Positions 1 to 64,000 of a DNA stretch of 64,000 nt are shown in pieces. The stretch is from Candidatus Hodarchaeota archaeon (GTDB lineage Archaea > Asgardarchaeota > Lokiarchaeia > Sigyniarchaeales > SOKP01). Position 1 is the first letter of the stretch; every line of letters starts with the position of its first letter. A model generated the notes under the pieces. The model did not search any database and was not told the origin of the DNA. It saw only the letters and a program-made list of their open reading frames with translations. The stretch covers positions 1-64,000 of the forward strand of contig JBHLJY010000005.1 of the NCBI GenBank assembly GCA_048887225.1, read 5' to 3'. The position numbers and the translations under genes are program-made.

Positions 1-88
1 TATACTTTTATTTTAAAATAGATTAATATTTAATTATTATACAGCATAAATTTATTAAATTAGATTTTTTTATAACTAAAATCAGACT

Positions 89-286
89 ATGAAAATTAGA
101 TTATGTCCAAAATGTAGAAAACCAACGCTAAGAAGTGCTACTAATGTTAGCGGATGGCTAGCCCCGGATCTATACGAGTGTAGTGATGAGGATTGTCGTT
201 ATATAGGGCGGGTGTATATTGAGGTTGATCCAAAAGATTTTAAGATAGATGAAGAAATCGAATTTGATAAAAAAGAAAAAGAATAA
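89..286 (+). CDS. small Zn-ribbon protein
   Basis: CPKC...C-x4-C pairs with acidic tail; archaeal-type 'WLAPxxYxC' pattern. Confidence 0.65.
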   Translation: MKIRLCPKCRKPTLRSATNVSGWLAPDLYECSDEDCRYIGRVYIEVDPKDFKIDEEIEFDKKEKE

Positions 287-351
287 AATCTTCAAATCTA
301 ATATTCATTAATTTCTATTATCATAACTAGATAATATTTTTGTGATTAAAT

Positions 352-1287
352 ATGGACCAATTGTTAAAAGATGCTGAAAGAATTAAATCTTTAGAAATTC
401 AAGGGGCAACCAATGTAGCTCTAAGTGCGATAGATTTTTTAAGTAATTACGCCAGGAGATTAAAATGTCCCGATATTGAGAGCTGTATTGACAAACTTTA
501 CAATGCTAAAGAGATTTTAATTGACACAAGACCAACAGAACCTGCTATGAAAAATGGATTAAAATATTTAATGAACAAATTAGAAAATGAAAAGGAAAAT
601 TGTTGTTTAGAAGATATTCCAGTAATCATTGAAAATTATAAAAATCAATATTTTGAAATGCTTCAAAATTCGAAGCAAAAAATAGCCGAAATTGGCGCTC
701 GCCGCTTTCCTACTACCGAGAAAAAATTTATTGTAATGACCCATTGCCATTCATCACTAGTCACAGCTATTCTTTTGGAGGCTAAAAGGCAGAGGAAGAA
801 TTTTATGGTAATTAATACCGAAACTCAGCCTAGATTACAAGGTAGAGTAACCGCAAAAGAATTATTAGAGGCTGGTATAGAAGTAATTCATGTAGTTGAT
901 AGTGCAATGAGATGGGCTGTTAGAAATTTTCAAGTAGATTTAATAATTATTGGAGCAGATTCAATCACTTCAGAAGGCACTGTCTTGAATAAAATAGGGT
1001 CAAGATTACTTGCGTTAGTAGCACATGAAGAAAATATTCCATTTTACGTTGCATCACCATTGTTGAAATACAATCCTGAAACAAATTTAGGAGTTTTAGA
1101 AAAGATTGAAATGCGAGATCCTAAAGAAATATGGGAGAACGCACCAAAAAAGATTCAAATATTGAATCCTGCTTTCGAGACCGTGAGTAGAAGATATATA
1201 GATGGATTAATTACTGAAGCTGGAATTTTTGCTTCGAGTCACGTTCCCAATTATTTCGCAAAACTTTATCCAGAGATGATAGGATAA
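352..1287 (+). CDS. ribose-1,5-bisphosphate isomerase (eIF2B alpha/beta/delta family)
   Basis: IQGATNVA, TRPT, THCHS (catalytic Cys), GADSI (catalytic Asp), NKIGS, NPAF; adjacent to RuBisCO. Confidence 0.9.
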   Translation: MDQLLKDAERIKSLEIQGATNVALSAIDFLSNYARRLKCPDIESCIDKLYNAKEILIDTRPTEPAMKNGLKYLMNKLENEKENCCLEDIPVIIENYKNQYFEMLQNSKQKIAEIGARRFPTTEKKFIVMTHCHSSLVTAILLEAKRQRKNFMVINTETQPRLQGRVTAKELLEAGIEVIHVVDSAMRWAVRNFQVDLIIIGADSITSEGTVLNKIGSRLLALVAHEENIPFYVASPLLKYNPETNLGVLEKIEMRDPKEIWENAPKKIQILNPAFETVSRRYIDGLITEAGIFASSHVPNYFAKLYPEMIG

Positions 1288-1295
1288 GCTTTTAA

Positions 1296-2576
1296 TTATA
1301 CTTGACCCCATTTTTCAATAGCTTTTTTCAATTCTGGATTTGATTTAGCATATTCCTTCAATCCGATTCCATCTATAACAGCAGCAATAGCTTGTCTAAT
1401 TGCTTTTGCTCCAGCTTCAGTTCCATCTGGATGTCCATGACATCCACCTCCAAATTGAAAGACTACGTCTTTTCCTAGAATTTCTATAAGTTCTGGAGCA
1501 TGTAAGGGACTTAAACCACCAGAAGCGACTGGTAATGTTGGCTTAATATTTCCCCAATCCTGATCTAACATTGCTATATCATTACCTTTGATCGTTGTTT
1601 CAGTAATTACCTTATTAATATCGCGAACTTCTTGTTTTGGACCTTCCATTTTTCCTACGACAGTTCCAGTATGTAATTGATCCATACCAATTAATCTCAT
1701 TAGTTTTGCTAATGCTAACATTGTCATACCATGTTTTTTATTCCGAGTGAATGCGGCGTGCATTGCTCTGTGAGCATGAATTACAAGATTTTTATCTTCC
1801 AAATAATCTCTAATATCTTGTAAGGCAGAAAACCCAATTGTAATAATATCAACCATTACATATTCCCCACCATTTTCAATTACATAATCAGCTCTCTTCT
1901 TCATAGTACTCAATTTCGCTGTAATATTTGGCATATACATTTTTCTCTCTCCAGTTTCATTTTCAATTTTATCTCGAACTTTTAAAGTTTCTGAAATACG
2001 TTTTTCAAATTTATTGAATGTCATGCTCGTCAGATTTTCATCGTCTTTTACGATATCTAATCCTCCTGACCAAGCTTCTCCACAAACTTTAGCATGCTCA
2101 TCTTCATTTAATCCGACTTTTGGTTTTACAATCGTTCCTAAAAGCGGTCGTTTTTCAACCTTGATTAATTTTCTAATTCCTTCAATCCCAAATTTAGGAC
2201 CCTTATATGCCTCCACAATATCTTTAGGAAATGATATATCTAATAATCTCAAATTCTCTAAAACTCTCATACCATAGATATTACCAGCAATAGCACTCAA
2301 TATTTGAGAAATATTATCTAATTCAAATAATTCTTTAGTGTAAGCAATCTTAATTATCTGATGCTCATTATCAATGTAAAATGTCGAGGGTTTTAATCTA
2401 TCAGCAATCTCAGCTGACATAGTTGCTATATCAGTCCAAGTTCCTATAGAACTTTCTTTAGCAATTTCCATGGCAGCATGTTCTAAATCTTTACACCGTG
2501 GAGCTTTCTCAACATAATACATTGCGACAAGATCGTTCTTATTTGGCTTATAGTCTAAATCTACGTAGTCCACCAT
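1296..2576 (-). CDS. rbcL: form III RuBisCO large subunit
   Basis: ESSIGTWT, KPKVGL, GGLDIVKDDE, HAHRAMH, GTVVGKMEG, SGGL, GGGCHGHP. Confidence 0.96.
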   Translation of the reverse strand: MVDYVDLDYKPNKNDLVAMYYVEKAPRCKDLEHAAMEIAKESSIGTWTDIATMSAEIADRLKPSTFYIDNEHQIIKIAYTKELFELDNISQILSAIAGNIYGMRVLENLRLLDISFPKDIVEAYKGPKFGIEGIRKLIKVEKRPLLGTIVKPKVGLNEDEHAKVCGEAWSGGLDIVKDDENLTSMTFNKFEKRISETLKVRDKIENETGERKMYMPNITAKLSTMKKRADYVIENGGEYVMVDIITIGFSALQDIRDYLEDKNLVIHAHRAMHAAFTRNKKHGMTMLALAKLMRLIGMDQLHTGTVVGKMEGPKQEVRDINKVITETTIKGNDIAMLDQDWGNIKPTLPVASGGLSPLHAPELIEILGKDVVFQFGGGCHGHPDGTEAGAKAIRQAIAAVIDGIGLKEYAKSNPELKKAIEKWGQV

Positions 2577-2675
2577 AATTATTCAACACTAAATGTTTTT
2601 TAATTCATTAAAAAAAAACTATGTTTCCATAAAAATTTTATACCATTATTAATTACCAAAAAGAGTGATTAAGAA

Positions 2676-2984
2676 GTGAGTGAAGAATCTAAGCAACTTT
2701 TTATCAATATTAAAGATTTAAGCTTTAGAAGCGACCATTTTGTTGATGATTTAATCAGATATTTATCAGAAGCGTTACCACAAATTAATATAATTCGAAA
2801 TGTAAACGAGCTTGAATTAGAGGTTCCAATCGATCTTTCCAAAAGAATCATTAGATTAAGAATAAGGAAATATTTGTATAAAAAAAGATTAGACGGCGAT
2901 TTTAGACCCATATCGTATATTGATCCTAATAAAGATGGATATATTATAAAAGAGAAGAAAATAGTTGAGTTTACTTATTATTAA
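2676..2984 (+). CDS. rpl22e: ribosomal protein eL22 (L22e) homolog
   Basis: 102 aa basic protein; 'LSKRIIRLRIRKYLYKKRL..FR.I.....GY' aligns with the eukaryotic eL22 C-terminal SKRYLKYLTKKYLKK...R...Y pattern. Confidence 0.75.
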   Translation: MSEESKQLFINIKDLSFRSDHFVDDLIRYLSEALPQINIIRNVNELELEVPIDLSKRIIRLRIRKYLYKKRLDGDFRPISYIDPNKDGYIIKEKKIVEFTYY

Positions 2985-3034
2985 ATCTTCTTTTCTTCGT
3001 AAATATTAATTTATTAAAACATTATATTTTAAAC

Positions 3035-4006
3035 GTGTCTTCAAAAGTAAAACTCGAATTATCGATTAATTCGATCAATGATTTAATGAGATGTGTTAAT
3101 CTAGCGAGTTTATTAGAATTATCTGGTTGGCCTAAACCAGGGAATATACATCGTAGGCAAAATTTCAAAGATACTCGTTTTGAACATTTCTTAGCTGGAA
3201 TTGCGGCAATTCAACCTAATTTTAAAGAGTTTTGTGATAATATTTATAAAAATTCTTTGAGTATTGACGATGATTATAATTTTTTAAATTTAGGGCTATT
3301 CTTTAAGGAAGCTGCTAAAGAAATGATGAAATGGCAGAAAGGAGGGAATGTTTTATTAGGACACATTTTAATATTTGCTCCTCTTGTAGCTGCAGCTACT
3401 ATCTGTTTAAAATTTAAGAGACCGAAATTTAAAGATTTTGTAAACAATGTTGAAAAAGTAATTAATGACTCTACAGTAGAAGACACCATTAATTTATACG
3501 AAGCTATAAGAATATGTAATCCAGGAGGTCTCGGAAGAATAGACAAATATGATATTTACAACAAAGATTCTATAAAAAATATTAAAAACGATAACATAAA
3601 TCTAAAGAGAATATTTGAACTATCTAAAGATTACGATTTAATAAGCCTTGAATATTCTACAGGTTTTAGTATAATTTTAAACAAGGGATTCCCCTACTAT
3701 TTTAATATTTTCAAACAAACCAATGATGTAAATATCGCAACAGTTAATACTTTTTTGAAAATTCTTACTGAACACGCTGATACATTAATAATAAGAAAAT
3801 CAGGATTAGACGCTGCGTTATTTGTTTCAAATAAAGCATCAGAAATATTAGAAGAAGGAGGGATTTCTACAGATAAAGGTTTAAATTTAATTAAAGAATT
3901 AGACGAAATCTTACAAGCAAAAAACGGTAAAATGAATCCAGGAACAACTGCTGATATTTTAGCTGGTATTATTCTATGTGCCTTGATGTTCGGATTAAAA
4001 TTTTAA
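3035..4006 (+). CDS. citG: CitG/triphosphoribosyl-dephospho-CoA synthase family protein
   Basis: LELSGWPKPGNIHR, GGNVLLG, DTLIIRK, NPGTTAD. Confidence 0.85.
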   Translation: MSSKVKLELSINSINDLMRCVNLASLLELSGWPKPGNIHRRQNFKDTRFEHFLAGIAAIQPNFKEFCDNIYKNSLSIDDDYNFLNLGLFFKEAAKEMMKWQKGGNVLLGHILIFAPLVAAATICLKFKRPKFKDFVNNVEKVINDSTVEDTINLYEAIRICNPGGLGRIDKYDIYNKDSIKNIKNDNINLKRIFELSKDYDLISLEYSTGFSIILNKGFPYYFNIFKQTNDVNIATVNTFLKILTEHADTLIIRKSGLDAALFVSNKASEILEEGGISTDKGLNLIKELDEILQAKNGKMNPGTTADILAGIILCALMFGLKF

Positions 4007-4091
4007 AAAAGAAAAAAATTTTAGCTAATAAAAATTATTTTATTACTATAAGACACTTCATAATTAAATATACTAGAAAAGCTGAGCTAAA

Positions 4092-4442
4092 GTGGAATTT
4101 TGCGATGAGTGCGGAAGTATAATGCTTCCATCGACAGTAGAAGGTGAAAAAGTGTTCAAATGTAAATGTGGTGCGATAAAACCACTTTCAGAGGAAAAAT
4201 CTAAATTATATAAACTCAAAACAAAAATAGAGCATCCTATAAGAAATGAAGTAGTTAATATAGCCGAAGTTATGAAGTGGAAAGATGAAAACTTAAAAAG
4301 CGCAATAAAAAATTTTAAATGCCGTCAATGTGGATACAATAAAGCACACTTAGAAACAAGACAAACACGAAGGGCAGACGAGGGAATGACTCATTTTCTC
4401 ATATGTTTGAATTGTGGAAAGATGATAAAAATTGGAAGTTAA
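4092..4442 (+). CDS. tfs: transcription elongation/cleavage factor TFS (RpoM/TFIIS family)
   Basis: N-terminal FCDECG Zn ribbon; C-terminal CRQC...QTRRADEG...CLNC. Confidence 0.9.
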   Translation: MEFCDECGSIMLPSTVEGEKVFKCKCGAIKPLSEEKSKLYKLKTKIEHPIRNEVVNIAEVMKWKDENLKSAIKNFKCRQCGYNKAHLETRQTRRADEGMTHFLICLNCGKMIKIGS

Positions 4443-4476
4443 TTTTATATTTTTTTTTAATTTTTAAGAATGAAAC

Positions 4477-4495
4477 GGGTTAAAAGATTTAACCC
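4477..4495. terminator. inverted repeat between convergent genes
   Basis: GGGTTAAA-AGA-TTTAACCC with T-rich tracts nearby. Confidence 0.4.
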
Positions 4496-4526
4496 AATTA
4501 ACTTAACTGATTTTTATTAATCCTAT

Positions 4527-5921
4527 TCAAAATTTAATGTAATTGTCAATATTATCTTTTAAACGGTTATATGAAGGAATTGATAACCTAATCCCTCCCG
4601 CCAACTTATGTCCTCCCCCCATCCCTCCTAAATCATCTTTTATTCTATTAATTATCGTATTTACGCCTTTATCATTATTCTGTTTTAAATATTTTCTTGA
4701 ACAGCGAATACTTAATTTGATAGTATGGTTTTTCATTTCTTCTCCCCCTAAAAATAAAACTTTATAAGGATCGAGAAGTTCATTAACTACGCTAAAACTG
4801 GCTGTATCTGACCAATTACTTGCGGGAATTTCTTGTCCAGCATCTATAAAGATTGCTTCATCAGTTTCATATCGAGGCAAATTGACAAGTGTCTTTAAAT
4901 TTTTAACTAAATTTATAATATATTCGTAATATATCCCTTTTGCATAGAACGTGGTTGATTTATTTTGAACGATAGAAAGAGCGGCGTTAATATTTTTAAA
5001 GCACAGTATATTCAATAAGAGAGCATGTTCGAAAGCAAAACTTAAAATTCCTTGTTTCTGAGGTAAAATTGCATAATGCCCATAACTATTGAAGTTCGCT
5101 TCTTCCTGAATCTTCTGTATTTCTGAAAAATTTAAATCTACTAGTTTTTTCTTAGGATTAATTTGCAGATTTTTCAAAAAAGATTTAATAATTTGATCTT
5201 CTTCACCACCTAATCCATTAATAAAAGGTAATATACTATATTTTAAGCCATTTTTTATAGTCTCATACATACTTCCAAACAAGCATAATCCTTCTGCATC
5301 CTGAAAAACCTCTTCTTCCAATAATTCTTCGTAAATTTCTCGGTTAAAAGATTCAAGTTTATCAGTCGGTCTCAATGTATCTCCTGCTATGCCAATAATA
5401 GTTAGCCAACCCTGTTTAATTACTGGTTTTAGTTTAATTCTTTTTGCAAACATGTAAGCTAAAGTAGCACCAGCAATATGATCTAATCCATCATAGCCAT
5501 AAATGGTTGGATTTACGAAATACAAATTCTCTGGAATTTTAATACTATTAACATCAACATCTACTTCGTGATGGTCCAAAATAAAAAAATATTCCTTTCT
5601 ATCTTGGATGATTGGTATTATTTCCGTCAGATTAGAGCCCACATCAGTAAAGATTATTGCAGTTTTTGGAGTTTTATCGTTTTGGCGTCTTGTTAAAATT
5701 CCTTTTAAATAATTTGCCCATGAAACTGATCTATTATATATAAAATAGTCGAAATCAAAGTTCATTCTATATAATAAATTTTGTATAATGTGTAAGCTAC
5801 ATATTCCATCAGCATCGTTATGAGAAATTGAAATATATTTATCAAACGATAGATCAACAAACTGATCCACTGCGTTATTAAGATCTCCTATAAATTTATT
5901 TCGATCGGGTTTATTGACCAT
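4527..5921 (-). CDS. DHH/DHHA1 phosphoesterase, RecJ-like
   Basis: SHNDADG, TDVGS, LDHH, GGGHKLAGG. Confidence 0.85.
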   Translation of the reverse strand: MVNKPDRNKFIGDLNNAVDQFVDLSFDKYISISHNDADGICSLHIIQNLLYRMNFDFDYFIYNRSVSWANYLKGILTRRQNDKTPKTAIIFTDVGSNLTEIIPIIQDRKEYFFILDHHEVDVDVNSIKIPENLYFVNPTIYGYDGLDHIAGATLAYMFAKRIKLKPVIKQGWLTIIGIAGDTLRPTDKLESFNREIYEELLEEEVFQDAEGLCLFGSMYETIKNGLKYSILPFINGLGGEEDQIIKSFLKNLQINPKKKLVDLNFSEIQKIQEEANFNSYGHYAILPQKQGILSFAFEHALLLNILCFKNINAALSIVQNKSTTFYAKGIYYEYIINLVKNLKTLVNLPRYETDEAIFIDAGQEIPASNWSDTASFSVVNELLDPYKVLFLGGEEMKNHTIKLSIRCSRKYLKQNNDKGVNTIINRIKDDLGGMGGGHKLAGGIRLSIPSYNRLKDNIDNYIKF

Positions 5922-6131
5922 TTATATCATTTCAATAATTCTAAAAAATTTAATAACTCAAAAAGAATAAAAACAAATTTCAAGAACAATTTTAAAAATA
6001 TAAATATTCCGTATTATAATAATTTTAATTTACATTACGAGCTTATATCTTAAATAATAAAGATTAAAAATTTTACTAAATAATAAAAATTAATTTTTTC
6101 GCTCTAAATAAATAGATTAAGAACCAAAATA

Positions 6132-7886
6132 ATGCTAACAAATCGGAAAAAAAAAAAAAGATTTGCAAAAAGGCTTATATTATTTCTTGTAATTGTAAAC
6201 TTATTGATTCCCTTCATAATTGTTGGCAAGGATAATGATTCTAATTATAACTATAGTTATAATTCTTACGATAGCACTTTTCCTGAGCCAAAAACGCAAG
6301 TCTTCTCAAAAGATTTATATACTCCGATTCTTGAAGAAGAAAAGCACGGTCTTGGAAGTATTAATGTAACTGAAGTAGATTTACAATATATTGGAGAAGG
6401 TTTTAATTTAACAAAAAACGCTGACATTAATTATAGAAATGATTTAACTTCAAAAGCATTAAATATGAGCTATAAAGGAACTAAATTCATTAAGACTGAA
6501 AAAATTGCTCAAGTTGATAATCTTAACGAAAACATAACTGATTTCGAAAAAATTGTAGTCAAATTAAATGAAACCCTTAGTATTCAATATAATGAATCTA
6601 CAGAAGGTTTTCTAATTTACGCTTCGAAATTAACTCCTTGCAAATTAATTCAATTATCAGTTGAAAATAATACTAGAAATATAGAAGATATACACGAAAG
6701 TAATTATTCTATCAATGAAATTGATGGGATTGATTTTATAAATTTTAATTTTAAAAATTATTTCAAGCTAAATAATCTTAATTTTACAATGCATATGATC
6801 TGGCAATATAATTTTACTATTGAAAATTGGCAGATGTCTCAATATTTTAAGCCTGAACTAATCATAACAGAGGAAGACAATATAATTTATCCAAAATTTA
6901 ATTATTATTTTCAAATAAAAGGATTAAAATATATCAAAACTAATGAGAGCATAATTTATCAAGAGATTCTTGCTGATGACTTATTAATTAATTTAACGAT
7001 CAATCTTCCTGATAAAAACTTATTGAGCTCTCATTATTTAATTTTAAACCAAGAAGTAATTCCTAAAAACGATTTTTTGGCCCCAGATAAGTCTGTGTTT
7101 ACAAACTTTATTGGAGCTAATATAAGCACCATAGATCTCGATTTTACTACTTATTTTTCAATAGAGTTTGTAGAACCAGTTGATTACACATGGGGTATTG
7201 ATAGACTTGTTGAAGATCAAGATATAAGGGAACGAATATATTTTCCAAAAATAACTTCTGGACCAAGTAATATTTACTTAAAATATATTAAGATTCTTGA
7301 AGAAACCATATCCTTTGACCAAATCATAAGTAGTAACTCTCTGTTTAAAAGAATTTTATCATATACAGAAATAAACGTTTCTGAATTTGAAGAAGAGCTA
7401 ATAAATAGCTTAATATTTCACCAATTTGCCACCAAAAGGCAGGGTATTAAAATAACTATGCCTTATATGATCAAGGGAGAAATTTGTCCCTTTACAATAA
7501 AATATGAAACTACAAATGATCTTCGAATTATTATTACAGATAATATTGACATGCCTTTATCTAATTTTGAGGTTGTAATTTATTATTATGGTGAAAAATA
7601 CGGAACTTATATATCTAAGGAAAAAACACAACCTTTAGGGCTAATAATTACAGATGAGAATGGAGAAGTCTTAATTGAAAATGTACCTAACGGAAATTAT
7701 ACAATCAAAATTTATCCGAGAGATAGTGATGATTTAATAAAAAAAGCAGAAGTTAGCTCTTTTTTAGATATTAATTATGTTGTTACGCCAGTAATTCACT
7801 TCCCTCTATTGATTTTAATACTTGGTGGAATCTCTGGAATTTTACTGGGAATAGGTTTATATATTTATCGTAAGCGTGAAAAGTAA
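6132..7886 (+). CDS. membrane-anchored cell-surface (glyco)protein
   Basis: basic N-terminus plus hydrophobic signal, many N-x-S/T sequons, TDENGE...VPNGNYTI prealbumin-like motif, C-terminal TM plus basic tail. Confidence 0.7.
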   Translation: MLTNRKKKKRFAKRLILFLVIVNLLIPFIIVGKDNDSNYNYSYNSYDSTFPEPKTQVFSKDLYTPILEEEKHGLGSINVTEVDLQYIGEGFNLTKNADINYRNDLTSKALNMSYKGTKFIKTEKIAQVDNLNENITDFEKIVVKLNETLSIQYNESTEGFLIYASKLTPCKLIQLSVENNTRNIEDIHESNYSINEIDGIDFINFNFKNYFKLNNLNFTMHMIWQYNFTIENWQMSQYFKPELIITEEDNIIYPKFNYYFQIKGLKYIKTNESIIYQEILADDLLINLTINLPDKNLLSSHYLILNQEVIPKNDFLAPDKSVFTNFIGANISTIDLDFTTYFSIEFVEPVDYTWGIDRLVEDQDIRERIYFPKITSGPSNIYLKYIKILEETISFDQIISSNSLFKRILSYTEINVSEFEEELINSLIFHQFATKRQGIKITMPYMIKGEICPFTIKYETTNDLRIIITDNIDMPLSNFEVVIYYYGEKYGTYISKEKTQPLGLIITDENGEVLIENVPNGNYTIKIYPRDSDDLIKKAEVSSFLDINYVVTPVIHFPLLILILGGISGILLGIGLYIYRKREK

Positions 7887-7902
7887 GGAATTTTGAGGTG
7901 AA

Positions 7903-8244
7903 ATTGCCGTAATTGTAATTTTTATTGATAATATAGACGATTTCGTTGAGCTTTTATCCATTAAACCTCGGATTATGAATGAAATCTTTTATGAATTTAA
8001 AGAGATTAAAACTAATGTCGATTTATCTAGTAAAATCAATATCGAAATTATTTTACATTTTCTTTCAAAAGCCGAAGAATTTCTTGTATTATATGAAACT
8101 AAACTTAATTTGAGCAAATTAAATAGTTCAAACACAGAACAAGATGTAATTAATGAATTACAAAGAATTTTTAAACAATCGGACATGTCTTTATCTTTAA
8201 TAAAAGGAAAAGTGCGGGATATATATCTTTCTTACTCGTCATAA
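7903..8244 (+). CDS. hypothetical protein (probable ATT start; first ATG at 7975)
   Basis: frame open from 7897; GAGGTG Shine-Dalgarno at 7895-7900 followed by in-frame ATT codons (7903, 7912). Confidence 0.5.
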   Translation: MAVIVIFIDNIDDFVELLSIKPRIMNEIFYEFKEIKTNVDLSSKINIEIILHFLSKAEEFLVLYETKLNLSKLNSSNTEQDVINELQRIFKQSDMSLSLIKGKVRDIYLSYSS

Positions 8245-8356
8245 TCTTTTTGTGATTTCGTTTAAATAATATTAATGTCATTTAGCATTCTATGTTTAAA
8301 TTAAATTATTTAGACTAAAAAATCTGAAAAGAATTATTAAAGGAAATATTTCGTTC

Positions 8357-9949
8357 TTATTTGTTATGATCAACATTAACACCATAACCAATTAATCGAT
8401 AACGACGATTAATAATACGGGAAATTGCGTAAATGAAGTTTTCTGCCGGGCAAATTGGCGGATTTAATTTTATTATTACTGTATTCTTTAAAATTTTCGT
8501 CACTACCCCTCCCGTTTTTTCTGTGCCAACAACTAATAATAATCTCTCATTATGTTTAAGATCGGTCACCTTTATCATATTTTCAGAACCTATTACTCGA
8601 TCCAAAAGAGCAACCTTTAATTCTACTTCATCAAGTATTTCTGGTAAATTTCCAGGTTCACCTACTAAATGACCAATTAAAGAATCCCCTTTAGTCAAAG
8701 ATGGATCTAATTTTGTCCCTAAACCAATAAGGCCACCTGGTTTAGCAACCTCTAATAAATTTCTACCTTGACTAATACTAACGACAGTTGATCTAATTGG
8801 CACATATTTATCTTTAATACGAATACCCGGTCGAATTTCTATTATATTACCCTTTTTAATCTTTCCTTTTAATACGGAGCCACCAATTACTCCGCCTTTT
8901 AAATTCTCTATTTCGCTCCCTGGTCGATTAATATCAAAAGACCTTGCTATTAAGAATTGAAATTTCTCTTCTTCATTCAATTTAGGAGAAGGAATTACCT
9001 CTTCAAAAGATCTAATCACTAAATCAATATTTGAACTAAAAACGGCTGAAGTTGGTATTATAGGAGATTTTTCTGCAACTGTTCCTTTAATAAAATTTTT
9101 AATTTGATTGTAATTCTCTATGCTCTGCTCTTTTGAAACGGCATCTACTTTATTCTGTACAATAATAATATTTGTTATCCCCGCAATATTTAAGGCCGCT
9201 AAATGCTCTCTTGTCTGAGGTTGTGGACACGGTTCATCTGCCGCAATTAATAAACAAGCTCCATCCATTAAAGAAGCTCCACTAAGCATGGTTGCCATTA
9301 ATATTTCATGTCCCGGTGCGTCTACAAAAGAGATGTTACGCTTAAAAATTAATTTACCTTTACATTTTGAGCATGTATATCGAGGTTGACCTTTTTTTCT
9401 TTCCAGTTCAGCTAAATATGCGGTTAAATATTTATCGCAGGTTGGACAATAAAGAATGGTTGCGTTAGAATACCCTAATTTAATGGATATACCACGCTCT
9501 TGTTCTTCAGAGTGTCTATCAGTCCAATCTCCCGTTAGCGCTTTTACAAGCGTCGTTTTACCATGGTCTACATGACCTACGAGACCTATATTACATTCGG
9601 CTTGCTGCTTTATTAGCTCCTTGATATTTAATCCTTCCTCTTCTTCAACCTCTTTTACTCTTTCTTCTTTAATCTCTACTTTCTTTTGAATTTTTTTTTC
9701 TATTTTTTGTGTTTTTACTACTTTAGTTTCAGTTGTATCTATTTTTTCTGATGGTATTTCTTTAAATAACTTTTTTGCGTTATCAATATATTTTTTACCT
9801 GTGGCTGTTCCTATGCCTTTAATTTGCAATTTTAATAAATGTTCGAGTTTTATCGTGGCTAATTTTTGAATTGTATCTATTCCAGCAGCTTTTAATCTTT
9901 CAGCAGTTGCTTTTCCAATGCCATCTACATCTTCTAATTCATTTGCCAT
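8357..9949 (-). CDS. eif2g: translation initiation factor 2 gamma subunit with N-terminal HhH extension
   Basis: GHVDHGKTT, RGISIKLGY, Zn knuckle, DAPGHE, PQPQTREH, QNKVD, RSFDINRPG, RLIGYG. Confidence 0.95.
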   Translation of the reverse strand: MANELEDVDGIGKATAERLKAAGIDTIQKLATIKLEHLLKLQIKGIGTATGKKYIDNAKKLFKEIPSEKIDTTETKVVKTQKIEKKIQKKVEIKEERVKEVEEEEGLNIKELIKQQAECNIGLVGHVDHGKTTLVKALTGDWTDRHSEEQERGISIKLGYSNATILYCPTCDKYLTAYLAELERKKGQPRYTCSKCKGKLIFKRNISFVDAPGHEILMATMLSGASLMDGACLLIAADEPCPQPQTREHLAALNIAGITNIIIVQNKVDAVSKEQSIENYNQIKNFIKGTVAEKSPIIPTSAVFSSNIDLVIRSFEEVIPSPKLNEEEKFQFLIARSFDINRPGSEIENLKGGVIGGSVLKGKIKKGNIIEIRPGIRIKDKYVPIRSTVVSISQGRNLLEVAKPGGLIGLGTKLDPSLTKGDSLIGHLVGEPGNLPEILDEVELKVALLDRVIGSENMIKVTDLKHNERLLLVVGTEKTGGVVTKILKNTVIIKLNPPICPAENFIYAISRIINRRYRLIGYGVNVDHNK

Positions 9950-10048
9950 AATAGGATATTGTATACTGTTCTTGTTTCCCTAATTAAAATAAAGAAAGTA
10001 TTAATTATTAAATTAATTAAGAGTTAGTACTTATTTTGGGTAACAAAA

Positions 10049-10288
10049 CTATTGTATAGTTTTTATTGTCTTTATCTCGCAACCCTTAATTGATTTTTTT
10101 TTTCCGAGCTCTTTATAGGAAATTTGAAGTCGGGAATCTACATAAAATGTTGAAATTTTATCGCAAGATTCTTCTTTATGATGGATATAGACTGGGGCTG
10201 GGTAATGACTCGGATCTATGTCTTCCAACTCAATTTCAAATGTAATTTTTTTATTACAATAAGGGCAGAAATTAAATTTAAGAGTCAT
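10049..10288 (-). CDS. small CxxC hypothetical protein
   Basis: 79 aa ORF, CPYC plus H/C cluster. Confidence 0.6.
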   Translation of the reverse strand: MTLKFNFCPYCNKKITFEIELEDIDPSHYPAPVYIHHKEESCDKISTFYVDSRLQISYKELGKKKSIKGCEIKTIKTIQ

Positions 10289-10387
10289 TAAAATCAGCTT
10301 CTTTTATTTTATAACAATTATATTCTTATTTTTAAAATCTTATTCCTTAAAATAAATATATATCTATTAACTTTTTTATAATTTATA

Positions 10388-12535
10388 ATGATATCTAAAA
10401 AGACTATCTTTTTAGCAATTATCATCTTAATTCTATTTCCATTTTCAATTTTTAGTTTTGCAATATCAAAGGAGATGGATTTAAACTTATACCCAAATGT
10501 AAAAGCAGCTGATGTTACTGATGTGGATTTATCTGAATTACCTCAAATAGATTATTCATGGGGTGCAGAATGGGAAGATCCTAAAATTGAAATGCTTATC
10601 ATTGTACCTGCTAATAAACCAGCCTGGGTTGAAGCTGTAAAACCTTTAGCAGCATGGAAGAATGAAAAAGGAGTAAAGACTATTATTCTTAATGATACGT
10701 CTGGATTTTCAGGTATAGATAAGGCTGAAGAAATTCGAAATATGATAAAATACTATTATGAAAGAGAAAATATTAAATGGGTTTTGCTATGTGGTGACGC
10801 TCAAGCTGATTTAATCCCAATCAGAAAAGTTTATAATCCAGATATAAGTGGGGAGGCTTTTCTAGATAAACCAACTGATTATTATTATGCTGATTTAACA
10901 GGCAGTTGGGACAGCGATGGGGATGGAGTATTCGGAGAGGCAGCGCGTTTTGCAGGTGGAATTGATGAGATCGAATGGACACCAGACGTTTATGTTGGTA
11001 GGTTACCTGCTAATAACCTTTACGAACTTGAATTATTGGTTAATAAAACATTAAAATACGAATCTGATCCTTTTATAGGTCAGTGGATGAATAGGATGCT
11101 GTTAGCAGGTGGGATCTCAGAACCTACTCCAACAGAGAGTGGTTATGAAGATGAGGGTCGTTTAACCCAATATATTTGGCAACAATACATACCATCTGCA
11201 ATGAATTTTACACATTTAGTTGACTATACTGGTAAGTATTACGCTTCACAATTTATACCAGATGATCCTTTCGTTGATCTGACTCAAGCACGGGTAAGCC
11301 AAAATATGACCGCAGGATATTCAACAGTTATCATGGCAGGTCATGGAGACAATAATAATTTCTATAGTAAACTTTCTCCAATTCAAACCACAGGATATTC
11401 TTCTAATGATGCAAAAAGTATTGGCAATACTAATATGCCTTCTTTAGTATATATCGATGCATGTGAAACGACTTCGTATGACAAGAATGATGGTAATCTT
11501 GGTGAAACATTAATAAATGCAACTCATGCAGGCGCAATAGGTGTAATAGGTGCTCTAAGAATTACATTTTATTATACTAATGATGCTAAACTTGAAAAAT
11601 TAAATCGGGGAAATGCTAAATTATTTTGGTATGAATTTTTTGTTGAGAAGAAATTTCAGCAGGGAAAAGCATTATATGATTCAAAAGTAGCTTATATAAA
11701 TAGTGATTATTATCAAAATCGAGTAAATCCCACATATGAAGAAGAAGAGCGTAAAAATCTGCTTACTTATTGTCTTTTGGGAGATCCTGAAGTTGATATA
11801 TATACAGATATCCCATCGAAAGCCTCAAATCCCTTTACAGGAAATATATTTGAAGGGCAATTAATAACAAATACAGTCCGAGACATTAACGGGGAGGTCG
11901 TTCCATATGCGAGGATTTATTTAAAATCAGAGGATGGAAAATATAATTATACAACTTATGCTAATAAGTTTGGCAGATTAAATTTCAGAATTTATCCTAA
12001 AGAAAATGTTAATTATAATGTGACAATAACAGGTCATAATTTAATCCCCTCTCATTTTAACTTTACAACGCTCCCAGACTTTATTAAACCAGAATTTGAC
12101 GACGAAGAATGTAGTCCTGAAAATCCTACTGTTTCAGATAATGTTTGCTTCGATATTGAGGCGTATGATTTTCAGTCTGGACTTGAGAGTGTATTTTTAT
12201 TGCAATCAGAAGATAATGATTTTGATGAGTATGAATATTATGAGATGTTAAATAGATTTCAAGGCGATTCTAATACATTTTCATACGAATTAAAAAAATT
12301 AGAACCTGGCGAATATTTCTTTTTGATAATTGGAAGAGACTGGGCGAATAACTATAAAATATTAGAAGATGAAAGTTTTGAAATAGTAATACCTACTCCG
12401 CTAATGGATTACTTACTTATTATAATGTCAATAGCGGTTGTGGGCGTTGTTGGAATTTCGATTACTATTGCTTATATTACGTTTAAAAATTATAAACATG
12501 CTTTCTGGAAGTTAAAGAGAGAATCTTCCCATTAA
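10388..12535 (+). CDS. C25 (gingipain-family) cysteine peptidase, membrane anchored
   Basis: WVLLCGD, PTDYYY, VGRLP, AGHG (His), DACET (Cys), LLGDP; signal peptide and C-terminal TM. Confidence 0.9.
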   Translation: MISKKTIFLAIIILILFPFSIFSFAISKEMDLNLYPNVKAADVTDVDLSELPQIDYSWGAEWEDPKIEMLIIVPANKPAWVEAVKPLAAWKNEKGVKTIILNDTSGFSGIDKAEEIRNMIKYYYERENIKWVLLCGDAQADLIPIRKVYNPDISGEAFLDKPTDYYYADLTGSWDSDGDGVFGEAARFAGGIDEIEWTPDVYVGRLPANNLYELELLVNKTLKYESDPFIGQWMNRMLLAGGISEPTPTESGYEDEGRLTQYIWQQYIPSAMNFTHLVDYTGKYYASQFIPDDPFVDLTQARVSQNMTAGYSTVIMAGHGDNNNFYSKLSPIQTTGYSSNDAKSIGNTNMPSLVYIDACETTSYDKNDGNLGETLINATHAGAIGVIGALRITFYYTNDAKLEKLNRGNAKLFWYEFFVEKKFQQGKALYDSKVAYINSDYYQNRVNPTYEEEERKNLLTYCLLGDPEVDIYTDIPSKASNPFTGNIFEGQLITNTVRDINGEVVPYARIYLKSEDGKYNYTTYANKFGRLNFRIYPKENVNYNVTITGHNLIPSHFNFTTLPDFIKPEFDDEECSPENPTVSDNVCFDIEAYDFQSGLESVFLLQSEDNDFDEYEYYEMLNRFQGDSNTFSYELKKLEPGEYFFLIIGRDWANNYKILEDESFEIVIPTPLMDYLLIIMSIAVVGVVGISITIAYITFKNYKHAFWKLKRESSH

Positions 12536-12536
12536 T

Positions 12537-13094
12537 CTAGTCGTCTTGACTTTCGGATTTTTCTTTTTTAAGACTAATTAAATATTGAATTGATCTAATT
12601 GTCCCAAGTATTCCATGGCATATTAGAGAGATCGCAATTAAAATTACAATTAATAGATCTTTAATGATAAATAAAAAGATTACAATCAATAGTCCTGCTA
12701 TAGAAAAAGTCAACAAATGAGAAAGCTCACCAAAAATGATTTTCCAAGTCTTTGATTTTTCTACGCGCTTTTTCAATTCTTTTTGGTATGATTCTTCTCC
12801 AACCTCTTTTACGTACCAGCTGCCTTCTATATTGTTTGCGAATAAGAATAATGACCAAATAAAAATAAAGAAAGCAAAATAAAAATCTAAAGCTCCTATA
12901 ATGATTAAAGGTATTTGAATAAGAATCATACCTTTCCAACCAATTTTTTGAGCTAACTTATTAGTTTCAAGCTTCAATTCTTTTGTAACATACCGAGTCG
13001 AGAGAATATCGAGCGATCTACCAATGATTACTATAAAGGCGTTTATGAAATACTGGTACCATTCAGCATTTCTGTTTATTAATTGGAATATCAT
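12537..13094 (-). CDS. membrane protein
   Basis: multiple hydrophobic helices; LDILST...ETN motif. Confidence 0.65.
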   Translation of the reverse strand: MIFQLINRNAEWYQYFINAFIVIIGRSLDILSTRYVTKELKLETNKLAQKIGWKGMILIQIPLIIIGALDFYFAFFIFIWSLFLFANNIEGSWYVKEVGEESYQKELKKRVEKSKTWKIIFGELSHLLTFSIAGLLIVIFLFIIKDLLIVILIAISLICHGILGTIRSIQYLISLKKEKSESQDD

Positions 13095-13229
13095 CTTTGA
13101 TTACACTCATAAAACAATTGCTTCTAAGTTTAATCCTTTCATATTAAAAAAATTTAATTATTAGTCTTTATTAAAATATTCATTCCTTACTATATAAGTT
13201 AGCATCTACAAAAAAATTTTAGAATGCTA

Positions 13230-13237
13230 CTATATAG
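13230..13237 (+). promoter_or_regulatory. putative TATA box of the permuted 5S precursor
   Basis: CTATATAG about 20-25 nt upstream of the first base of the terminal processing stem (13254). Confidence 0.45.
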
Positions 13238-13289
13238 GCATGAGGGATTTTTTAACCACAAAAGGTATGTAATTCGCTACGCGCCGGAA

Positions 13290-13409
13290 GTTAAACATTT
13301 TTGCGTTGTTAATAGTACTGCATTTGCGATATGTGGGAACTGACAAACTGTAGATTCGTCTACGGTCATGGCAAAGGAGGATAATACCCGGTCCCATCCG
13401 AACCCGGAA
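13290..13409 (+). rRNA. rrf: 5S rRNA, circularly permuted gene (precursor about 13254-13429)
   Basis: 3' half (GTTAA..., loop E AGTA/GAA, helices IV/V) at 13290-13354 precedes 5' half (TCTACGGTCAT...CCCGGTCCCATCCGAACCCGGAA) at 13359-13409; helix I ACTGTAGA/TCTACGGT closed by TTCG. Confidence 0.9.
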
Positions 13410-13468
13410 GCGCATAAACTTTTGTGGTTTCCATAATAACAATAAGCCAATTAAATATTTTTTTAAAG

Positions 13469-14026
13469 ATGCCCAAAAAATATGTAATTTTTTTAAAATC
13501 AATCGCTCGAAAATGGTTTATATTTGTTATTATAACAATCCTCATAATTGCTTTAGTTGGCTGGATAGGATGGAAGAACTTGACTCCGGCAATTGTTGTA
13601 ACGATTATTTTTATAGCATTATTAGTTTTATCGTATATCCCGAGAATTTATTCACCTCAGAAATTGAAAAAATTTATGAACAAATATTATAGGATTGAGG
13701 ACAAGACAATAGCTAGAGAATCAAGACATACTTTAAGTGATGTACAAGAAAAAATGTTTAATATGTCGCAAAAACAAGAAAATAACGATTGGCTAATTAT
13801 ATTTCTAAATAAACATTATATATTTTATCACGAGCTTACAATTGAGAAATTTAAAGAATTTTACAATAAAGGTTTCAGAGATAAAGAAATCCTCGAAAGA
13901 TTAAAAGAATACGACCTTGAGACTAGAGCAGAAGTAAAAACTATTGAAGATACATTAATCAAATATAATAGACTTAGCAAAAGGGAAATTTCTGTTAAAA
14001 AACGTATGGAAAAAGAACGATTCTAA
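13469..14026 (+). CDS. two-TM membrane protein with cytoplasmic C-terminal domain
   Basis: two hydrophobic helices then charged domain; ATG 13469 preferred because GTG 13424 lies in the 5S processing stem. Confidence 0.65.
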   Translation: MPKKYVIFLKSIARKWFIFVIITILIIALVGWIGWKNLTPAIVVTIIFIALLVLSYIPRIYSPQKLKKFMNKYYRIEDKTIARESRHTLSDVQEKMFNMSQKQENNDWLIIFLNKHYIFYHELTIEKFKEFYNKGFRDKEILERLKEYDLETRAEVKTIEDTLIKYNRLSKREISVKKRMEKERF

Positions 14027-14085
14027 AATTTATCGATTTAATTTAAAAAGAAAGTGATAAATAAAATAAAAAAAGAATCTAATAA

Positions 14086-14379
14086 TTAATCTATTTCCCC
14101 AAAATCCAAATCGAAATTAAAATATTTTCGAATTGGCTTTTTAACGTTCCATACACATTTTAAACCTTTTTCAAATTGAATGAGATCGCCTTTTTTGAAT
14201 TCTATCTTCTCTCCTGTTTCAGAATCAGTTACTTCAACTTCTCCTTCTAATATATAACAAGTTTCAGTATCTCCATAAGACCAATCAAACTCGCTTGTTT
14301 CTTTACTCCAGGTTCCCCAAGATTCCACATTTAACTTTTTTAATTCTTCTTCCGTAGGTATTTTCTTCTTCATTCTCAT
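14086..14379 (-). CDS. cupin_3 (DUF861/EutQ-like) protein
   Basis: W..E.SEFDWSY...ETCYILEGEVEV...KGDL.F.KG..C.W. Confidence 0.85.
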   Translation of the reverse strand: MRMKKKIPTEEELKKLNVESWGTWSKETSEFDWSYGDTETCYILEGEVEVTDSETGEKIEFKKGDLIQFEKGLKCVWNVKKPIRKYFNFDLDFGEID

Positions 14380-14690
14380 TTATATCTCAACTCGCTTAAT
14401 AATATATTTAAATTATTTGAGATAGGATAATTTAATATAAGTTATAGATAAATAAATAATTATAGAGTTAAGGACCCTTTAGAACTGTAATAATCGTACT
14501 AAAAAATCTTAGTTATTGCGACTGTATTTATTACGAAAATTTTAGAAAAATGAAATTTTTAATAATGATAAGTATTATTACAGAAATAACAAATAAAAAA
14601 ATTTAAAAATTATATTCAGAATTATGATAAATTGAAATCATAAGAATATAATAAAAATAAACAGTTAAATCACTACATTTAGGTTATTTT

Positions 14691-15212
14691 ATGCCAAAAA
14701 AATTCATCCTCAAAATTTTGACAGCTGGCGAAGGTGGAGTGGGGAAAACAACGCTTCTTCATAGATATGTAGAGGGGAGATTTTCAGCAGATACGAAAAT
14801 GACAATTGGTGTTGAGTTTTTCTTGAAAGAAATTTGGGTTGATGGAAAACAATGTACACTGCAACTATGGGACTTCGGAGGTCAAGAAAGGTTTCGTTTC
14901 TTATTAGAAAGTTATGTTTTGGGGGCAAAAGGAGCCTTATTAATGTTTGATTTAACTCGACCTATGACATTAGAGAACCTAGAGGAATGGGTTAATATTG
15001 TACGTAAAAGTGATGAGAATCTACCTATTCTCTTTCTAGGAACAAAACGCGACCTTGAAAACGACATAATGGTTGATGATGATTATGCGATGCTATTTAA
15101 AGAAAGATTTCATCTCTTTGATTACCTAAAAATCTCCTCTAAATCTGGAGAAAATGTTTTCGAGTCTTTTGAATTATTAACAAGAAGGATTTTAGAGCGA
15201 CAAATATATTGA
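14691..15212 (+). CDS. Ras-superfamily (Rab-like) small GTPase
   Basis: GEGGVGKT, TIGVEF, WDFGGQERF, TKRD, SSK; no C-terminal prenylation Cys. Confidence 0.95.
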   Translation: MPKKFILKILTAGEGGVGKTTLLHRYVEGRFSADTKMTIGVEFFLKEIWVDGKQCTLQLWDFGGQERFRFLLESYVLGAKGALLMFDLTRPMTLENLEEWVNIVRKSDENLPILFLGTKRDLENDIMVDDDYAMLFKERFHLFDYLKISSKSGENVFESFELLTRRILERQIY

Positions 15213-15664
15213 CTTCCAATAATTTTAAAAGCGTTAATGTAATAATAATTGATTCTAATTTTATACTCCTTCCATACCAATTCAAAATTGATTATTTAAA
15301 TGATATCTATTTAAATTTAGAGGGCAAAATAAGATTCTATGTATTTAAACAAGTTATAAACGAATTAAAGGCAAAAGAAAGCAGAGAACCAAAATCTAGA
15401 AAATTTCGGAGAATGTTTAAATCTGGAATGTCGTATTTAGAAAAAAGTGAGAAAATTTATCCGATTTATTTTGTTGATGAAATTAAAAACAATGACGAAA
15501 CTACTGATGAGTTTTTATTGAGATGGTGTATTAAGTTAAAGAAAGATTATAAAAATGTGTTTTTAGCAACAAACGATTCAGAATTACGGAAAAAAGCAAA
15601 AAACTCAAACATCAATTTGATTTTTTTAAGACAAAAAAAATTTATTTCAATTGTAAGAAGTTAA
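15209..15664 (+). CDS. PIN-domain protein, Fcf1/Utp24-like
   Basis: IIDSNF, VINEL, TDEFL, LATNDSELRKK, LRQKK. Confidence 0.85.
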   Translation: MTSNNFKSVNVIIIDSNFILLPYQFKIDYLNDIYLNLEGKIRFYVFKQVINELKAKESREPKSRKFRRMFKSGMSYLEKSEKIYPIYFVDEIKNNDETTDEFLLRWCIKLKKDYKNVFLATNDSELRKKAKNSNINLIFLRQKKFISIVRS

Positions 15665-15807
15665 CAAATAACAAGGAAATTATAAAGTCTATTTTCTATT
15701 AAAAGCATTTTAGGTAAAATCAATGATTTAAATTCAACAAATAATTTTATTTAGATCCGATAAATATTTACTAATAAGAAATTCGAGAAGAATCTCATTG
15801 AGTAAGG

Positions 15808-17022
15808 ATGAATCTCTCAGAAATTAAGTTTGATTTTAATTCACCACAACGAATTATATTCGGAAATGGGCGAATTAGTGAATTAGGTCAAGAAATCTTA
15901 AGCACACTAAAACCAAAAGGAATCAAATATCCTAAAGCTTTTTTAGTTATAGGTAAAAGCTCTTTAAAAAGTTCAGGTTACTTGGAAAAAATCCAAAATT
16001 ACTTAGAGGATTCCAAAATTTATTTAGAAATATACGACAAAGCAGGCATAGAACCTACAACTACAATTTTAAACGAAGGAAAAGAGCTTGCTCTTGAACA
16101 AAAAGTTGATATCATCGTTGGGATTGGTGGTGGCAGTGTAATGGATACCGCAAAAGGTATTGCAGGTTTAGTTACTAATGGTGGGATTGTTGAGGATTAT
16201 CATGCGGGAAAAGAATTTATACAACCCCCACTACCATTTATTCTTATTCCTACAACCTCGGGCACTGGCTCGGAGGTAACTAATAATTCAGTTATTAAAG
16301 ACGAAAAGTTAAGCGTTAAGAAAAGCATTAGAGGTTTATGGGCAAGTATTGCACTCTTAGATCCCGAACTCACTTTATCTTTACCAAAAAAATATACCGC
16401 CTATCCTGGTGCGGACGCCTTAGTTCAAGCAATTGAATCTTTAGTGTCAAAAGGTTCAAATCTTATTTCTGTGCATTATGCTAAGGAAGCAATCAAATTG
16501 CTTGGAATAAATTTACCAAAAGTATGCAATGACTTAAAAAATATAGAATTGAGGGAGAAAATGATGCTCGGGAGCTTGTTTGATGGCTTATCATTCGCAA
16601 GCGGAAAACTAGGAGCTGTTCATGGATTTGCACATCCTATAGGAATTAAACACGATTTACCACATGGTTTAATATGTGGGCTTCTTTTACCTTACGTGAT
16701 GGAATATAATATTGCGTTAGATAATGTTGTTGAGAAATATGCGTGGATCGCCGATTTATTTAATAAACAAAAAATCCTAGCAGATTACGGAAACTGCCCA
16801 AAAGTAATGCCGACTGATAAAAGAGGTAAAGCGAAATGGGCTATTGAAAAACTAAAGGATATATTCAAATATATTGGAATTCCCCTCCATCTTAGTGAGG
16901 TAAAAATTAATGAAAGTGATATTGATGAGATTGTGAAAGATACTACTGGAAGCTCTTTAGCTAACAATCCGCGAGATACGGATAAAAAATCTCTAAAAGA
17001 AATTCTATTAAATGCCTTATAA
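15808..17022 (+). CDS. iron-containing alcohol dehydrogenase
   Basis: GGGSVMD, PTTSGTGSEVT, HGFAH, PHG, NNPR. Confidence 0.9.
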   Translation: MNLSEIKFDFNSPQRIIFGNGRISELGQEILSTLKPKGIKYPKAFLVIGKSSLKSSGYLEKIQNYLEDSKIYLEIYDKAGIEPTTTILNEGKELALEQKVDIIVGIGGGSVMDTAKGIAGLVTNGGIVEDYHAGKEFIQPPLPFILIPTTSGTGSEVTNNSVIKDEKLSVKKSIRGLWASIALLDPELTLSLPKKYTAYPGADALVQAIESLVSKGSNLISVHYAKEAIKLLGINLPKVCNDLKNIELREKMMLGSLFDGLSFASGKLGAVHGFAHPIGIKHDLPHGLICGLLLPYVMEYNIALDNVVEKYAWIADLFNKQKILADYGNCPKVMPTDKRGKAKWAIEKLKDIFKYIGIPLHLSEVKINESDIDEIVKDTTGSSLANNPRDTDKKSLKEILLNAL

Positions 17023-17142
17023 GAGTATACAAGTCTGTATTAGATAAATTTTTAATTAACTCTAATTAAATAATATTAATGTTTAATTTTTAAGATAGAT
17101 AAATCGATTTTAAACAAAATAAAAAATAAAGGGTGATTTGCT

Positions 17143-17481
17143 ATTAAAAAAGTTAATGAAAACGATTTTGAATATAGAGGGGGAGAAAGTAGTGGAATTA
17201 AGTATTTAATGAGAGGGCCTTCGATCGATTGGGGTGTGATTTTACTGAAGCCAGGAGAGATGATGGGAGAAAAAGCACATGGACATAGAGAAATCGACGA
17301 AACATTTTATTTTTTAGGTCATGGTACCATGATAATTGACAGTAAAGAATATGATGCACCAGAAGGAAGTGTTTTTTTATGTGAACCAAAAGAAATGCAT
17401 AACATTCGTAATGATTCTTCAGAACCTATAAAAATCGTATTTATTAAAGGAGAATATAAACCAGACGATAAAATAGAATAA
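17143..17481 (+). CDS. cupin domain protein (probable ATT start; first ATG at 17209)
   Basis: HGH...ETFYF...G...P.EMH cupin motifs; GGGTGA SD then in-frame ATT. Confidence 0.75.
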   Translation: MKKVNENDFEYRGGESSGIKYLMRGPSIDWGVILLKPGEMMGEKAHGHREIDETFYFLGHGTMIIDSKEYDAPEGSVFLCEPKEMHNIRNDSSEPIKIVFIKGEYKPDDKIE

Positions 17482-17522
17482 TAAAATATTTAAAAAAAAA
17501 AAATAATATTAAGTATTTAACT

Positions 17523-17915
17523 ATGGGAAAAAAGAAAAAGAAGCAAGCAAAAAGGGGTAAAGGTTATTACAAAGATGAACCTGAAGAGATCGTTCCCTCA
17601 AGGATAAAGATGCCTAATCGCCAAATCGGAGAAATGTTCGCAAGGGTCGTTGATATTTATGGAAATGATCGAATGGAAGTATTTTGCGAAGATGAAAAGC
17701 ACCGTATTGGGCGGATACGAGGAAAAATTAAAAAAAGAGTTTGGATTCGAAAAGGGGATTTAGTTGTGATAAATCCATGGGAATTTGAAACGGAAACAAA
17801 AGATAAATTATCAAGGTGTGAAATAACGTGGAGATATATGAAAAGTGAAATCTCTTGGCTTACGCGGAATAGGAGAATTCCCGAGATTCTAGGCATAAAC
17901 AAAATTCCATTTTAA
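17523..17915 (+). CDS. eif1a: translation initiation factor aIF-1A
   Basis: GEMFARV..IYGNDRMEVFCEDE..RIGRIRGKIKKRVWI..GD.V...PW. Confidence 0.92.
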   Translation: MGKKKKKQAKRGKGYYKDEPEEIVPSRIKMPNRQIGEMFARVVDIYGNDRMEVFCEDEKHRIGRIRGKIKKRVWIRKGDLVVINPWEFETETKDKLSRCEITWRYMKSEISWLTRNRRIPEILGINKIPF

Positions 17916-18088
17916 TAAATGAAAGTTCCTATAGTCTTGTTCTTGTAATTTATTCTATTATCTTTAGTTTAGAATCTCTATTAAAAAGCAAAATTTTAAA
18001 ATTTATAATTACCTTGTTTAATATAGACTTATTTTCCTAAGAAATTTCTAACTAAACCCAAATTAAATAAGGAAAAAATGAAAATATA

Positions 18089-18847
18089 ATGTCCAACCAA
18101 GATGATAAAATAAAAGATATTAGTGAAAAAGATATTGGCGTGGACGATGCTACTAACAAAGTTGAAGAAGAAATAGAAGATTTAACAACTCTTTTTGCAG
18201 TTAGAACAACTATAAATCAAGAAAGCAATATATTAAAGCAAATTTTTTATCGTTTCAGAATTCTAGATACAATACCAGACATTAAGGCTATGCTGGTTAG
18301 CCCTTTGCTCCCAGGGTATATTTTCATTGAAGCAGCTCAAAAAAGAGATGTCCAAATAGCGATTCAAGGGATTCCACATATAAAAGGAAGAATAGTAGGA
18401 CAAATAAAATTAGATGAAATAAATCACGTTCTTGTACCTCGCTCTGTAACGGAATTTTTAGAGGAAGGGGATACTGTCGAGATTATCTCGGGAGTTTTTG
18501 AAGGATCCCGTGCTTTTGTTATGAGAATGCCCCATGATACTTCAAGTTCCGAAGAAGTTGTTGTTCGTTTATTACAAGAGGAGACACCGATTACAATCAA
18601 AATACATGGGGATTATCTTAAACTCGTTGAGAAAAAGAAGAGAGAGGAAGTGCCAATTCCAGAAATAAAAGTTGCTACGCCAGAAGAAATAGTTACTGAC
18701 TTAGATAAAATGATAAGTTTTGAGGATGAATTTGAAGCTGAGTTGGACGAAGAATATCCAGAGCCCTACGAAAGTGAAGCAATCGAAGAGTATGATGAAG
18801 AAGAGGAGGAAGAAGAAGATGAATGGGCAAAATTCGACGGTTTTTAA
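18089..18847 (+). CDS. spt5: transcription elongation factor Spt5 with acidic C-terminal tail
   Basis: AVRTT..QE, PGYIFIEA (NGN domain), GDTVEIISGVFEG (KOW). Confidence 0.9.
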   Translation: MSNQDDKIKDISEKDIGVDDATNKVEEEIEDLTTLFAVRTTINQESNILKQIFYRFRILDTIPDIKAMLVSPLLPGYIFIEAAQKRDVQIAIQGIPHIKGRIVGQIKLDEINHVLVPRSVTEFLEEGDTVEIISGVFEGSRAFVMRMPHDTSSSEEVVVRLLQEETPITIKIHGDYLKLVEKKKREEVPIPEIKVATPEEIVTDLDKMISFEDEFEAELDEEYPEPYESEAIEEYDEEEEEEEDEWAKFDGF

Positions 18848-18984
18848 ATTAAAAATTAAAAATTTTACAATTCTATCCCTTTAAAACGCACTAATCTAAT
18901 TTTGAACAGATTTTTAAGTATAAAATCTTATTTAGATATAATAAAAAAATTATTTAGAATCAAACATAGAGATTTTTTAGCTTT

Positions 18985-19734
18985 ATGATTAAAAATATCT
19001 TCATAATGAAGGCAACAACAGGAGAATTAATTTTTTATAAAACTTACGAAGATATTTTTAATATTAAATTAACAAGCCAGTTTTTAAGCGCAATTTTCTC
19101 TTTCGTAAAACAAACCTTAAAAACCGAGGAGCTAAGTGAGATAGAAGTTGGTCCGTTTCGCTTCATCTTCGAAATTGAAAAAATAAAAAATCATGAATTA
19201 CTATTTGCTATTTTCGCAGATCGAACTGATAATTTAATTGAGCTTAGAAATCAATTAAGAGAAGTAAAGAACCAATTCCTCAGTGAGTTCGAATTGGAAT
19301 CTTTGGATACTAAATTTGATGGCGAAATCTCAAAATTTTTTGATTTTGAAAAAAACATATATGATATTATGGAAAAAAGCAAAAAATTAGTTTCTGAGGA
19401 AATCCAGAAAGATTTATTAAAAATTATTAATGAATTACATACTTTTTCTTCTTTCGTCACTTCTTCGGCTCTGTTAACACAGACCGGAAGAGTTATTGTT
19501 TCTTATTTAAATCCAAACATATTAAGTGAAATTATTAAACTATTAGAGGCAAGATTTCTCATCGGAAATAATAAGATAAACGAATTAATAACGTTAGAAA
19601 GCTTCGGAATCTTAAGTTTGACTGGAATTGACAGCTTTATTTCTGTAGTTTTATTTAAAAATCATTGTCCATTTGAAACAGCACTTACAATATCTAAAAA
19701 ATTTTCATCAAGATTACGAAAGTTAATTTTCTAA
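18985..19734 (+). CDS. longin-like domain fused to roadblock-like domain
   Basis: IFIM..TGELIF...FLSAIFSF...LSEIEVG (longin pattern); C-terminal SALLTQTGRVIVSYL (roadblock pattern). Confidence 0.65.
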   Translation: MIKNIFIMKATTGELIFYKTYEDIFNIKLTSQFLSAIFSFVKQTLKTEELSEIEVGPFRFIFEIEKIKNHELLFAIFADRTDNLIELRNQLREVKNQFLSEFELESLDTKFDGEISKFFDFEKNIYDIMEKSKKLVSEEIQKDLLKIINELHTFSSFVTSSALLTQTGRVIVSYLNPNILSEIIKLLEARFLIGNNKINELITLESFGILSLTGIDSFISVVLFKNHCPFETALTISKKFSSRLRKLIF

Positions 19735-19874
19735 TTTCTATTTTTGATATTTTGATGTTTTAATTTCGAAAGTAAAATGTTTAATATAAAAAAAAATTAA
19801 AAACGAACTCGTATTTTCCTAAGTAAATATAATATTTATCTATTAAATTTTAAAAAATTATATGTGAAGAAGAA

Positions 19875-21179
19875 ATGGAAGAAGAAAAGAAGACCAGATA
19901 CATGACTCAGGCTATAAACGATGAGATTTTGGCCAAATTAAGCCTTAAAAATCGTTATTCTTTCTTAAACAATAATTTAATGGCTCTTTTAACTCCTGAA
20001 CAGTTTAACTTCCTCAAAAGGGTTCAAAAGTTTTGCTTGCGATTCGAAAAGAAAAATAATATCACACATGGCCCAGAGGAGGACATCTATGATTGGATAC
20101 CTGCTTTTGGTAAAGAAGGCTATATTTCGAGAACGGAACCTTTTGCTATGATTGATATAAATTTTGAATATTATGGAGCTGCCGCTGACTTTATGAGAAA
20201 CTTAGCATTAGAATTTTTCGATCCACAATTCGCAATGGGCGGTGGAGCAACGGTATTGGCTATTAATCCGATCAAGGAACATCACGAGGGAATTCCTGCC
20301 AGATTAGAAGCGCTCAAAGATCTAGTTACAGGTCAAGCACCCGGATGCATCCTCATCACGGAGCCAGAAAGAGGTTCGGACGCGGTCCATCAATTAACTT
20401 TATGCGAAGAACAACCAGACGGAAGCTTTTTACTTAACGGAGAAAAAATCTACAACACGAACGCTCCAAAATCGAAATGGGCAGTAGCGTACGCAACTAC
20501 AGAAGCAAATAATGGTAATACGATGGCTCAATTCTTAATAAACACTTCATGGGACGGCTGGAACTGCGATCGAGTTTATATACCTTGGGTCCCCAAATTA
20601 TACCTTGGAAGAGAGAATCTTGTCAATCTTAGAGTGCCAAAAGATTATATTTTAGGAGGAGTCGGCAAAGGAAGAGAACATCTATTTGAAGGCTTAGTAC
20701 CTGAAAGAATTGGTATTGCAATGATGAGTATTTGTGAATGTTGGAATGCTATCACTCATTCAGCTATTTATGCCAACAATAGAAAACAATTTGACAAAAT
20801 GATTTTGCTGTTTCAGGGAGTTGGGTTTACATTAACAGATTTATGGGCTAAAACTACAAACTTAACTTTAGGGCTATTAAAATTCTGCGAATCTTATGAC
20901 GAGAAAATTGAAAAATTTGGGGGTACATTGCCTAAGAACGTTTCCCAAGCATTAGTAGCTTCTGCGTCAATGTTTAAATATCATTGCGCTAGTTTATCCA
21001 AACAAATATGCTACGAAGGTGCTAATTTAATGGGAGGAGCTGGACTCTGCGATAATACATTAATGCATGATTTACTTAATATTTCAAGAATACAAGAGAT
21101 AGTCGGAGGTTCTCGGCAGATACAACAATATATTATGTCTATGGCTTTAAGACAACTTTATAAAATGTCTGGAATTTAA
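19875..21179 (+). CDS. acyl-CoA dehydrogenase
   Basis: ITEPERGSD, LNGEKIY, RKQF, FQGV, MGGAG, EIVGGS. Confidence 0.9.
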   Translation: MEEEKKTRYMTQAINDEILAKLSLKNRYSFLNNNLMALLTPEQFNFLKRVQKFCLRFEKKNNITHGPEEDIYDWIPAFGKEGYISRTEPFAMIDINFEYYGAAADFMRNLALEFFDPQFAMGGGATVLAINPIKEHHEGIPARLEALKDLVTGQAPGCILITEPERGSDAVHQLTLCEEQPDGSFLLNGEKIYNTNAPKSKWAVAYATTEANNGNTMAQFLINTSWDGWNCDRVYIPWVPKLYLGRENLVNLRVPKDYILGGVGKGREHLFEGLVPERIGIAMMSICECWNAITHSAIYANNRKQFDKMILLFQGVGFTLTDLWAKTTNLTLGLLKFCESYDEKIEKFGGTLPKNVSQALVASASMFKYHCASLSKQICYEGANLMGGAGLCDNTLMHDLLNISRIQEIVGGSRQIQQYIMSMALRQLYKMSGI

Positions 21180-21325
21180 AAAACAAGATCCGATAAATCA
21201 ATCTTTTTTTTTTTATTTTGTTTTAATAAATGGGATTATTTATTTACAATTCTTTTAAATATCTGAAAAGATCTTTCAAATAAGTAAAAAAAAATATAAA
21301 AAATCTTCTTGTTATAAAATATAGA

Positions 21326-22618
21326 TTATGTAACGGACATTTTAAATAAGGTCCTCAGTGATAGAGACATAATATACTGTTGTATTTGTCTACTTCCTCC
21401 GACTATTTCCTGAATTCTGGAAATATTTAAGTAATCATGCATTAATGTGTTATCTGAAAGTCCGGCTCCGCCCATTAGATTCGCAGTTTCATAACAAACC
21501 TTCATAGAAAGTTTTGTAGATTGATATTTAAATTGACTCGCAGACGCCACTAATGCTTGGGCAACGTTCTTAGGTAATTCACCTCCGAATTTTTCCACCT
21601 TCTCGTCGTAAGCTTCGCAAAATTTCAGTAGACCAATAGTTAGATTAGTGGTTCTAGCCCAAAGGTCAGTTAAGAGAAAACCAACGCCTTGGAAAAGTAA
21701 TATTATTTTGTCAAATTGCTTTCTCAAGTTAGCGTAAATTGCGGCATGAGCGATAGCTCCCCAACATTCAGATATACTCATCATAGCGATTGCTATTCTT
21801 TCAGGAACCAAGCCTTCAAACAGATGTTCTCTACCTTTTCCTATTCCCCCTAAAACATATTCCTTAGGCACTCTCAGATTGACTAGCGTCTCCTTTCCTA
21901 AAAATAATTTGGGGACCCATGGGATATAAACTCGGTTGCAGTTCCAACCGTCCCACGAGGTGTTTATTAAGAACTGTGCCATCAGATTTGGATTATTCGC
22001 TTCTGCAGTTGCGTATGATACTGCCCATCCCGCTTTTGGCGCGTTTGTATTGTAGATCTTTTCTCCGTTAAGTAAAAAGCTTCCGTCTTCTTGTTCAGTA
22101 CAAGTTGTTAATTGATGAACCGCATCCGAACCTCTTTCTGGCTCCGTAATGAGGATGCATCCAGGTGCTTGACCTGTAACTAAATCTTTGAGCGCTTCTA
22201 ATCTAGCAGGAATTCCCTCGTGATGTTCGTAAATGGGATTTATGCATAATACAGTAGCACCACCGCCCATGCCATATTGAGGGTCAAACATGTCTATTGC
22301 AATCGCCCTCATAAAATCAGCTGTTAATCCATAATAATCGTAAGTCACATCGCACATATCAAATGAATGTTGCCTTGTAATATAACCTTCCTTACCGAAA
22401 GTTGGAATCCAAGCGTAAATATCTTCATCAGGACTATGAGTAACATTGTTACGTTTTTCAAAACGCAAGCAGAACCGTTCAACTTTCCGTAGGAAATTAA
22501 ATTCTTCTTGAGATAAAATAGGCGTTAGATTGTTGTTTAAGAAAGCATATCGGTTTTTTAGGGTTAAAGCTTCAAGTATTTCATCGTTTATAGCTTGAGC
22601 ATATTTAGTTTTTTCCAT
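21326..22618 (-). CDS. acyl-CoA dehydrogenase (close paralog of 19875..21179)
   Basis: same motifs, colinear with the neighbouring paralog. Confidence 0.9.
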   Translation of the reverse strand: MEKTKYAQAINDEILEALTLKNRYAFLNNNLTPILSQEEFNFLRKVERFCLRFEKRNNVTHSPDEDIYAWIPTFGKEGYITRQHSFDMCDVTYDYYGLTADFMRAIAIDMFDPQYGMGGGATVLCINPIYEHHEGIPARLEALKDLVTGQAPGCILITEPERGSDAVHQLTTCTEQEDGSFLLNGEKIYNTNAPKAGWAVSYATAEANNPNLMAQFLINTSWDGWNCNRVYIPWVPKLFLGKETLVNLRVPKEYVLGGIGKGREHLFEGLVPERIAIAMMSISECWGAIAHAAIYANLRKQFDKIILLFQGVGFLLTDLWARTTNLTIGLLKFCEAYDEKVEKFGGELPKNVAQALVASASQFKYQSTKLSMKVCYETANLMGGAGLSDNTLMHDYLNISRIQEIVGGSRQIQQYIMSLSLRTLFKMSVT

Positions 22619-22703
22619 TTTCTTTTCCCTCTTATTTTTTTAAGTTTTATTAATTGTTATGACATTTCTAATTAACTTTGGATCCTCGATCTATATAAAT
22701 ATA

Positions 22704-22720
22704 TTATGCCAAAGGCATAA
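22704..22720. promoter_or_regulatory. palindromic candidate operator
   Basis: TTATGCC-AAA-GGCATAA next to a TTTATATA box (minus strand) upstream of the 22618 acyl-CoA dehydrogenase. Confidence 0.45.
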
Positions 22721-22787
22721 AAAAGGTAAAATTGTCGGGGAGAATAATAAATGAAAAAAAGATTAAATAAGCAAATAAAATAGAATT

Positions 22788-23012
22788 TTATTCTTCCTCC
22801 TCTTCAGCAACTAAAAGTTCCTCTATCTCTTCTTCAAGTTTTTCTATTTTTTCATCTAAGTCAGAGATCTTTTTATAAGTCTCACATCGCTCACAACCAT
22901 CATCTTCTTCACATAGAGGTAAGCTATCACATTCTTCTTCAAGGGCGTCCCTCTCTTCTAATAACATGTCAACTTCTTCTTGAAGTTTATCTATACTAAT
23001 GTTTCTCACCAT
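22788..23012 (-). CDS. small acidic coiled-coil protein with central Cys4 cluster
   Basis: heptads flanking C-x5-C-x5-C-x2-C. Confidence 0.6.
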   Translation of the reverse strand: MVRNISIDKLQEEVDMLLEERDALEEECDSLPLCEEDDGCERCETYKKISDLDEKIEKLEEEIEELLVAEEEEE

Positions 23013-23104
23013 TAAAGGATAATTTAATTAATATTTCAAATTTATTTTTTTACCTTAAAAATTTGAATTAATAAAAGCCTAATATATTAATTATAAATAA
23101 GAGT

Positions 23105-23809
23105 TTAAGCTTCCCATACGCCAATATAATCATCTAAAATATTATAGATCTTATTAAATCCCAAACTATGATATAGTTCTTTAAGGCTCTCGTGGCAATA
23201 TTTCCAACATGATCTCTTTTCAAAAGAGTTAATTCCATCGTTATCAGCAAATAAAAAATCAAGAATTTTTATTAGTCTTTCTGGGAAACACTTACTAATT
23301 TTAATAACAGTTTTTGCTAATAGATCGTGACCATTCATATTATCTTGTGGTCTTACTGCTATAGGTTCGCAAATAATAATCTTTTTAGTAAATTTTTTTG
23401 CGTTTTCAACTAATTCGATATGATCAGGATAAATATGATGAAGAATATCGCAAAAAACGATGACATCTTGTTTTTCTTCTGGATAATTATCGTAGTTAAA
23501 AATATCGTTTTGTTTTAATGTGATTTTTTTTAACTTAATTCTTCCCTTTTGCCAATCCTTTTTTATCTTTTTTAAAAACCGATGATTTAAATCATGTCCT
23601 TCGTACTCTATTGAAGGATGCAAATAATGAGTCAAAAAACCCGTCCCGCAAGGTAAATCTAATACTTTTTTTGAATCGTTTCCTATAATTTTGGCAATAC
23701 TCATAAATTTCTTATGTTGGTCGTAAAGTCGTTTAGTCGTCCAATTATACACGTAACCACTTCGATAAGGAATACTCCTGAATCCCGTAAATACTGTTTT
23801 AACAGCCAT
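23105..23809 (-). CDS. class I SAM-dependent methyltransferase
   Basis: VLDLPCGTG, DVIVFCDILHH. Confidence 0.85.
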   Translation of the reverse strand: MAVKTVFTGFRSIPYRSGYVYNWTTKRLYDQHKKFMSIAKIIGNDSKKVLDLPCGTGFLTHYLHPSIEYEGHDLNHRFLKKIKKDWQKGRIKLKKITLKQNDIFNYDNYPEEKQDVIVFCDILHHIYPDHIELVENAKKFTKKIIICEPIAVRPQDNMNGHDLLAKTVIKISKCFPERLIKILDFLFADNDGINSFEKRSCWKYCHESLKELYHSLGFNKIYNILDDYIGVWEA

Positions 23810-23948
23810 GCTGAATTTGCTTTTATTTTAAAATAATATCTTAGCTTTTAATATAATACATTTAATTTTTTTCATTTATTAAAAATTTGATGCTTTTTTA
23901 ATAAAAATTATATTAAACACAATATCTAATTCAATAATTATTGATTTT

Positions 23949-26267
23949 TTAGAGGTCTAAAAGCTTACCAAGTAGGAATAATGCTCCTTTTTTATCAAGG
24001 GGTTCATTGTTCGAGCCACAGCGTGGAGAGAGGCAACACGCTGGACATCCACTAGGTTCATTACAGCTACAAGAATTAATTAACTTAAGGGTAAGAACCA
24101 ATAATTCAGTCAAATTGTAATATAACGATTCTGAAATGCCAATACCTCCTCGGAATGCATCATAAATGTAAATAATCGGTTGTTGTTTGATGGGGTCAAA
24201 ATCGATTGAAAGCCCTCCAAGGTCCCATCGAGATATCTGTGCTAACGCAGGCGCCATAGCTATCATTGCGTGTTCAATAGCGTGTATCGTTCCTCCAAGA
24301 TCATAATCATTCAGCTCCAATTCTTTTTGTAGTTCATAAGGTATTAAGAACCAGACAGAGTGAGTTTCAAATTCTACAATCGGTATATCCTCTAATGGAA
24401 ATCTATCCCGAATTTCTTGAGTTAAAGTATCAATAACCTTATAGGAATAGTATTCATGTTCAACTTTTACATTTCCAAAATAACTTTTTATTATATTATT
24501 TGGTCCTGTGTCGTTTTCAGAGAATACTTCAAGAGGAGTGATTTCAGTATGTTTTAAAGATTGTGTGTAAAAATCTACATCAGCTTTTGAAATATACACT
24601 TTTTTATCATCAATATCAAGTTCATCAACAATATAGGTTTCAGCTTCATAAAGATAAACTGCGCCATGATGTAGATCCCTAAATACATAACTTTCGTCTT
24701 CAGCTGTTAAAAATTCTTCTCTCCCTTTTGCTCTTAGAATCACTTTATATGTACGATCAGACAAATTATTTAATCCAAACTCTTCATTAGGATAAAAATC
24801 ACCTTTCCAGTAATATCGATCTCCTCGCTTCATAAGTAGCGATTCACTTAATAATTCTTCCAAGCAATTGAGAAAAAATTCTTGATCGTTTATTCCGAAT
24901 TTTTGATAATCATCAAGTTTAATTGGAATTTCTTTGGAAGCACAACATAAGTGATTCTTTAAAATGTATTTGTTATCTAAGGTTATCAGAATTTTTTCTT
25001 GTATTGGTCCGAATAAAACCTCTGGATTGTGGAGGTAGAAAAAGTCCAAAGGGTTCTCCATTGGGATAAGAGTAGAAATTGAAAGTTCTTCTCCTCTACC
25101 TGATCTACCAATCTGTTGCTTAAAGCTAGATAAAGTTCCTGGAAATCCAGAAATAATAGTTGCTTCTAAGGATCCAATATCAATCCCTAGTTCGAGAGCA
25201 TTAGTAGAACTAATACCTATTAACTGTTTACTTTTGAAATCCTGTTCAATTTCTCTTCTTTTTTTTTTACTTATTCCAGCTCGATAGCTTACAATTTTCT
25301 CTTTTAATAATGGAAGTGTTTTTCTTGTCCAAATTGCTTGTAATTCCGCCATTTTTCGAGATAATGTAAAGGTTAATGTCTGGATTCCTTTTTTTAAATG
25401 GCTTACATAGAGATTTTTAGTTTCTTGATGTGCCGAACGATACTTATGAGATACTTCATCATAGGGCAAATCCCATAATAAAACTTTTTTAGCACCAGAA
25501 GGAGAATCATCTTTATCAATGACAACAAATTCTTCACCTATCATTTTCTCTGCAAAGGCTTTAGCATTATTAATCGTTGCGCTAGATAAGATCCAAATAG
25601 GTTTTACGTTATAAGTTTCAAGGATTCTTTTTAGACGCCTTAATAATAAGGAGAAGTTCGAACCAAAAATGCCACGATAAATATGTATTTCATCCAATAT
25701 AATATATTTGAGATTTTTACAAATTCTGCTCCATTTTTGTTTAAACCATGGCAGATAGAAATGTAGTCCGTAAGGATTTGTAATAATAACATTTGCATTT
25801 GCCAAGACTTGTCTTTTTTCATCTGGTTCAACATCACCATCATACACACCAACTCTGTTTGTATTGATATTAGTTTCTGACATTAATTTGGATAAAATGA
25901 AATACTGATCCCGTGCTAAAGCTTTAGTTGGAAAGATATAAAGAGCTGTAGTGTTAGGATCTTCATCTAAGATTGTTTGTAACACTGAAAGATTATAACA
26001 GAGAGATTTTCCAGACGCGGTAGAAGTAACTACAACGGTATTTTTTCCTTCTCGAATGATATTAATTGCTTCTGCCTGATGTCTCCATAAATTAATATCA
26101 TGTTCGTTTAACCAACGTTGCAAACGTTGCCGAAGCGGCTTTTTTAATTCACCATAATGGGCTTCTTTTTGAGGAATGTGTTGAATATGTGATATTTGTT
26201 TATTATAGTAGTCTTGTTCTTTGATATAATTCAAGAATTCTTCAAATTCAACCATTATTCGTTTCAA
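23949..26267 (-). CDS. Hrq1/MrfA-like DEAH helicase with DUF1998 Zn domain
   Basis: TASGKS, PTKALARDQ, DEIH, SAT, LELGIDIG, QQIGRSGR, HAIEH, C-x-C...GCPAC. Confidence 0.92.
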   Translation of the reverse strand: MKRIMVEFEEFLNYIKEQDYYNKQISHIQHIPQKEAHYGELKKPLRQRLQRWLNEHDINLWRHQAEAINIIREGKNTVVVTSTASGKSLCYNLSVLQTILDEDPNTTALYIFPTKALARDQYFILSKLMSETNINTNRVGVYDGDVEPDEKRQVLANANVIITNPYGLHFYLPWFKQKWSRICKNLKYIILDEIHIYRGIFGSNFSLLLRRLKRILETYNVKPIWILSSATINNAKAFAEKMIGEEFVVIDKDDSPSGAKKVLLWDLPYDEVSHKYRSAHQETKNLYVSHLKKGIQTLTFTLSRKMAELQAIWTRKTLPLLKEKIVSYRAGISKKKRREIEQDFKSKQLIGISSTNALELGIDIGSLEATIISGFPGTLSSFKQQIGRSGRGEELSISTLIPMENPLDFFYLHNPEVLFGPIQEKILITLDNKYILKNHLCCASKEIPIKLDDYQKFGINDQEFFLNCLEELLSESLLMKRGDRYYWKGDFYPNEEFGLNNLSDRTYKVILRAKGREEFLTAEDESYVFRDLHHGAVYLYEAETYIVDELDIDDKKVYISKADVDFYTQSLKHTEITPLEVFSENDTGPNNIIKSYFGNVKVEHEYYSYKVIDTLTQEIRDRFPLEDIPIVEFETHSVWFLIPYELQKELELNDYDLGGTIHAIEHAMIAMAPALAQISRWDLGGLSIDFDPIKQQPIIYIYDAFRGGIGISESLYYNLTELLVLTLKLINSCSCNEPSGCPACCLSPRCGSNNEPLDKKGALFLLGKLLDL

Positions 26268-26446
26268 TAATAACTATGAATTATAGTAATTAAAATTTAA
26301 AAGATACAAAATTTTATAATTTTTTTTTATCTTAAATCCCTTATTCTTCAAAGATTCAAATTTAAATAAATAGAATTTATTTATAATATAAAAGAATATT
26401 TTGTACCATATAGTAATTCAATAAATATGTGATGGTGTGACTTAAG

Positions 26447-26791
26447 ATGGCACAACAAGAACAAGGACCATGCTTTGTGGTTATGGGGATATTTCTTGGA
26501 GTAGTAGGTTTCATTTGGTTTTGGCCGTTAGCATTTTTTGGAGGAGTTTTCTTTCTTATTGGAATTTGTATGATCTGTCAAGAACAAAATAAAGCTAAAG
26601 CACAAACTGCAACTCAACCAGCTCAACAACCAACTCAACAGCCAGCACCTCAACCAGCACCTCAACCAGCACCTCAACCAGCACCTCAGCCAGCCCCCGC
26701 GCAAATATCTGAAACAGCCAAGTTCTGTCCACACTGCGGTGCACCAACAACAGGGAAATATTGTTCTGAGTGTGGCTCTGAGATTGATTGA
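26447..26791 (+). CDS. two-TM protein with PQPA linker and C-terminal zinc ribbon
   Basis: TM hairpin, (QPAP)n, FCPHCG...YCSECG. Confidence 0.8.
   Translation: MAQQEQGPCFVVMGIFLGVVGFIWFWPLAFFGGVFFLIGICMICQEQNKAKAQTATQPAQQPTQQPAPQPAPQPAPQPAPQPAPAQISETAKFCPHCGAPTTGKYCSECGSEID
26642..26689 (+). repeat. 12-bp coding tandem repeat (CCAGCACCTCAA) x4
   Basis: three exact units and one near-exact unit, with degenerate units upstream. Confidence 0.85.
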
Positions 26792-26918
26792 AATTATAAC
26801 CTTCCCACCTTTCTATTTTTTATAAGATTTTAAATCCCATTTTTTTTTTAAAATCTCAAATATAAACCTTTTAATAAACTAAAAGCAAATTGAACACAAT
26901 CTACTAAGCTGATAGAAA

Positions 26919-27911
26919 ATGAATAATTCTAAATGGAAAAAAATCGATTTTCAGCAATTTATCGATGATTTTGGTGTAGAAGTTATCGTTAAGCATACAC
27001 CTACGATATTATATTCTAAAAAGGATAAAGAACATGAAGATCTTAACTCATTGATAGCATTTTTTTTGGTAGCAAGTGTATTATTAATTTATATTTCTGT
27101 TTCAATATCTCTTATAGAAATTTATTTCAGTATAATTTTATTTGCTACCGTAATTGTAATCGGATTTGCCGTAGAGTTATACTTAATTCTTAATTACATT
27201 AAATCAAAAGTATCTATAAAACCTATAGAATGTTGGGTAGAGATTTATAGCTATTTAAATTTCTATTGCTTTTCTTATTATATCGTATATTCGGGTAAAT
27301 GTCATCCAAATAAAGCAAAAAATATCATCTTTAAGTTATATCAAGATGAGGTGCTAAAAAATACTATAGATATTACACAAATTGAAGTTTATCTTATAAT
27401 TGATAAAAATGACTATGAAAAAATTGAAAATTTGGGCTATTTTTTCGAATATGGAGAAGGAACTTCCTTTAAAAACGAAAATATCAATCATAACTCATGG
27501 CAATTTTTTCCTTACGAAAGGTCTCAAAATGATAATTATATAGCTATTGCTAATTGGGCACATCAATACGTATGGTGGAACGATTTAGAATCTGACTTTA
27601 GTAAATTACATGAATACGCACCCTGGGTAATTAAAAGATGGAATGAATTAAATGTAAAACCAATAAAAGAAGAATTTAAAGAGAATATGAATTGGAACTT
27701 GAGAAATATTAATTCTATTCCCAAATTAAAGCCGTGGAAAGGGGATTTAAAAAACCAAACTTACGAACATCAGAAGGTAAATTGGGAAAAAGAAATTATT
27801 GATGACGCAATAAAGAATGTTATAGGAGAGGGATATAAAGTAGAAACATTAAAAGATATTAAGATCGATTTATTTGAATTAAAGGCATATTTTAGAGATT
27901 TAAATGTTTAA
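26919..27911 (+). CDS. hypothetical membrane protein
   Basis: 330 aa ORF with TM pair. Confidence 0.6.
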   Translation: MNNSKWKKIDFQQFIDDFGVEVIVKHTPTILYSKKDKEHEDLNSLIAFFLVASVLLIYISVSISLIEIYFSIILFATVIVIGFAVELYLILNYIKSKVSIKPIECWVEIYSYLNFYCFSYYIVYSGKCHPNKAKNIIFKLYQDEVLKNTIDITQIEVYLIIDKNDYEKIENLGYFFEYGEGTSFKNENINHNSWQFFPYERSQNDNYIAIANWAHQYVWWNDLESDFSKLHEYAPWVIKRWNELNVKPIKEEFKENMNWNLRNINSIPKLKPWKGDLKNQTYEHQKVNWEKEIIDDAIKNVIGEGYKVETLKDIKIDLFELKAYFRDLNV

Positions 27912-29456
27912 ATTTTCAAACATTTTTGTATTTCTTTCGTATATCTTCGTGAATTCACGGTAGATTTTTTTATAAATCTTTGTAGAATCTGGATTAGGTG
28001 TAAATGATTTTTCAATTTGAATTAATGGTATTGCTTCTGAAAAATCCTTAAGTATTCCTGAACCAACCATAGCTATTACAGCTAAACCTCTATTACTCGC
28101 TAAGCCAGGTTCTGATACTTTATTTATATTTTTTTCTAAAATATCTGCTAATATTTGGCACCATACATCTGATTTGGAACCCCCACCAATAGCATTAATC
28201 TGATTGCTCCTTCCTACTAATCTTTCCACATAAGTTAAGCCCCATTTGATATTAAATGCAACTCCTTCATATACTGCTCTTAAAAGATCTGCTCTTTTAT
28301 GGTCAATGCTTAGATTATAAAAACCTCCTCGAACATTTGAATCGTTTATGGGACTTCTTTCTCCATACATCCACGGAGTAAAAATTAAATTTTTTGCGCC
28401 AGCTTTAGATTCTTCTACAATATCATCCAAATATTTATATAGTTCTTTTGGATTGTTTTCATATTTCTCTAATTCACCTTTAAACATTTGATTTGCGATC
28501 CAATCAAGACAAGCAGCTCCAGTTTCTTGTTTTGAAATACATAAATAAGAATTTTGAGCAGAATACATAGTCCCTGTGTAACATGCAATATTTCTTTTCT
28601 CTTCAGAAATATGTGCTGCGATAAAATCAGCCGTTCCCAAACCAACGATAAGCTCCTTTTCGTTTATAGCTCCAGAACCCAGAGCACCAGCAGTAAAATC
28701 AAGAGATCCAACAAAAACGGGAGTATCTGGTTTTAAGCCTAGTTCTTCAGCAGCTTTTCTAGTAAGATAACCTGCTACATCAGTTGATTTTTTTATTTCA
28801 GGTAGTTTTTGCTTGTCTATTTCAAATTTATTTAATATTTTGTCAGACCAATTTAATTTGTTTGAATCCATCATCCATGAAACGTTACCTAGATCTATAG
28901 AAATTATAGTATTATTTGTGCATTTGTAGACTATAAAATCCTTTACATTGAGAAATTTATAGGTTCTTTCGTAAATATCAGTCTTATATTTTTTTATCCA
29001 TTGAATATGAGAAATAGGATCCTTCCCATTCAATCCAGGAGCGCCACCCGTGATATCGAGAAACATATTAAGTGTTTCGAAATTATATCCCGCTACCAAA
29101 TCTTCTCCCTCTGAATATCTATGAGTTATTGTCGAAGCCCGAGTGTCAAGCCAACTAATACATTTCATTAGAGGAATCCCTTGTTCATCTATTGGAATTG
29201 TACAATTTCCTTGGGAATCAAAGATTAACCCTATAATATCATCGGGATTAATACTATTCCCTTTAACGAGAGTGTGAGTTGCTCTAATTACTGAATTCCA
29301 AAAGTCTTCAGGTTCCTGTTCCACCCACCTTTGCTTTGGGTAATAAATCGGATAATCCACTTTTGTTTGATAAAGACTATTTAATTCTAAGTCAAATACA
29401 ACAGCTTTATTGCCTGACGTTCCAAGGTCATGAGTTAAAATATATTTGCCTGTCAT
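27900..29456 (-). CDS. FGGY carbohydrate kinase (xylulokinase-like)
   Basis: DLGTSGNK, EQEP, WLDTR, GERSP, EGVAF, GGGSKS. Confidence 0.9.
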   Translation of the reverse strand: MTGKYILTHDLGTSGNKAVVFDLELNSLYQTKVDYPIYYPKQRWVEQEPEDFWNSVIRATHTLVKGNSINPDDIIGLIFDSQGNCTIPIDEQGIPLMKCISWLDTRASTITHRYSEGEDLVAGYNFETLNMFLDITGGAPGLNGKDPISHIQWIKKYKTDIYERTYKFLNVKDFIVYKCTNNTIISIDLGNVSWMMDSNKLNWSDKILNKFEIDKQKLPEIKKSTDVAGYLTRKAAEELGLKPDTPVFVGSLDFTAGALGSGAINEKELIVGLGTADFIAAHISEEKRNIACYTGTMYSAQNSYLCISKQETGAACLDWIANQMFKGELEKYENNPKELYKYLDDIVEESKAGAKNLIFTPWMYGERSPINDSNVRGGFYNLSIDHKRADLLRAVYEGVAFNIKWGLTYVERLVGRSNQINAIGGGSKSDVWCQILADILEKNINKVSEPGLASNRGLAVIAMVGSGILKDFSEAIPLIQIEKSFTPNPDSTKIYKKIYREFTKIYERNTKMFENLNI

Positions 29457-29630
29457 TTCTATTATTGTTAATTTTAACTTGTATATTAATAATATGTGTA
29501 ATTCGAATAATAAATAATTTTAAAAAAATTTTACAATAAAAATCTTTAAATTTAAGAAATTTATAAATAATTAGAAACGAGATAAAGTAGTCTTAAATTT
29601 CGATAAGACGTCTCCCTTGATAAAATAAAT

Positions 29631-30524
29631 TTATTTCTCTAAATATTCCCAAAACTTTTTTTTCAAACCTTTTAGCTTTTTATTTTTTAATTTTATAAAA
29701 AATACGTCTCTTTTCGCGATAACAGGATAATCTTGAATTTTTAAAATTTTAATTAGATTAGCAGCCTCTGCTTTTTCTGCAATTATTTTGCTTAAAATAG
29801 AGATATTGTCTGAATCGCTGACAGCAGAAATTATTGAATCATTGTCATTCATTTCTAATATGATATTTAATTGTTTATATCCGGCAAAATGTTGTAAAAT
29901 GACATTTCGAGTTCCAGAACCTTGTTCCCTTGCGATAAATGGATATTTAATAAGGTCCTTAAAATCAACTGAATCTTCTCCACTTTTTAATAATTTATGA
30001 TTAGGAGCACATATGAATACTAGATTTTCATCTCCAACTTTAACAATGTCGAAATGGTCTTTATCCTCATCCATAAAGCTACCTATCCCCGCAAAATCAG
30101 CCATTTGTTTTTTTAATAAATCAATTGATTTTTGTGAATTGTTAATCAATATCTTGAAATTCACATTTGGATGCTCATTTCTAAAATTTGCGATATATTT
30201 TGGTAAAATATGAGAGCCTGGCAAAGTAGAGGCTGTTATGATTATATCTTCACTCTGTTTTTTGCTATACTCAGAAAGTTCTTGCCTGCAACTATCATAT
30301 AAATTGATTATATTTTTTGCGTAATCTAAAAAAACCTCTCCTTGTTGAGTTAATTTAAACTTTCTGGTTGTTCTATCAATTAGAGTAATATCTCCAAATT
30401 CCTCTTCCAATTGTGATATTTGATGCGATAAAGTACTCTGAGATATAGATAAATCTTTTGCCAAATCTGAAAAACTCTTGTAATGTGTTAATTTTATGAA
30501 GTTTCTTAAAAATTCAATCTTCAA
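29631..30524 (-). CDS. LysR-family transcriptional regulator
   Basis: SFSDLAKDLSISQSTLSHQISQLE HTH; ASTLPG, REQGSGTR. Confidence 0.9.
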   Translation of the reverse strand: MKIEFLRNFIKLTHYKSFSDLAKDLSISQSTLSHQISQLEEEFGDITLIDRTTRKFKLTQQGEVFLDYAKNIINLYDSCRQELSEYSKKQSEDIIITASTLPGSHILPKYIANFRNEHPNVNFKILINNSQKSIDLLKKQMADFAGIGSFMDEDKDHFDIVKVGDENLVFICAPNHKLLKSGEDSVDFKDLIKYPFIAREQGSGTRNVILQHFAGYKQLNIILEMNDNDSIISAVSDSDNISILSKIIAEKAEAANLIKILKIQDYPVIAKRDVFFIKLKNKKLKGLKKKFWEYLEK

Positions 30525-30722
30525 ATTTATTACCTGATTTATTTCTCATCGATTACTTAGTATTAAATGTTTTATCAAAAATAACTATGATGGATTTATG
30601 ATTGATTTTTTTCTTTATCATATCTTGAAAGAAAATGAATAAATGAGAACTTATAAGTTTTAAAATTAAATTTCATTTTCAAAAATAGGTTATAATTCTA
30701 TATTTTTTATTTGGGATAAATT

Positions 30723-32216
30723 ATGAGTACACATTTTTTACATGATTTTCTACGTCCAAAAAGCATAGCCATTTATGGGGCTAATAACTCTTTCGGAACC
30801 ACTATGGGTACCATGCAACTAATAAGAATAATAAGTTCTGGATATAAGGGTATAATTTTCCCTATCCATTTACAATTAGATAAAGTTTTAGGTTATAAAG
30901 CGTATAGATCAATTGCAGAAGTTCCAGAAATTCCTGATCTCGTTATAATAGTGTTGCCACCTAAAATCGTCCCTCAAATTTTTAGAGAATGTGGAGAGAA
31001 AGGAGTCAAAAATATTGTAGTGATTTCTGGAGGTTTTAGAGAAGTTACGGACGATCGTACTAACACGCTTACGGAAGAAATAATTAATATTGCGAATTAT
31101 TATGGCATTAGATTCATTGGCCCCAATTGTTTTGGATTTTATAATAGTTGGATTTATCCCGAAAACGATGGTATACTCAATATGATGGTATGGGGGGATG
31201 GATTAAAAAGAGGGAAATTCTCATTAGCTTCTCAAAGTGGTACAATGTCAAGTCATTGGGGGATGGATCCTGAATATATTGATCTTAACGTTGGCAAGAC
31301 AATTTCCGTAGGAAATGAAGCAAACATTGACTTAGTAGATTTTTTAGAATATTTTAAAGATGATGATGAAACCGAAGTAATAGGATTGTATATTGAAGAA
31401 ATTAAACGAGGACAAAAATTTGTACAATTAGCAAAAGAGATAACATTAAAAAAACCGATAGTAGCGATTTATGGAGGAGGATCTGGAGCAGGTAATCGTG
31501 CCATAAAGAGTCATACAGGCTCAATGGCAGGAAACATCAAAATTTTTGATGCTATGATTAAGGAGACAGGTATTATTAAAACCGATTATATTGAAGAATT
31601 TTTAGATATTACATCTATGTTATCAAATCCAAACTTCATATATCCTAAAGGAAAACGAATTGGAATTATAACTAACTCAGGAGGGCCGGGAGCTTTGATA
31701 GCAAACAATGCTGAAAGAAAAGGATTAATCGTTCCTGAATTTTCAGATTCATTGCAATCAAAATTTAAAAAAATATTGCCTCCCACTGCCAGTTGGGTTA
31801 ACCCTATAGATGTTACATTTGATATGAATATCTTTAATTTTTATATAAATCTTCCTAAAATATTAATGAAATCTGGTGAAATAGATGTTATAATCATGTA
31901 TGGTGCTATAGGATTTCATGAGTTAATGCCATACCTGCAACAAGATGAAAAAATATCAACTTATATAGAATTCAGGGAAGATTTGGTTGATAAAATAGAT
32001 GATATGGACAAAATATTTATTATACCAACAATTAAAGCATCTCAAAAGTATTCAATTCCAATTATATATATTAATCCTCAAAATTATGCTAGTCCTTGGT
32101 CAAAAAAAATGAGAGAACATGGAGGGATCGTCTTTCAATTCTGGGATCGTCCCGTAAGCGCGCTTTCAAAGATAATTGAATACGCTGAATATAGACGAAA
32201 GCAATCAAAGAATTGA
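30723..32216 (+). CDS. acyl-CoA synthetase (ADP-forming) alpha subunit
   Basis: PKSIAIYGA, GPNCFG, SQSG, GNEA, SHTGS (phospho-His), NSGGPG, NPID. Confidence 0.88.
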   Translation: MSTHFLHDFLRPKSIAIYGANNSFGTTMGTMQLIRIISSGYKGIIFPIHLQLDKVLGYKAYRSIAEVPEIPDLVIIVLPPKIVPQIFRECGEKGVKNIVVISGGFREVTDDRTNTLTEEIINIANYYGIRFIGPNCFGFYNSWIYPENDGILNMMVWGDGLKRGKFSLASQSGTMSSHWGMDPEYIDLNVGKTISVGNEANIDLVDFLEYFKDDDETEVIGLYIEEIKRGQKFVQLAKEITLKKPIVAIYGGGSGAGNRAIKSHTGSMAGNIKIFDAMIKETGIIKTDYIEEFLDITSMLSNPNFIYPKGKRIGIITNSGGPGALIANNAERKGLIVPEFSDSLQSKFKKILPPTASWVNPIDVTFDMNIFNFYINLPKILMKSGEIDVIIMYGAIGFHELMPYLQQDEKISTYIEFREDLVDKIDDMDKIFIIPTIKASQKYSIPIIYINPQNYASPWSKKMREHGGIVFQFWDRPVSALSKIIEYAEYRRKQSKN

Positions 32217-32222
32217 ACTTCT

Positions 32223-32450
32223 TTATAGTTTTTGAATTTTTAAATAGTAATTTTTACCATCACTATTGAATTTTAAGACTTCTCCACCGTGTTTTTCAAC
32301 GTATCGTTTAATATTTTCTCCTGCTTCGCAAAAATCCCCTGAAACTTCAAGAACATCCCCACTATTCATCTTATTCATTTGTTTTTTTGTTTGTGCAACT
32401 GGTATTGGACAAACCAAACCCGAACAATCTAATTTATACATCTCTGGCAT
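32223..32450 (-). CDS. tusA: TusA/SirA-family sulfur carrier
   Basis: LDCSGLVCPIP. Confidence 0.88.
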   Translation of the reverse strand: MPEMYKLDCSGLVCPIPVAQTKKQMNKMNSGDVLEVSGDFCEAGENIKRYVEKHGGEVLKFNSDGKNYYLKIQKL

Positions 32451-32473
32451 AAAGTCTTAAATCTCCATAATTT

Positions 32474-32833
32474 TTAACTAAAAATAACATTATCCGCTGT
32501 TTCGCACATTTCCAAAAATCCATTCATAGTAGTAATTTCAATACCATCTATTAATTCTTCGGCAGCTACACCTCGAGCTTTAGTGCATACCCCACAAGCT
32601 TTAACATTCGCACCTTCTTCAATAACATCCTTCATCCATTTGCCAACATTATCATAACTAGAGGGATCTTGGTTTTTCTTCCCTACAAAAACGCCATCCT
32701 CAACTAAGAATAAATTTATCTCGCAACCTCCTAAAAGAGCTGTATAGGCAAATCTAAGCATCGTAAAAGGTCTTTCCTTCGTATAAGGTGCATCAGCAAT
32801 AATAATTGTAAAAATTTTCTTCTTTCCTGACAT
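32474..32833 (-). CDS. DsrE-family sulfur relay protein
   Basis: APY..E, FLVEDGV, ACGVC..ARG. Confidence 0.85.
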   Translation of the reverse strand: MSGKKKIFTIIIADAPYTKERPFTMLRFAYTALLGGCEINLFLVEDGVFVGKKNQDPSSYDNVGKWMKDVIEEGANVKACGVCTKARGVAAEELIDGIEITTMNGFLEMCETADNVIFS

Positions 32834-33011
32834 TTTACTTCTGCTTCAGTTTTAAAATATCTAATGTAGGGAAGGTTTTTTGATTTATTAATTTTTCGCA
32901 TAATTATTATCAATTTTTTGCATAAATTCTAATATATTATCCTAATAAAAAACCAGAATATAAGCATTGATAATCAAATTATTTAAATATTTGACCATTA
33001 TTTATGCGTAT

Positions 33012-34157
33012 ATGATATATACTAAATTTCAAAAATTAATAGGAACGAAGTATCCAATAATTCAAGCCGGAATGGGCCCGTATAGTACAACTGACCTCTG
33101 CATTGCGGTAGCTAAAGTAGGAGGATTAGGATTGATCTCAACCATTGGAATGGGCACAGGTCTAAGTTTGGCTACACCTGAAGCTGCAGAAAAGATTTTT
33201 GGGAAAGGAAGGCCCAAAGAAATTGTAAAAAAAGTCATACAATATGTTTACGATAAATTAGAGGATTATCCGGACGCCAAATTTGGCGTTAATGTACCTG
33301 TTGCGGCAGATTTTGATTATGTCGCAAAACGCTTAGTTCAAGGAATTATTGAAATTTTAAATAATAAACCAGAAATTAAAAAAAAATTAGTAGTTTTAGT
33401 AACCTCAGCAGGAGACCCCTTACCTTGGGCAGTTAACGCTAAGAACAAAGGTGCTAAAAAGGAAAGAATCCCCGTTAAAGAAGAAATACAACATATAATT
33501 TGGTGCCATGTCTGCCCTAGCGTGCGAACTGCAAAACGTGCCGAAAAAGCTGATGTCGATATCGTCATTGCCTCAGGCAGAGAAGGCGGAGCCCATTGTG
33601 CGTGGAGGGATGTTTCATCAATGGTATTATTACCTGAAGTCGTGAAAAATGTTAATAAACCTGTTGTTGGTGCTGGAGGATTTTCAGACGGAGCTTCTTT
33701 AGCAGCAGCTTTAGCGTTAGGTGCCATAGGAGTTCAAATGGGAACCCGTTTTATTGCTACGAAGGAAGCTGATTTTCAGCAAATGTGGAAAGAAGCAATC
33801 GTTAAAAGAGCTGAAACGGATACGCTTATTGCACGAGGATTCTTTGGTCCTATGAGATTTCTTAGGAATCAAATGTCTTTAAAAGTAGTGGATGAAACAA
33901 TTTCAGGTGCATCTGACCTGTTTCGCGGAATTCCATGCCCATCAAACGACTCTATAATGAATATTGAACTGGAGGGCCTGAAAAAGCTTTATGATGAAAT
34001 CGAAGAAGAGTCCATAATACTGGGCGGTTCGGTTACAGGTCGCATTCATTCGATTCCAACGGTGAAAGAATTGCTTGAAAGTATAATAACTGAAGCTGAA
34101 AAAATTATCTCAGAATTACCTTCTTACATTAGAAAAGAAAAATTAATAGAGATTTAG
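33012..34157 (+). CDS. nitronate monooxygenase / FabK-like flavoprotein
   Basis: YPIIQAGMG, EGGAH, GAGG, GVQMGTRF. Confidence 0.85.
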   Translation: MIYTKFQKLIGTKYPIIQAGMGPYSTTDLCIAVAKVGGLGLISTIGMGTGLSLATPEAAEKIFGKGRPKEIVKKVIQYVYDKLEDYPDAKFGVNVPVAADFDYVAKRLVQGIIEILNNKPEIKKKLVVLVTSAGDPLPWAVNAKNKGAKKERIPVKEEIQHIIWCHVCPSVRTAKRAEKADVDIVIASGREGGAHCAWRDVSSMVLLPEVVKNVNKPVVGAGGFSDGASLAAALALGAIGVQMGTRFIATKEADFQQMWKEAIVKRAETDTLIARGFFGPMRFLRNQMSLKVVDETISGASDLFRGIPCPSNDSIMNIELEGLKKLYDEIEEESIILGGSVTGRIHSIPTVKELLESIITEAEKIISELPSYIRKEKLIEI

Positions 34158-34205
34158 AGTTATATAACTTGAAAAAAAGGTAAAAAAAATTAAATCGAAA
34201 AAAAA

Positions 34206-35399
34206 TTATCGCTTTAAATTCGCAGAAGCCCAGTCGTAATAACCCTTATCTTCCATGACTTTTGGAATTTCAGCAAAGAATTGAGCTGTTATGTCTTTCA
34301 AATGTTTAGCTGCAACTGGATGAAACATCATTGCGAGATCTAATCCTACTAAAGTCAATGTAAGAGCGTTAATTACTTCCCATATCGGTCCTCTATATTG
34401 TCTTAGACCCCATTCAGGCGCTTGCTTTTCGCTCATCCACGCTTCACGAGCACCCCAAGCGTTAGTAGTACCACCACTGATCGGATAAGCTAAATCTTTT
34501 TCGCCTAAAAGCCCAGCAATACGCATTCTTTGGTAAATGCTAAAAGAATATTCCATCCCATAGCCTAAAGTAGCGCACGTAGGGTCCATCACTATTCTAT
34601 TGCGTGGTAGACCTAATTCTATTGCGTCTTTATTCATTTTTATTTGATTATTGAGGTCTAAACTTGTCCATAAGAGACAATTATGATCATGTTTCACGGC
34701 AAGCGGAATAACATCCTCCCATGTTGCCTTATCTGCGGCTGAGAGCATTAATACTTCGCTTTCTGTAGCCGCTGCGGTGGCTTTAAACATTTCAACGTCT
34801 TTTTCCTTGTTTCCCGAACATCCTATTATTACAGGAACGTCAACAGCTTGAAGTATTTCTTCTAAAAATTTTACGGACTGCGAGACTGGTGCATCGCCCA
34901 TAGCCGGGTCGATTTCTAACGAATGAAATGTAATCGACTCAGCCCCAAACTTATTAACAGCAAATTTTGCCCATTCAGCGGGATCTCCTAAGACATCTCC
35001 ATATTCTTGTTTGATTGGTTTTGGAAGCATCATTTTTGCACCCATATCAAACACATCATACGTAACGAGGGGTGGATTAGGATTTCTTTTTTCAAGTCCT
35101 AAGAAGTTATAAAATGGAGGTACTTTTTCACCACCTATAGTGCAAGTTTTCCCGTTCGACCGGATGAATTGGATAGTTTCAATTTCTCCAGGGAATTCTA
35201 TATCGAGTGAAAATTTAGTTGGCGTCCATTCGGCTTTTCCAAGTACTGGAATTCCAACGGCCTGAGCTGCTGTAGCTATTACGCTTGGCAGTACTTGGAA
35301 TTCTAGATATTCAGCCATTAAATCTACATCAACAAGTTCTAATTCATCAATATCTTTCATTAATTCAGCTAATTTTTTACTAATTTCGTCGAAAGAAAT
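34206..35399 (-). CDS. cdhD: acetyl-CoA decarbonylase/synthase delta subunit (probable ATT start; first ATG at 35360)
   Basis: IGGEKVPPFY, DPAEWAK, GCSGN.EKD, MDPT..LGYGMEY, NAWGAREAW, MMFHP. Confidence 0.9.
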   Translation of the reverse strand: MSFDEISKKLAELMKDIDELELVDVDLMAEYLEFQVLPSVIATAAQAVGIPVLGKAEWTPTKFSLDIEFPGEIETIQFIRSNGKTCTIGGEKVPPFYNFLGLEKRNPNPPLVTYDVFDMGAKMMLPKPIKQEYGDVLGDPAEWAKFAVNKFGAESITFHSLEIDPAMGDAPVSQSVKFLEEILQAVDVPVIIGCSGNKEKDVEMFKATAAATESEVLMLSAADKATWEDVIPLAVKHDHNCLLWTSLDLNNQIKMNKDAIELGLPRNRIVMDPTCATLGYGMEYSFSIYQRMRIAGLLGEKDLAYPISGGTTNAWGAREAWMSEKQAPEWGLRQYRGPIWEVINALTLTLVGLDLAMMFHPVAAKHLKDITAQFFAEIPKVMEDKGYYDWASANLKR

Positions 35400-35492
35400 T
35401 TTACATCACGTTATATTTCGTTTTTTAGTATTTTGATTGATAAAAATATAAAACTAATTATTGAAATTAACAATGATTTAAATACATAGTGA

Positions 35493-35505
35493 GACGAAAT
35501 TCGTC
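35493..35505. promoter_or_regulatory. palindrome upstream of cdhD
   Basis: GACGAA-A-TTCGTC in an AT-rich intergenic region. Confidence 0.35.
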
Positions 35506-35591
35506 ATTTATTTTCGAAATATGTTAAAGAATTTAAGAGAAAATTTTATCAATTTGATCACCAATCAAAGAAATCCTTCCAATTTTAATTT

Positions 35592-36092
35592 TTAGCCTTT
35601 TTTTAGAATTTTATTTCTAGCAAAATTTACTAAGCCTTCGGCGGATATTATTTCTTGTATAAAGGAGGGCATTCTTTTAATTTTGAACTCATTATTAGTT
35701 GTTATATTTCTTATTATTCCTTTTTCAGAATGAACATCTAATTCATCCCCAGTATTTATTTCATCAATATTAGAAAATTCGATTATAGGCAAACCTATGT
35801 TTATCGCATTTCTAAAAAATATTCTTGCATAATATGATGCAATAATGCATTTAATACCTGCGGCCTTTATAGCAATCGGTGCTTGTTCCCTACTTGAACC
35901 ACATCCAAAATTAGCACCAGCAACTAATATTATAGCGCCTGTTTCTTTTATTTTTTGATTAAATTCGGGATCTAAATCTTCCATACAATGCTCAGCTAAG
36001 TAAAGAGAATCTGACTTAATCAAGTATCTTGCTGGAATGATTAAATCTGTGTTGATGTTTTTTTTATCGTACTTTATTACTTTTCCTCTCAA
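35592..36092 (-). CDS. leuD: 3-isopropylmalate dehydratase small subunit
   Basis: INTDLIIPARY, NFGCGSSREQAP, ARIFFRNAINIG. Confidence 0.92.
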   Translation of the reverse strand: MRGKVIKYDKKNINTDLIIPARYLIKSDSLYLAEHCMEDLDPEFNQKIKETGAIILVAGANFGCGSSREQAPIAIKAAGIKCIIASYYARIFFRNAINIGLPIIEFSNIDEINTGDELDVHSEKGIIRNITTNNEFKIKRMPSFIQEIISAEGLVNFARNKILKKG

Positions 36093-36123
36093 ATTTTATC
36101 ACGATTGATATTATTGTAGATAA

Positions 36124-37386
36124 TCAGGGTGCTGTGATATAACCTTTAATTGCGGAGGCTGCTGCAACAGCTGGACTTGATAGATAGACTTCACTTTCTA
36201 CATGACCCATTCTTCCAATAAAATTACGGCTAGTAGTGGAAATTGCTCTCTCACCTGCAGCAAGTATACCCATATAACCACCTAAACATGGTCCGCAAGT
36301 GGGAGGTGATACGATTGCCCCCGCATCTAGAAAAATTTCTATCAATCCTTCATTTAGAGCATCTAGATAAATATTTTGAGTACCAGGAATAACAATACAT
36401 CTGATATTTGATTTTATTTTATGATTTTTAAGAATCTTAGCGGCAATTCTTAAATCTTCTAAACGACCATTTGTACAAGAGCCGATTAAGACTTGATCTA
36501 TTTCGACTTTCATAGCATCGACTATAGAAATTGGCTTAGAATTCTCCGGTAAGTGAGGAAATGCCACTTGAGGTTCAATACTATTGCAATCGAACTCTAT
36601 TACGTCAAAATATTCAGCGTCTTTATCGCTTTCATATATTTTATAATTTTTATTTCCTATATCTTCTAAGTAGGATACCGTGACTTTATCTGGGGCAATT
36701 ATTCCGTTTTTTCCACCTGCTTCTATTGCCATATTACAGATTGTAAATCTATTAGACATAGATAAATTTTTAATAGTTTCACCTGTAAATTCCATGGCTT
36801 TATACGTAGCACCATCTACTCCGATTTGACCAATTGTGTATAAAATCAAATCTTTTCCCGAAACCCACTCGTTTAATTTGCCAGTATAGATGAATTTAAT
36901 CGATTCTGGGATTTTAAACCAGCACTCTCCTAAAGCCATTGCTACGCCTAGGTCTGTTGATCCTACACCTGTAGAAAAAGCACCAAGAGCGCCGTAAGTA
37001 CATGTATGAGAGTCAGCTCCAATAAAAATATCTCCAGGAGAGACTAATCCTTGTTCTGGAATAAGGCAGTGTTCAATTCCAACCCGTCCAATTTCGAAAT
37101 AGTTGATAATTTTATTTTTATGAGCAAAATCTCTGAGTATTTTACATTGTTCAGCTGAGGCTATGTCCTTATTGGGCGTAAAATGATCAGGAGTCAAAAT
37201 TACACTTTTTTTATCAAATACACTTCTTTCAGTTCCTTCAACAATTTTCTCAAATACTTGAATAGCAATTGGTGCTGTGATATCATTTGCAAGGCATTTA
37301 TCAATATTAGCTAAAATAAAATCTCCTGCAGAAACATTATCATCGCAATGGTCTCTTAAAATCTTTTCAGTTATAGTGAATCCCAT
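36124..37386 (-). CDS. leuC: 3-isopropylmalate dehydratase large subunit
   Basis: [29 protein letters not shown]. Confidence 0.93.
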
Positions 37387-37527
37387 AACATTGTAGCCTA
37401 TTTAAAATTTGTCAAGGTATTCAAATATTTAAATTTGAAAATAAATCATATTATAAATTTTTATTCGTTTCTAATAATATCGTCAAAAAAATTAATCGAA
37501 GAATTTTTAAAAATTTAAGTAAAAAAA

Positions 37528-38670
37528 ATGCCATCTATAGCACATTTAGTTTTAGGCGGAGTAATAGCATTATGTTTTTATTATATAAGTAATGGAAAAT
37601 TTACAAAAACTCATGCATTTATCTTTTTTTTATGTAATTATTTAGGACCAGATGTTGGATGGATCTTGGGTATTGGGCGGTTCACTCATTCTTTATTATT
37701 TTGGCCTTTATTTGCTGTTATTTTAGCATTTTTATATCATTATTTCACAAGATTTGCGATCAGGATTGATAGCATTAAAAACGTAGAGATCATAGATTTA
37801 GAAGGATATAAATTACATTATTTTAACACATATTTATTGGTTTTAGCAGCAGGTATTTTACACCTTTACTTAGACGGAATAATGAATAAAGAGGGTGAAT
37901 TTCGAATAATTCCTCAACTTCCTTTAAATTACAAAGGATTATATTGGACTTTAAATGACTTTTTTATCTTCGGAGAAGAAGGAGTTCTCCAAATTCATTT
38001 TCTTATCTCAATATTTATTGGAGTTACATTAATTTTTGGATTTGTATTCATATTTGTCTGGTTTTTAAAGAAAAATACAAAAAAAAACGCTATAATTGTT
38101 TTTATTTATATCGTTGCGTTTGTCATTTTCTTTTATTTAGCCGGCTCCATAATTACAACGTTCCATCCTGATGGAGGTGCCATTATTTATATTAGTATTT
38201 TTTGGGCATTACCATTAGTTTTTTGTGTTCTTTCCACAAGAGAGTTTAGATTTATAAAAAGAGATGAAAACGGATTAATAAAATGTAAGAAATATGCTTA
38301 TAAAAGATTTGGAAAATTGTTTTTTATAATTGCGTGGTTGTTTATAATAGGATTATTACTACTAATAACATCAATATTAGGTTTTATGCATAACGATGCT
38401 ATATTGAAGCATATTTTTTCTAATTATGGAGATAGAATCTCGCCGTATTTTAGTCAGAGCGAATTCTTAATATTACTTTTAACGATAGAAACGATTCATT
38501 TAGTAATGTCATTGATTAATTTTTTTTGTGTTATTGGACTATTATTTAAGAATAAACATGCATGGAAATTTGCTGTTTATTACAACCTTATATTATCATG
38601 GACTATAATTGGTCTAACAATTGCTTGTGCCTTAAATGAAAAATCTGTGAAAAAAATATTTAAATTTTAA
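37528..38670 (+). CDS. membrane-bound metal-dependent hydrolase (YdjM-like)
   Basis: N-terminal H, GPD, FTHS, HLYLD in a polytopic membrane protein. Confidence 0.65.
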   Translation: MPSIAHLVLGGVIALCFYYISNGKFTKTHAFIFFLCNYLGPDVGWILGIGRFTHSLLFWPLFAVILAFLYHYFTRFAIRIDSIKNVEIIDLEGYKLHYFNTYLLVLAAGILHLYLDGIMNKEGEFRIIPQLPLNYKGLYWTLNDFFIFGEEGVLQIHFLISIFIGVTLIFGFVFIFVWFLKKNTKKNAIIVFIYIVAFVIFFYLAGSIITTFHPDGGAIIYISIFWALPLVFCVLSTREFRFIKRDENGLIKCKKYAYKRFGKLFFIIAWLFIIGLLLLITSILGFMHNDAILKHIFSNYGDRISPYFSQSEFLILLLTIETIHLVMSLINFFCVIGLLFKNKHAWKFAVYYNLILSWTIIGLTIACALNEKSVKKIFKF

Positions 38671-38749
38671 TTTTATTTTATTTTTCGTAATTTTTTTCAG
38701 TTATCTCCTATTATTCTTATTATTAATGATCCTTTAGGCTGATTATTTG

Positions 38750-39634
38750 ATGGACAATCTAATATTAGAAAATCTAGAGTTTGAGAAATACCATGGTTTA
38801 GGAAATGACTATATTATAATTAACGATATTCAATGGAAAATTCCCGATGGAAAAAAGGCAGGATTAGCAAAAAAAATATGTAAAAGACATTTATCTATAG
38901 GAGCAAACGGTTTAATTTTCGTGGTCAATTCAGATAAAGCAGATATTAGAATGCGTATTTTCAATGCCGATGGTTCGGAAGCGGAAATGTGTGGAAATGG
39001 GATTAGATGCTTTTCTAAATATGTGTACGAAAAAAATATAATAAATAAAGACGAAATAGAAATCGAAACTCTAAAGGGAATAATAGTTGCGAAACTTAAG
39101 GTTGTTGATAATGAAGTTAAAAGCGTTAAAATTGACATGGGAGCACCTATATTAGATTGTGAAAAAATCCCTGTAATTTCAATTAAAAATGAGAGCAGTT
39201 GTTTAAGCGAACCACTTGAGATATTAGATAGAAAATTTACTTTTTCAGCCGTTTCAATGGGAAATCCACACGCCGTTATTTTTATTGACGAACAATTAAA
39301 TAATGACGACTTGGAAAAATATGGCGGTGCCATTGAACCACACGACCGTTTTCCAAATAAAACAAATGTAGAATTTGTTAAAATTTTGTCTGAAACTGAG
39401 GGTGTTTTAAGAGTTTACGAGAGGGGAGTAGGTATAACTACCTCTTGCGGTACAGGAACATGTGCGGCGGTAGTGGCTGGAACTAAACTAGGAAAATTTA
39501 GAAAAAATACACCCATTATTATACATAATGATGGGGGAGACTTGATAATATCTTATTTAGTCGGTGAAACGGTTCTGATGGAAGGTCCGGTTCAAAGAGT
39601 TTTTAAAGGTGTAATTGAGTATTTAGAAGTTTGA
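38750..39634 (+). CDS. dapF: diaminopimelate epimerase
   Basis: KYHGLGND, EMCGNG, GNPH, ERGVG, SCGTG. Confidence 0.95.
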   Translation: MDNLILENLEFEKYHGLGNDYIIINDIQWKIPDGKKAGLAKKICKRHLSIGANGLIFVVNSDKADIRMRIFNADGSEAEMCGNGIRCFSKYVYEKNIINKDEIEIETLKGIIVAKLKVVDNEVKSVKIDMGAPILDCEKIPVISIKNESSCLSEPLEILDRKFTFSAVSMGNPHAVIFIDEQLNNDDLEKYGGAIEPHDRFPNKTNVEFVKILSETEGVLRVYERGVGITTSCGTGTCAAVVAGTKLGKFRKNTPIIIHNDGGDLIISYLVGETVLMEGPVQRVFKGVIEYLEV

Positions 39635-39667
39635 CAAATTAAATAAGTTATATTAGAAATAATTAAA

Positions 39668-41005
39668 TTGCTGAATTTATTACCTATTATGATGGATTAC
39701 GAAAAATGGTTAAAATTTAAAGACTTAGAATATCGTGAAGGAATTCTATATATGGCAGATGTCAATACTGTAGATATAGCTAAAACATATGGCACACCAA
39801 TTTATGTTATTAACGAGGATTTGATTAGAAAAAGATATAAAACATTAAAGAAGGTTCTCAACTCAGTTTATAAAAACAACCAAGTTCATTTTGCGATGAA
39901 AGCTAATTCAAGTTTATCTATTCTGAAAATACTTAAATCCGAAGGTGCTTATTTTGATTGTACTTCCACAGGAGAAATTTATACATGTTTTAAAGCAGGA
40001 ATATCATCTGAAAAAATAATATATACAGGAAACATGTTTACTAACGAGGATTTTAAATTCGCTGTAGAGAATGATATATTGGTCAATTTAGATAGTATCA
40101 GCCAAATAAAGAGACTTGCGAAGGTATACGATGATTTAAGAAAAGAAAAAAACTTAATTTCTTTTAGAATAAATCCAGAATTTGGAGCCGGACACCATTC
40201 ACACGCGATAACGGCAGGAAAAGACATAAAATTTGGTATTTTAGAAGATCAAGTAATGGAGGCTTATTCAAAAGCTAAAGAATATGGATTTAAAAAATTT
40301 GGTACACATATTCATGTAGGTTCTGGTATTCTCGATCCTAATGATTTTGATAAAGCAAGTGAAAAATATCTAGCGATTATCACGAAATTAGCAGATACAC
40401 TTGATATTCAGTTTGATTTTGTGGATTTTGGAGGAGGATTAGGCATTCCATATCGTCCAGAAGAGGATCCTTTGGATTTAGAAGTATACAAGGAGGTTAT
40501 TATAAAAAAGTTTAAGGAATTAATTGAAAAAGGAGATATGAATCAAGCAAATTTTAAAATTGAACCAGGTCGTTTTCTGACAGCTGAAGCGAGTATAATT
40601 TTAACACAAATTAATACCATTAAAGACAACGGATATAAATTATTTGCAGGAGTAAATGCTGGATTTAATACTTTAATGAGACCTATACTTTATAACAGTT
40701 ATCACCATATAATATTATGTAATGAAAATGAAAGAAAAAAACGAGTAAGATATGATGTTGTTGGACCAATTTGTGAATCCGGTGATGTTTTGGGAAAAGG
40801 AAGGCTCTTACCAGAGTTAAGGGAAGGAGATTTTTTAGCTATACTCGATACGGGGGCGTATGGGTATACAATGAGTAGTCCATATAATTCAAGACCTAGA
40901 CCTGCGGAAGTTTTAATCAATGATGGAAAATCTTATTTAATAAGAAATGCAGAAAATTATGATGACCTTCTAGACCAACAGATTATTCCTAAGCATTTAA
41001 AATAA
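39668..41005 (+). CDS. lysA: diaminopimelate decarboxylase
   Basis: FAMKAN, KFG, HVGS, GGG, EPGR, GPICESGD, YNSRPRP; true start probably ATG 39689. Confidence 0.95.
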   Translation: MLNLLPIMMDYEKWLKFKDLEYREGILYMADVNTVDIAKTYGTPIYVINEDLIRKRYKTLKKVLNSVYKNNQVHFAMKANSSLSILKILKSEGAYFDCTSTGEIYTCFKAGISSEKIIYTGNMFTNEDFKFAVENDILVNLDSISQIKRLAKVYDDLRKEKNLISFRINPEFGAGHHSHAITAGKDIKFGILEDQVMEAYSKAKEYGFKKFGTHIHVGSGILDPNDFDKASEKYLAIITKLADTLDIQFDFVDFGGGLGIPYRPEEDPLDLEVYKEVIIKKFKELIEKGDMNQANFKIEPGRFLTAEASIILTQINTIKDNGYKLFAGVNAGFNTLMRPILYNSYHHIILCNENERKKRVRYDVVGPICESGDVLGKGRLLPELREGDFLAILDTGAYGYTMSSPYNSRPRPAEVLINDGKSYLIRNAENYDDLLDQQIIPKHLK

Positions 41006-41130
41006 TTTTCAAGATTAAATTTCTAATTTTTTAATCAAAATAAATAAATATTTTATTCATCTTTTTTATATTAAGATAAAATTATAAAAACGAGAACGAT
41101 TAAGGCTTGGATACCCTTTAATCCTTCTTT

Positions 41131-41193
41131 ATGAAGATTAGGCGCAACGAAATCTGCTTAAAACAGATTAATGAGAATACTGATCTGTCCTGA
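41131..41193 (+). ncRNA. box C/D sRNA (2'-O-methylation guide), possibly with a 5' hairpin from about 41098
   Basis: C ATGAAGA 41131; D' ACGA 41147; hairpin AATCTG/CAGATT; C' ATGAGAA 41171; guide TACTGATCTGTC; D CTGA 41190; GC-enriched island in an AT-rich gap. Confidence 0.65.
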
Positions 41194-41252
41194 TTATTTT
41201 TTATAATTTTATCTTATTTTCTTTTTTGAAAAAAAGTAAAATAGTTGTAGAT

Positions 41253-42086
41253 TTATAAATTTAAGACTTCACGTGTATTATATATCTTATTTTCTCTAGC
41301 TTTAGATATAAATTTTATAGCGGTTATTGACCCATTGGCAAAACACATTCTACTATGAGCTTGATGTTTTAATTCGATTCGTTCACCAGGACCAGCGTAT
41401 AAAACAGTATGATCACCAACTATATCACCTGCGCGGATAGAATGAACGCCTATTTCGTTTTTAGCGCCAATTAACCTTTGATTAGGTCCTAAGTTGCGAC
41501 CAAATTTTGCTATATCGTTAAATTCACTCCCAATTGTATCACCTATAATTTTTCCAATGGTTAATGCCGTCCCAGAAGGTGAATCTCGCTTCCTATGATG
41601 ATGGGCTTCGATTATTTCTATGTCCCAATCTTCTAAATAATTTGTCAAAATAGACACCATTTTGAAAAAAATATTTACGCCTGTAGCCATATTTGACGAA
41701 ACAACAGCTGGCGCTTCATTTTCTTTCACTAATTTCTCAAATTCTTTAAAGAATTTTTCAGAAAGTCCAGTAGTTCCAATTACACAACGGATTCCATTCT
41801 TAACACAGATCTTACAATTATTCTCTGTTGCTTTTGCGATTGAGAAATCCACAGCAACATCTGGATTTGTATTAACTATAATCTCTTGAAGATTTTCAAC
41901 ATTACTAATTATTAATTTATTAGGATCTTTAGTGCCAGCTATATTGCCTAACATATCACCAATATTACTTACATCACAAGCAGCAACAACTTCAATCTCA
42001 TTATCTTCTAAAGCTAACTTGCTAATTAATCTACCCATTGAGCCATTTGCGCCTAAAATTATTAATTTAATCAAATAAAACACCAC
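41253..42086 (-). CDS. dapB: 4-hydroxy-tetrahydrodipicolinate reductase
   Basis: GANGSMG, DFS, GTTG, EAHHHRKRDSPSGTA, RAGDIVGDH. Confidence 0.95.
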   Translation of the reverse strand: MVFYLIKLIILGANGSMGRLISKLALEDNEIEVVAACDVSNIGDMLGNIAGTKDPNKLIISNVENLQEIIVNTNPDVAVDFSIAKATENNCKICVKNGIRCVIGTTGLSEKFFKEFEKLVKENEAPAVVSSNMATGVNIFFKMVSILTNYLEDWDIEIIEAHHHRKRDSPSGTALTIGKIIGDTIGSEFNDIAKFGRNLGPNQRLIGAKNEIGVHSIRAGDIVGDHTVLYAGPGERIELKHQAHSRMCFANGSITAIKFISKARENKIYNTREVLNL

Positions 42087-42089
42087 CTT

Positions 42090-42998
42090 TTAAATTAAAT
42101 TCAATCTCTTTAATACAGTTTTAATTTTTTCACAATTCGCATCTAATGGTGGTGTAAGAGGTAATCTCATCCTTTTATTCATTATACCCATTATTTCAGC
42201 GGCATATTTCACAGGTCCGGGATTAGTCTCAATGAATAACACTTTAAATAGGTCGTATAATTCAAGTTGCATTTTCCTAGCTTTTTCCCAATCGCCGGCA
42301 TTCATTGTTTTTGTGAATTCAAATATTTTAGCAGGGATTATATTTGATGCTACGCTTATAACTCCTACACCCCCTAAAGCCATAAGGTGATATGTCATAC
42401 CATCATCTCCACTTAGAACTATGAAATCATCTGGCGTCATTTTAATGATTTTTGTTATCTGATCTATGTTTCCACTTGCGCATTTAATCCCTACAATATT
42501 ATCTTTTTTCCTTGCTAATGTAGCAACGGTTTCTGGATCTAAATTTCGCACTGTACGACTTGGTACATTATATAAGATAATCGGTAGGCTAATAGAATCA
42601 GCAATAGCGGAATAGTGATCAATTAATGAATGCTGAACTGGTTTATTATAATAAGGCACAACAATTAAGCATCCATCCGCTCCTGCTTTTTCTGCATATT
42701 GACTTAACGATATTGCCTCATGTGTTGCGTTGCTACCAGTTCCGGCCAAAACAAATGGATTCTTACCAGTTTTTTTTGCCTCATCTACACAAATATTTAT
42801 TGCTCTATGATGTTCTTCATGAGTAAGAGTCGCACTTTCACCAGTTGTTCCCATTGTTAATGGCTGACAACCATTATCAATTTGAAATCTAATAAATTTT
42901 CTATATTTTTCTTCATCAATAGAAAAATCTTCATTAAACGGCGTGATCATGGCCGTTATGACATTTTTTAACTTATCTAATTTTTTAAATTGAGACAT
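42090..42998 (-). CDS. dapA: 4-hydroxy-tetrahydrodipicolinate synthase
   Basis: GTTGES, PYYNKP, YNVPSRT, GIK, SGDD, ETNP. Confidence 0.95.
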   Translation of the reverse strand: MSQFKKLDKLKNVITAMITPFNEDFSIDEEKYRKFIRFQIDNGCQPLTMGTTGESATLTHEEHHRAINICVDEAKKTGKNPFVLAGTGSNATHEAISLSQYAEKAGADGCLIVVPYYNKPVQHSLIDHYSAIADSISLPIILYNVPSRTVRNLDPETVATLARKKDNIVGIKCASGNIDQITKIIKMTPDDFIVLSGDDGMTYHLMALGGVGVISVASNIIPAKIFEFTKTMNAGDWEKARKMQLELYDLFKVLFIETNPGPVKYAAEIMGIMNKRMRLPLTPPLDANCEKIKTVLKRLNLI

Positions 42999-43112
42999 AA
43001 CAATTTTACCTCTTCAAATTAAACTTTTAATTAAAGTATTAATTGGAAGGAATCCTTTATAAGCCTTATCAATAGTTTTATTAATTATTTGTAAGGAAGA
43101 TATAGAGAGTAT

Positions 43113-44360
43113 TTATTTTTTATTTTCCTTTAATTTCTTTTTTATTAAAAAGCCCATTTTACTTTGCATACCCCATAGGGGAATAAATCCGTAGCTTAAT
43201 CTTTGATTAAATGTACTTTCAGTATCGTAAGTAGCCAAATTTAAATCGTATAACCCATAAGGAGATTCTCGAGCTACAACTTCGGCACTTCCTTTAAATA
43301 ATTTAACTTTGACACTACCCGTAACTTTTACATTAACTTCGTTTATGAAAGCTTCTAAAGCGTCTTTTAAAGGATCGACCCACAATCCTTCGTAAGCTAA
43401 TTCAGTCCATCTTTGATCGACTATGGTTTTAAACGAATTTTCGTGCTTAGTACATACGTATTTTTCGAGATCTTTATGTGCTTTAATTAAAATTAATGCT
43501 GCTGGAGTTTCATATGTTTCACGAGATTTTAATCCGATAGCTCGATCTTCCATATGTTCTATTCTTCCTACTCCATGCTTGCATCCTAAATCATGTAATT
43601 TCTTGATTAGATTAACATTATTTATTTTTTCACCATTCAAACCAACAGGTATTCCTTCTTCAAAGTTGATGGTAATGTATTCAACCTTATCAGGAGCTTC
43701 TTCAGGAGCAGTAGTCCATTCTTTAGAATCTTCTGGCGGTTCAATTTCAGGATGTTCTAATATATCACACTCAGCGCTTCTCCCAAAAAGATTTTCGTCA
43801 ATACTATATTTCTTAGCCTGATCTGATATTGGGATTCCATATTGTTGAGCGTATCTAATTTCTTCGTCTCTACCCATATTCCATTCTATTAAGGGTTGCA
43901 ATACCTCAATTTCAGGAGCGTACGCATTTACAGTAATATTAATTCTAATTTGATCATTTCCTTTTCCTGTACACCCATGTGCAACTGTAGAAATCCCTTC
44001 ATTTTTTGCAATCTTAACAGCTTCAATCGCTATCAATGGTCTTCCTACAGCGGTACTTAATGGATAAACTCCTTGATATAATCCATTTGCCTTAATTGTT
44101 GGAAAAATATATTCCTTTACAAATTTCTCTTTTAAATCAACCTTAAAATGTTTAAAAGCGCCTAATTTATACGCTTTTTCTTCAATTTCTTTAAATCTGT
44201 TAGGATTGGCAAATTCTTGTCCTAAATCAGCAGTAAATGTATAGATTTTGGCACCGTAAGTTTCCTGAAGCCATTTTATCATGCAAGAAGTATCTAAACC
44301 TCCCGAATACATTAACAGGATCTTATCGTACTTGTCCTTTTTGGGTCCTAATTGATTCAT
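43113..44360 (-). CDS. argG: argininosuccinate synthase
   Basis: YSGGLDTS, HGCTGKGNDQIR, SIDENL, KSRE. Confidence 0.96.
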   Translation of the reverse strand: MNQLGPKKDKYDKILLMYSGGLDTSCMIKWLQETYGAKIYTFTADLGQEFANPNRFKEIEEKAYKLGAFKHFKVDLKEKFVKEYIFPTIKANGLYQGVYPLSTAVGRPLIAIEAVKIAKNEGISTVAHGCTGKGNDQIRINITVNAYAPEIEVLQPLIEWNMGRDEEIRYAQQYGIPISDQAKKYSIDENLFGRSAECDILEHPEIEPPEDSKEWTTAPEEAPDKVEYITINFEEGIPVGLNGEKINNVNLIKKLHDLGCKHGVGRIEHMEDRAIGLKSRETYETPAALILIKAHKDLEKYVCTKHENSFKTIVDQRWTELAYEGLWVDPLKDALEAFINEVNVKVTGSVKVKLFKGSAEVVARESPYGLYDLNLATYDTESTFNQRLSYGFIPLWGMQSKMGFLIKKKLKENKK

Positions 44361-44611
44361 ATTCCATCATCTCAAAATGATAAACATATAAAGATTCGAT
44401 AGAATTTATTTTTTCTTGTTGAATTCAATTTAAAATTTATAGAATAAAAAAAAGAAATAATAGAATCTAAAATAAAAACACTAATATCCGAAATAATTAA
44501 GGTTTTAAAACTTCCTAATTTCCCAACATAATTCAAGATATTAAAAAAGGTTAAAAGATTTAAAAATATTTAATTTACAAAATTAAACCCTCTCTATCAT
44601 CTCAAAATAAA

Positions 44612-45607
44612 TTGAATTATTTAGACAAATTCCAAGGCTGTTTATTAGGCGTAGCAATAGGGGATACTTTAGGACATCCTTTTGAAGGAAAATTAAGAGC
44701 TGAAATATATTCACATTTTAAAAATTTTGAAGATTTTATATACAATAACAGAAGATTATTTAATACATATACTGATGACACACAGCTCACATTACACACT
44801 GCTGAAGCGTTAATTCGAGGAAATGGATTCAACCTTAATAATTTTATCAGTGAATACATTAAATGGTTGGATGATCCTCCAATTGGTCCTGGATATGGTT
44901 GTATTTCTTCAATCAGAAGATTAAAATATGGTATAATTAGGGAAGAAGCTGCTTCTAATTCTGGTGGCAATGGAACAGCCATGCGAATTGCGCCAGTTGG
45001 ACTATTTTATTGTAAAGATTTAATAGGTTTAAAAACAGTAGCAATCAAATCGAGTAAAATTACACACTCTCATCCTGCCGCTTCTGCTGGAGCAGTCGTT
45101 ATTGCAAGAGCTATTGCTTATTTAATTGAAAAAAATCCAAAAACAAAATTTTCGGTTGACGAATTTTTTGATACTATAATATCTTCTATCTCTGGCTCTC
45201 AGCACGAGATTTGGGAAGAATTTATCAAGATCTTACATAAATTAAAATCGAATCTCGATTTATCAATAGAGGCAGCTTTAATAAAATTCTCACAAGCGGG
45301 CGTAAAATCACCTTATTTTATAGAACAATTCTTAGGACAAGCTTTTGTACATCCTTACACTTTAAGTACAGTAGCGTGCGCAATTTTTATCTTTTTAAAA
45401 AGGTTAGATTCATTTAAAGAATGTATCTTTGAACTTTCTACTGCTGGAGGAGATAGTGACACAACCGGAGCAATTGGAGGCAGTCTAGCCGGAGCGTATT
45501 TTGGTCTAAAGAATATTCCAAATAATTTGATAAAATTAGTTAAAAATTATAATAAAATTTTGAAAATTTCCGAAACTCTTTACAATAAATTTGAGGAGCT
45601 TTATTAA
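44612..45607 (+). CDS. ADP-ribosylglycohydrolase
   Basis: GVAIGDTLG, TDDT, GNGTAMR, THSH, GDSDTT. Confidence 0.92.
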   Translation: MNYLDKFQGCLLGVAIGDTLGHPFEGKLRAEIYSHFKNFEDFIYNNRRLFNTYTDDTQLTLHTAEALIRGNGFNLNNFISEYIKWLDDPPIGPGYGCISSIRRLKYGIIREEAASNSGGNGTAMRIAPVGLFYCKDLIGLKTVAIKSSKITHSHPAASAGAVVIARAIAYLIEKNPKTKFSVDEFFDTIISSISGSQHEIWEEFIKILHKLKSNLDLSIEAALIKFSQAGVKSPYFIEQFLGQAFVHPYTLSTVACAIFIFLKRLDSFKECIFELSTAGGDSDTTGAIGGSLAGAYFGLKNIPNNLIKLVKNYNKILKISETLYNKFEELY

Positions 45608-45658
45608 ATAAGTCATTTTGTTTTAAAATAAGGAAGAAATCTCTTATTACAAATTATT

Positions 45659-46231
45659 TTAATTTGAAAAGACCTTATTCATTTTTTTTGAGCAAGATTG
45701 GCAATATTCAGCGGGTTTTTCGTCTGTATCCGCTAAACAATTTGAAAATTGCATTACACAGTTATTATTGCAATGTTCTAAACCAAAAGTATGTCCGAGC
45801 TCGTGAACAGCTTCTTTTAAACCTCTTAATTCAAATAAAGCTTCATTTTTAGGTCTTCTGTAAAAGCTTTCTCTAAGGCGTGCAATTGAAATTAATGCTG
45901 CTCCAGGACCTTTTAAAAAATATTTTTTAGGAATTATCGCAACACCAAAAACGAAATTCAGAAATCTTGAAAAAATGTCTTTATCAATTATTCCTAACGT
46001 ACGAAAATATTGTTTTTTATTTATATGCTCAATAAGCTTTCTTAAAAGTAAAGATGCGTTATATTGTCTTCTTGAAGCGTTGTACTCAGAATCAGTTAAA
46101 GGGATTGACTCTGACAAGATTTTCACAGAATCTATAAAATCTTTTAGCGCCCATTTTAAATTTTTTTTTAATTTTATTAAAATTCCTGGCTCTAAATCTC
46201 CAATCTTTTGAATGTAAATGATTTTTTTCAA
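45659..46231 (-). CDS. amzA: archaemetzincin (M54 Zn metalloprotease)
   Basis: RRQY, NFVFG, KEAVHELGHTFGLEHC...CVM.FSN...C..C. Confidence 0.92.
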   Translation of the reverse strand: MKKIIYIQKIGDLEPGILIKLKKNLKWALKDFIDSVKILSESIPLTDSEYNASRRQYNASLLLRKLIEHINKKQYFRTLGIIDKDIFSRFLNFVFGVAIIPKKYFLKGPGAALISIARLRESFYRRPKNEALFELRGLKEAVHELGHTFGLEHCNNNCVMQFSNCLADTDEKPAEYCQSCSKKMNKVFSN

Positions 46232-46417
46232 CGAGAATCCTTTAAATATTTAAAATTCTTATTTTCAATTCTATCTAGTAAAATATCAACTAAGAAATAT
46301 TGTTTCTTAATTGTCTTTAAAAAAAGAAAAATTGAAAAAATAATATTACCTTTTATAGAAATAAGCTTAACCTTAAATATACTTTTTATTGGACCTATAG
46401 TTTTTCTCAAAAACTAT

Positions 46418-46523
46418 GGGAGGGTGGTCTAGCTTGGTATGATACTGTAAAGAACATTAATCTTTACGGCTTGAATCTTGGTTTGGGACCAAGGGGTCGG
46501 GGGTTCAAATCCCCCCTCTCCCA
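46418..46523 (+). tRNA. tRNA-Pro(TGG) with 32-nt intron (46444-46475) at position 25/26
   Basis: acceptor GGGAGGG/CTCTCCC, anticodon arm CTTGG-TTTGGGA-CCAAG, T arm GGGGG-TTCAAAT-CCCCC; intron hairpin CTGTAAAGA/TCTTTACGG. Confidence 0.93.
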
Positions 46524-46579
46524 TTTCAGTTAATCTAATCAATGGATTCTTCGATATTAAAATATAATAAATTTTAGTT

Positions 46580-47113
46580 TTAAGATTTGATCAAAAGAGT
46601 GATAGCAGCCACAATTGCCCAGCCAATACAGATAAACAATAAAATCATCTTCACGAGAGCGAAACTGCTATGTATTAATGCCCATATATCAGGAAAGCCT
46701 GTTGGATCTGTAAGCATTAATAAAATGAATATATTTTCTGTCGCGTCACAACATGCAGCAATAACACCTAAGAGGGCAATTATATGACCCGAATTATTCC
46801 AAAATGAGCCCACTTCAAATTTTCGAGATATTATCAAAGCTAAACTAAAAGCAAAAGTTCCATAACCAACCATATATGCGTAATCTAGAGTTTCTACTAT
46901 TCTATAGTATTTTACGTCAGTAATACTATAATATTCTTTCATTTTGGACCCGCTGAAGGATAATTGGCTCTCAGTGAAGCTTACGGGAAATCCTGATAAT
47001 AAGAAGAAGTATGCCATAATTAGAAAGATTAATATTGAGAGTATAATACCCAGAATTACTAGATACTTAGTAATTTTAGGAGATGGCCAATCATTTAATT
47101 TTTCTAAAACCAT
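46580..47113 (-). CDS. four-TM membrane protein
   Basis: hydrophobic helices with LD..Y and D..EN motifs. Confidence 0.65.
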   Translation of the reverse strand: MVLEKLNDWPSPKITKYLVILGIILSILIFLIMAYFFLLSGFPVSFTESQLSFSGSKMKEYYSITDVKYYRIVETLDYAYMVGYGTFAFSLALIISRKFEVGSFWNNSGHIIALLGVIAACCDATENIFILLMLTDPTGFPDIWALIHSSFALVKMILLFICIGWAIVAAITLLIKS

Positions 47114-47160
47114 TTTTTGAAACCTCTTAAAAAAATTAATGAATTAAAATATGAGGTTCT

Positions 47161-48231
47161 CTAATTTAAATGCTTTCTTAATTCTTTTGAGATTTTGTCA
47201 ACTTTTTTGTCTTTTATCCAGTATCGAATCTTCTTTGACCTAAGTAAAGTTTGAATTTTTTCATTCAACTCATTCATTTTCCTTCTATCTTTTTCAGATA
47301 ACTGAGGGACTTTTTCTAAAATCTTTTCCTTGACTTTCTCAACTTCTTTTTCTATAATTGGAATACTAATCTGCTCCTTTCCTTCGATAAGCCTTTTTCT
47401 CAAAATCTCTTTAATACTTTTTACCCATCCTTTAACCCATGGATAATGCCCTTTTTTTACAGGATCTTTTATGATAATATTTTTTCTATCAACAATGATT
47501 AAATCATCAGGGCATGAATTCTCGCAGGCACCACAATAAAAACATTCTTCCTCGTTACACGCAATTTTTCCGTATTTTATAACTTCTTCTGCACTTTCAG
47601 GAATAAAAAAAGATTCTACAGGGCATATATTAACGCACGCTTTACAACCTTGGGGATCACACTTCCATAACATATTTTTTTTGATGATTACCTCTCCTTC
47701 TATTGGAGAATCTATATGAAAGCATTGCGTTGGACATTCTTTTTTGATTTTATAATAATCTTTTATATTATTTCGATCTAACACCTTCAAACATAATCGA
47801 CAAACTTCATTATTAGGATCTTCAATACATTTATTTTCATCAATTTTGTAAAACTTGCCCATCGTTGGAAATTCTTCAAGGTCTATTTGCCCTTCAGGTT
47901 CAAGAATTTCGTGAAAAGCGTCGTTTGGGCAAACTATAACGCATAACATACAGTAGCAGCATTTTTCATGGTCAATTAAAAGTTTAGGATTAGAATCGTC
48001 TAAAATGTTTTGAGCAATTTCTGGAATTGGACCAAGTTCAATTGCATCAACGGGACATACCAACTTGCATAAACTACACCCAATACATTTATTAATATCG
48101 TATGTAAGGTTTTTATTAACATCTTTATATTTCCAATTGAGAATGAACTGTTCTGGACCAATTTCCAGCTTTTTTTCAATTGCTTCTTCCGCTTCAGTTG
48201 GATAATTATCATCCTGAGTTATTGGAGAAAT
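47161..48231 (-). CDS. polyferredoxin (multiple 4Fe-4S, FwdF-like; probable ATT/ATA start)
   Basis: repeated CxxCxxCxxxCP; the first cluster CIGCSLCKLVCP begins upstream of the ORF-track TTG at 48063; frame open up to 48246. Confidence 0.8.
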   Translation of the reverse strand: MSPITQDDNYPTEAEEAIEKKLEIGPEQFILNWKYKDVNKNLTYDINKCIGCSLCKLVCPVDAIELGPIPEIAQNILDDSNPKLLIDHEKCCYCMLCVIVCPNDAFHEILEPEGQIDLEEFPTMGKFYKIDENKCIEDPNNEVCRLCLKVLDRNNIKDYYKIKKECPTQCFHIDSPIEGEVIIKKNMLWKCDPQGCKACVNICPVESFFIPESAEEVIKYGKIACNEEECFYCGACENSCPDDLIIVDRKNIIIKDPVKKGHYPWVKGWVKSIKEILRKRLIEGKEQISIPIIEKEVEKVKEKILEKVPQLSEKDRRKMNELNEKIQTLLRSKKIRYWIKDKKVDKISKELRKHLN

Positions 48232-48391
48232 TATTAATCGACCACACTATAAATTCGCTTTTTCCTAATTAATCTAAATTGTTCTATATAATTAATTTTA
48301 ATGCCTTAGAAAAATAAAAAATTAACTCGCACTAATTTTGTGAAATAAAATTTTACTATAATAAAATTAAGAAAAATGCTAGTGGTATTCT

Positions 48392-48892
48392 CTATGAATA
48401 GTAGGAATAGCTTTCTCTATCAAAACCATATATATATTCTATTGAAATTCCATCTGGACGATATTCAGGAGGAGCATAGATAAGATTTAGATTTGGGAAA
48501 TAAGTTCCTATTCCATTTTTTGCAAGAACTATCGCAGGATGATCTGCATCTTTAAAAATTTCTTCGCTAATTCTAAGGGTTGTCGCTCGACACATTCTTT
48601 CATCCCAGATGCCAAGGGAATGAACGTATTCATGTAAAAAAATATGATATGTGTAAGACCAGACAATCTGATAAGGTTGTTCTTCGAGAATTATTTTTAA
48701 AGGTGTTTTATTCATAACTATATCCGTACCTGGAGGAAAATGCATTCCACCAATAAATCCCCCTCTATAAATGCCTAATTCTGCTAATCCTAAACTCAAA
48801 CCAGCCCGATGGCGTCCAAGGATTTTTTTTACATCTTTTTTTACCCGTTCGAAGATATTAGGCATTAAATTCTTAAATTCTTTAAGATTCAT
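48392..48892 (-). CDS. small HEXXH zincin-like metallopeptidase
   Basis: HIFLHEYVHSLG..DE. Confidence 0.7.
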   Translation of the reverse strand: MNLKEFKNLMPNIFERVKKDVKKILGRHRAGLSLGLAELGIYRGGFIGGMHFPPGTDIVMNKTPLKIILEEQPYQIVWSYTYHIFLHEYVHSLGIWDERMCRATTLRISEEIFKDADHPAIVLAKNGIGTYFPNLNLIYAPPEYRPDGISIEYIYGFDRESYSYYS

Positions 48893-48938
48893 AACAATAT
48901 TTTTTCCTTTTTAATTCTCTTAAAATTTATTTTTTAAT

Positions 48939-49760
48939 TTAAAAATCAAAAAACCAATCATCGTCTTCTTCATGGAAAAAATCCATCAAGTTAGATAAGT
49001 CTTTTAGCAAGGGTTTAATGGATATTCGGCTTTGGGCCCGTTCTATTGAATCCATTTCAGAATGGAATAAATCATCTATTAAGCTATCTATATTTATTCT
49101 CTTATAGTATTTATCTGGATTAAAAAAGAAAGTATAAAATATTTCTTCAATTAAATTTAAACTTTCTTGTATATTCTTTGCTTTAAATTGCCGCTCTTTA
49201 ATATTCTTTTCGAGCTCTTTTTTATATTGGCTTTCCATAAGTTTTTTGAGTTCTACAATAAAGCATTGCTTATTTTGTAATAATTCACTTCTATTTCTTT
49301 CCAAATTTCTAATATTATCTTCTATTTCTTTAATTCTTTCACCCAAAAATCGAATTTTTTCATTTGGTGATTTTTTTCTCTGAAAATCTGTTAAAAATCC
49401 AGTATCTTTTAGTTGAATCGCTTTAAAATCATCATCAACTTTAGTTGTACGAAATTTTATCCCATAATAATCAGGTGATATATCTATTCTAAGAGAAATA
49501 TCACTTTTTATTCTATACTCAATTCCTCGTTTTTCAGTGCCAATTTCTTCAATTATCTCATTGTCGTTAAGAATTTTCAATTGACTATGTACAGCTTGTC
49601 TTGATATTCCTAATTCGTTTGCTAATTCCGAAGTGGAGTGTGGAACTTTAGCTAATTTTGCCAAAATTGCTCTTCTTGTTGGGTTTCCCAATATTTCCAA
49701 TAAATTGTCTAAACTAATAAAACTAGTTATTTTATCTCGCTCCTCAAGTTCCATTTTCAA
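48939..49760 (-). CDS. ArsR/Phr-HSR1-like heat-shock regulator
   Basis: ILGNPTRRAIL, ISRQAVHSQL wHTH plus coiled coil; in operon with hsp20-cdc48. Confidence 0.8.
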   Translation of the reverse strand: MKMELEERDKITSFISLDNLLEILGNPTRRAILAKLAKVPHSTSELANELGISRQAVHSQLKILNDNEIIEEIGTEKRGIEYRIKSDISLRIDISPDYYGIKFRTTKVDDDFKAIQLKDTGFLTDFQRKKSPNEKIRFLGERIKEIEDNIRNLERNRSELLQNKQCFIVELKKLMESQYKKELEKNIKERQFKAKNIQESLNLIEEIFYTFFFNPDKYYKRINIDSLIDDLFHSEMDSIERAQSRISIKPLLKDLSNLMDFFHEEDDDWFFDF

Positions 49761-49805
49761 TCATAATCTCTTTTTAACAATTTTAAAAAAAATTAAATAA
49801 ATTAA

Positions 49806-52028
49806 TTATCTATACATTTCTTCTGGTTCTTTAGCATATCTGTCTTGAGCTACTTTAGCACGATCTGCTGATTTTAATACTTTTTCCATAGATTCATCGA
49901 ATTCTTTGTTTGAAATTTTTACCTTCTTCACTGATTCTGAATCTTTTGTATTAATACTAGAATCGGCTAGAGCTTTACGGATTGTTAACAATGTTGCTTC
50001 TTCGCAAATTCCTTGAATATCAGCCCCAGTGTATCCTTCTAAACTTTCAACCATTTTGTCAATATCAACATCTTTAGCTAGGGGTTTATTTTTAAGATGA
50101 ATATCAAATATTTCTTTGCGTGCTTTTTTATCTGGTAGTGGTATTTCAATATGTCTACCGAATCTTCCAGAACGCAACATTGCTGGATCTAGCATATCTG
50201 GTCTATTGGTCGCAGCCAATAAAATCACACCTTTTAATCCTTCTAGTCCGTCCATTTCAGTTAGTAATTGTGATATAACTGATTCAGTTACGTGAGATCC
50301 AGCATATCTTCCCCGTAATCCTGCTATAGCATCAATTTCATCGAAAAAAATAATACAGGGCGCTGCCGACCTTGCTTTTCGAAAAGTCTCTCTAACTGCT
50401 TTTTCACTTTCGCCAACCCATTTGGATAAAAATTCGGGACCTTTTACTGATATAAAATTCACTTCGCTCTCGTGAGCTAATGCTCTTGCTAATAATGTTT
50501 TCCCGGTTCCAGGAGGACCAAATAATAAAATTCCATTTGGAGGTTTTGAATTCAAATGACTATATAATTCAGGATACTTTAAAGGCCACTCTATTACTTC
50601 TTTTAATTGTAATATTGCATCTTCTAAACCACCAACATCCTCCCAAGTTTCGGTAGGCTGTGTTATTAAAACTTCCCTTAATGCCGAAGGTTCAATACTG
50701 TTTAAGGCATGTTCAAAGTTGGTCATTTTAATTTGAAGATTGCTTAACACTTCTGGAGGAATGGGTTTATCTAAATCAATTTTTGGCAGGATTTCCCTTA
50801 TTGCTAACATTGCCGCTTCTTTTGCTAATGCTTCAACATCTGCTCCAACAAATCCGTGAGTCTTTTCAGCCATAAATCGTAAATCAACGTCTTTATATAA
50901 TGGCATTCCACGCGTGTGAATTAATAATATTTCATATCGTCCATCAGTGTCGGGAACTCCAATTTCAATTTCACGATCAAAACGTCCAGGTCTTCTAAGT
51001 GCCGGATCGATGTCATTAACTCTGTTAGTTGCGCCAATTACAATTGTTTCGCCTCTCCCCTCTAAACCATCTAATAACGATAGAAGTTGAGCAACAACTC
51101 TCCTTTCTACTTCTCCTGTTACTTCACCCCTCTTAGGGGCTATTGAATCTAATTCATCGATGAAAATTATTGAAGGCGCATTGTCTTTTGCATCGTCGAA
51201 AATTTTACGGAGGTTTTCTTCACTTTGTCCATAGAATTTGCTCATAATTTCAGGTCCACTAATCGTTATAAAATGAGCATCAGTCTCATAAGCTACCGCT
51301 CTTGCTAACAATGTTTTCCCAGTGCCAGGAGGTCCATGAAGTAATACACCTTTAGGAGGATCTATTCCAATTCTTTTAAATAATTCTGGATGTCTTATCG
51401 GTAATTCAATCATTTCACGGATCTTCTGAATTTCTTCTTCTAAACCGCCGATATCTTCATATGTAACTCTTGCTCTCTCTAATTCTATAAGCTCTCTGTG
51501 ACTTTTTTCGCTAAAAACAATCTTACTATCTAAATGGATTCTAACAGCATCAGATTTAGGGCTATAATCTATAACCACGAGATCTACTCTGCGGCCGTAA
51601 GCGTAAAAGCTTAAGATATCATCTTTTGTAATTACTCGATTCTCTAATTTTCTCGCTAATTGCTGAGAATTTTTTAGTATTATCGCTTCTTTTAAACCAG
51701 CAAAGGTTATTTTATCTGCTAAGGCAGCTTCTATTTTACGAATTTCTACTATATCGTCTAAAGAAGCCCCTAAATTTCTTCTTAAAGATTGGTCGATCCG
51801 AATTATCCCAGTTTCTTTGTCTTCCGTTCTTCCAGGCCACAGTAATGCCGCAGTTTTTAAATTTGTTGTAGGATGTGCTATTTCTATTACATCACCAGTT
51901 TTCAGATTTAATTCTGAAGTTAAATCAGGATCTATTCTTACAATACCCCTGCCGGCATCTTCCTTAAAAGCATCCTTTACTCTTAACTTGTTTCCTTTTC
52001 CTTCATATCCACTTGTAAAACCACTCAT
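49806..52028 (-). CDS. cdc48: CDC48/VCP AAA+ ATPase
   Basis: N domain, two GPPGTGKT Walker A motifs, DELD/DEID, C-terminal MYR (HbYX). Confidence 0.96.
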
Positions 52029-52102
52029 CTTCTTGCTAAAATCTAAATTTTTTTTTCAATTATTGTAATAATTTTTAATAATTAAGATTTAATTCTGATT
52101 TT

Positions 52103-52711
52103 TTATTGTCTTTGAAATTTTAAGGTTGCAATTCCATTATTTACTTCTAAACTATAATCTTCCATAGAAGTATTGAGAGGTAAATAAATATGTTTGAGAT
52201 AATGGCGAAATTTATTTCGAGCAGAAAATGTTATTTTTCTCTCATCATTATTAAAGCTTAAAATAACATCATCTTTTTGTATTCCTGGAACCTCCAAAAT
52301 AATTTCAGTAGAATCGTGAAAACTGTTAATTTCTGTGTGAGGTTCTATAACATGCGTTTTTTCTTTGTTTTTATTTGGTTCCAAAGAGAGCTCCTTTGCA
52401 TCAATTACTCCCTTAGATTTTAAATCAAATATCTTCTTATATCGAGAATCTGATTCTATATTGTGCTTTTTTAAATATTCAAGAAGCTTTTTTTCATCAA
52501 TATCTCCTTCAATTTTTATTTCTGGTTCATTCATTCCTGATTCGAAATGATACGAAATTTTAAATCCACTTGTATTTTTTTTATTAAAATCTAAATCTTT
52601 ATCTAATTCTGGAAAAATGAAGAAGTCCGCATCAAATAAGTTTGAATTAAATTTGAAAAATTTTCTTATCTCATCAAAAACATCATTAAAATCTTCCGAC
52701 ACATTTCTCAC
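52103..52711 (-). CDS. hsp20: small heat shock protein (Hsp20)
   Basis: EP..EI...EVPG...Y.KHI.LP...NNGI alpha-crystallin pattern. Confidence 0.8.
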   Translation of the reverse strand: MRNVSEDFNDVFDEIRKFFKFNSNLFDADFFIFPELDKDLDFNKKNTSGFKISYHFESGMNEPEIKIEGDIDEKKLLEYLKKHNIESDSRYKKIFDLKSKGVIDAKELSLEPNKNKEKTHVIEPHTEINSFHDSTEIILEVPGIQKDDVILSFNNDERKITFSARNKFRHYLKHIYLPLNTSMEDYSLEVNNGIATLKFQRQ

Positions 52712-52850
52712 CTTTTTTTGTTATTTTGTCAACTTTTTCTTTACAATTAAATAATGACATTTCAAATATTAAAATTTATCGGTAATATAAAGAAAAAAAA
52801 TGAAACTAATTTCGATAAAATAAAAACAAAAAAGAACTGGCGAATATTTC

Positions 52851-53909
52851 TTATATTTCTTTTTTAACCTTCTCTATGACTTTATAAGTTCGATTGAGTA
52901 ACTCATAAGCTATTTGAGGAAGCTGCCATCCTCCTAGCCCACAATCAGGACCTATATATTTCAATCGATCGTCATATATTTCCATTGCAGTTAATAAATT
53001 TTTCTTAATTTTTTCTTTAGAATCAATCAAGTTTAATTTGCCAGATAGAGTGTTTATTTCATCCATAGAAATTCCTGAATCTAGTTTCTCAGCAATTATA
53101 TTATCAATATTGGTTCTTGTGATACCTACTCGTATAAATTTATCGTATTGTTCTAAATCTTTTTTTGGAATTTTGTTGGTCGGATCAGATGCGTATTCAC
53201 AAGTTAAAACATCAAAGTTTTTCGTTTGCATAGCGAGAGTTGCTTTATTTAAAGTATGGAGGTGAATTTGATTCGTGGCGTTAATTCCCTCTATTGATTT
53301 GTCAAAGATTTGGATAATTTCATCGTTGTTGACATTAAATATGTCAATATACCCAAATGATGGCTCATCAATGGAAATTATTGAAGTTTCCATATATTTT
53401 TCGTTTACAATTGAATTTTTTATAAATGAATTAACTGATTTAGCGAAATTTAAAGCTAAATCTGAATAAATTGTAAAACCTTGTTGTTTAATATATAACT
53501 CAATGGGCCCTGTTACGCAAATCTTAACTTTTAGAGAATTTCCCGTTTTTTCGTAATATTTTTTTGCATAATTATCGATCACATACATCTCAGGAATATA
53601 CGCTTTTTCTGGATCTATTAAACCAGGCTCTTTTTCGTAATCTGAAAGAGGTATTAAGAATTGATTATACATGTCCATGTGCTGTGGATAATTGACAATT
53701 TCAACCCCCGCTTTCAATTTTAATTGAAATGATTGAAGTATTGGGTGAATAAAGTAATTATTTATTCCGCTATGCTCTAAAATATCTTGGTAATTTTTAT
53801 TTCCAAGTGCCTTATATGTAATCCAATAAAAATGTTTAAACCGATCTAGATCTATATGTTCAGGCAACGGGAAACTACCAATATCGTCAAATATCGGGAA
53901 TTCTTTCAT
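52851..53909 (-). CDS. cobalamin-independent methionine synthase-like (core MetE)
   Basis: DDIGSFPLP, VTGP, IDEPS, HLH, GPDCGL. Confidence 0.8.
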   Translation of the reverse strand: MKEFPIFDDIGSFPLPEHIDLDRFKHFYWITYKALGNKNYQDILEHSGINNYFIHPILQSFQLKLKAGVEIVNYPQHMDMYNQFLIPLSDYEKEPGLIDPEKAYIPEMYVIDNYAKKYYEKTGNSLKVKICVTGPIELYIKQQGFTIYSDLALNFAKSVNSFIKNSIVNEKYMETSIISIDEPSFGYIDIFNVNNDEIIQIFDKSIEGINATNQIHLHTLNKATLAMQTKNFDVLTCEYASDPTNKIPKKDLEQYDKFIRVGITRTNIDNIIAEKLDSGISMDEINTLSGKLNLIDSKEKIKKNLLTAMEIYDDRLKYIGPDCGLGGWQLPQIAYELLNRTYKVIEKVKKEI

Positions 53910-54066
53910 ACAAATTTCATAATGTTTAATGTTAAAAAAATTTTTATGAAAAAACCTTTAATTATATATAAGAACGAGTACTATAAACGAGTCAATTAAA
54001 CTTTTTTTATAAAAGACTTATTCAAAAATATGATAATTTTTAAAATAATTTTAATCTCTTATAATT

Positions 54067-55125
54067 ATGAAAAAGACTTTAACACCTAAAGAAATCAAGC
54101 AATATAAAAGACGCCAAATTGGCAGATTAGCAATTGCTGCGAAACAAGCCAAGGAAAGTGGAGGGAAACCATTTATTTTTCATTTTCTTACAACTCTAAA
54201 ATGCAATTGTAATTGCGAAAGTTGTTTTTGGAAAGATAATGCTGTTAAAAATGAGTTAACCTTAGACGAAATTAAACGAATTTATTTAGAAGCTAAAGAT
54301 TCTGGGTTTTTACTCTCTATATTATGGGGCGGAGAGCCTACGCTACGTAAAGATATTACAGAAATTATAAAATTTGCGAAAAGAGAGGCGAATTTCGCGT
54401 TTATTGGGATGGTTACAAATGGATATTTACTTCCTAAGAGAATTCACGAGTTTGGAGATGATTTAGATCTGATTTTATTATCTCTTGATTCTCCAAGAAG
54501 AGAAGAGCATGACGAAATTAGGGTTTTACCAGGTCTCTACGATAAAATCATGGAAGCTGTAGATATCATTAAGGATGAGTTTCCTTTTATATCGTTACAG
54601 TTTAGTTTCTCTATTAGCAAGTATAATATTTATCGAGTAGAAGAAATGATTGCCTTAGGTGATAAGTTGGACGTTCCTATAGCTTTCAACGTAATTAATA
54701 TTATGCGCCATTATTCTATAGGTGTTGTTGATGAAAAAGAAGTACTTGCTGCAGGTAGCGATGAAATTAGTAATTCATTTTCAAAAATTTTGGAGGCTAA
54801 AAGAAATGGTTCAAGGATTTTATGTTCAGAAATGTATTTAAAACACTTCATCGGAGGTAAAAAGCCTTATCGATGCCATGCTAAAAAGGTGTTCATGTTT
54901 GTCAACTCTAATGGAGATATTGAAAACTGCCTCCAATTAGACAAACCAATTGCAAACTTAAGAGAAATTTCTGTTAAGGAAGTTCTCGAATTACCACGAT
55001 TTAAAAAATTCATTAAGGATACTGAAAACTGTTGTACTTGCAATTCTCCCACCATGATTGATACAAGTTATATTTGGGAAGATTTTACTCTGTTGTCTAA
55101 AGCGGGAGGAATTTCTTTTGGTTAA
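54067..55125 (+). CDS. radical SAM protein with SPASM/twitch-like C-terminus
   Basis: CNCNCESC, GGEPTL, TNG, SLDS, C...G.I.NC...CCTC. Confidence 0.9.
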   Translation: MKKTLTPKEIKQYKRRQIGRLAIAAKQAKESGGKPFIFHFLTTLKCNCNCESCFWKDNAVKNELTLDEIKRIYLEAKDSGFLLSILWGGEPTLRKDITEIIKFAKREANFAFIGMVTNGYLLPKRIHEFGDDLDLILLSLDSPRREEHDEIRVLPGLYDKIMEAVDIIKDEFPFISLQFSFSISKYNIYRVEEMIALGDKLDVPIAFNVINIMRHYSIGVVDEKEVLAAGSDEISNSFSKILEAKRNGSRILCSEMYLKHFIGGKKPYRCHAKKVFMFVNSNGDIENCLQLDKPIANLREISVKEVLELPRFKKFIKDTENCCTCNSPTMIDTSYIWEDFTLLSKAGGISFG

Positions 55126-55362
55126 GATTTAATAAGTAAGTAAAAAAGAATGAAAAATATAAAAAAAATAAAAGTAAAGTGCCTAAATCGTCGAATTGAA
55201 GAATTTATTTCATCAAAATTGATAATTTTTTGAAATAAAAAGATTTTAGAAGGTGAATATCCAATTGAGAATTATAAATATTAATAAATTCTAAACAATT
55301 GTTTATCTATATTATTTTAATAGAATTCAATACACAGTATTGTATAACCATAACTTAAAAAA

Positions 55363-56499
55363 TTGAAAAAAATGATGAAAATAGAAAAATTGCCCAAAGA
55401 ATGCGAAGAATACATGACTCCTAAGGAAAGAATCTTAGGTCTAATAATGCGGAAAAAACTGGATAGGATACCGGTTTTTCCATTTGTTTCTGCCGCTGCA
55501 GCACAATTACTTAACCTTAATTATGGAGAATATGCACAAAAGCCGGATTTGTTTTTACGTGCTCAAATTGAAGCTCAAAAATTATTTGGTTATGATGCGA
55601 TTACTGCGATGCCAGATTTATGCGTTGAAGCACAAGGTTTTGGAGCGAAAATAATTTACCCTACTAACAACGCAGCATATCCAGATCCATATCATCCTGT
55701 TATTAAGTCTGCTGAAGAATATAAGAATATTGATAAATTGTTTGATTGGTCTCACGCAGATAGAATGAAAAATCAACTAAAGGTTGTAAGTACTATAAAT
55801 GAACAATTACCCGATATGATGATAGGTGGAATGTCTATAGGTCCACTAGGACTTATTTCTAGATTAAGAAATATTAATGATTTTGTGCGTGATTTTATTC
55901 ATCATCCTGATAAAATTCATGAGGCTGCAGAAAAAGTAACTGATATTCAAATTGAATATATAGAGAAACAAATTGAGGCAGGAGCCAAGACAATAATGCT
56001 ACCAGTTGTTTTAGCTGAGAGAGAACTGATGAGTAAAGAAATGTGGTTAGAATTAGATATGCCTTACCAACAGAGGATTGCTAAATTTATCAAGAGAAAA
56101 AGGGCTCTATATTGTATACATACATGTGGTCGTGGTCCTTATTTCGATCTTTTAATTGAACACCTTAAACCTGTTCTTATCCAGAATGCTTTTTTACCAG
56201 ATGGTGTTAAAACCGAAGAGGAAATGATTGAAAAATACGGTAAAAAGTTAGTATTCTTAGGCTTTCTAAGTGTTGCATTGCTTGCTTGGTCAACTCCGAT
56301 GGAAGTAATAGCAGAATGTAAAAGAGAACTTGAAGTTTTTGGGAAATCTCCCGCAGGATATTTACTTGGAGCATCGTGTGAATATCCTCCATACGCTCCT
56401 TTATACAACGCACTGGCGGTGGTAAAGGCTGCTAGAATGTACGGTGCTAATTTTAAAACTGGAGAAGGACCGAATTACATAGAGGAGGGTGCAACCTAA
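55363..56499 (+). CDS. MtaA/CmuA-family methyltransferase (UROD fold)
   Basis: MTPKER, DRIPV, VEAQGFG, HTCG, GASCE Zn ligands. Confidence 0.85.
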   Translation: MKKMMKIEKLPKECEEYMTPKERILGLIMRKKLDRIPVFPFVSAAAAQLLNLNYGEYAQKPDLFLRAQIEAQKLFGYDAITAMPDLCVEAQGFGAKIIYPTNNAAYPDPYHPVIKSAEEYKNIDKLFDWSHADRMKNQLKVVSTINEQLPDMMIGGMSIGPLGLISRLRNINDFVRDFIHHPDKIHEAAEKVTDIQIEYIEKQIEAGAKTIMLPVVLAERELMSKEMWLELDMPYQQRIAKFIKRKRALYCIHTCGRGPYFDLLIEHLKPVLIQNAFLPDGVKTEEEMIEKYGKKLVFLGFLSVALLAWSTPMEVIAECKRELEVFGKSPAGYLLGASCEYPPYAPLYNALAVVKAARMYGANFKTGEGPNYIEEGAT

Positions 56500-56501
56500 A
56501 A

Positions 56502-57140
56502 ATGTCAAGAGAAGAAATTTTGGAAAAACTAAAGAATAGTGTTATAGATTGCGATGAAGAGATGGCAAAGGAAGCTGCCAAAGAAGCGTTAGAGGCAGGA
56601 ATAGACCCGATGAATGCTTTAAAAAAGGGGCTTTATATAGGTTTGAAAGAAGTTTGCAAGCAATATGAAGAAACTGTCTATATAACAGAAATGATATTTG
56701 CCACAGATACATTTTATGCGGGCGCTAACATATTAAAATCAAGTATAGATCCTGAAAAATTAAAAAAACATAGAAAAGGTATTGCTGTAATTGGTGTTGT
56801 TGAAGGAGATATTCACGATCTTGGTAAAAATATGGTAAAGTATCTAATGGAAGCAGAAGGTTTTGAAATTCATGATTTAGGATTTGACGTAAAAGCAGAG
56901 AGATTTATAGAAGAGGCAGAAAGATATAATGCAGATCTGATTTTAATCTCATTGATGTTAAGTTCAATGTATCCACAAATAAGTAAAATCGTCGAATTAG
57001 CAAAAGAAAAAGGTTTGAAAGCAAAAATAATGGCTGGTGGAGGACCAGTTTCAGAGGGAATCGCTCAAAAATATGGCGCAGACGGATGGGCTCTGACTGG
57101 CCCCTTAGCTGTTGAAAAAGCTTTAGACTTACTTAAATAG
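56502..57140 (+). CDS. corrinoid (B12-binding) protein, MtaC/MtbC-like
   Basis: GDIHDLGKN, DLG.DV, GGGP, GADGW. Confidence 0.92.
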   Translation: MSREEILEKLKNSVIDCDEEMAKEAAKEALEAGIDPMNALKKGLYIGLKEVCKQYEETVYITEMIFATDTFYAGANILKSSIDPEKLKKHRKGIAVIGVVEGDIHDLGKNMVKYLMEAEGFEIHDLGFDVKAERFIEEAERYNADLILISLMLSSMYPQISKIVELAKEKGLKAKIMAGGGPVSEGIAQKYGADGWALTGPLAVEKALDLLK

Positions 57141-57181
57141 ATTTAACTTTATAGATTTTTTAATATTATTTTTATAATAAA

Positions 57182-58609
57182 ATGCTTATAACACCCACTA
57201 AAATTTATGAAGATTTTAGGAATAATATTTTAGATAAACATTCCGCTGTTGATATTTTAATCTCATTAATAGAAAATAGTAAAAATAATATCATAAGAAC
57301 TGAAAGCATTGGAATTATTGATGAAATTGGATATAGACACGATAAAATCTTTAAACTTTTTGAAAACTTATTAATATCAGATTCGAATAAAGGAGTTAGA
57401 ATTGCTGCTGCTAATGCAATTTATAAAAATTTTTTAGGTAAAGCATTAAGTCCAATGATGTGGACAATTCTTAATGAAACATCATTAGAATGTTTAAATA
57501 TAGTTAAAAATTCTTTAACCAATATAATAAAAACATTGTTAGAAAGAGATGATAGCTTCTCTAAAGCAATCCTAATTAAAGAAATAAAGAAGATATCTAA
57601 TCAAAAATTTAACGATAACTTATACGATCTGATTAATGACGGGCAAATTAAAGAATTTTCAAGCAAAGAATTAGCTCAAGTGTTAATTGATTACATTACA
57701 ATTTCATTTTTAAAAAAACAATTCCAAAGATTAAATTTTGAGTTAGAAAATGGAATAGTTAAAAAATTAGATTTAAGATTTAGATATTATAACAAATCCT
57801 CAGAGTTAATATCACCTTCTTCTCCTTTAATAATTCCGATTATAAAAACCAATGAATTAGATACTCAAGCAGGATCAATTATTCCTCTTTCTTCTTGTAA
57901 AGAACTACATTTAAGTTATAATTCTTTAAAAGAATTTCCTAATTGGATAAAATCCCTTTCTTCTCTTGAATCTATATTTTTACATGGAAATAGATTAACT
58001 GAACTTCCAGATTGGATTGGTTCTCTCAGTTCACTTAAAAAAATAGGATTATCTGGAAATAATTTATCATCGCTCCCTAAATCTTTATTAGATCTTAGCT
58101 CACTTAGATATTTGGGGGTGAGTGATAATCATCTTAAATATGTACCCGAATGGTTAGGATCGCTTACTTCGCTTGAAAGATTATGGTTAGATAATAATCA
58201 TATTTTATCTCTTCCTGAGTCGCTTAAATCGCTTTCTTCGCTTAAATCTCTCTATTTAGGAAATAATAATTTAAAGATCCTTCCTGAAATTTTTGAGTCA
58301 TTTAATTCTCTTAAGGCTCTATGGCTGGAAGGGAATAAGATAGAAAAACTCCCTGAATCAATAGGTTCTCTTTCTTCCCTTGAATATCTGTATTTAAATG
58401 ATAATAAGATAAATGTCCTTCCAAAGTCAATAAGTAAGCTTTCTTCGTTGAAATTTTTACATCTTAATAATAATATGCTGATGAAAATTCCAGAATCGTT
58501 AGAACATCTCTCCTCTCTTAAAGAGATATGGTTAAAAGGTAATAATTTAAAGGAAATTCCTGATTCTGTAAAAGAATTGAAAGAAAGGGGGATTTCAGTT
58601 TATATATAA
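57182..58609 (+). CDS. HEAT-like plus leucine-rich repeat protein
   Basis: N-terminal 'LLISDSNKGVRIAAA' HEAT; about 10 23-aa LRRs (LPESIGSLSSLEYLYLNDNKI). Confidence 0.9.
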   Translation: MLITPTKIYEDFRNNILDKHSAVDILISLIENSKNNIIRTESIGIIDEIGYRHDKIFKLFENLLISDSNKGVRIAAANAIYKNFLGKALSPMMWTILNETSLECLNIVKNSLTNIIKTLLERDDSFSKAILIKEIKKISNQKFNDNLYDLINDGQIKEFSSKELAQVLIDYITISFLKKQFQRLNFELENGIVKKLDLRFRYYNKSSELISPSSPLIIPIIKTNELDTQAGSIIPLSSCKELHLSYNSLKEFPNWIKSLSSLESIFLHGNRLTELPDWIGSLSSLKKIGLSGNNLSSLPKSLLDLSSLRYLGVSDNHLKYVPEWLGSLTSLERLWLDNNHILSLPESLKSLSSLKSLYLGNNNLKILPEIFESFNSLKALWLEGNKIEKLPESIGSLSSLEYLYLNDNKINVLPKSISKLSSLKFLHLNNNMLMKIPESLEHLSSLKEIWLKGNNLKEIPDSVKELKERGISVYI

Positions 58610-60565
58610 TTAAAAAAAATAATATTTGTTAAGTAGATAATTGATTTCCTCTATATTTAGTTTAAATAATTGGAAAAATAATTCATCAATAATTTTTTGA
58701 ATAAAATCTTCATCATTATATTTTAGAGCTACCTTAATATCTGCCATTAAATCTATTTGGTTAAAAATTGAAAAGTATCGTAAATTTTTTAATTTTAAAG
58801 AAAAGTTATTTAAATTGTGCTTTTTAGAGGAACAATGAAGTTCAATTAACCAAGAGATAAGGAATCTAATTAAAGATATAATAGCTAAATCTTCCGCAGA
58901 CTGAAATTTTTCCAAATTTGGTATAGGTAATCCATATTCAAGTTTTGTTTTACTTCTTTTAATTTGAATATTTTTTGCCTTAAATAGAAAATGAACAAGT
59001 CTGGAATTTAAATAGGCCAGAATAAATCTATAGTTTATTTTCTCTTCCGAAAATCTTGGCCACAGAAAATATGTATCTGAGGTCGCAAAATAAGGAGAAT
59101 CTGAATATCCAAATATGTTTTTAGTTGAAATATATTTTAAAAAGATTTTTTTACTATTCTCATATAAAGGTTCGAGATCTATTAATTTATCTTTAAAAGC
59201 TTTTTCAAACATTCTAATAGAAGTACCTCTTCTTGGAAAATAAAAGTCATTAGGATTTTCTTTTGCGATTATCAATATTTCTCGCAATTCTTTTTCAAAT
59301 TGTTTTAAATATGCAGTTAGAACAGGATATTTTTTATCGTATAATTGATTCCGTTTGTTTACTTCGTAGAAAGGGAATTCATTTTTATTGAAATATATCG
59401 CATATCCTTCATTATCATTATGAATATATCCATAATGCCTTATAGATTTACTCTTGTATATTTTTTTAAGCCTATCTTTTTCAACCTCAGAAAGTTTTAA
59501 AAATTGATTATTTACCTTAACAAAATATTCATTATGTTTAATTTTTAAGTTATCGCCCTCATTTAAAATAAAAATATTGTCTTTAATGAAGATTAATCCA
59601 TTGCGAATTATAAAATAATCTCTCAAAAAAGAAATATCGCTGTTAATGGAACAGAAATTTTCGATTTTATCGACAATCTCTTTAACTTCTTGAGGATAGA
59701 TCAGATTCCAGCTGCCTTCTCTTTTCAATTTTCTATTATTTAAAGCAGATTCATATCTCAATATATCATTTGAATCAGCGTTCTTGATTAAATTCTTAAA
59801 GATATTTTTATTAAACAATTTATCTGATATATTACAATCCTTTTTCTTACGAACTTGAATAATTTCTATAGGTTTATCAATGCTTTGTACTTTTTCTTGC
59901 TCATTTTTCTTTTGTATTACAAATACACAGTTATGCTGTCCTTCAGCTCCCTTAAATAATTTTAAACGCGACAAATCAACATATTGAAGTAGAAAACACT
60001 CGTCTAGTATATGAGGTTTAAGTAATTTTATTCCAGTTTTTTCAGATTTCGTAATCCAATAATTTGTTGTAATAAACGAAAGAATCCCTCCAGGATTTAA
60101 TTTTAATATTCCTAAATGAATAAAAAAATAAAATAAATCCATATTGCCAACGAAAAACTTCTTACAAATTGGAAATTTATGCACATATTCTTGGAAAATC
60201 TCAGCGTTATAGTTCTGTCCTAAATATGGTGGATTTCCAATTATTAAATCATACTTATCGTTAATTTTTGAACCTAAGACGTTTTTAAATTTGAATTTTA
60301 CCCCTGGATAAGCATCTAAGAGATAATCCTTCAAATTTTTATCTATTTCATAAGCAGTAATATCAGAAAAATTATTCTGAATTAAATATTTCAAAAAAAT
60401 TCCTTTTCCAACGGATGTTTCTAAAACTTTTATATCGCGAGGATTTTTTTTGAGATTTCCTATGAATTTTAATACATTATTAACCATGAATTTTGCGATA
60501 TATCTTGGAGTAAATATTTGGCCTATTGACTCGCTTCCATTATAATTTCTCTTATTTAAAACCAT
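58610..60565 (-). CDS. N6-adenine DNA methyltransferase (Eco57I/TaqI-like, gamma class)
   Basis: GQIFTP, VLETSVGKGIF, IIGNPPY, DLFYFF, C-terminal LAYLNS TaqI_C-like. Confidence 0.85.
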   Translation of the reverse strand: MVLNKRNYNGSESIGQIFTPRYIAKFMVNNVLKFIGNLKKNPRDIKVLETSVGKGIFLKYLIQNNFSDITAYEIDKNLKDYLLDAYPGVKFKFKNVLGSKINDKYDLIIGNPPYLGQNYNAEIFQEYVHKFPICKKFFVGNMDLFYFFIHLGILKLNPGGILSFITTNYWITKSEKTGIKLLKPHILDECFLLQYVDLSRLKLFKGAEGQHNCVFVIQKKNEQEKVQSIDKPIEIIQVRKKKDCNISDKLFNKNIFKNLIKNADSNDILRYESALNNRKLKREGSWNLIYPQEVKEIVDKIENFCSINSDISFLRDYFIIRNGLIFIKDNIFILNEGDNLKIKHNEYFVKVNNQFLKLSEVEKDRLKKIYKSKSIRHYGYIHNDNEGYAIYFNKNEFPFYEVNKRNQLYDKKYPVLTAYLKQFEKELREILIIAKENPNDFYFPRRGTSIRMFEKAFKDKLIDLEPLYENSKKIFLKYISTKNIFGYSDSPYFATSDTYFLWPRFSEEKINYRFILAYLNSRLVHFLFKAKNIQIKRSKTKLEYGLPIPNLEKFQSAEDLAIISLIRFLISWLIELHCSSKKHNLNNFSLKLKNLRYFSIFNQIDLMADIKVALKYNDEDFIQKIIDELFFQLFKLNIEEINYLLNKYYFF

Positions 60566-60702
60566 CTAATTTAAATAATAGGTTGTAAAATCTAAATAAT
60601 TGTTGGTTTATTCATTTGATATTAAATTTAAAAACTAATAATTAGGGATTAATTAGAGTGATTTTTAATCCCCCAGTACCCATAGAATAAATTTATTTAA
60701 TA

Positions 60703-62223
60703 TTAAGGACTATGAGGATGTTGTTCCATTTTTATATTTACTGGCCTCAAAGATCCAATTGCCCAGCCCGTTAATTCATTGAGAGACGGATGAATTATCA
60801 TAGAATGGTAAATCGGCATAAATGATCCCCCTTCTGGACAAGCTCGAGCTATTTTAGGAAGATCTCTTTCCTCAGAATATTCGGGCAAAACGCATGAAAA
60901 ACCAGCGTTCATTAAATAAACGAAAGGTTGAACTAAAATCGCAGCATGGGGGCCTACAACATGAGCGCCTAAAATTCTATATGATTTATCAACGATTAAC
61001 TTTACAAAACCATCGTCCTCCTTGTTTTCTTCAAAACCCATTGCGAAACCTTTAGCAACAGAAGAATAATGGTTTATGGCAACAAATATTTCATGCCCTT
61101 TATCAATTGCTTCTTCTTGAGTCATGCCAACATGTCCAATTTGTGGATAGGTAAAAATCGCCCAAGGAACGGAGGAATAATCCACTGATTTGCGTTGTTC
61201 TTCCGGACCAAATATATTATTAGTGCATATTTCTGCCTCGTAATTTGCCTTATGACGAAATTGATAAAGTCCATTAGCATCGCCTAAACACCAAATATTT
61301 TTTTTGTTAGTTTCCAAATAGTTATCAGCTTTAATCCACCCTCGTTTATCAGTTTCAACACCTGTTTTTTCTGGTTTTAACCAATCGGTGTTTGAACGAC
61401 GTCCTGTTGCCACCAGAATCTCTTCAGCGTTAATCTCTTTTTTTTCACCAGTTTTTGTATTTTCAATCGTTACAACTTTTAAATTTCCTTTCTTACTTGC
61501 TTTGATCGCTTTATAATTAACTAGGACCGTCATAAATTTTTTAAAATTATTTTCGAGAAAAGCGCTTATTTCAGGCTCCTCAGTAACAACTAATCTAGGT
61601 AGCATTTCTACTATTGTAACTTCAGTTCCAAAGGCAGAAAAAATATGTGCAAATTCGGCAGCAATAACACCTCCACCAATTATTATAAGGCTTTTCCAAG
61701 GTTTCTTTGGAAAGTTTTCTCCAAAAAAGCTCTCGTTAGTAATATAGCCAACTTTTTCTAAGCCCTCTATTGGAGGAACAAATGAACGAGCACCAGATGC
61801 AATGATAAATATTTTTCCTTTAAACGGTTCAGAATAACCAGATCCGTCGTTTAACTTGATTTTCATTTCATATTCTCCAGTAAATTCTCCAATTCCTCTA
61901 TACATCGTTAGGTTAGGAACGGTAGATAACTCTTCTTCCATTTTTTTACTTTCGTCAATATGCTCCCACATTCTTTTTGAAATTAAATCCCATTCAATTT
62001 TCTTTAAATCAAATTGAATTCCAACATTACTCGCGTGCTGAGCTTCCCTAATCATATCGGCAGGATAAACTAAAATTTTCGAAGGGATACATCCTCGTGT
62101 TAAACATGTAGCTCCAATTTTGTAATCTTCTATAAGAGCACATTTCAATCCCTTTCGGAGCCCAGTATTTAAAACGCTTAATCCAGCGCCACTCCCAATA
62201 ACTACTAAATCGTAACTTTCCAT
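60703..62223 (-). CDS. dihydrolipoamide dehydrogenase / pyridine nucleotide-disulfide reductase
   Basis: GSGAG, GATCLTRGCIPSK, GGGVI, GD, HPSLNE. Confidence 0.88.
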   Translation of the reverse strand: MESYDLVVIGSGAGLSVLNTGLRKGLKCALIEDYKIGATCLTRGCIPSKILVYPADMIREAQHASNVGIQFDLKKIEWDLISKRMWEHIDESKKMEEELSTVPNLTMYRGIGEFTGEYEMKIKLNDGSGYSEPFKGKIFIIASGARSFVPPIEGLEKVGYITNESFFGENFPKKPWKSLIIIGGGVIAAEFAHIFSAFGTEVTIVEMLPRLVVTEEPEISAFLENNFKKFMTVLVNYKAIKASKKGNLKVVTIENTKTGEKKEINAEEILVATGRRSNTDWLKPEKTGVETDKRGWIKADNYLETNKKNIWCLGDANGLYQFRHKANYEAEICTNNIFGPEEQRKSVDYSSVPWAIFTYPQIGHVGMTQEEAIDKGHEIFVAINHYSSVAKGFAMGFEENKEDDGFVKLIVDKSYRILGAHVVGPHAAILVQPFVYLMNAGFSCVLPEYSEERDLPKIARACPEGGSFMPIYHSMIIHPSLNELTGWAIGSLRPVNIKMEQHPHSP

Positions 62224-62331
62224 AATTTCAATTTATCTATATCCCTTTTAAAGTTTATATTAATGCTTTAAAAATTTTTTATGAAAAAATTTTTAATGGA
62301 AGAAGAAAATAACAAAAAAAGAGAGTAAACA

Positions 62332-63261
62332 TTAACCTTTAATTACTTCAACTAGTTTTGGAAAAATTCTAGTGTAATGTACAGCCATACAATGGACACC
62401 AGCTAGTAAATTTTTCGCTTTTAGCTCAGATATGATTGGTTTAAAAAATTCATAATTTAATTGGTCGTACATACGCTTTTGTTCAGCTTTATCAGGCATA
62501 TCATTCTTAACGCTTTTCCATTTAGCAAGAATTTCTTTTGGCACGTCAACACCAGGAACAAACATATCAAATCCTTTCGCAATACCATAACTTTTCATTG
62601 GAAAGATCCCTAAAAACAGAGGAACATTATATTTTTTAATTGCTTCTAAAAATTCTATTGTCATATCAATATCGTAAACAACTTGAGTTTGTATGAATTC
62701 TGCTCCCGCTTCAGCTTTTCTTCCTATTTTTAAGATTTCTGCTTCCATTGGATCTGCGTTTGGATTAGCCGCAGCACCAACATGCATGGTAGGCGGATGT
62801 TCAATTTCATTAGCGTTAATTTTTCCAGTATCTACCATTTCTCTTACGAGCTTGACCAACGTTGCGGAATCAAGATCAAAAACAGGTTTTGTTTCGGGCA
62901 TATCCCCCATATTTGGATGGTCGCCCGTAAGAGATAATATATTACGCAAGCCTAAAGCATGAGCGCCCATAATCTGCCCAGCTAAACCTAGTTTATTACA
63001 ATCTCTAACGGTTAATTGCCATACGCATTCTAGTCCAGTTTCTCTCTGAATTATATGGGACGCTGCCATGGAATTAATTGTAACGATTCCGAGTGGACTG
63101 TCAGTCACATTAGCAGCTACTACGTATGGAGCCATTTCTTTCGCTTCTTGAATAGTGTGAGAAAGATCGCAAGTCTTTTCAGGTTCTAATTCTCCAGTTA
63201 AAACGAATTCTCCTTTAGCAATCTTCTCTCCCAGTTTTGAATATATCTTTTTCTCCGCCAT
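62332..63261 (-). CDS. metF: methylenetetrahydrofolate reductase
   Basis: NVTD, LTVRDCN, LTGDHP, VFDLDS, GAEFIQTQ. Confidence 0.9.
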   Translation of the reverse strand: MAEKKIYSKLGEKIAKGEFVLTGELEPEKTCDLSHTIQEAKEMAPYVVAANVTDSPLGIVTINSMAASHIIQRETGLECVWQLTVRDCNKLGLAGQIMGAHALGLRNILSLTGDHPNMGDMPETKPVFDLDSATLVKLVREMVDTGKINANEIEHPPTMHVGAAANPNADPMEAEILKIGRKAEAGAEFIQTQVVYDIDMTIEFLEAIKKYNVPLFLGIFPMKSYGIAKGFDMFVPGVDVPKEILAKWKSVKNDMPDKAEQKRMYDQLNYEFFKPIISELKAKNLLAGVHCMAVHYTRIFPKLVEVIKG

Positions 63262-63278
63262 TTATTAATCTACTCCAC

Positions 63279-63950
63279 CTATCTAAATAATACTTCTCTC
63301 TGATGTCCAGAATCGGTCCAGTTCCTGGGAACCCTAAGTTTACTAAATAAGTCTAACCTTCCCAATTCCTTTAATCGATTAAAAATCAAAATCCACCCAC
63401 AATCCCTTTCATAATTTCCAACTTCACATTTGCCAGCGACCATCCCTCCGCAAGGTCCATTCATTAATGCTTTAGCGCAAGTTGTTATGGGGCATATTCC
63501 TCCAGTTTCATTTAAGAGACAATCTCCACAACCTAAACAGCGCATTCGAAACCTACCGATTCTTTCCGTCATTCCCATAAATTGTGTATTATTGGTTACA
63601 AAGACTTTTTTATTTGGATGTTTTTTACTAAGTACTTGAACTATTGATTGAACCCCAAGACCGCAACTTAATGTTAGAATCGCATCTGCTTTTTTCACCG
63701 ATTCGTCAATTTTTCTTAAATCCTTCATCATAACCCTGTTATCACATACATCTTCTGAAACTACACCTTCTATAATCTCAAAACTTTCATTCTCTAATAT
63801 CTGAGTCCATTCTTTTAAGCCTTCAGTTCCACCCGTCTGACAAAGGGCAGCACATGATCCACAAGAAACAATAACGAGTTTATTAATCCCGTTTTCGTTT
63901 AACACGTTAATAACATCCTCAACCGGCTTTTTGGTTGTTATTACTACCAT
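63279..63950 (-). CDS. metV: MetV (MTHFR-associated Zn/Fe-S subunit)
   Basis: CGSCA..CQTGG, CLGCGDC, GICP...CAKALMNGPCGG...CEV...CGW. Confidence 0.88.
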   Translation of the reverse strand: MVVITTKKPVEDVINVLNENGINKLVIVSCGSCAALCQTGGTEGLKEWTQILENESFEIIEGVVSEDVCDNRVMMKDLRKIDESVKKADAILTLSCGLGVQSIVQVLSKKHPNKKVFVTNNTQFMGMTERIGRFRMRCLGCGDCLLNETGGICPITTCAKALMNGPCGGMVAGKCEVGNYERDCGWILIFNRLKELGRLDLFSKLRVPRNWTDSGHQREVLFR

Positions 63951-64000
63951 TTTATACTCAATAATTTCATTTAAATATAAAATTTATAAACCTAGAATGA

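What the first reader, a model, noticed from the sequence alone, without database searches (positions are those of the whole stretch)
13254..13429. Circularly permuted 5S rRNA gene flanked by a BHB-like splice motif, predicting a 120-nt circular 5S rRNA in an Asgard archaeon
Seen in sequence: the intergenic island holds a complete 5S rRNA in swapped order. The 3' half is at 13290-13354 and the 5' half at 13359-13409. All helices form: I ACTGTAGA(13347-54)/TCTACGGT(13359-66), capped by a TTCG tetraloop where the mature ends normally lie; II GCAAAGG/TTTTTGC; III/loop C CCGG-TCCCATCCGAAC-CCGG; loop E AGTA/GAA flanked by CTGCAT/ATGTGG and TTGTTA/TGACAA. CCGGAAG occurs at both ends (13284-90, 13404-10). 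The self-complementary CCGG copies can form a 4-bp central helix, each followed by a 3-nt AAG bulge, closed by GCG(13281-83)/CGC(13411-13) and an outer 11-bp stem AACCACAAAAG/CTTTTGTGGTT. The inner helix is imperfect, so this is a relaxed BHB/BHL. Established knowledge: the tRNA splicing endonuclease cuts after the 2nd bulge nucleotide and RtcB circularises the excised piece. Permuted SRP RNA (Thermoproteus), permuted tRNAs and permuted organellar 5S RNAs are known. Inference: cutting AA|G at both bulges and ligating A13409 to G13290 regenerates exactly the conserved CCGAACCCGGAAGUUAA, so the rRNA would be matured as an 'intron' circle. I know of no described genomically permuted, splicing-dependent 5S rRNA in archaea, and standard rRNA finders would miss or fragment it.
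Basis: partly seen in the sequence, partly recalled or inferred. Interest (0 to 1): 0.97.

Follow-up and report, generated by a model that had tools for sequence, protein, structure and literature searches.

The report
Permuted 5S rRNA gene, ring-forming
This Asgard archaeon's only 5S ribosomal RNA gene is written back half first, between cut signals of the tRNA-splicing type, so a normal 5S can arise only by cutting the transcript and re-joining its ends, most likely into a 120-nt ring; the same layout occurs in most Asgard families sampled and explains why their 5S genes look missing.

Summary
Window 13290-13354 is 5S model positions 52-120. 13355-13358 is a UUCG cap joining the native ends. 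13359-13409 is positions 1-51. It is the only 5S-like locus in a 98%-complete genome.

The swapped fold shows strong covariation: 95% of cells are paired, against 35-43% in slid controls. A processing stem plus a bulge-helix-bulge (BHB) motif, GCG-CCGG-AA|G ... CCGG-AA|G-CGC, flanks the gene and also covaries.

Relatives break the gene at three or more different points, and some add BHB introns in loop C. In every case, cutting after the second bulge base and joining restores the canonical 5S sequence.

The genome encodes a catalytic and a His-less EndA paralog, and RtcB.

In the phylum sample, permuted BHB-flanked genes were found in 15 families (f1, f3, f4, f6, f8-f11, f13, f18, f19, f22, f24, f26, f27). 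Canonical genes were found only in six (f2, f12, f15, f17, f21, f31). No family had both.

I obtained no RNA data for this organism. Cutting and joining are therefore inferred, and whether the ring is the mature form is open (about 55%).

No paper describing this turned up. This scan has noted the same thing before on other DNA: 116 notes in at least 92 genomes, some claiming RNA ring reads that I did not test.

The parts
13254..13264 (+). 5' strand of the outer processing stem (AACCACAAAAG)
   Evidence: Pairs with 13419-13429. A 7-20 bp stem is found at this place in nearly all of 38 relatives, often with quite different sequence; the automatic pick was doubtful in L016 and L027. Covariation was counted.
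13265..13280 (+). Leader segment between the outer stem and the BHB; it forms a small hairpin (GTAGC-loop-GCTAC type) in relatives but only a weak one here
   Evidence: An 11-22 nt segment with a hairpin lies at the same place in relatives. Its function is unknown.
13281..13283 (+). BHB outer helix H1, 5' strand (GCG)
   Evidence: Pairs with CGC 13411-13. H1 is at least 3 bp in 33 of 34 distinct contexts, with compensatory variants such as CACTAAA/TTTAGTG and CCCAT/GTGGG. H1 is 6-15 bp in other Asgard classes.
13284..13287 (+). BHB central helix, 5' strand (CCGG); a mimic of the 5S helix III strand
   Evidence: Pairs with CCGG 13404-07. It covaries across loci: CCGG/CCGG, CTGG/CCAG, CTGG/TCAG, CGTG/CACG, CCGA/TCGG, CCAG/CTGG.
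13288..13290 (+). 5' bulge AAG; predicted cut between A13289 and G13290
   Evidence: A 3-nt bulge is conserved: AAG in 20, AAC in 7 and ACG in 4 of 34 contexts. G13290 aligns to RF00001 position 52.
13290..13354 (+). 3' part of 5S rRNA: 3' strand of helix II, helices IV/V with loop E, 3' strand of helix I
   Evidence: RF00001 positions 52-120, truncated-mode match. Helices covary.
13355..13358 (+). UUCG tetraloop that closes helix I where the native 3' and 5' ends of a normal 5S lie
   Evidence: The three cap-proximal pairs all covary. UUCG, UACG, UGCG or CUUG caps are seen across the phylum.
13359..13409 (+). 5' part of 5S rRNA: 5' strand of helix I, 5' strand of helix II, helix III and loop C
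   Evidence: RF00001 positions 1-51, 30.6 bits.
13404..13407 (+). BHB central helix, 3' strand (CCGG); it is also the 3' strand of 5S helix III
13408..13410 (+). 3' bulge AAG; predicted cut between A13409 and G13410
   Evidence: A13409 aligns to RF00001 position 51.
13411..13413 (+). BHB outer helix H1, 3' strand (CGC)
13419..13429 (+). 3' strand of the outer processing stem (CTTTTGTGGTT)
13458..13464 (+). Run of seven T, the likely archaeal transcription stop (inferred)
   Evidence: Sequence. T-rich tracts follow the outer stem in most relatives.

Best explanation
Window 13254-13429 is the single 5S rRNA gene of this Loki-type Asgard archaeon, encoded in circularly permuted order: model positions 52-120, then a UUCG cap, then positions 1-51.

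The proposed pathway is as follows.
1. The transcript folds so that leader and trailer form an outer stem and a short GCG/CGC helix. These present a bulge-helix-bulge motif: a CCGG/CCGG central helix with an AAG bulge on each strand.
2. The tRNA-splicing endonuclease cuts after the second base of each bulge (A13289|G13290 and A13409|G13410). Here the enzyme has one catalytic and one His-less subunit, so it is probably a heterotetramer with relaxed specificity.
3. RtcB joins A13409 to G13290.
4. This rebuilds the conserved ...CCGAACCCGGAA-GUUAAAC... stretch and yields a covalently closed 120-nt RNA with the normal 5S fold, in which helix I is closed by the tetraloop.

Shown here: the permuted gene, its uniqueness in the genome, the covarying 5S fold, the covarying stem and BHB, the exact restoration of the canonical sequence for several breakpoints, and the presence of the enzyme genes.

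Inferred: cleavage, ligation, and that the ring itself (rather than a re-opened form) sits in the ribosome. I put the ring as final form at about 55%.
For: - **Halves and joint.** RF00001 aligns 1-51 to 13358-13409 and 52-120 to 13290-13356. An HMM of canonical sister-family 5S matches the re-ordered sequence end to end.
- **Only copy.** This is the sole RF00001 or R1 match in G000, which is 98.3% complete. In single-contig genomes G104, G105 and G160, the only weak RF00001 matches also lie at the permuted locus.
- **5S fold.** 95.4% of cells are paired against 35-43% slid, and 19 of 27 pairs are compensatory.
- **Stem and BHB.** 90.1% paired against 30-42% slid, 14 of 18 pairs compensatory, 0 of 500 shuffles reach this. 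The seven BHB pairs are 98.7% paired against 32-42% slid.
- **Independent breakpoints give the same product.**
  - Class B (for example L015, L012) breaks in loop C with CTGG-AA|C ... CCGG-TC|A.
  - Class C (L011) breaks in loop B with CCGA-AA|A ... TCGG-AA|A.
  - Other classes use CGTG-AA|A ... CACG-GA|A with 10-15 bp stems.
  - All regenerate a canonical joint and a 119-128 nt ring.
- **Introns.** Loop-C inserts of 30-31 nt in some relatives carry their own BHB, and its removal restores CCCAUCCGAA|CCCGG.
- **Distribution.** A permuted-core model hit 118 of 131 genomes of the family. It also hit eight further families across the phylum. Canonical 5S occurs only in other families.
- **Enzymes.** There are two EndA paralogs. 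One has the catalytic His; in the other that His is replaced by Ser. RtcB is also present.
- **Cap.** UNCG-type caps are conserved phylum-wide, which argues that the cap is kept.
- **Precedent.** The Thermoproteus permuted SRP RNA is cut at a BHB by EndA and is circular in vivo (PMC4731332).
Against: - No RNA evidence for this organism. No RNA run holds the locus. The one run laid, of unknown kind, gives a contig colinear with the DNA.
- The BHB is relaxed. The inner helix is at most GUU/AAC, and only if the 5' bulge shrinks to 2 nt. H1 is only 3 bp here.
- In silico the BHB conformer is 7.4 kcal/mol less stable than the minimum-energy fold (-46.6 against -54.0). CCGG occurs three times and can pair in other ways.
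- The transcription start is not known. If the CTATATAG box (13230-37) is the TATA box, the start would fall inside the outer stem.
- The full-length Infernal score of the re-ordered sequence could not be computed with these tools.
- Circular forms of ordinary 5S in Sulfolobus and Halobacterium are read as decay products (PMC12558985). A ring as such is therefore not proof of function.
Confidence: 0.75

Rival explanations
1. The ring is only an intermediate. After BHB cutting and joining it is re-opened, most plausibly at the helix I cap, to give an ordinary linear 5S with native ends. This is how permuted tRNA genes of Cyanidioschyzon merolae work.
For: - Permuted tRNAs mature through a circular intermediate that is then opened (Soma 2007, cited in PMC4267664).
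- Some relatives carry a 31-nt hairpin in the cap. That hairpin could be a removable spacer.
Against: - The cap is nearly always a 4-nt UNCG or CUUG tetraloop directly closing a covarying helix. That is what selection for a retained, stable cap looks like. A discarded spacer would not look like this.
- The 31-nt cap insert has no BHB (my check sequences).
- No 5S end-forming nuclease site is evident.
Confidence: 0.15
2. The transcript is cut at the bulges, or trimmed by other nucleases, but not joined. The ribosome would then carry a linear, permuted 5S with its ends beside helix III, as in brown-algal mitochondria, where the product itself is permuted.
For: - Permuted linear 5S molecules exist in brown-algal mitochondria (PMC4267664).
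- In family f4 the 3' bulge is followed at once by a T-rich terminator, and H1 is weak.
Against: - BHB-excised RNAs in archaea are as a rule circularised by RtcB (PMC4731332). This genome has RtcB.
- Three or more breakpoints and two intron positions all obey one cut rule that restores the exact canonical length and sequence. That is what selection on a joined product would give.
- Loop-C introns in relatives cannot be tolerated without exon joining.
Confidence: 0.07
3. The locus is a pseudogene, a chance resemblance or a misassembly, and the real 5S lies in an unassembled part of the genome.
For: - The native-order Rfam score is below threshold (22.4 bits).
- The genome is a 49-contig assembly.
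Against: - The same arrangement is present as a single copy in 118 of 131 independently assembled genomes of the family.
- Closed single-contig genomes have no canonical copy.
- There is heavy compensatory covariation.
- An independent run's contig is colinear with 0 differences over 13262-13468.
Confidence: 0.01

Closest known systems
Permuted, circularised SRP RNA gene of Thermoproteus tenax / T. uzoniensis (Plagens et al. 2015, eLife, PMC4731332)
   Same: - An essential structured non-coding RNA gene is encoded with its 3' part ahead of its 5' part.
- Leader and trailer form a BHB.
- No canonical copy exists.
- A heterotetramer-type EndA and RtcB are present.
- The product is a functional ring.
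   Different: - The RNA here is a ribosomal RNA.
- The trait spans most families of a phylum rather than a few species.
- Several breakpoints, plus extra BHB introns, occur among relatives.
- Cleavage and circularity were shown experimentally for SRP RNA but not here.
Circularly permuted tRNA genes of Cyanidioschyzon merolae (Soma et al. 2007, as cited in PMC4267664)
   Same: The 3' half lies upstream of the 5' half, a BHB sits at the new junction, and maturation goes through a circular RNA.
   Different: - There the ring is opened by RNase P and tRNase Z at the native ends.
- Here the native ends are bridged by a conserved 4-nt tetraloop with no evident processing signal.
- That case is a eukaryotic alga and a tRNA.
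BHB processing stems of archaeal pre-16S/pre-23S rRNA, circular or permuted 23S (PMC12918454; PMC7758197)
   Same: A long processing stem presents a BHB, EndA cuts and RtcB circularises an rRNA. Circular 23S has been reported within ribosomes.
   Different: - Those genes are colinear, so circularisation is not needed to restore sequence order.
- PMC12918454 states that 5S is not processed this way.
Permuted mitochondrial 5S rRNA of brown algae (Valach et al. 2014, PMC4267664; Rfam mtPerm-5S)
   Same: A 5S in which helix I is closed as a hairpin and the ends lie elsewhere.
   Different: - Only the alpha domain is rearranged, the ends sit at the three-way junction, and the product stays linear.
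- There is no BHB and no joining.
- No Rfam family other than RF00001 matched this locus.
Circular isoforms of ordinary 5S rRNA in Sulfolobus and Halobacterium (Danan 2012, as cited in PMC12558985)
   Same: Covalently closed 5S-derived RNAs exist in archaea.
   Different: - Those come from colinear genes and have variable junctions.
- They are read as decay products.
- They are not required to build the molecule.

Membership tests
5S rRNA (Rfam RF00001) | Conserved sequence blocks: loop C CCCAUCCGAAC, GUUAAxC, loop E AGUA/GAA | tested here: met
   Truncated-mode alignments of both halves. End-to-end nhmmer match of the re-ordered sequence to canonical sister-family 5S.
5S rRNA (Rfam RF00001) | Three-way junction with helices I-V supported by covariation | tested here: met
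   27 pairs, 95.4% paired, 19 with compensatory changes, slid controls 35-43%.
5S rRNA (Rfam RF00001) | Colinear gene: helix I formed by the transcript's two ends; score at or above the 38-bit gathering cut-off | tested here: not met
   The native order scores 22.4 bits. Helix I is closed by a tetraloop inside the gene. This is a difference in gene order, not in the RNA made.
5S rRNA (Rfam RF00001) | Full covariance-model score of the re-joined sequence at or above the cut-off | not testable with these tools
   cmscan takes only stored sources. The halves sum to 43.7 bits without the helix I and II pair terms.
Substrates of the archaeal tRNA-splicing endonuclease (BHB/BHL motif) | Central 4-bp helix flanked by two 3-nt bulges on opposite strands | tested here: met
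   CCGG/CCGG with AAG and AAG bulges. 32 of 34 contexts have 4 of 4 pairs, and the central helix covaries.
Substrates of the archaeal tRNA-splicing endonuclease (BHB/BHL motif) | Helices on both outer sides of the bulges (strict hBHBh') | tested here: inconclusive
   The exon-side helix is present: GCG/CGC plus an 11-bp outer stem, and 6-15 bp in other classes. The ring-side helix is at most GUU/AAC with a shortened bulge. This makes it a relaxed motif, of the kind heterotetrameric EndA accepts (PMC4731332).
Substrates of the archaeal tRNA-splicing endonuclease (BHB/BHL motif) | Enzymes encoded: EndA and RtcB | tested here: met
   Two EndA paralogs, at C1:186989 and C3:61052. One retains the catalytic His and in the other it is Ser. 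RtcB is on C13, interrupted by a 29-nt BHB-type insert.
Substrates of the archaeal tRNA-splicing endonuclease (BHB/BHL motif) | Actual cleavage at the bulges | not testable with these tools
   This needs an in vitro assay or RNA end mapping.
Permuted RNA genes matured by BHB cutting and circularisation (Thermoproteus SRP RNA type) | 3' part encoded upstream of 5' part, no colinear copy in the genome | tested here: met
Permuted RNA genes matured by BHB cutting and circularisation (Thermoproteus SRP RNA type) | Cut-and-join at the BHB restores the canonical sequence | tested here: met
   Met for this locus and for three or more other breakpoints in relatives.
Permuted RNA genes matured by BHB cutting and circularisation (Thermoproteus SRP RNA type) | Junction-spanning RNA reads / circular RNA in vivo | not testable with these tools
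   No RNA holder is listed for this stretch. Earlier notes of this scan claim such reads in other Asgard lineages; I did not test that here.
Brown-algal mitochondrial permuted 5S (mtPerm-5S) | Ends at the three-way junction, linear product, match to the Rfam model | tested here: not met
   No Rfam match other than RF00001. The breakpoint here is beside helix III and is flanked by a BHB.

The most novel reading that the evidence does not exclude
The covalently closed 120-nt ring is itself the working 5S rRNA inside the ribosome. [quoted passage not shown] Once ring formation was fixed, the gene's breakpoint drifted freely (three or more positions) and BHB introns could settle in it.
Probability: 0.5. 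Interest if true: 0.92.

Novelty: new variant of a known kind. Interest (0 to 1): 0.9.

Why it matters
- **Annotation.** 5S rRNA is universal, and annotation is assumed to find it easily. Here a whole phylum-level group mostly hides it from the standard model. Genome-quality standards that ask for a 5S gene are therefore failed for a biological reason, not a technical one.
- **Biology.** It would be the first ribosomal RNA whose very sequence order depends on the tRNA-splicing endonuclease and ligase. It would tie ribosome production to that machinery in the lineage closest to eukaryotes.
- **Evolution.** The set of natural breakpoints and introns is a ready-made experiment on what a circular 5S tolerates.
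- **Testability.** It can be tested directly with RNase R, joint-spanning reads and cryo-EM of Asgard ribosomes.

Tried and rejected
- **Pattern scan of genome contigs** for GTTAAAC-gap-ACGGTCAT. It returned almost only chance matches in bacteria. The one 'Promethearchaeota' hit (L038) did not match the permuted-5S model. The scan was wasted, so no organism names were gained from it.
- **RNA runs.** No RNA holder is listed for 13200-13500. The single run of unknown kind gave only a contig colinear with the DNA (13262-13468, 0 differences) and no joint.
- **Scan of metagenome contigs for the ligated-only 30-mer** spanning loop C and the joint. All 7 hits are ordinary colinear 5S genes of unrelated archaea with 41-52% G+C. 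No ring-derived contig of this family was found.
- **Bacterial-type promoter and terminator scan**. Uninformative for an archaeon, so the transcription start remains undetermined.
- **Is the 31-nt helix-I cap insert of some relatives a BHB intron?** No 4-bp helix with bulges fits any of the three possible cut registers. I read it as an expansion hairpin.
- **Automatic BHB finders.**
  - drowned in A+T-rich chance stems.
  - mis-parsed G170, G162, the f4 loci and L011. For those I rely on reading the sequences by hand.
- **Do canonical 5S genes of sister family f2 have processing stems or a BHB?** None found. They have a TATA box about 25-30 nt upstream and a T-run right after the gene.
- **Pfam scan of neighbouring ORFs** failed on a wrong frame and was not repeated.

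Full report
**1. What is in the sequence**

The whole-window Rfam scan at gathering thresholds finds nothing, and ARAGORN finds no tRNA. A permissive scan gives one sub-threshold RF00001 match of 22.4 bits, in which only model positions 1-52 align sensibly.

I then offered the two pieces separately so that Infernal's truncated mode could work. 13358-13409 aligns to model positions 1-51 (30.6 bits). 13290-13356 aligns to positions 52-120 (13.1 bits). The pairs that link the halves (helices I and II) are not scored in that mode.

A profile HMM built from six canonical 5S genes of the sister family f2 matches the re-ordered sequence end to end (model 3-115, 37.3 bits). Against the native order it gives two swapped partial hits of 13.0 and 7.5 bits. 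Over 30 loci the medians are 43.7 and 22.1 bits.

**2. It is the organism's 5S gene**

The window's genome (G000, 3.27 Mb, 49 contigs, 98.3% complete) has no other RF00001 match, even at E = 10.

In 24 genomes of the same family (f1), none has a canonical 5S above the Rfam cut-off. They show only a roughly 21-bit match to the loop-C segment. The sister family f2 has ordinary 5S genes at 53-68 bits.

I aligned the permuted core of 17 loci (A1). RNAalifold and my pair count recover helices I, II, IV and V, with 95.4% of cells paired against 35-43% for slid partners. 19 of 27 pairs have compensatory changes, including all three pairs next to the cap. 0 of 500 shuffles reach these values.

A covariance model of this core (R1) finds one copy at 85-114 bits in 118 of 131 genomes of f1. 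In the single-contig genomes G104, G105 and G160, the only weak RF00001 signals lie at the permuted locus. Pseudogene and misassembly are therefore excluded. A contig from an independent run also covers 13262-13468 colinearly with no differences.

**3. The flanks**

Nearly all of 38 loci show the same layout (the automatic outer-stem pick was doubtful in L016 and L027):
- an outer stem of 7-20 bp;
- a leader segment of 11-22 nt with a small hairpin;
- a short helix H1;
- a 4-nt strand and a 3-nt bulge;
- the permuted 5S;
- the complementary 4-nt strand and a 3-nt bulge;
- the other H1 strand and the other outer-stem strand;
- a T-rich tract.

The geometry (5' strand H1-C-bulge, 3' strand C-bulge-H1) is that of the tRNA-intron BHB. 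I base that on my own knowledge of pre-tRNA structure and on the definition in PMC4731332.

The seven pairs of H1 (3 bp) and the central helix are 98.7% paired against 32-42% slid. H1 shows full compensatory replacements. On an alignment of 19 class-A precursors, the stem plus BHB is 90.1% paired against 30-42% slid. 14 of 18 pairs are compensatory, and 0 of 500 shuffles reach that. The predicted ring is 119-122 nt.

**4. Independent tests from relatives**

The breakpoint is not the same everywhere.
- **Class A** (this window and most loci) breaks at model 51/52.
- **Class B** (for example L015, L012, L158) breaks inside loop C. Upstream it reads ...GCG-CTGG-AA|C-CAUCCGAACCCGG... and downstream ...ACCCGG-UC|A-CGC. 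Joining gives CCCGGUC|CCAUCCGAAC, the canonical loop C.
- **Class C** (L011, family f3) breaks in loop B, with CGC-CCGA-AA|A ... UCGG-AA|A-GCG. This gives GGAA|ACACCC, the Rfam consensus.

Other Asgard classes keep the class-A position, shifted by one base in several of them. They have long, perfect stems of 10-15 bp abutting the motif and different central helices: CGTG/CACG, CCGA/TCGG, CCAG/CTGG, GTCG/CGGC. Each regenerates ...GGA|AGUUAAGC... or ...GGAA|GUUAAGC... and a 121-128 nt ring.

Some loci carry a 30-nt insert in loop C with its own BHB: TCCG-AA|N, a 3-7 bp hairpin stem, then CGGG-AA|C. Its removal restores CCCAUCCGAA|CCCGG. L157 has a different intron after CCCAU.

One cut rule therefore explains five different arrangements. 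That is hard to account for unless these motifs are really cut and the ends joined.

**5. Enzymes**

G000 encodes two EndA paralogs of 201 aa. One aligns best to chains 3p1z_B, 3ajv_B and 2zyz_B and keeps the catalytic His (GPGLEHSPF). From my own knowledge, those chains are catalytic subunits of crenarchaeal heterotetramers. In the other paralog, the His of M. jannaschii EndA (KEHS) aligns to Ser. This suggests a catalytic-plus-structural heterotetramer, the type with the most relaxed BHB recognition (PMC4731332). RtcB is present.

**6. Distribution**

The neighbouring C25-peptidase protein belongs to clusters whose known taxa are Promethearchaeota, the NCBI name for the Asgard phylum. The window has 31% G+C.

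In a phylum-wide sample of 151 genomes:
- R1 hits families f1, f8, f9, f11, f13, f24, f26 and f27.
- Canonical RF00001 hits occur only in f2, f12, f15, f17, f21 and f31.
- No family has both.
- Several families with neither signal (f10, f18, f19, f22) turned out by eye to hold permuted, stem-flanked genes as well.
- Within the window's own class, f3, f4 and f6 are permuted too.

Canonical genes of f2 are simple units: a TATA box about 25-30 nt upstream, a T-run right after the gene, and no processing stem. Some of them are in tandem arrays. Tandem duplication followed by loss of the outer halves is therefore a plausible origin; that is inference.

**7. What is not shown**

No RNA run holds the stretch, so cutting, joining and circularity rest on inference and on the Thermoproteus precedent.

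The BHB here is relaxed, and in silico it is 7.4 kcal/mol above the minimum-energy fold. The transcription start is unknown.

Whether the ring is final or is re-opened cannot be decided. The phylum-wide UNCG or CUUG tetraloop on a covarying helix I favours a retained cap, and hence a ring. I put that at about 55%, and cut-and-join at about 85%.

**8. Novelty**

Full-text searches for permuted or circular 5S, alone and with Asgard or BHB terms, found only three things:
- the brown-algal mitochondrial case (PMC4267664);
- decay-type 5S circles (PMC12558985);
- papers on 16S and 23S circularisation, one of which states that 5S is not processed this way (PMC12918454).

The mechanism is of a known kind (the permuted SRP RNA of Thermoproteus, PMC4731332). 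The molecule, the phylogenetic breadth and the diversity of breakpoints are new.

This scan has noted the same phenomenon before on other DNA: 116 notes in at least 92 genomes, and a Loki-type look-alike. Some of those notes claim ring reads in environmental RNA of Heimdall-group and Atabeyarchaeia lineages. I could not test that and do not count it as evidence.

Noticed in passing
L184:1645-1673 (= G000 contig C13, about 33457-33485; outside the window): The genome's only rtcB gene is interrupted by 29 nt between the codons for GGVGY and DINCG, which shifts the frame. The insert has a textbook BHB: TTGG, bulge AT|A, an 8-bp stem CATAAAAG/CTTTTATG, CCAA, bulge AA|A. Cutting and joining restores G-V-G-Y-D-I in frame. 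The RNA ligase's own mRNA therefore appears to need EndA plus RtcB splicing, which could allow feedback control.
   Followed up: partly
L154, L155, L029, L167, L169, L170, L202 (loop C of their permuted 5S); L157: Some relatives carry a 30-31 nt BHB intron inside loop C of the permuted 5S gene. L157 has one at a second position, containing a partial duplicate of the 5S 5' part. Their transcripts would need two rounds of BHB processing.
   Followed up: partly
L019, L022, L024 (G005, G009, G006) and about 15 further genomes with 131-133 nt R1 matches: A 31-nt G+C-rich hairpin is inserted in the helix I cap just before the UUCG. It has no BHB and looks like an expansion segment at the place where normal 5S ends lie.
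   Followed up: partly
L188 (G007:C109:5289-5382): A second, degenerate permuted 5S copy (40 bits) with a class-B type 3' end lies about 700 nt from the intact class-A copy of the same genome. It is probably a decaying paralog, and it hints at how breakpoints change.
   Followed up: no
L204 (G173:C18, about 33450 onward): A second permuted 5S unit begins about 40 nt after the first one, so permuted genes occur in tandem.
   Followed up: no
G032:C1:1399892-1400758; G039:C66:1456-1934: Sister family f2 has canonical 5S genes in tandem arrays, three copies about 375 nt apart in one genome and two copies in another. This is a possible starting point for permutation by duplication and loss.
   Followed up: no
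window 13262-13468: The one public run that holds the locus gives a 207-nt contig whose ends fall about 24 nt after the CTATATAG box and just after the T7 run. Its depth is higher than that of the next contig (8.5 against 3.2). The run's kind is unknown, so it could be a collapsed conserved DNA stretch or a precursor-like RNA.
   Followed up: no
window 10388-12535: The upstream gene encodes a 715-aa C25 (gingipain-type) peptidase, whose closest clusters are Promethearchaeota-specific.
   Followed up: no
window 1-64000: ARAGORN reports no tRNA in 64 kb. An earlier first-reader note places a tRNA-Pro with a non-canonical BHB intron at 46418-46523. If that note is right, it is another sign of heavy use of relaxed BHB splicing in this genome.
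   Followed up: no

Follow-up and report, generated by a model that had tools for sequence, protein, structure and literature searches.

Introduction

The yeast snoRNA snR56 is the guide for Gm1428 in helix 34 of the 18S rRNA, and this nucleotide corresponds to Gm1490 in human and Gm1431 in Arabidopsis (PMC2794176; PMC4344503). In human, Gm1490 is guided by SNORD25 (PMC13507652). Plasmodium and Dictyostelium carry a modification at the equivalent helix 34 position as well. Primers published for the S. cerevisiae 18S rRNA (Z75578) cover positions 1422-1440, ATAACAGGTCTGTGATGCC, and 1426-1441, CAGGTCTGTGATGCCC (PMC3940700). The yeast rRNA thus reads C1426 A1427 G1428 G1429 (PMC3940700), and G1428 is the first G of CAGG.

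Among archaeal guide RNAs, sR32 (PCAsR32) of the hyperthermophilic crenarchaeon Pyrobaculum calidifontis has the D guide TACTGACCTGCG in front of a D box written ATGA (Dennis et al. 2015, PMC4644070). The published RNA reads ...GTGAAGA TACTGACCTGCG ATGA, with a 12-nt spacer (PMC4644070). According to our parsing of the published sequence and its alignment with the Pyrobaculum 16S rRNA (ACGGCAGGUCAGUAUGCC), N+5 of this guide falls on the same G of CAGG. Since sR32 uses the same register, the helix 34 site is not specific to Asgard archaea. sR32 is compact, being 49 nt long with a 3-nt D'-C' loop, and carries two 12-nt guides, the other of which has its target about 20 nt downstream. It lacks the outer stem and the 5' hairpin of the Asgard RNA described below, and similarity between the two is not evident beyond the guide and the boxes. 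A neighbouring Pyrobaculum sRNA, sR23, targets the C two nt upstream of the helix 34 G.

The archaeal sR12 and the eukaryotic snR70-SNORD43 are a C/D sRNA and a LECA-age snoRNA that act at equivalent SSU positions, at another site than the one considered here (helix 44, Cm1639), and the authors were undecided between orthology and convergence (PMC3511168). The LECA snoRNA survey of Hoeppner and Poole (2012) gives no archaeal counterpart for U25/snR56 (PMC3511168). Its own screen gave only sR12/snR70, and a few weaker cases had come earlier from Gaspin and colleagues (PMC3511168). A cross-domain equivalence at the U25/snR56 site thus seems to be unreported in the searchable literature.

In this study, we analysed a 64,000-nt stretch of DNA from a Candidatus Hodarchaeota archaeon (contig JBHLJY010000005.1, positions 1 to 64,000), hereafter the window, in which an unannotated box C/D sRNA had been predicted from the sequence alone. 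Conserved boxes, the 12-nt C'-D spacing, a K-turn-compatible geometry, covarying helices and the presence of Nop5, fibrillarin and L7Ae genes bear out this original prediction. As judged from comparison with its relatives, the locus is a genuine, conserved and hitherto unannotated family of predicted box C/D sRNAs with an atypical architecture.

Results

Location and architecture of the element

The sRNA element lies on the + strand between two convergent ORFs, 39668-41005 (+) and 41253-42086 (-). This is the convergent arrangement that had been described; the gene names lysA and dapB are calls of the original prediction. No ORF of at least 40 codons overlaps the sRNA region. The core with the C, D', C' and D boxes occupies window positions 41131-41193 (+). 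All four boxes and the internal hairpin were found where they had been predicted, whereas the outer stem P1 and the helix P2a below the 5' hairpin had been missed. The features of the locus are as follows.

41040-41072 (+): AT-rich upstream region with two conserved TATA-like blocks, candidate promoter elements
41073-41090 (+): 5' arm of P1, the outer 18-bp stem, AAGATAAAATTATAAAAA, pairing with 41198-41215
41092-41129 (+): 5' domain P2, composed of helix P2a and hairpin P2b
41092-96 / 41125-29 (+): helix P2a, double-sided changes in 3 of 5 pairs
41098-41105 / 41116-23 (+): hairpin P2b, GATTAAGG / CTTTAATC, double-sided changes in 6 of 8 pairs
41131-41137 (+): C box ATGAAGA, RUGAUGA with A at position 5
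41138-41146 (+): D' spacer TTAGGCGCA, 9 nt, family consensus GUUGGCRUW
41147-41150 (+): D' box ACGA instead of CUGA, ATGA in nearly all homologs, degenerate but conserved
41151-41169 (+): stem P3, AATCTG/CAGATT (41151-56 / 41164-69), 6 bp, closing C'/D', with a variable loop
41171-41177 (+): C' box ATGAGAA in the best register, ATGA invariant, exactly 12 nt to the D box
41178-41189 (+): D guide TACTGATCTGTC, 12 nt, N+5 being C41185
41190-41193 (+): D box CTGA, invariant in 16 aligned homologs
41198-41215 (+): 3' arm of P1, TTTTTATAATTTTATCTT, containing T-runs

New features of this RNA are the 18-bp outer stem, the 5' hairpin with its invariant GGAUACCC loop, the stem closing C'/D' and the 9-nt D' spacer. 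The spacer between C' and D is exactly 12 nt, as is canonical, whereas in 34 of the 35 distinct homologs the spacer from C to D' has only 9 nt instead of the canonical 12. In the same 35 homologs, ATGA and GA of the C box are invariant (G3, A4, G6 and A7) with A, T or G at position 5, and the D box has a single CTAA variant. The P3 loop varies in length, which gives 12-23 nt from D' to C'. No short terminal stem flanks the C and D boxes; in its place there is P1, with the 5' hairpin domain between P1 and the C box. The C box is flanked on its 5' side by the 3' strand of P2a, and a 4-nt linker connects the D box to P1 on the 3' side, so that the C/D K-turn would sit at a three-way junction with P1 and P2 as its arms. 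Such an arrangement would resemble a k-junction.

The loop of P2b is 10 nt long (CTTGGATACC, 41106-15) and carries the conserved GGAUACCC, whose last C (41116) closes the stem. GATACCC of this loop is invariant in 16 homologs, and the P2 hairpin is also found in a different family (G026). A search for an rRNA complement of the loop gave nothing convincing in 16S and one 10/12 match in 23S, which was taken as chance. The loop motif UUGGAUACCC (41106-41116) has a same-sense likeness to the 16S helix 24 loop UUAGAUACCC (GAUACCC; position 743 of the G006 16S); this may be a coincidence, or mimicry of a protein-binding site.

The two TATA-like blocks lie at about 41040-41052 and, as TTTTTTATAT, at 41063-41072, and are partly conserved in the alignment; they are a candidate promoter. 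Both the 5' hairpin (41098-41123) and the TTTATA-like box upstream of the sRNA (41065-70) are present as described in the original prediction. A TATA box at 41065-70 would set the transcription start near G41092 and leave the 5' arm of P1 untranscribed, which sits uneasily with the covariation seen in P1 at the RNA level. The upstream AT block would set the start near 41070, and either this block or read-through from lysA would put P1 inside the transcript. T-runs occur within the P1 3' arm (41198-41215) and again at 41216-41228, and those at 41198-41228 are candidate archaeal termination signals. As for the protein partners, the Nop5 and fibrillarin genes are adjacent on contig C13, and two L7Ae-family genes are on C2.

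Conservation and covariation

BLAST against 40 relatives found the element at 70-88% identity in 15 same-family genomes, and their alignment shows little or no variation in the boxes and in most of the D guide. The whole structure of four helices has 90.8% of its cells paired and double-sided changes in 21 of the 37 modelled pairs. None of 500 shuffles reached the observed values, and slid controls had at most 58% of cells paired. Among the individual helices, P1 has 93.6% of its cells paired with double-sided changes in 9 of 18 pairs, and P3 has 95.8% with double-sided changes in 3 of 6. The single-sequence fold has a z of -5.5.

The original prediction had named synteny and conservation among relatives as a check. 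A covariance model built on the P1/P2a/P2b/P3 structure and run on 131 genomes of the family matched 106 of them with E values from 1e-18 to 1e-31, mostly in one copy, and the sRNA follows lysA on the same strand, 40-60 nt 3' of it, in 12 of the 19 lysA loci fetched from relatives. The only significant matches in the window were the element and its own palindromic echo, the latter weak and on the minus strand. Matches in sister families of the order were weak or absent, and a pattern search of five further genomes (two of f2, both single-contig, one of f4, and two of f1 without a model match) gave no match.

Additional copies were seen in some genomes. L052:1924-2060, L058:27-140 and L056:3008-3107 are truncated 3'-half copies running from D' to the P1 3' arm without a C box; they sit 1.3-1.5 kb from the full copy and are preceded by the apparent end of another copy (ATCTGCACTGA). 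In G058, a diverged paralog (L066:1130-1244) lies 370 nt 5' of the main copy. It has the P2 hairpin (GGGCUGGAUACC) and a canonical C box, ATGATGA; its D' spacer is another one (GATAGCGAG), and its D guide (AACTTGATCTGCT) departs slightly from that of the main copy.

Over all helices, G.U exceeds A.C by 41 to 12, and this excess points to selection on the + strand RNA and not on a DNA palindrome. The distinction matters for P1, which is a perfect inverted repeat over 16-18 bp and could be read at the DNA level, as repeats that belong to an invertible or mobile segment and are homogenised by recombination, with no RNA helix being formed. Partial 3'-half duplicates 1.3-1.5 kb away in some relatives would fit such a segment, and the MITE-like sRNA elements known in Pyrobaculum provide a precedent (PMC6009581). 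However, the element is single-copy, it is conserved across many genera, and its orientation relative to lysA is constant (12/12). In P1 itself, G.U stands to A.C as 17 to 3, and such a bias of the mismatches towards + strand G.U is unexpected under DNA-level homogenisation. That P1 is a DNA repeat of this kind is very improbable.

The position between convergent genes and the tight synteny with lysA would also suit a structured 3' end, or terminator, of lysA and dapB, in which the conserved block has an AT-rich palindrome as its core and the boxes are incidental. P1 is a near-perfect palindrome with a weak score on the minus strand too, and the T-runs could end archaeal transcription. The inner 107 nt, however, are conserved beyond the level of a spacer, with invariant boxes, a near-invariant 12-nt guide and three covarying inner helices. 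The guide and its target, described next, bear on this reading as well.

The D guide and its target in helix 34

No 16S or 23S genes are assembled in this genome (G000), despite its 98% marker-gene completeness. The pairing was therefore judged on the rRNAs of relatives, namely the same-genus G006, which itself carries the sRNA, and the same-family G016. In both, the D guide pairs with 16S GGCAGGUCAGUA at 12 of 12 positions, 10 of them Watson-Crick and 2 G.U. Against every 16S and 23S of the relatives tested, the D guide matched this segment best, and in 4,884 nt of same-genus SSU and LSU rRNA no other site is fully paired. All eight archaeal 16S of relatives that cover the region contain the complementary helix 34 segment put forward by the original prediction, GGCAGGUCAGUA(U). 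An earlier pairing statistic, which counted G.U as a full pair and gave a z of about 2, was too lenient for a U-rich guide and was replaced by a permutation test on fully paired sites. In this test, 33 of 3000 permuted guides found an equally good fully paired site, and for the guide variant of G009, with 11 Watson-Crick pairs, 6 of 3000 were as good. A strict scan found 82 modules of C', 12 nt and CTGA in the genome, and the sole strong rRNA match among them was this element. A relaxed, snoscan-like genome scan gave mostly chance matches inside genes and was set aside.

In the pairing with the rRNAs of relatives, C41185, at N+5, forms a C-G Watson-Crick pair with the first G of CAGG, the nucleotide that had been derived from the D+5 rule. 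Alignment with E. coli rrsH identifies it as E. coli position 1197, in the 3' strand of helix 34. The 16-nt CAGGUC...GCCC segment gives an ungapped alignment of E. coli, Asgard archaea and yeast, so that the position and the register are those of SNORD25 (Gm1490) and snR56 (Gm1428), as the original prediction had stated; the yeast 18S coordinates and published site tables agree. The guides of some congeners have a mismatch at N+9 (ACCGAUCUGC, ACAGAUCUGC).

Two observations were made on the rRNA genes collected here. The sole 16S fragment of the Asgard bin G011, on L030 (G011:C106:3345-4170), starts GAGTTTGATCCTGGCTCAG and is a bacterial 16S, so that the contig is probably contamination. The 23S genes of family f1 (L036, L038, L039 and L041) are 3.3-3.5 kb long, compared with about 3.1 kb in the sister family, which is consistent with the enlarged expansion segments reported for Asgard archaea (PMC7594248).

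The same guide in other Asgard families

The C'-guide-D module was searched for in 400 genomes of the phylum with the pattern RTGA-5N-CTGAYCTGYN-CTGA, one mismatch being allowed, and with a reversed control pattern. It was found in 165 of the 400 genomes; the reversed control gave about a dozen matches. By family, the module is present in 4/4 genomes of f11, 13/19 of f19, 6/6 of f21, 5/7 of f24 and 3/3 of f26, and it is rare or absent in f13 (0/31), f18 (0/12) and the sister family f2 (1/14). G269 and G157 each have the sRNA and a matching 16S in their own genome.

Guides of genus g49 have A in place of G at N+3 (...CCUAUA before CUGA), and at the facing position the 16S of four congeners carries U, not C (GGUAGGUCAGUA). 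In terms of the predicted duplex, this change from G-C to A-U is guide-target covariation, and it is the strongest single piece of evidence. Neither this covariation nor the strand-specific asymmetry of G.U over A.C would be accounted for by a 3' end of lysA and dapB, and the guide module recurs without P1 in unrelated contexts of other Asgard families. It is thus extremely improbable that the conserved block is a terminator with incidental boxes.

The RNAs at L095-L100, L105, L106, L108 and L110 have the same guide for the helix 34 3' strand (ACUGAYCUGC) beside a CUGA box, but they differ from the RNA of the window in being short and canonical, with two working guides of 12-13 nt and without P1 and P2. 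The shared guide stands at D' in some Asgard lineages and at D in others. Its partner is complementary to the 5' strand of helix 34 (GGAGGUGCAUGG) and is of the AUGCACCU type in L096-L100, L105, L108 and L110 and UUGGCGACGACA in L095 (one family). Depending on the spacer length, N+5 of the AUGCACCU-type partners falls on or beside the equivalents of yeast U1269-G1271. We treat these predicted sites as adjacent, not identical, to the snR55/snR40 cluster (Um1269, Gm1271).

The D' spacer

The D' guide had no identified target in the original prediction, and scans of rRNA and tRNA agree with that. The consensus of the 35 homologous spacers scored 7.89 against 16S and 23S, compared with 7.91 for the null, and 162 of 200 permutations were at least as good. 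The tRNAs gave no target either; ARAGORN called only 18 of more than 60 nt in this genome (G000). An early lead, the 16S segment UUUGCCAGC about 80 nt upstream, was dropped because the spacers did no better than permuted ones.

The D' spacer is similar to the initial part of UUGGCGACGACA, the 12-nt guide of family f8 that pairs with the helix 34 5' strand. It can form 7 pairs with CGCCAGU of that strand, and only 4-5 in the variant of the window, UUAGGCGCA. The D' spacer therefore looks like a vestigial, decaying remnant of a second helix 34 guide. A search for a separate sRNA with the AUGCACCU guide in this genome gave matches only inside coding sequence. With its D' spacer reduced to 9 nt and no target detected for it, the RNA is effectively single-guide.

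This state of the second guide bears on what the RNP does at helix 34. Reviews link a dual-guide, bridging arrangement to chaperone activity (PMC7994747), and the other Asgard families do pair the same guide with a second guide to the opposite strand of helix 34. The box C/D RNP might thus be mainly an rRNA-folding chaperone, with methylation secondary or absent, although methylation would be compatible with it; the additional P1 and P2 domains, which are unnecessary for methylation, could be taken in the same sense. In this family, however, the second guide is degenerate and the bridging is lost, and yet the D guide is still nearly invariant. Moreover, N+5 always forms a C-G pair of the Watson-Crick type and the guide has the exact 12-nt spacing, both of which methylation requires. 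A role mainly in folding is therefore improbable.

Discussion

Taken as a whole, the locus is very probably the gene of a + strand box C/D guide RNA for methylation of the helix 34 G, with an elaborated P1/P2/P3 architecture. L7Ae, Nop5 and fibrillarin would assemble on the RNA, and the D guide (41178-41189) would pair with GGCAGGUCAGUA in the 3' strand of helix 34. Fibrillarin would then be placed over the nucleotide opposite N+5 and would transfer a 2'-O-methyl group to the G that corresponds to E. coli 1197, yeast G1428 and human G1490. The C'/D' motif forms a true K-turn closed by P3, and not a K-loop or a short loop. P1 may juxtapose C and D in an AU-rich RNA, or act in processing or stability. 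We infer transcription, RNP assembly, methylation and the roles of P1 and P2 from the sequence and its conservation.

The Asgard sRNA shares with SNORD25 and snR56 the target nucleotide, the box C/D chemistry and the N+5 rule. It differs in its genomic setting, as the eukaryotic genes are those of intronic or independent nucleolar snoRNAs. Rfam gave nothing for the whole window at gathering thresholds. In a cmscan of window positions 40950-41300 at E<=10, neither RF00054 nor RF01188 (clan CL00049) was matched, and the only match was to an unrelated lncRNA. The other Asgard versions had weak generic C/D matches only, such as DdR1 at E 0.85. The sole sequence in common is the guide, which is dictated by the target, and homology to SNORD25/snR56 is therefore inseparable from convergence. 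The word analogue, which the original prediction had offered for the relation to the eukaryotic snoRNA, is supported, whereas descent of SNORD25/snR56 and the Asgard sRNA from a common ancestor cannot be shown by sequence comparison.

A broader scenario is conceivable but rather unlikely. The helix 34 guide RNA would be a single lineage that already existed before TACK archaea, Asgard archaea and eukaryotes separated, with SNORD25/snR56 as its direct descendant, and the dual-guide Asgard form, which addresses both strands of helix 34, would be ancestral to separate eukaryotic snoRNAs. If this were true, the ancestral form would have acted beside the snR55/snR40 sites on one strand and at the snR56 site on the other.

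Archaeal guides and LECA-age snoRNAs are known to have very few rRNA methylation sites in common. The present case, from the archaeal phylum nearest to eukaryotes, adds a shared site in helix 34 of the decoding region. It is backed by the guide-target covariation and by the same register in a crenarchaeal guide. It thus offers a concrete case for the continuity of one RNA-guided modification across eukaryogenesis, the evolutionary implication being unproven. The outer stem, the 5' hairpin and the closed C'/D' motif suggest that mesophilic, AT-rich archaea can build C/D RNAs unlike the compact model derived from thermophiles, and automated sRNA finders will miss RNAs that are elaborated in this way.
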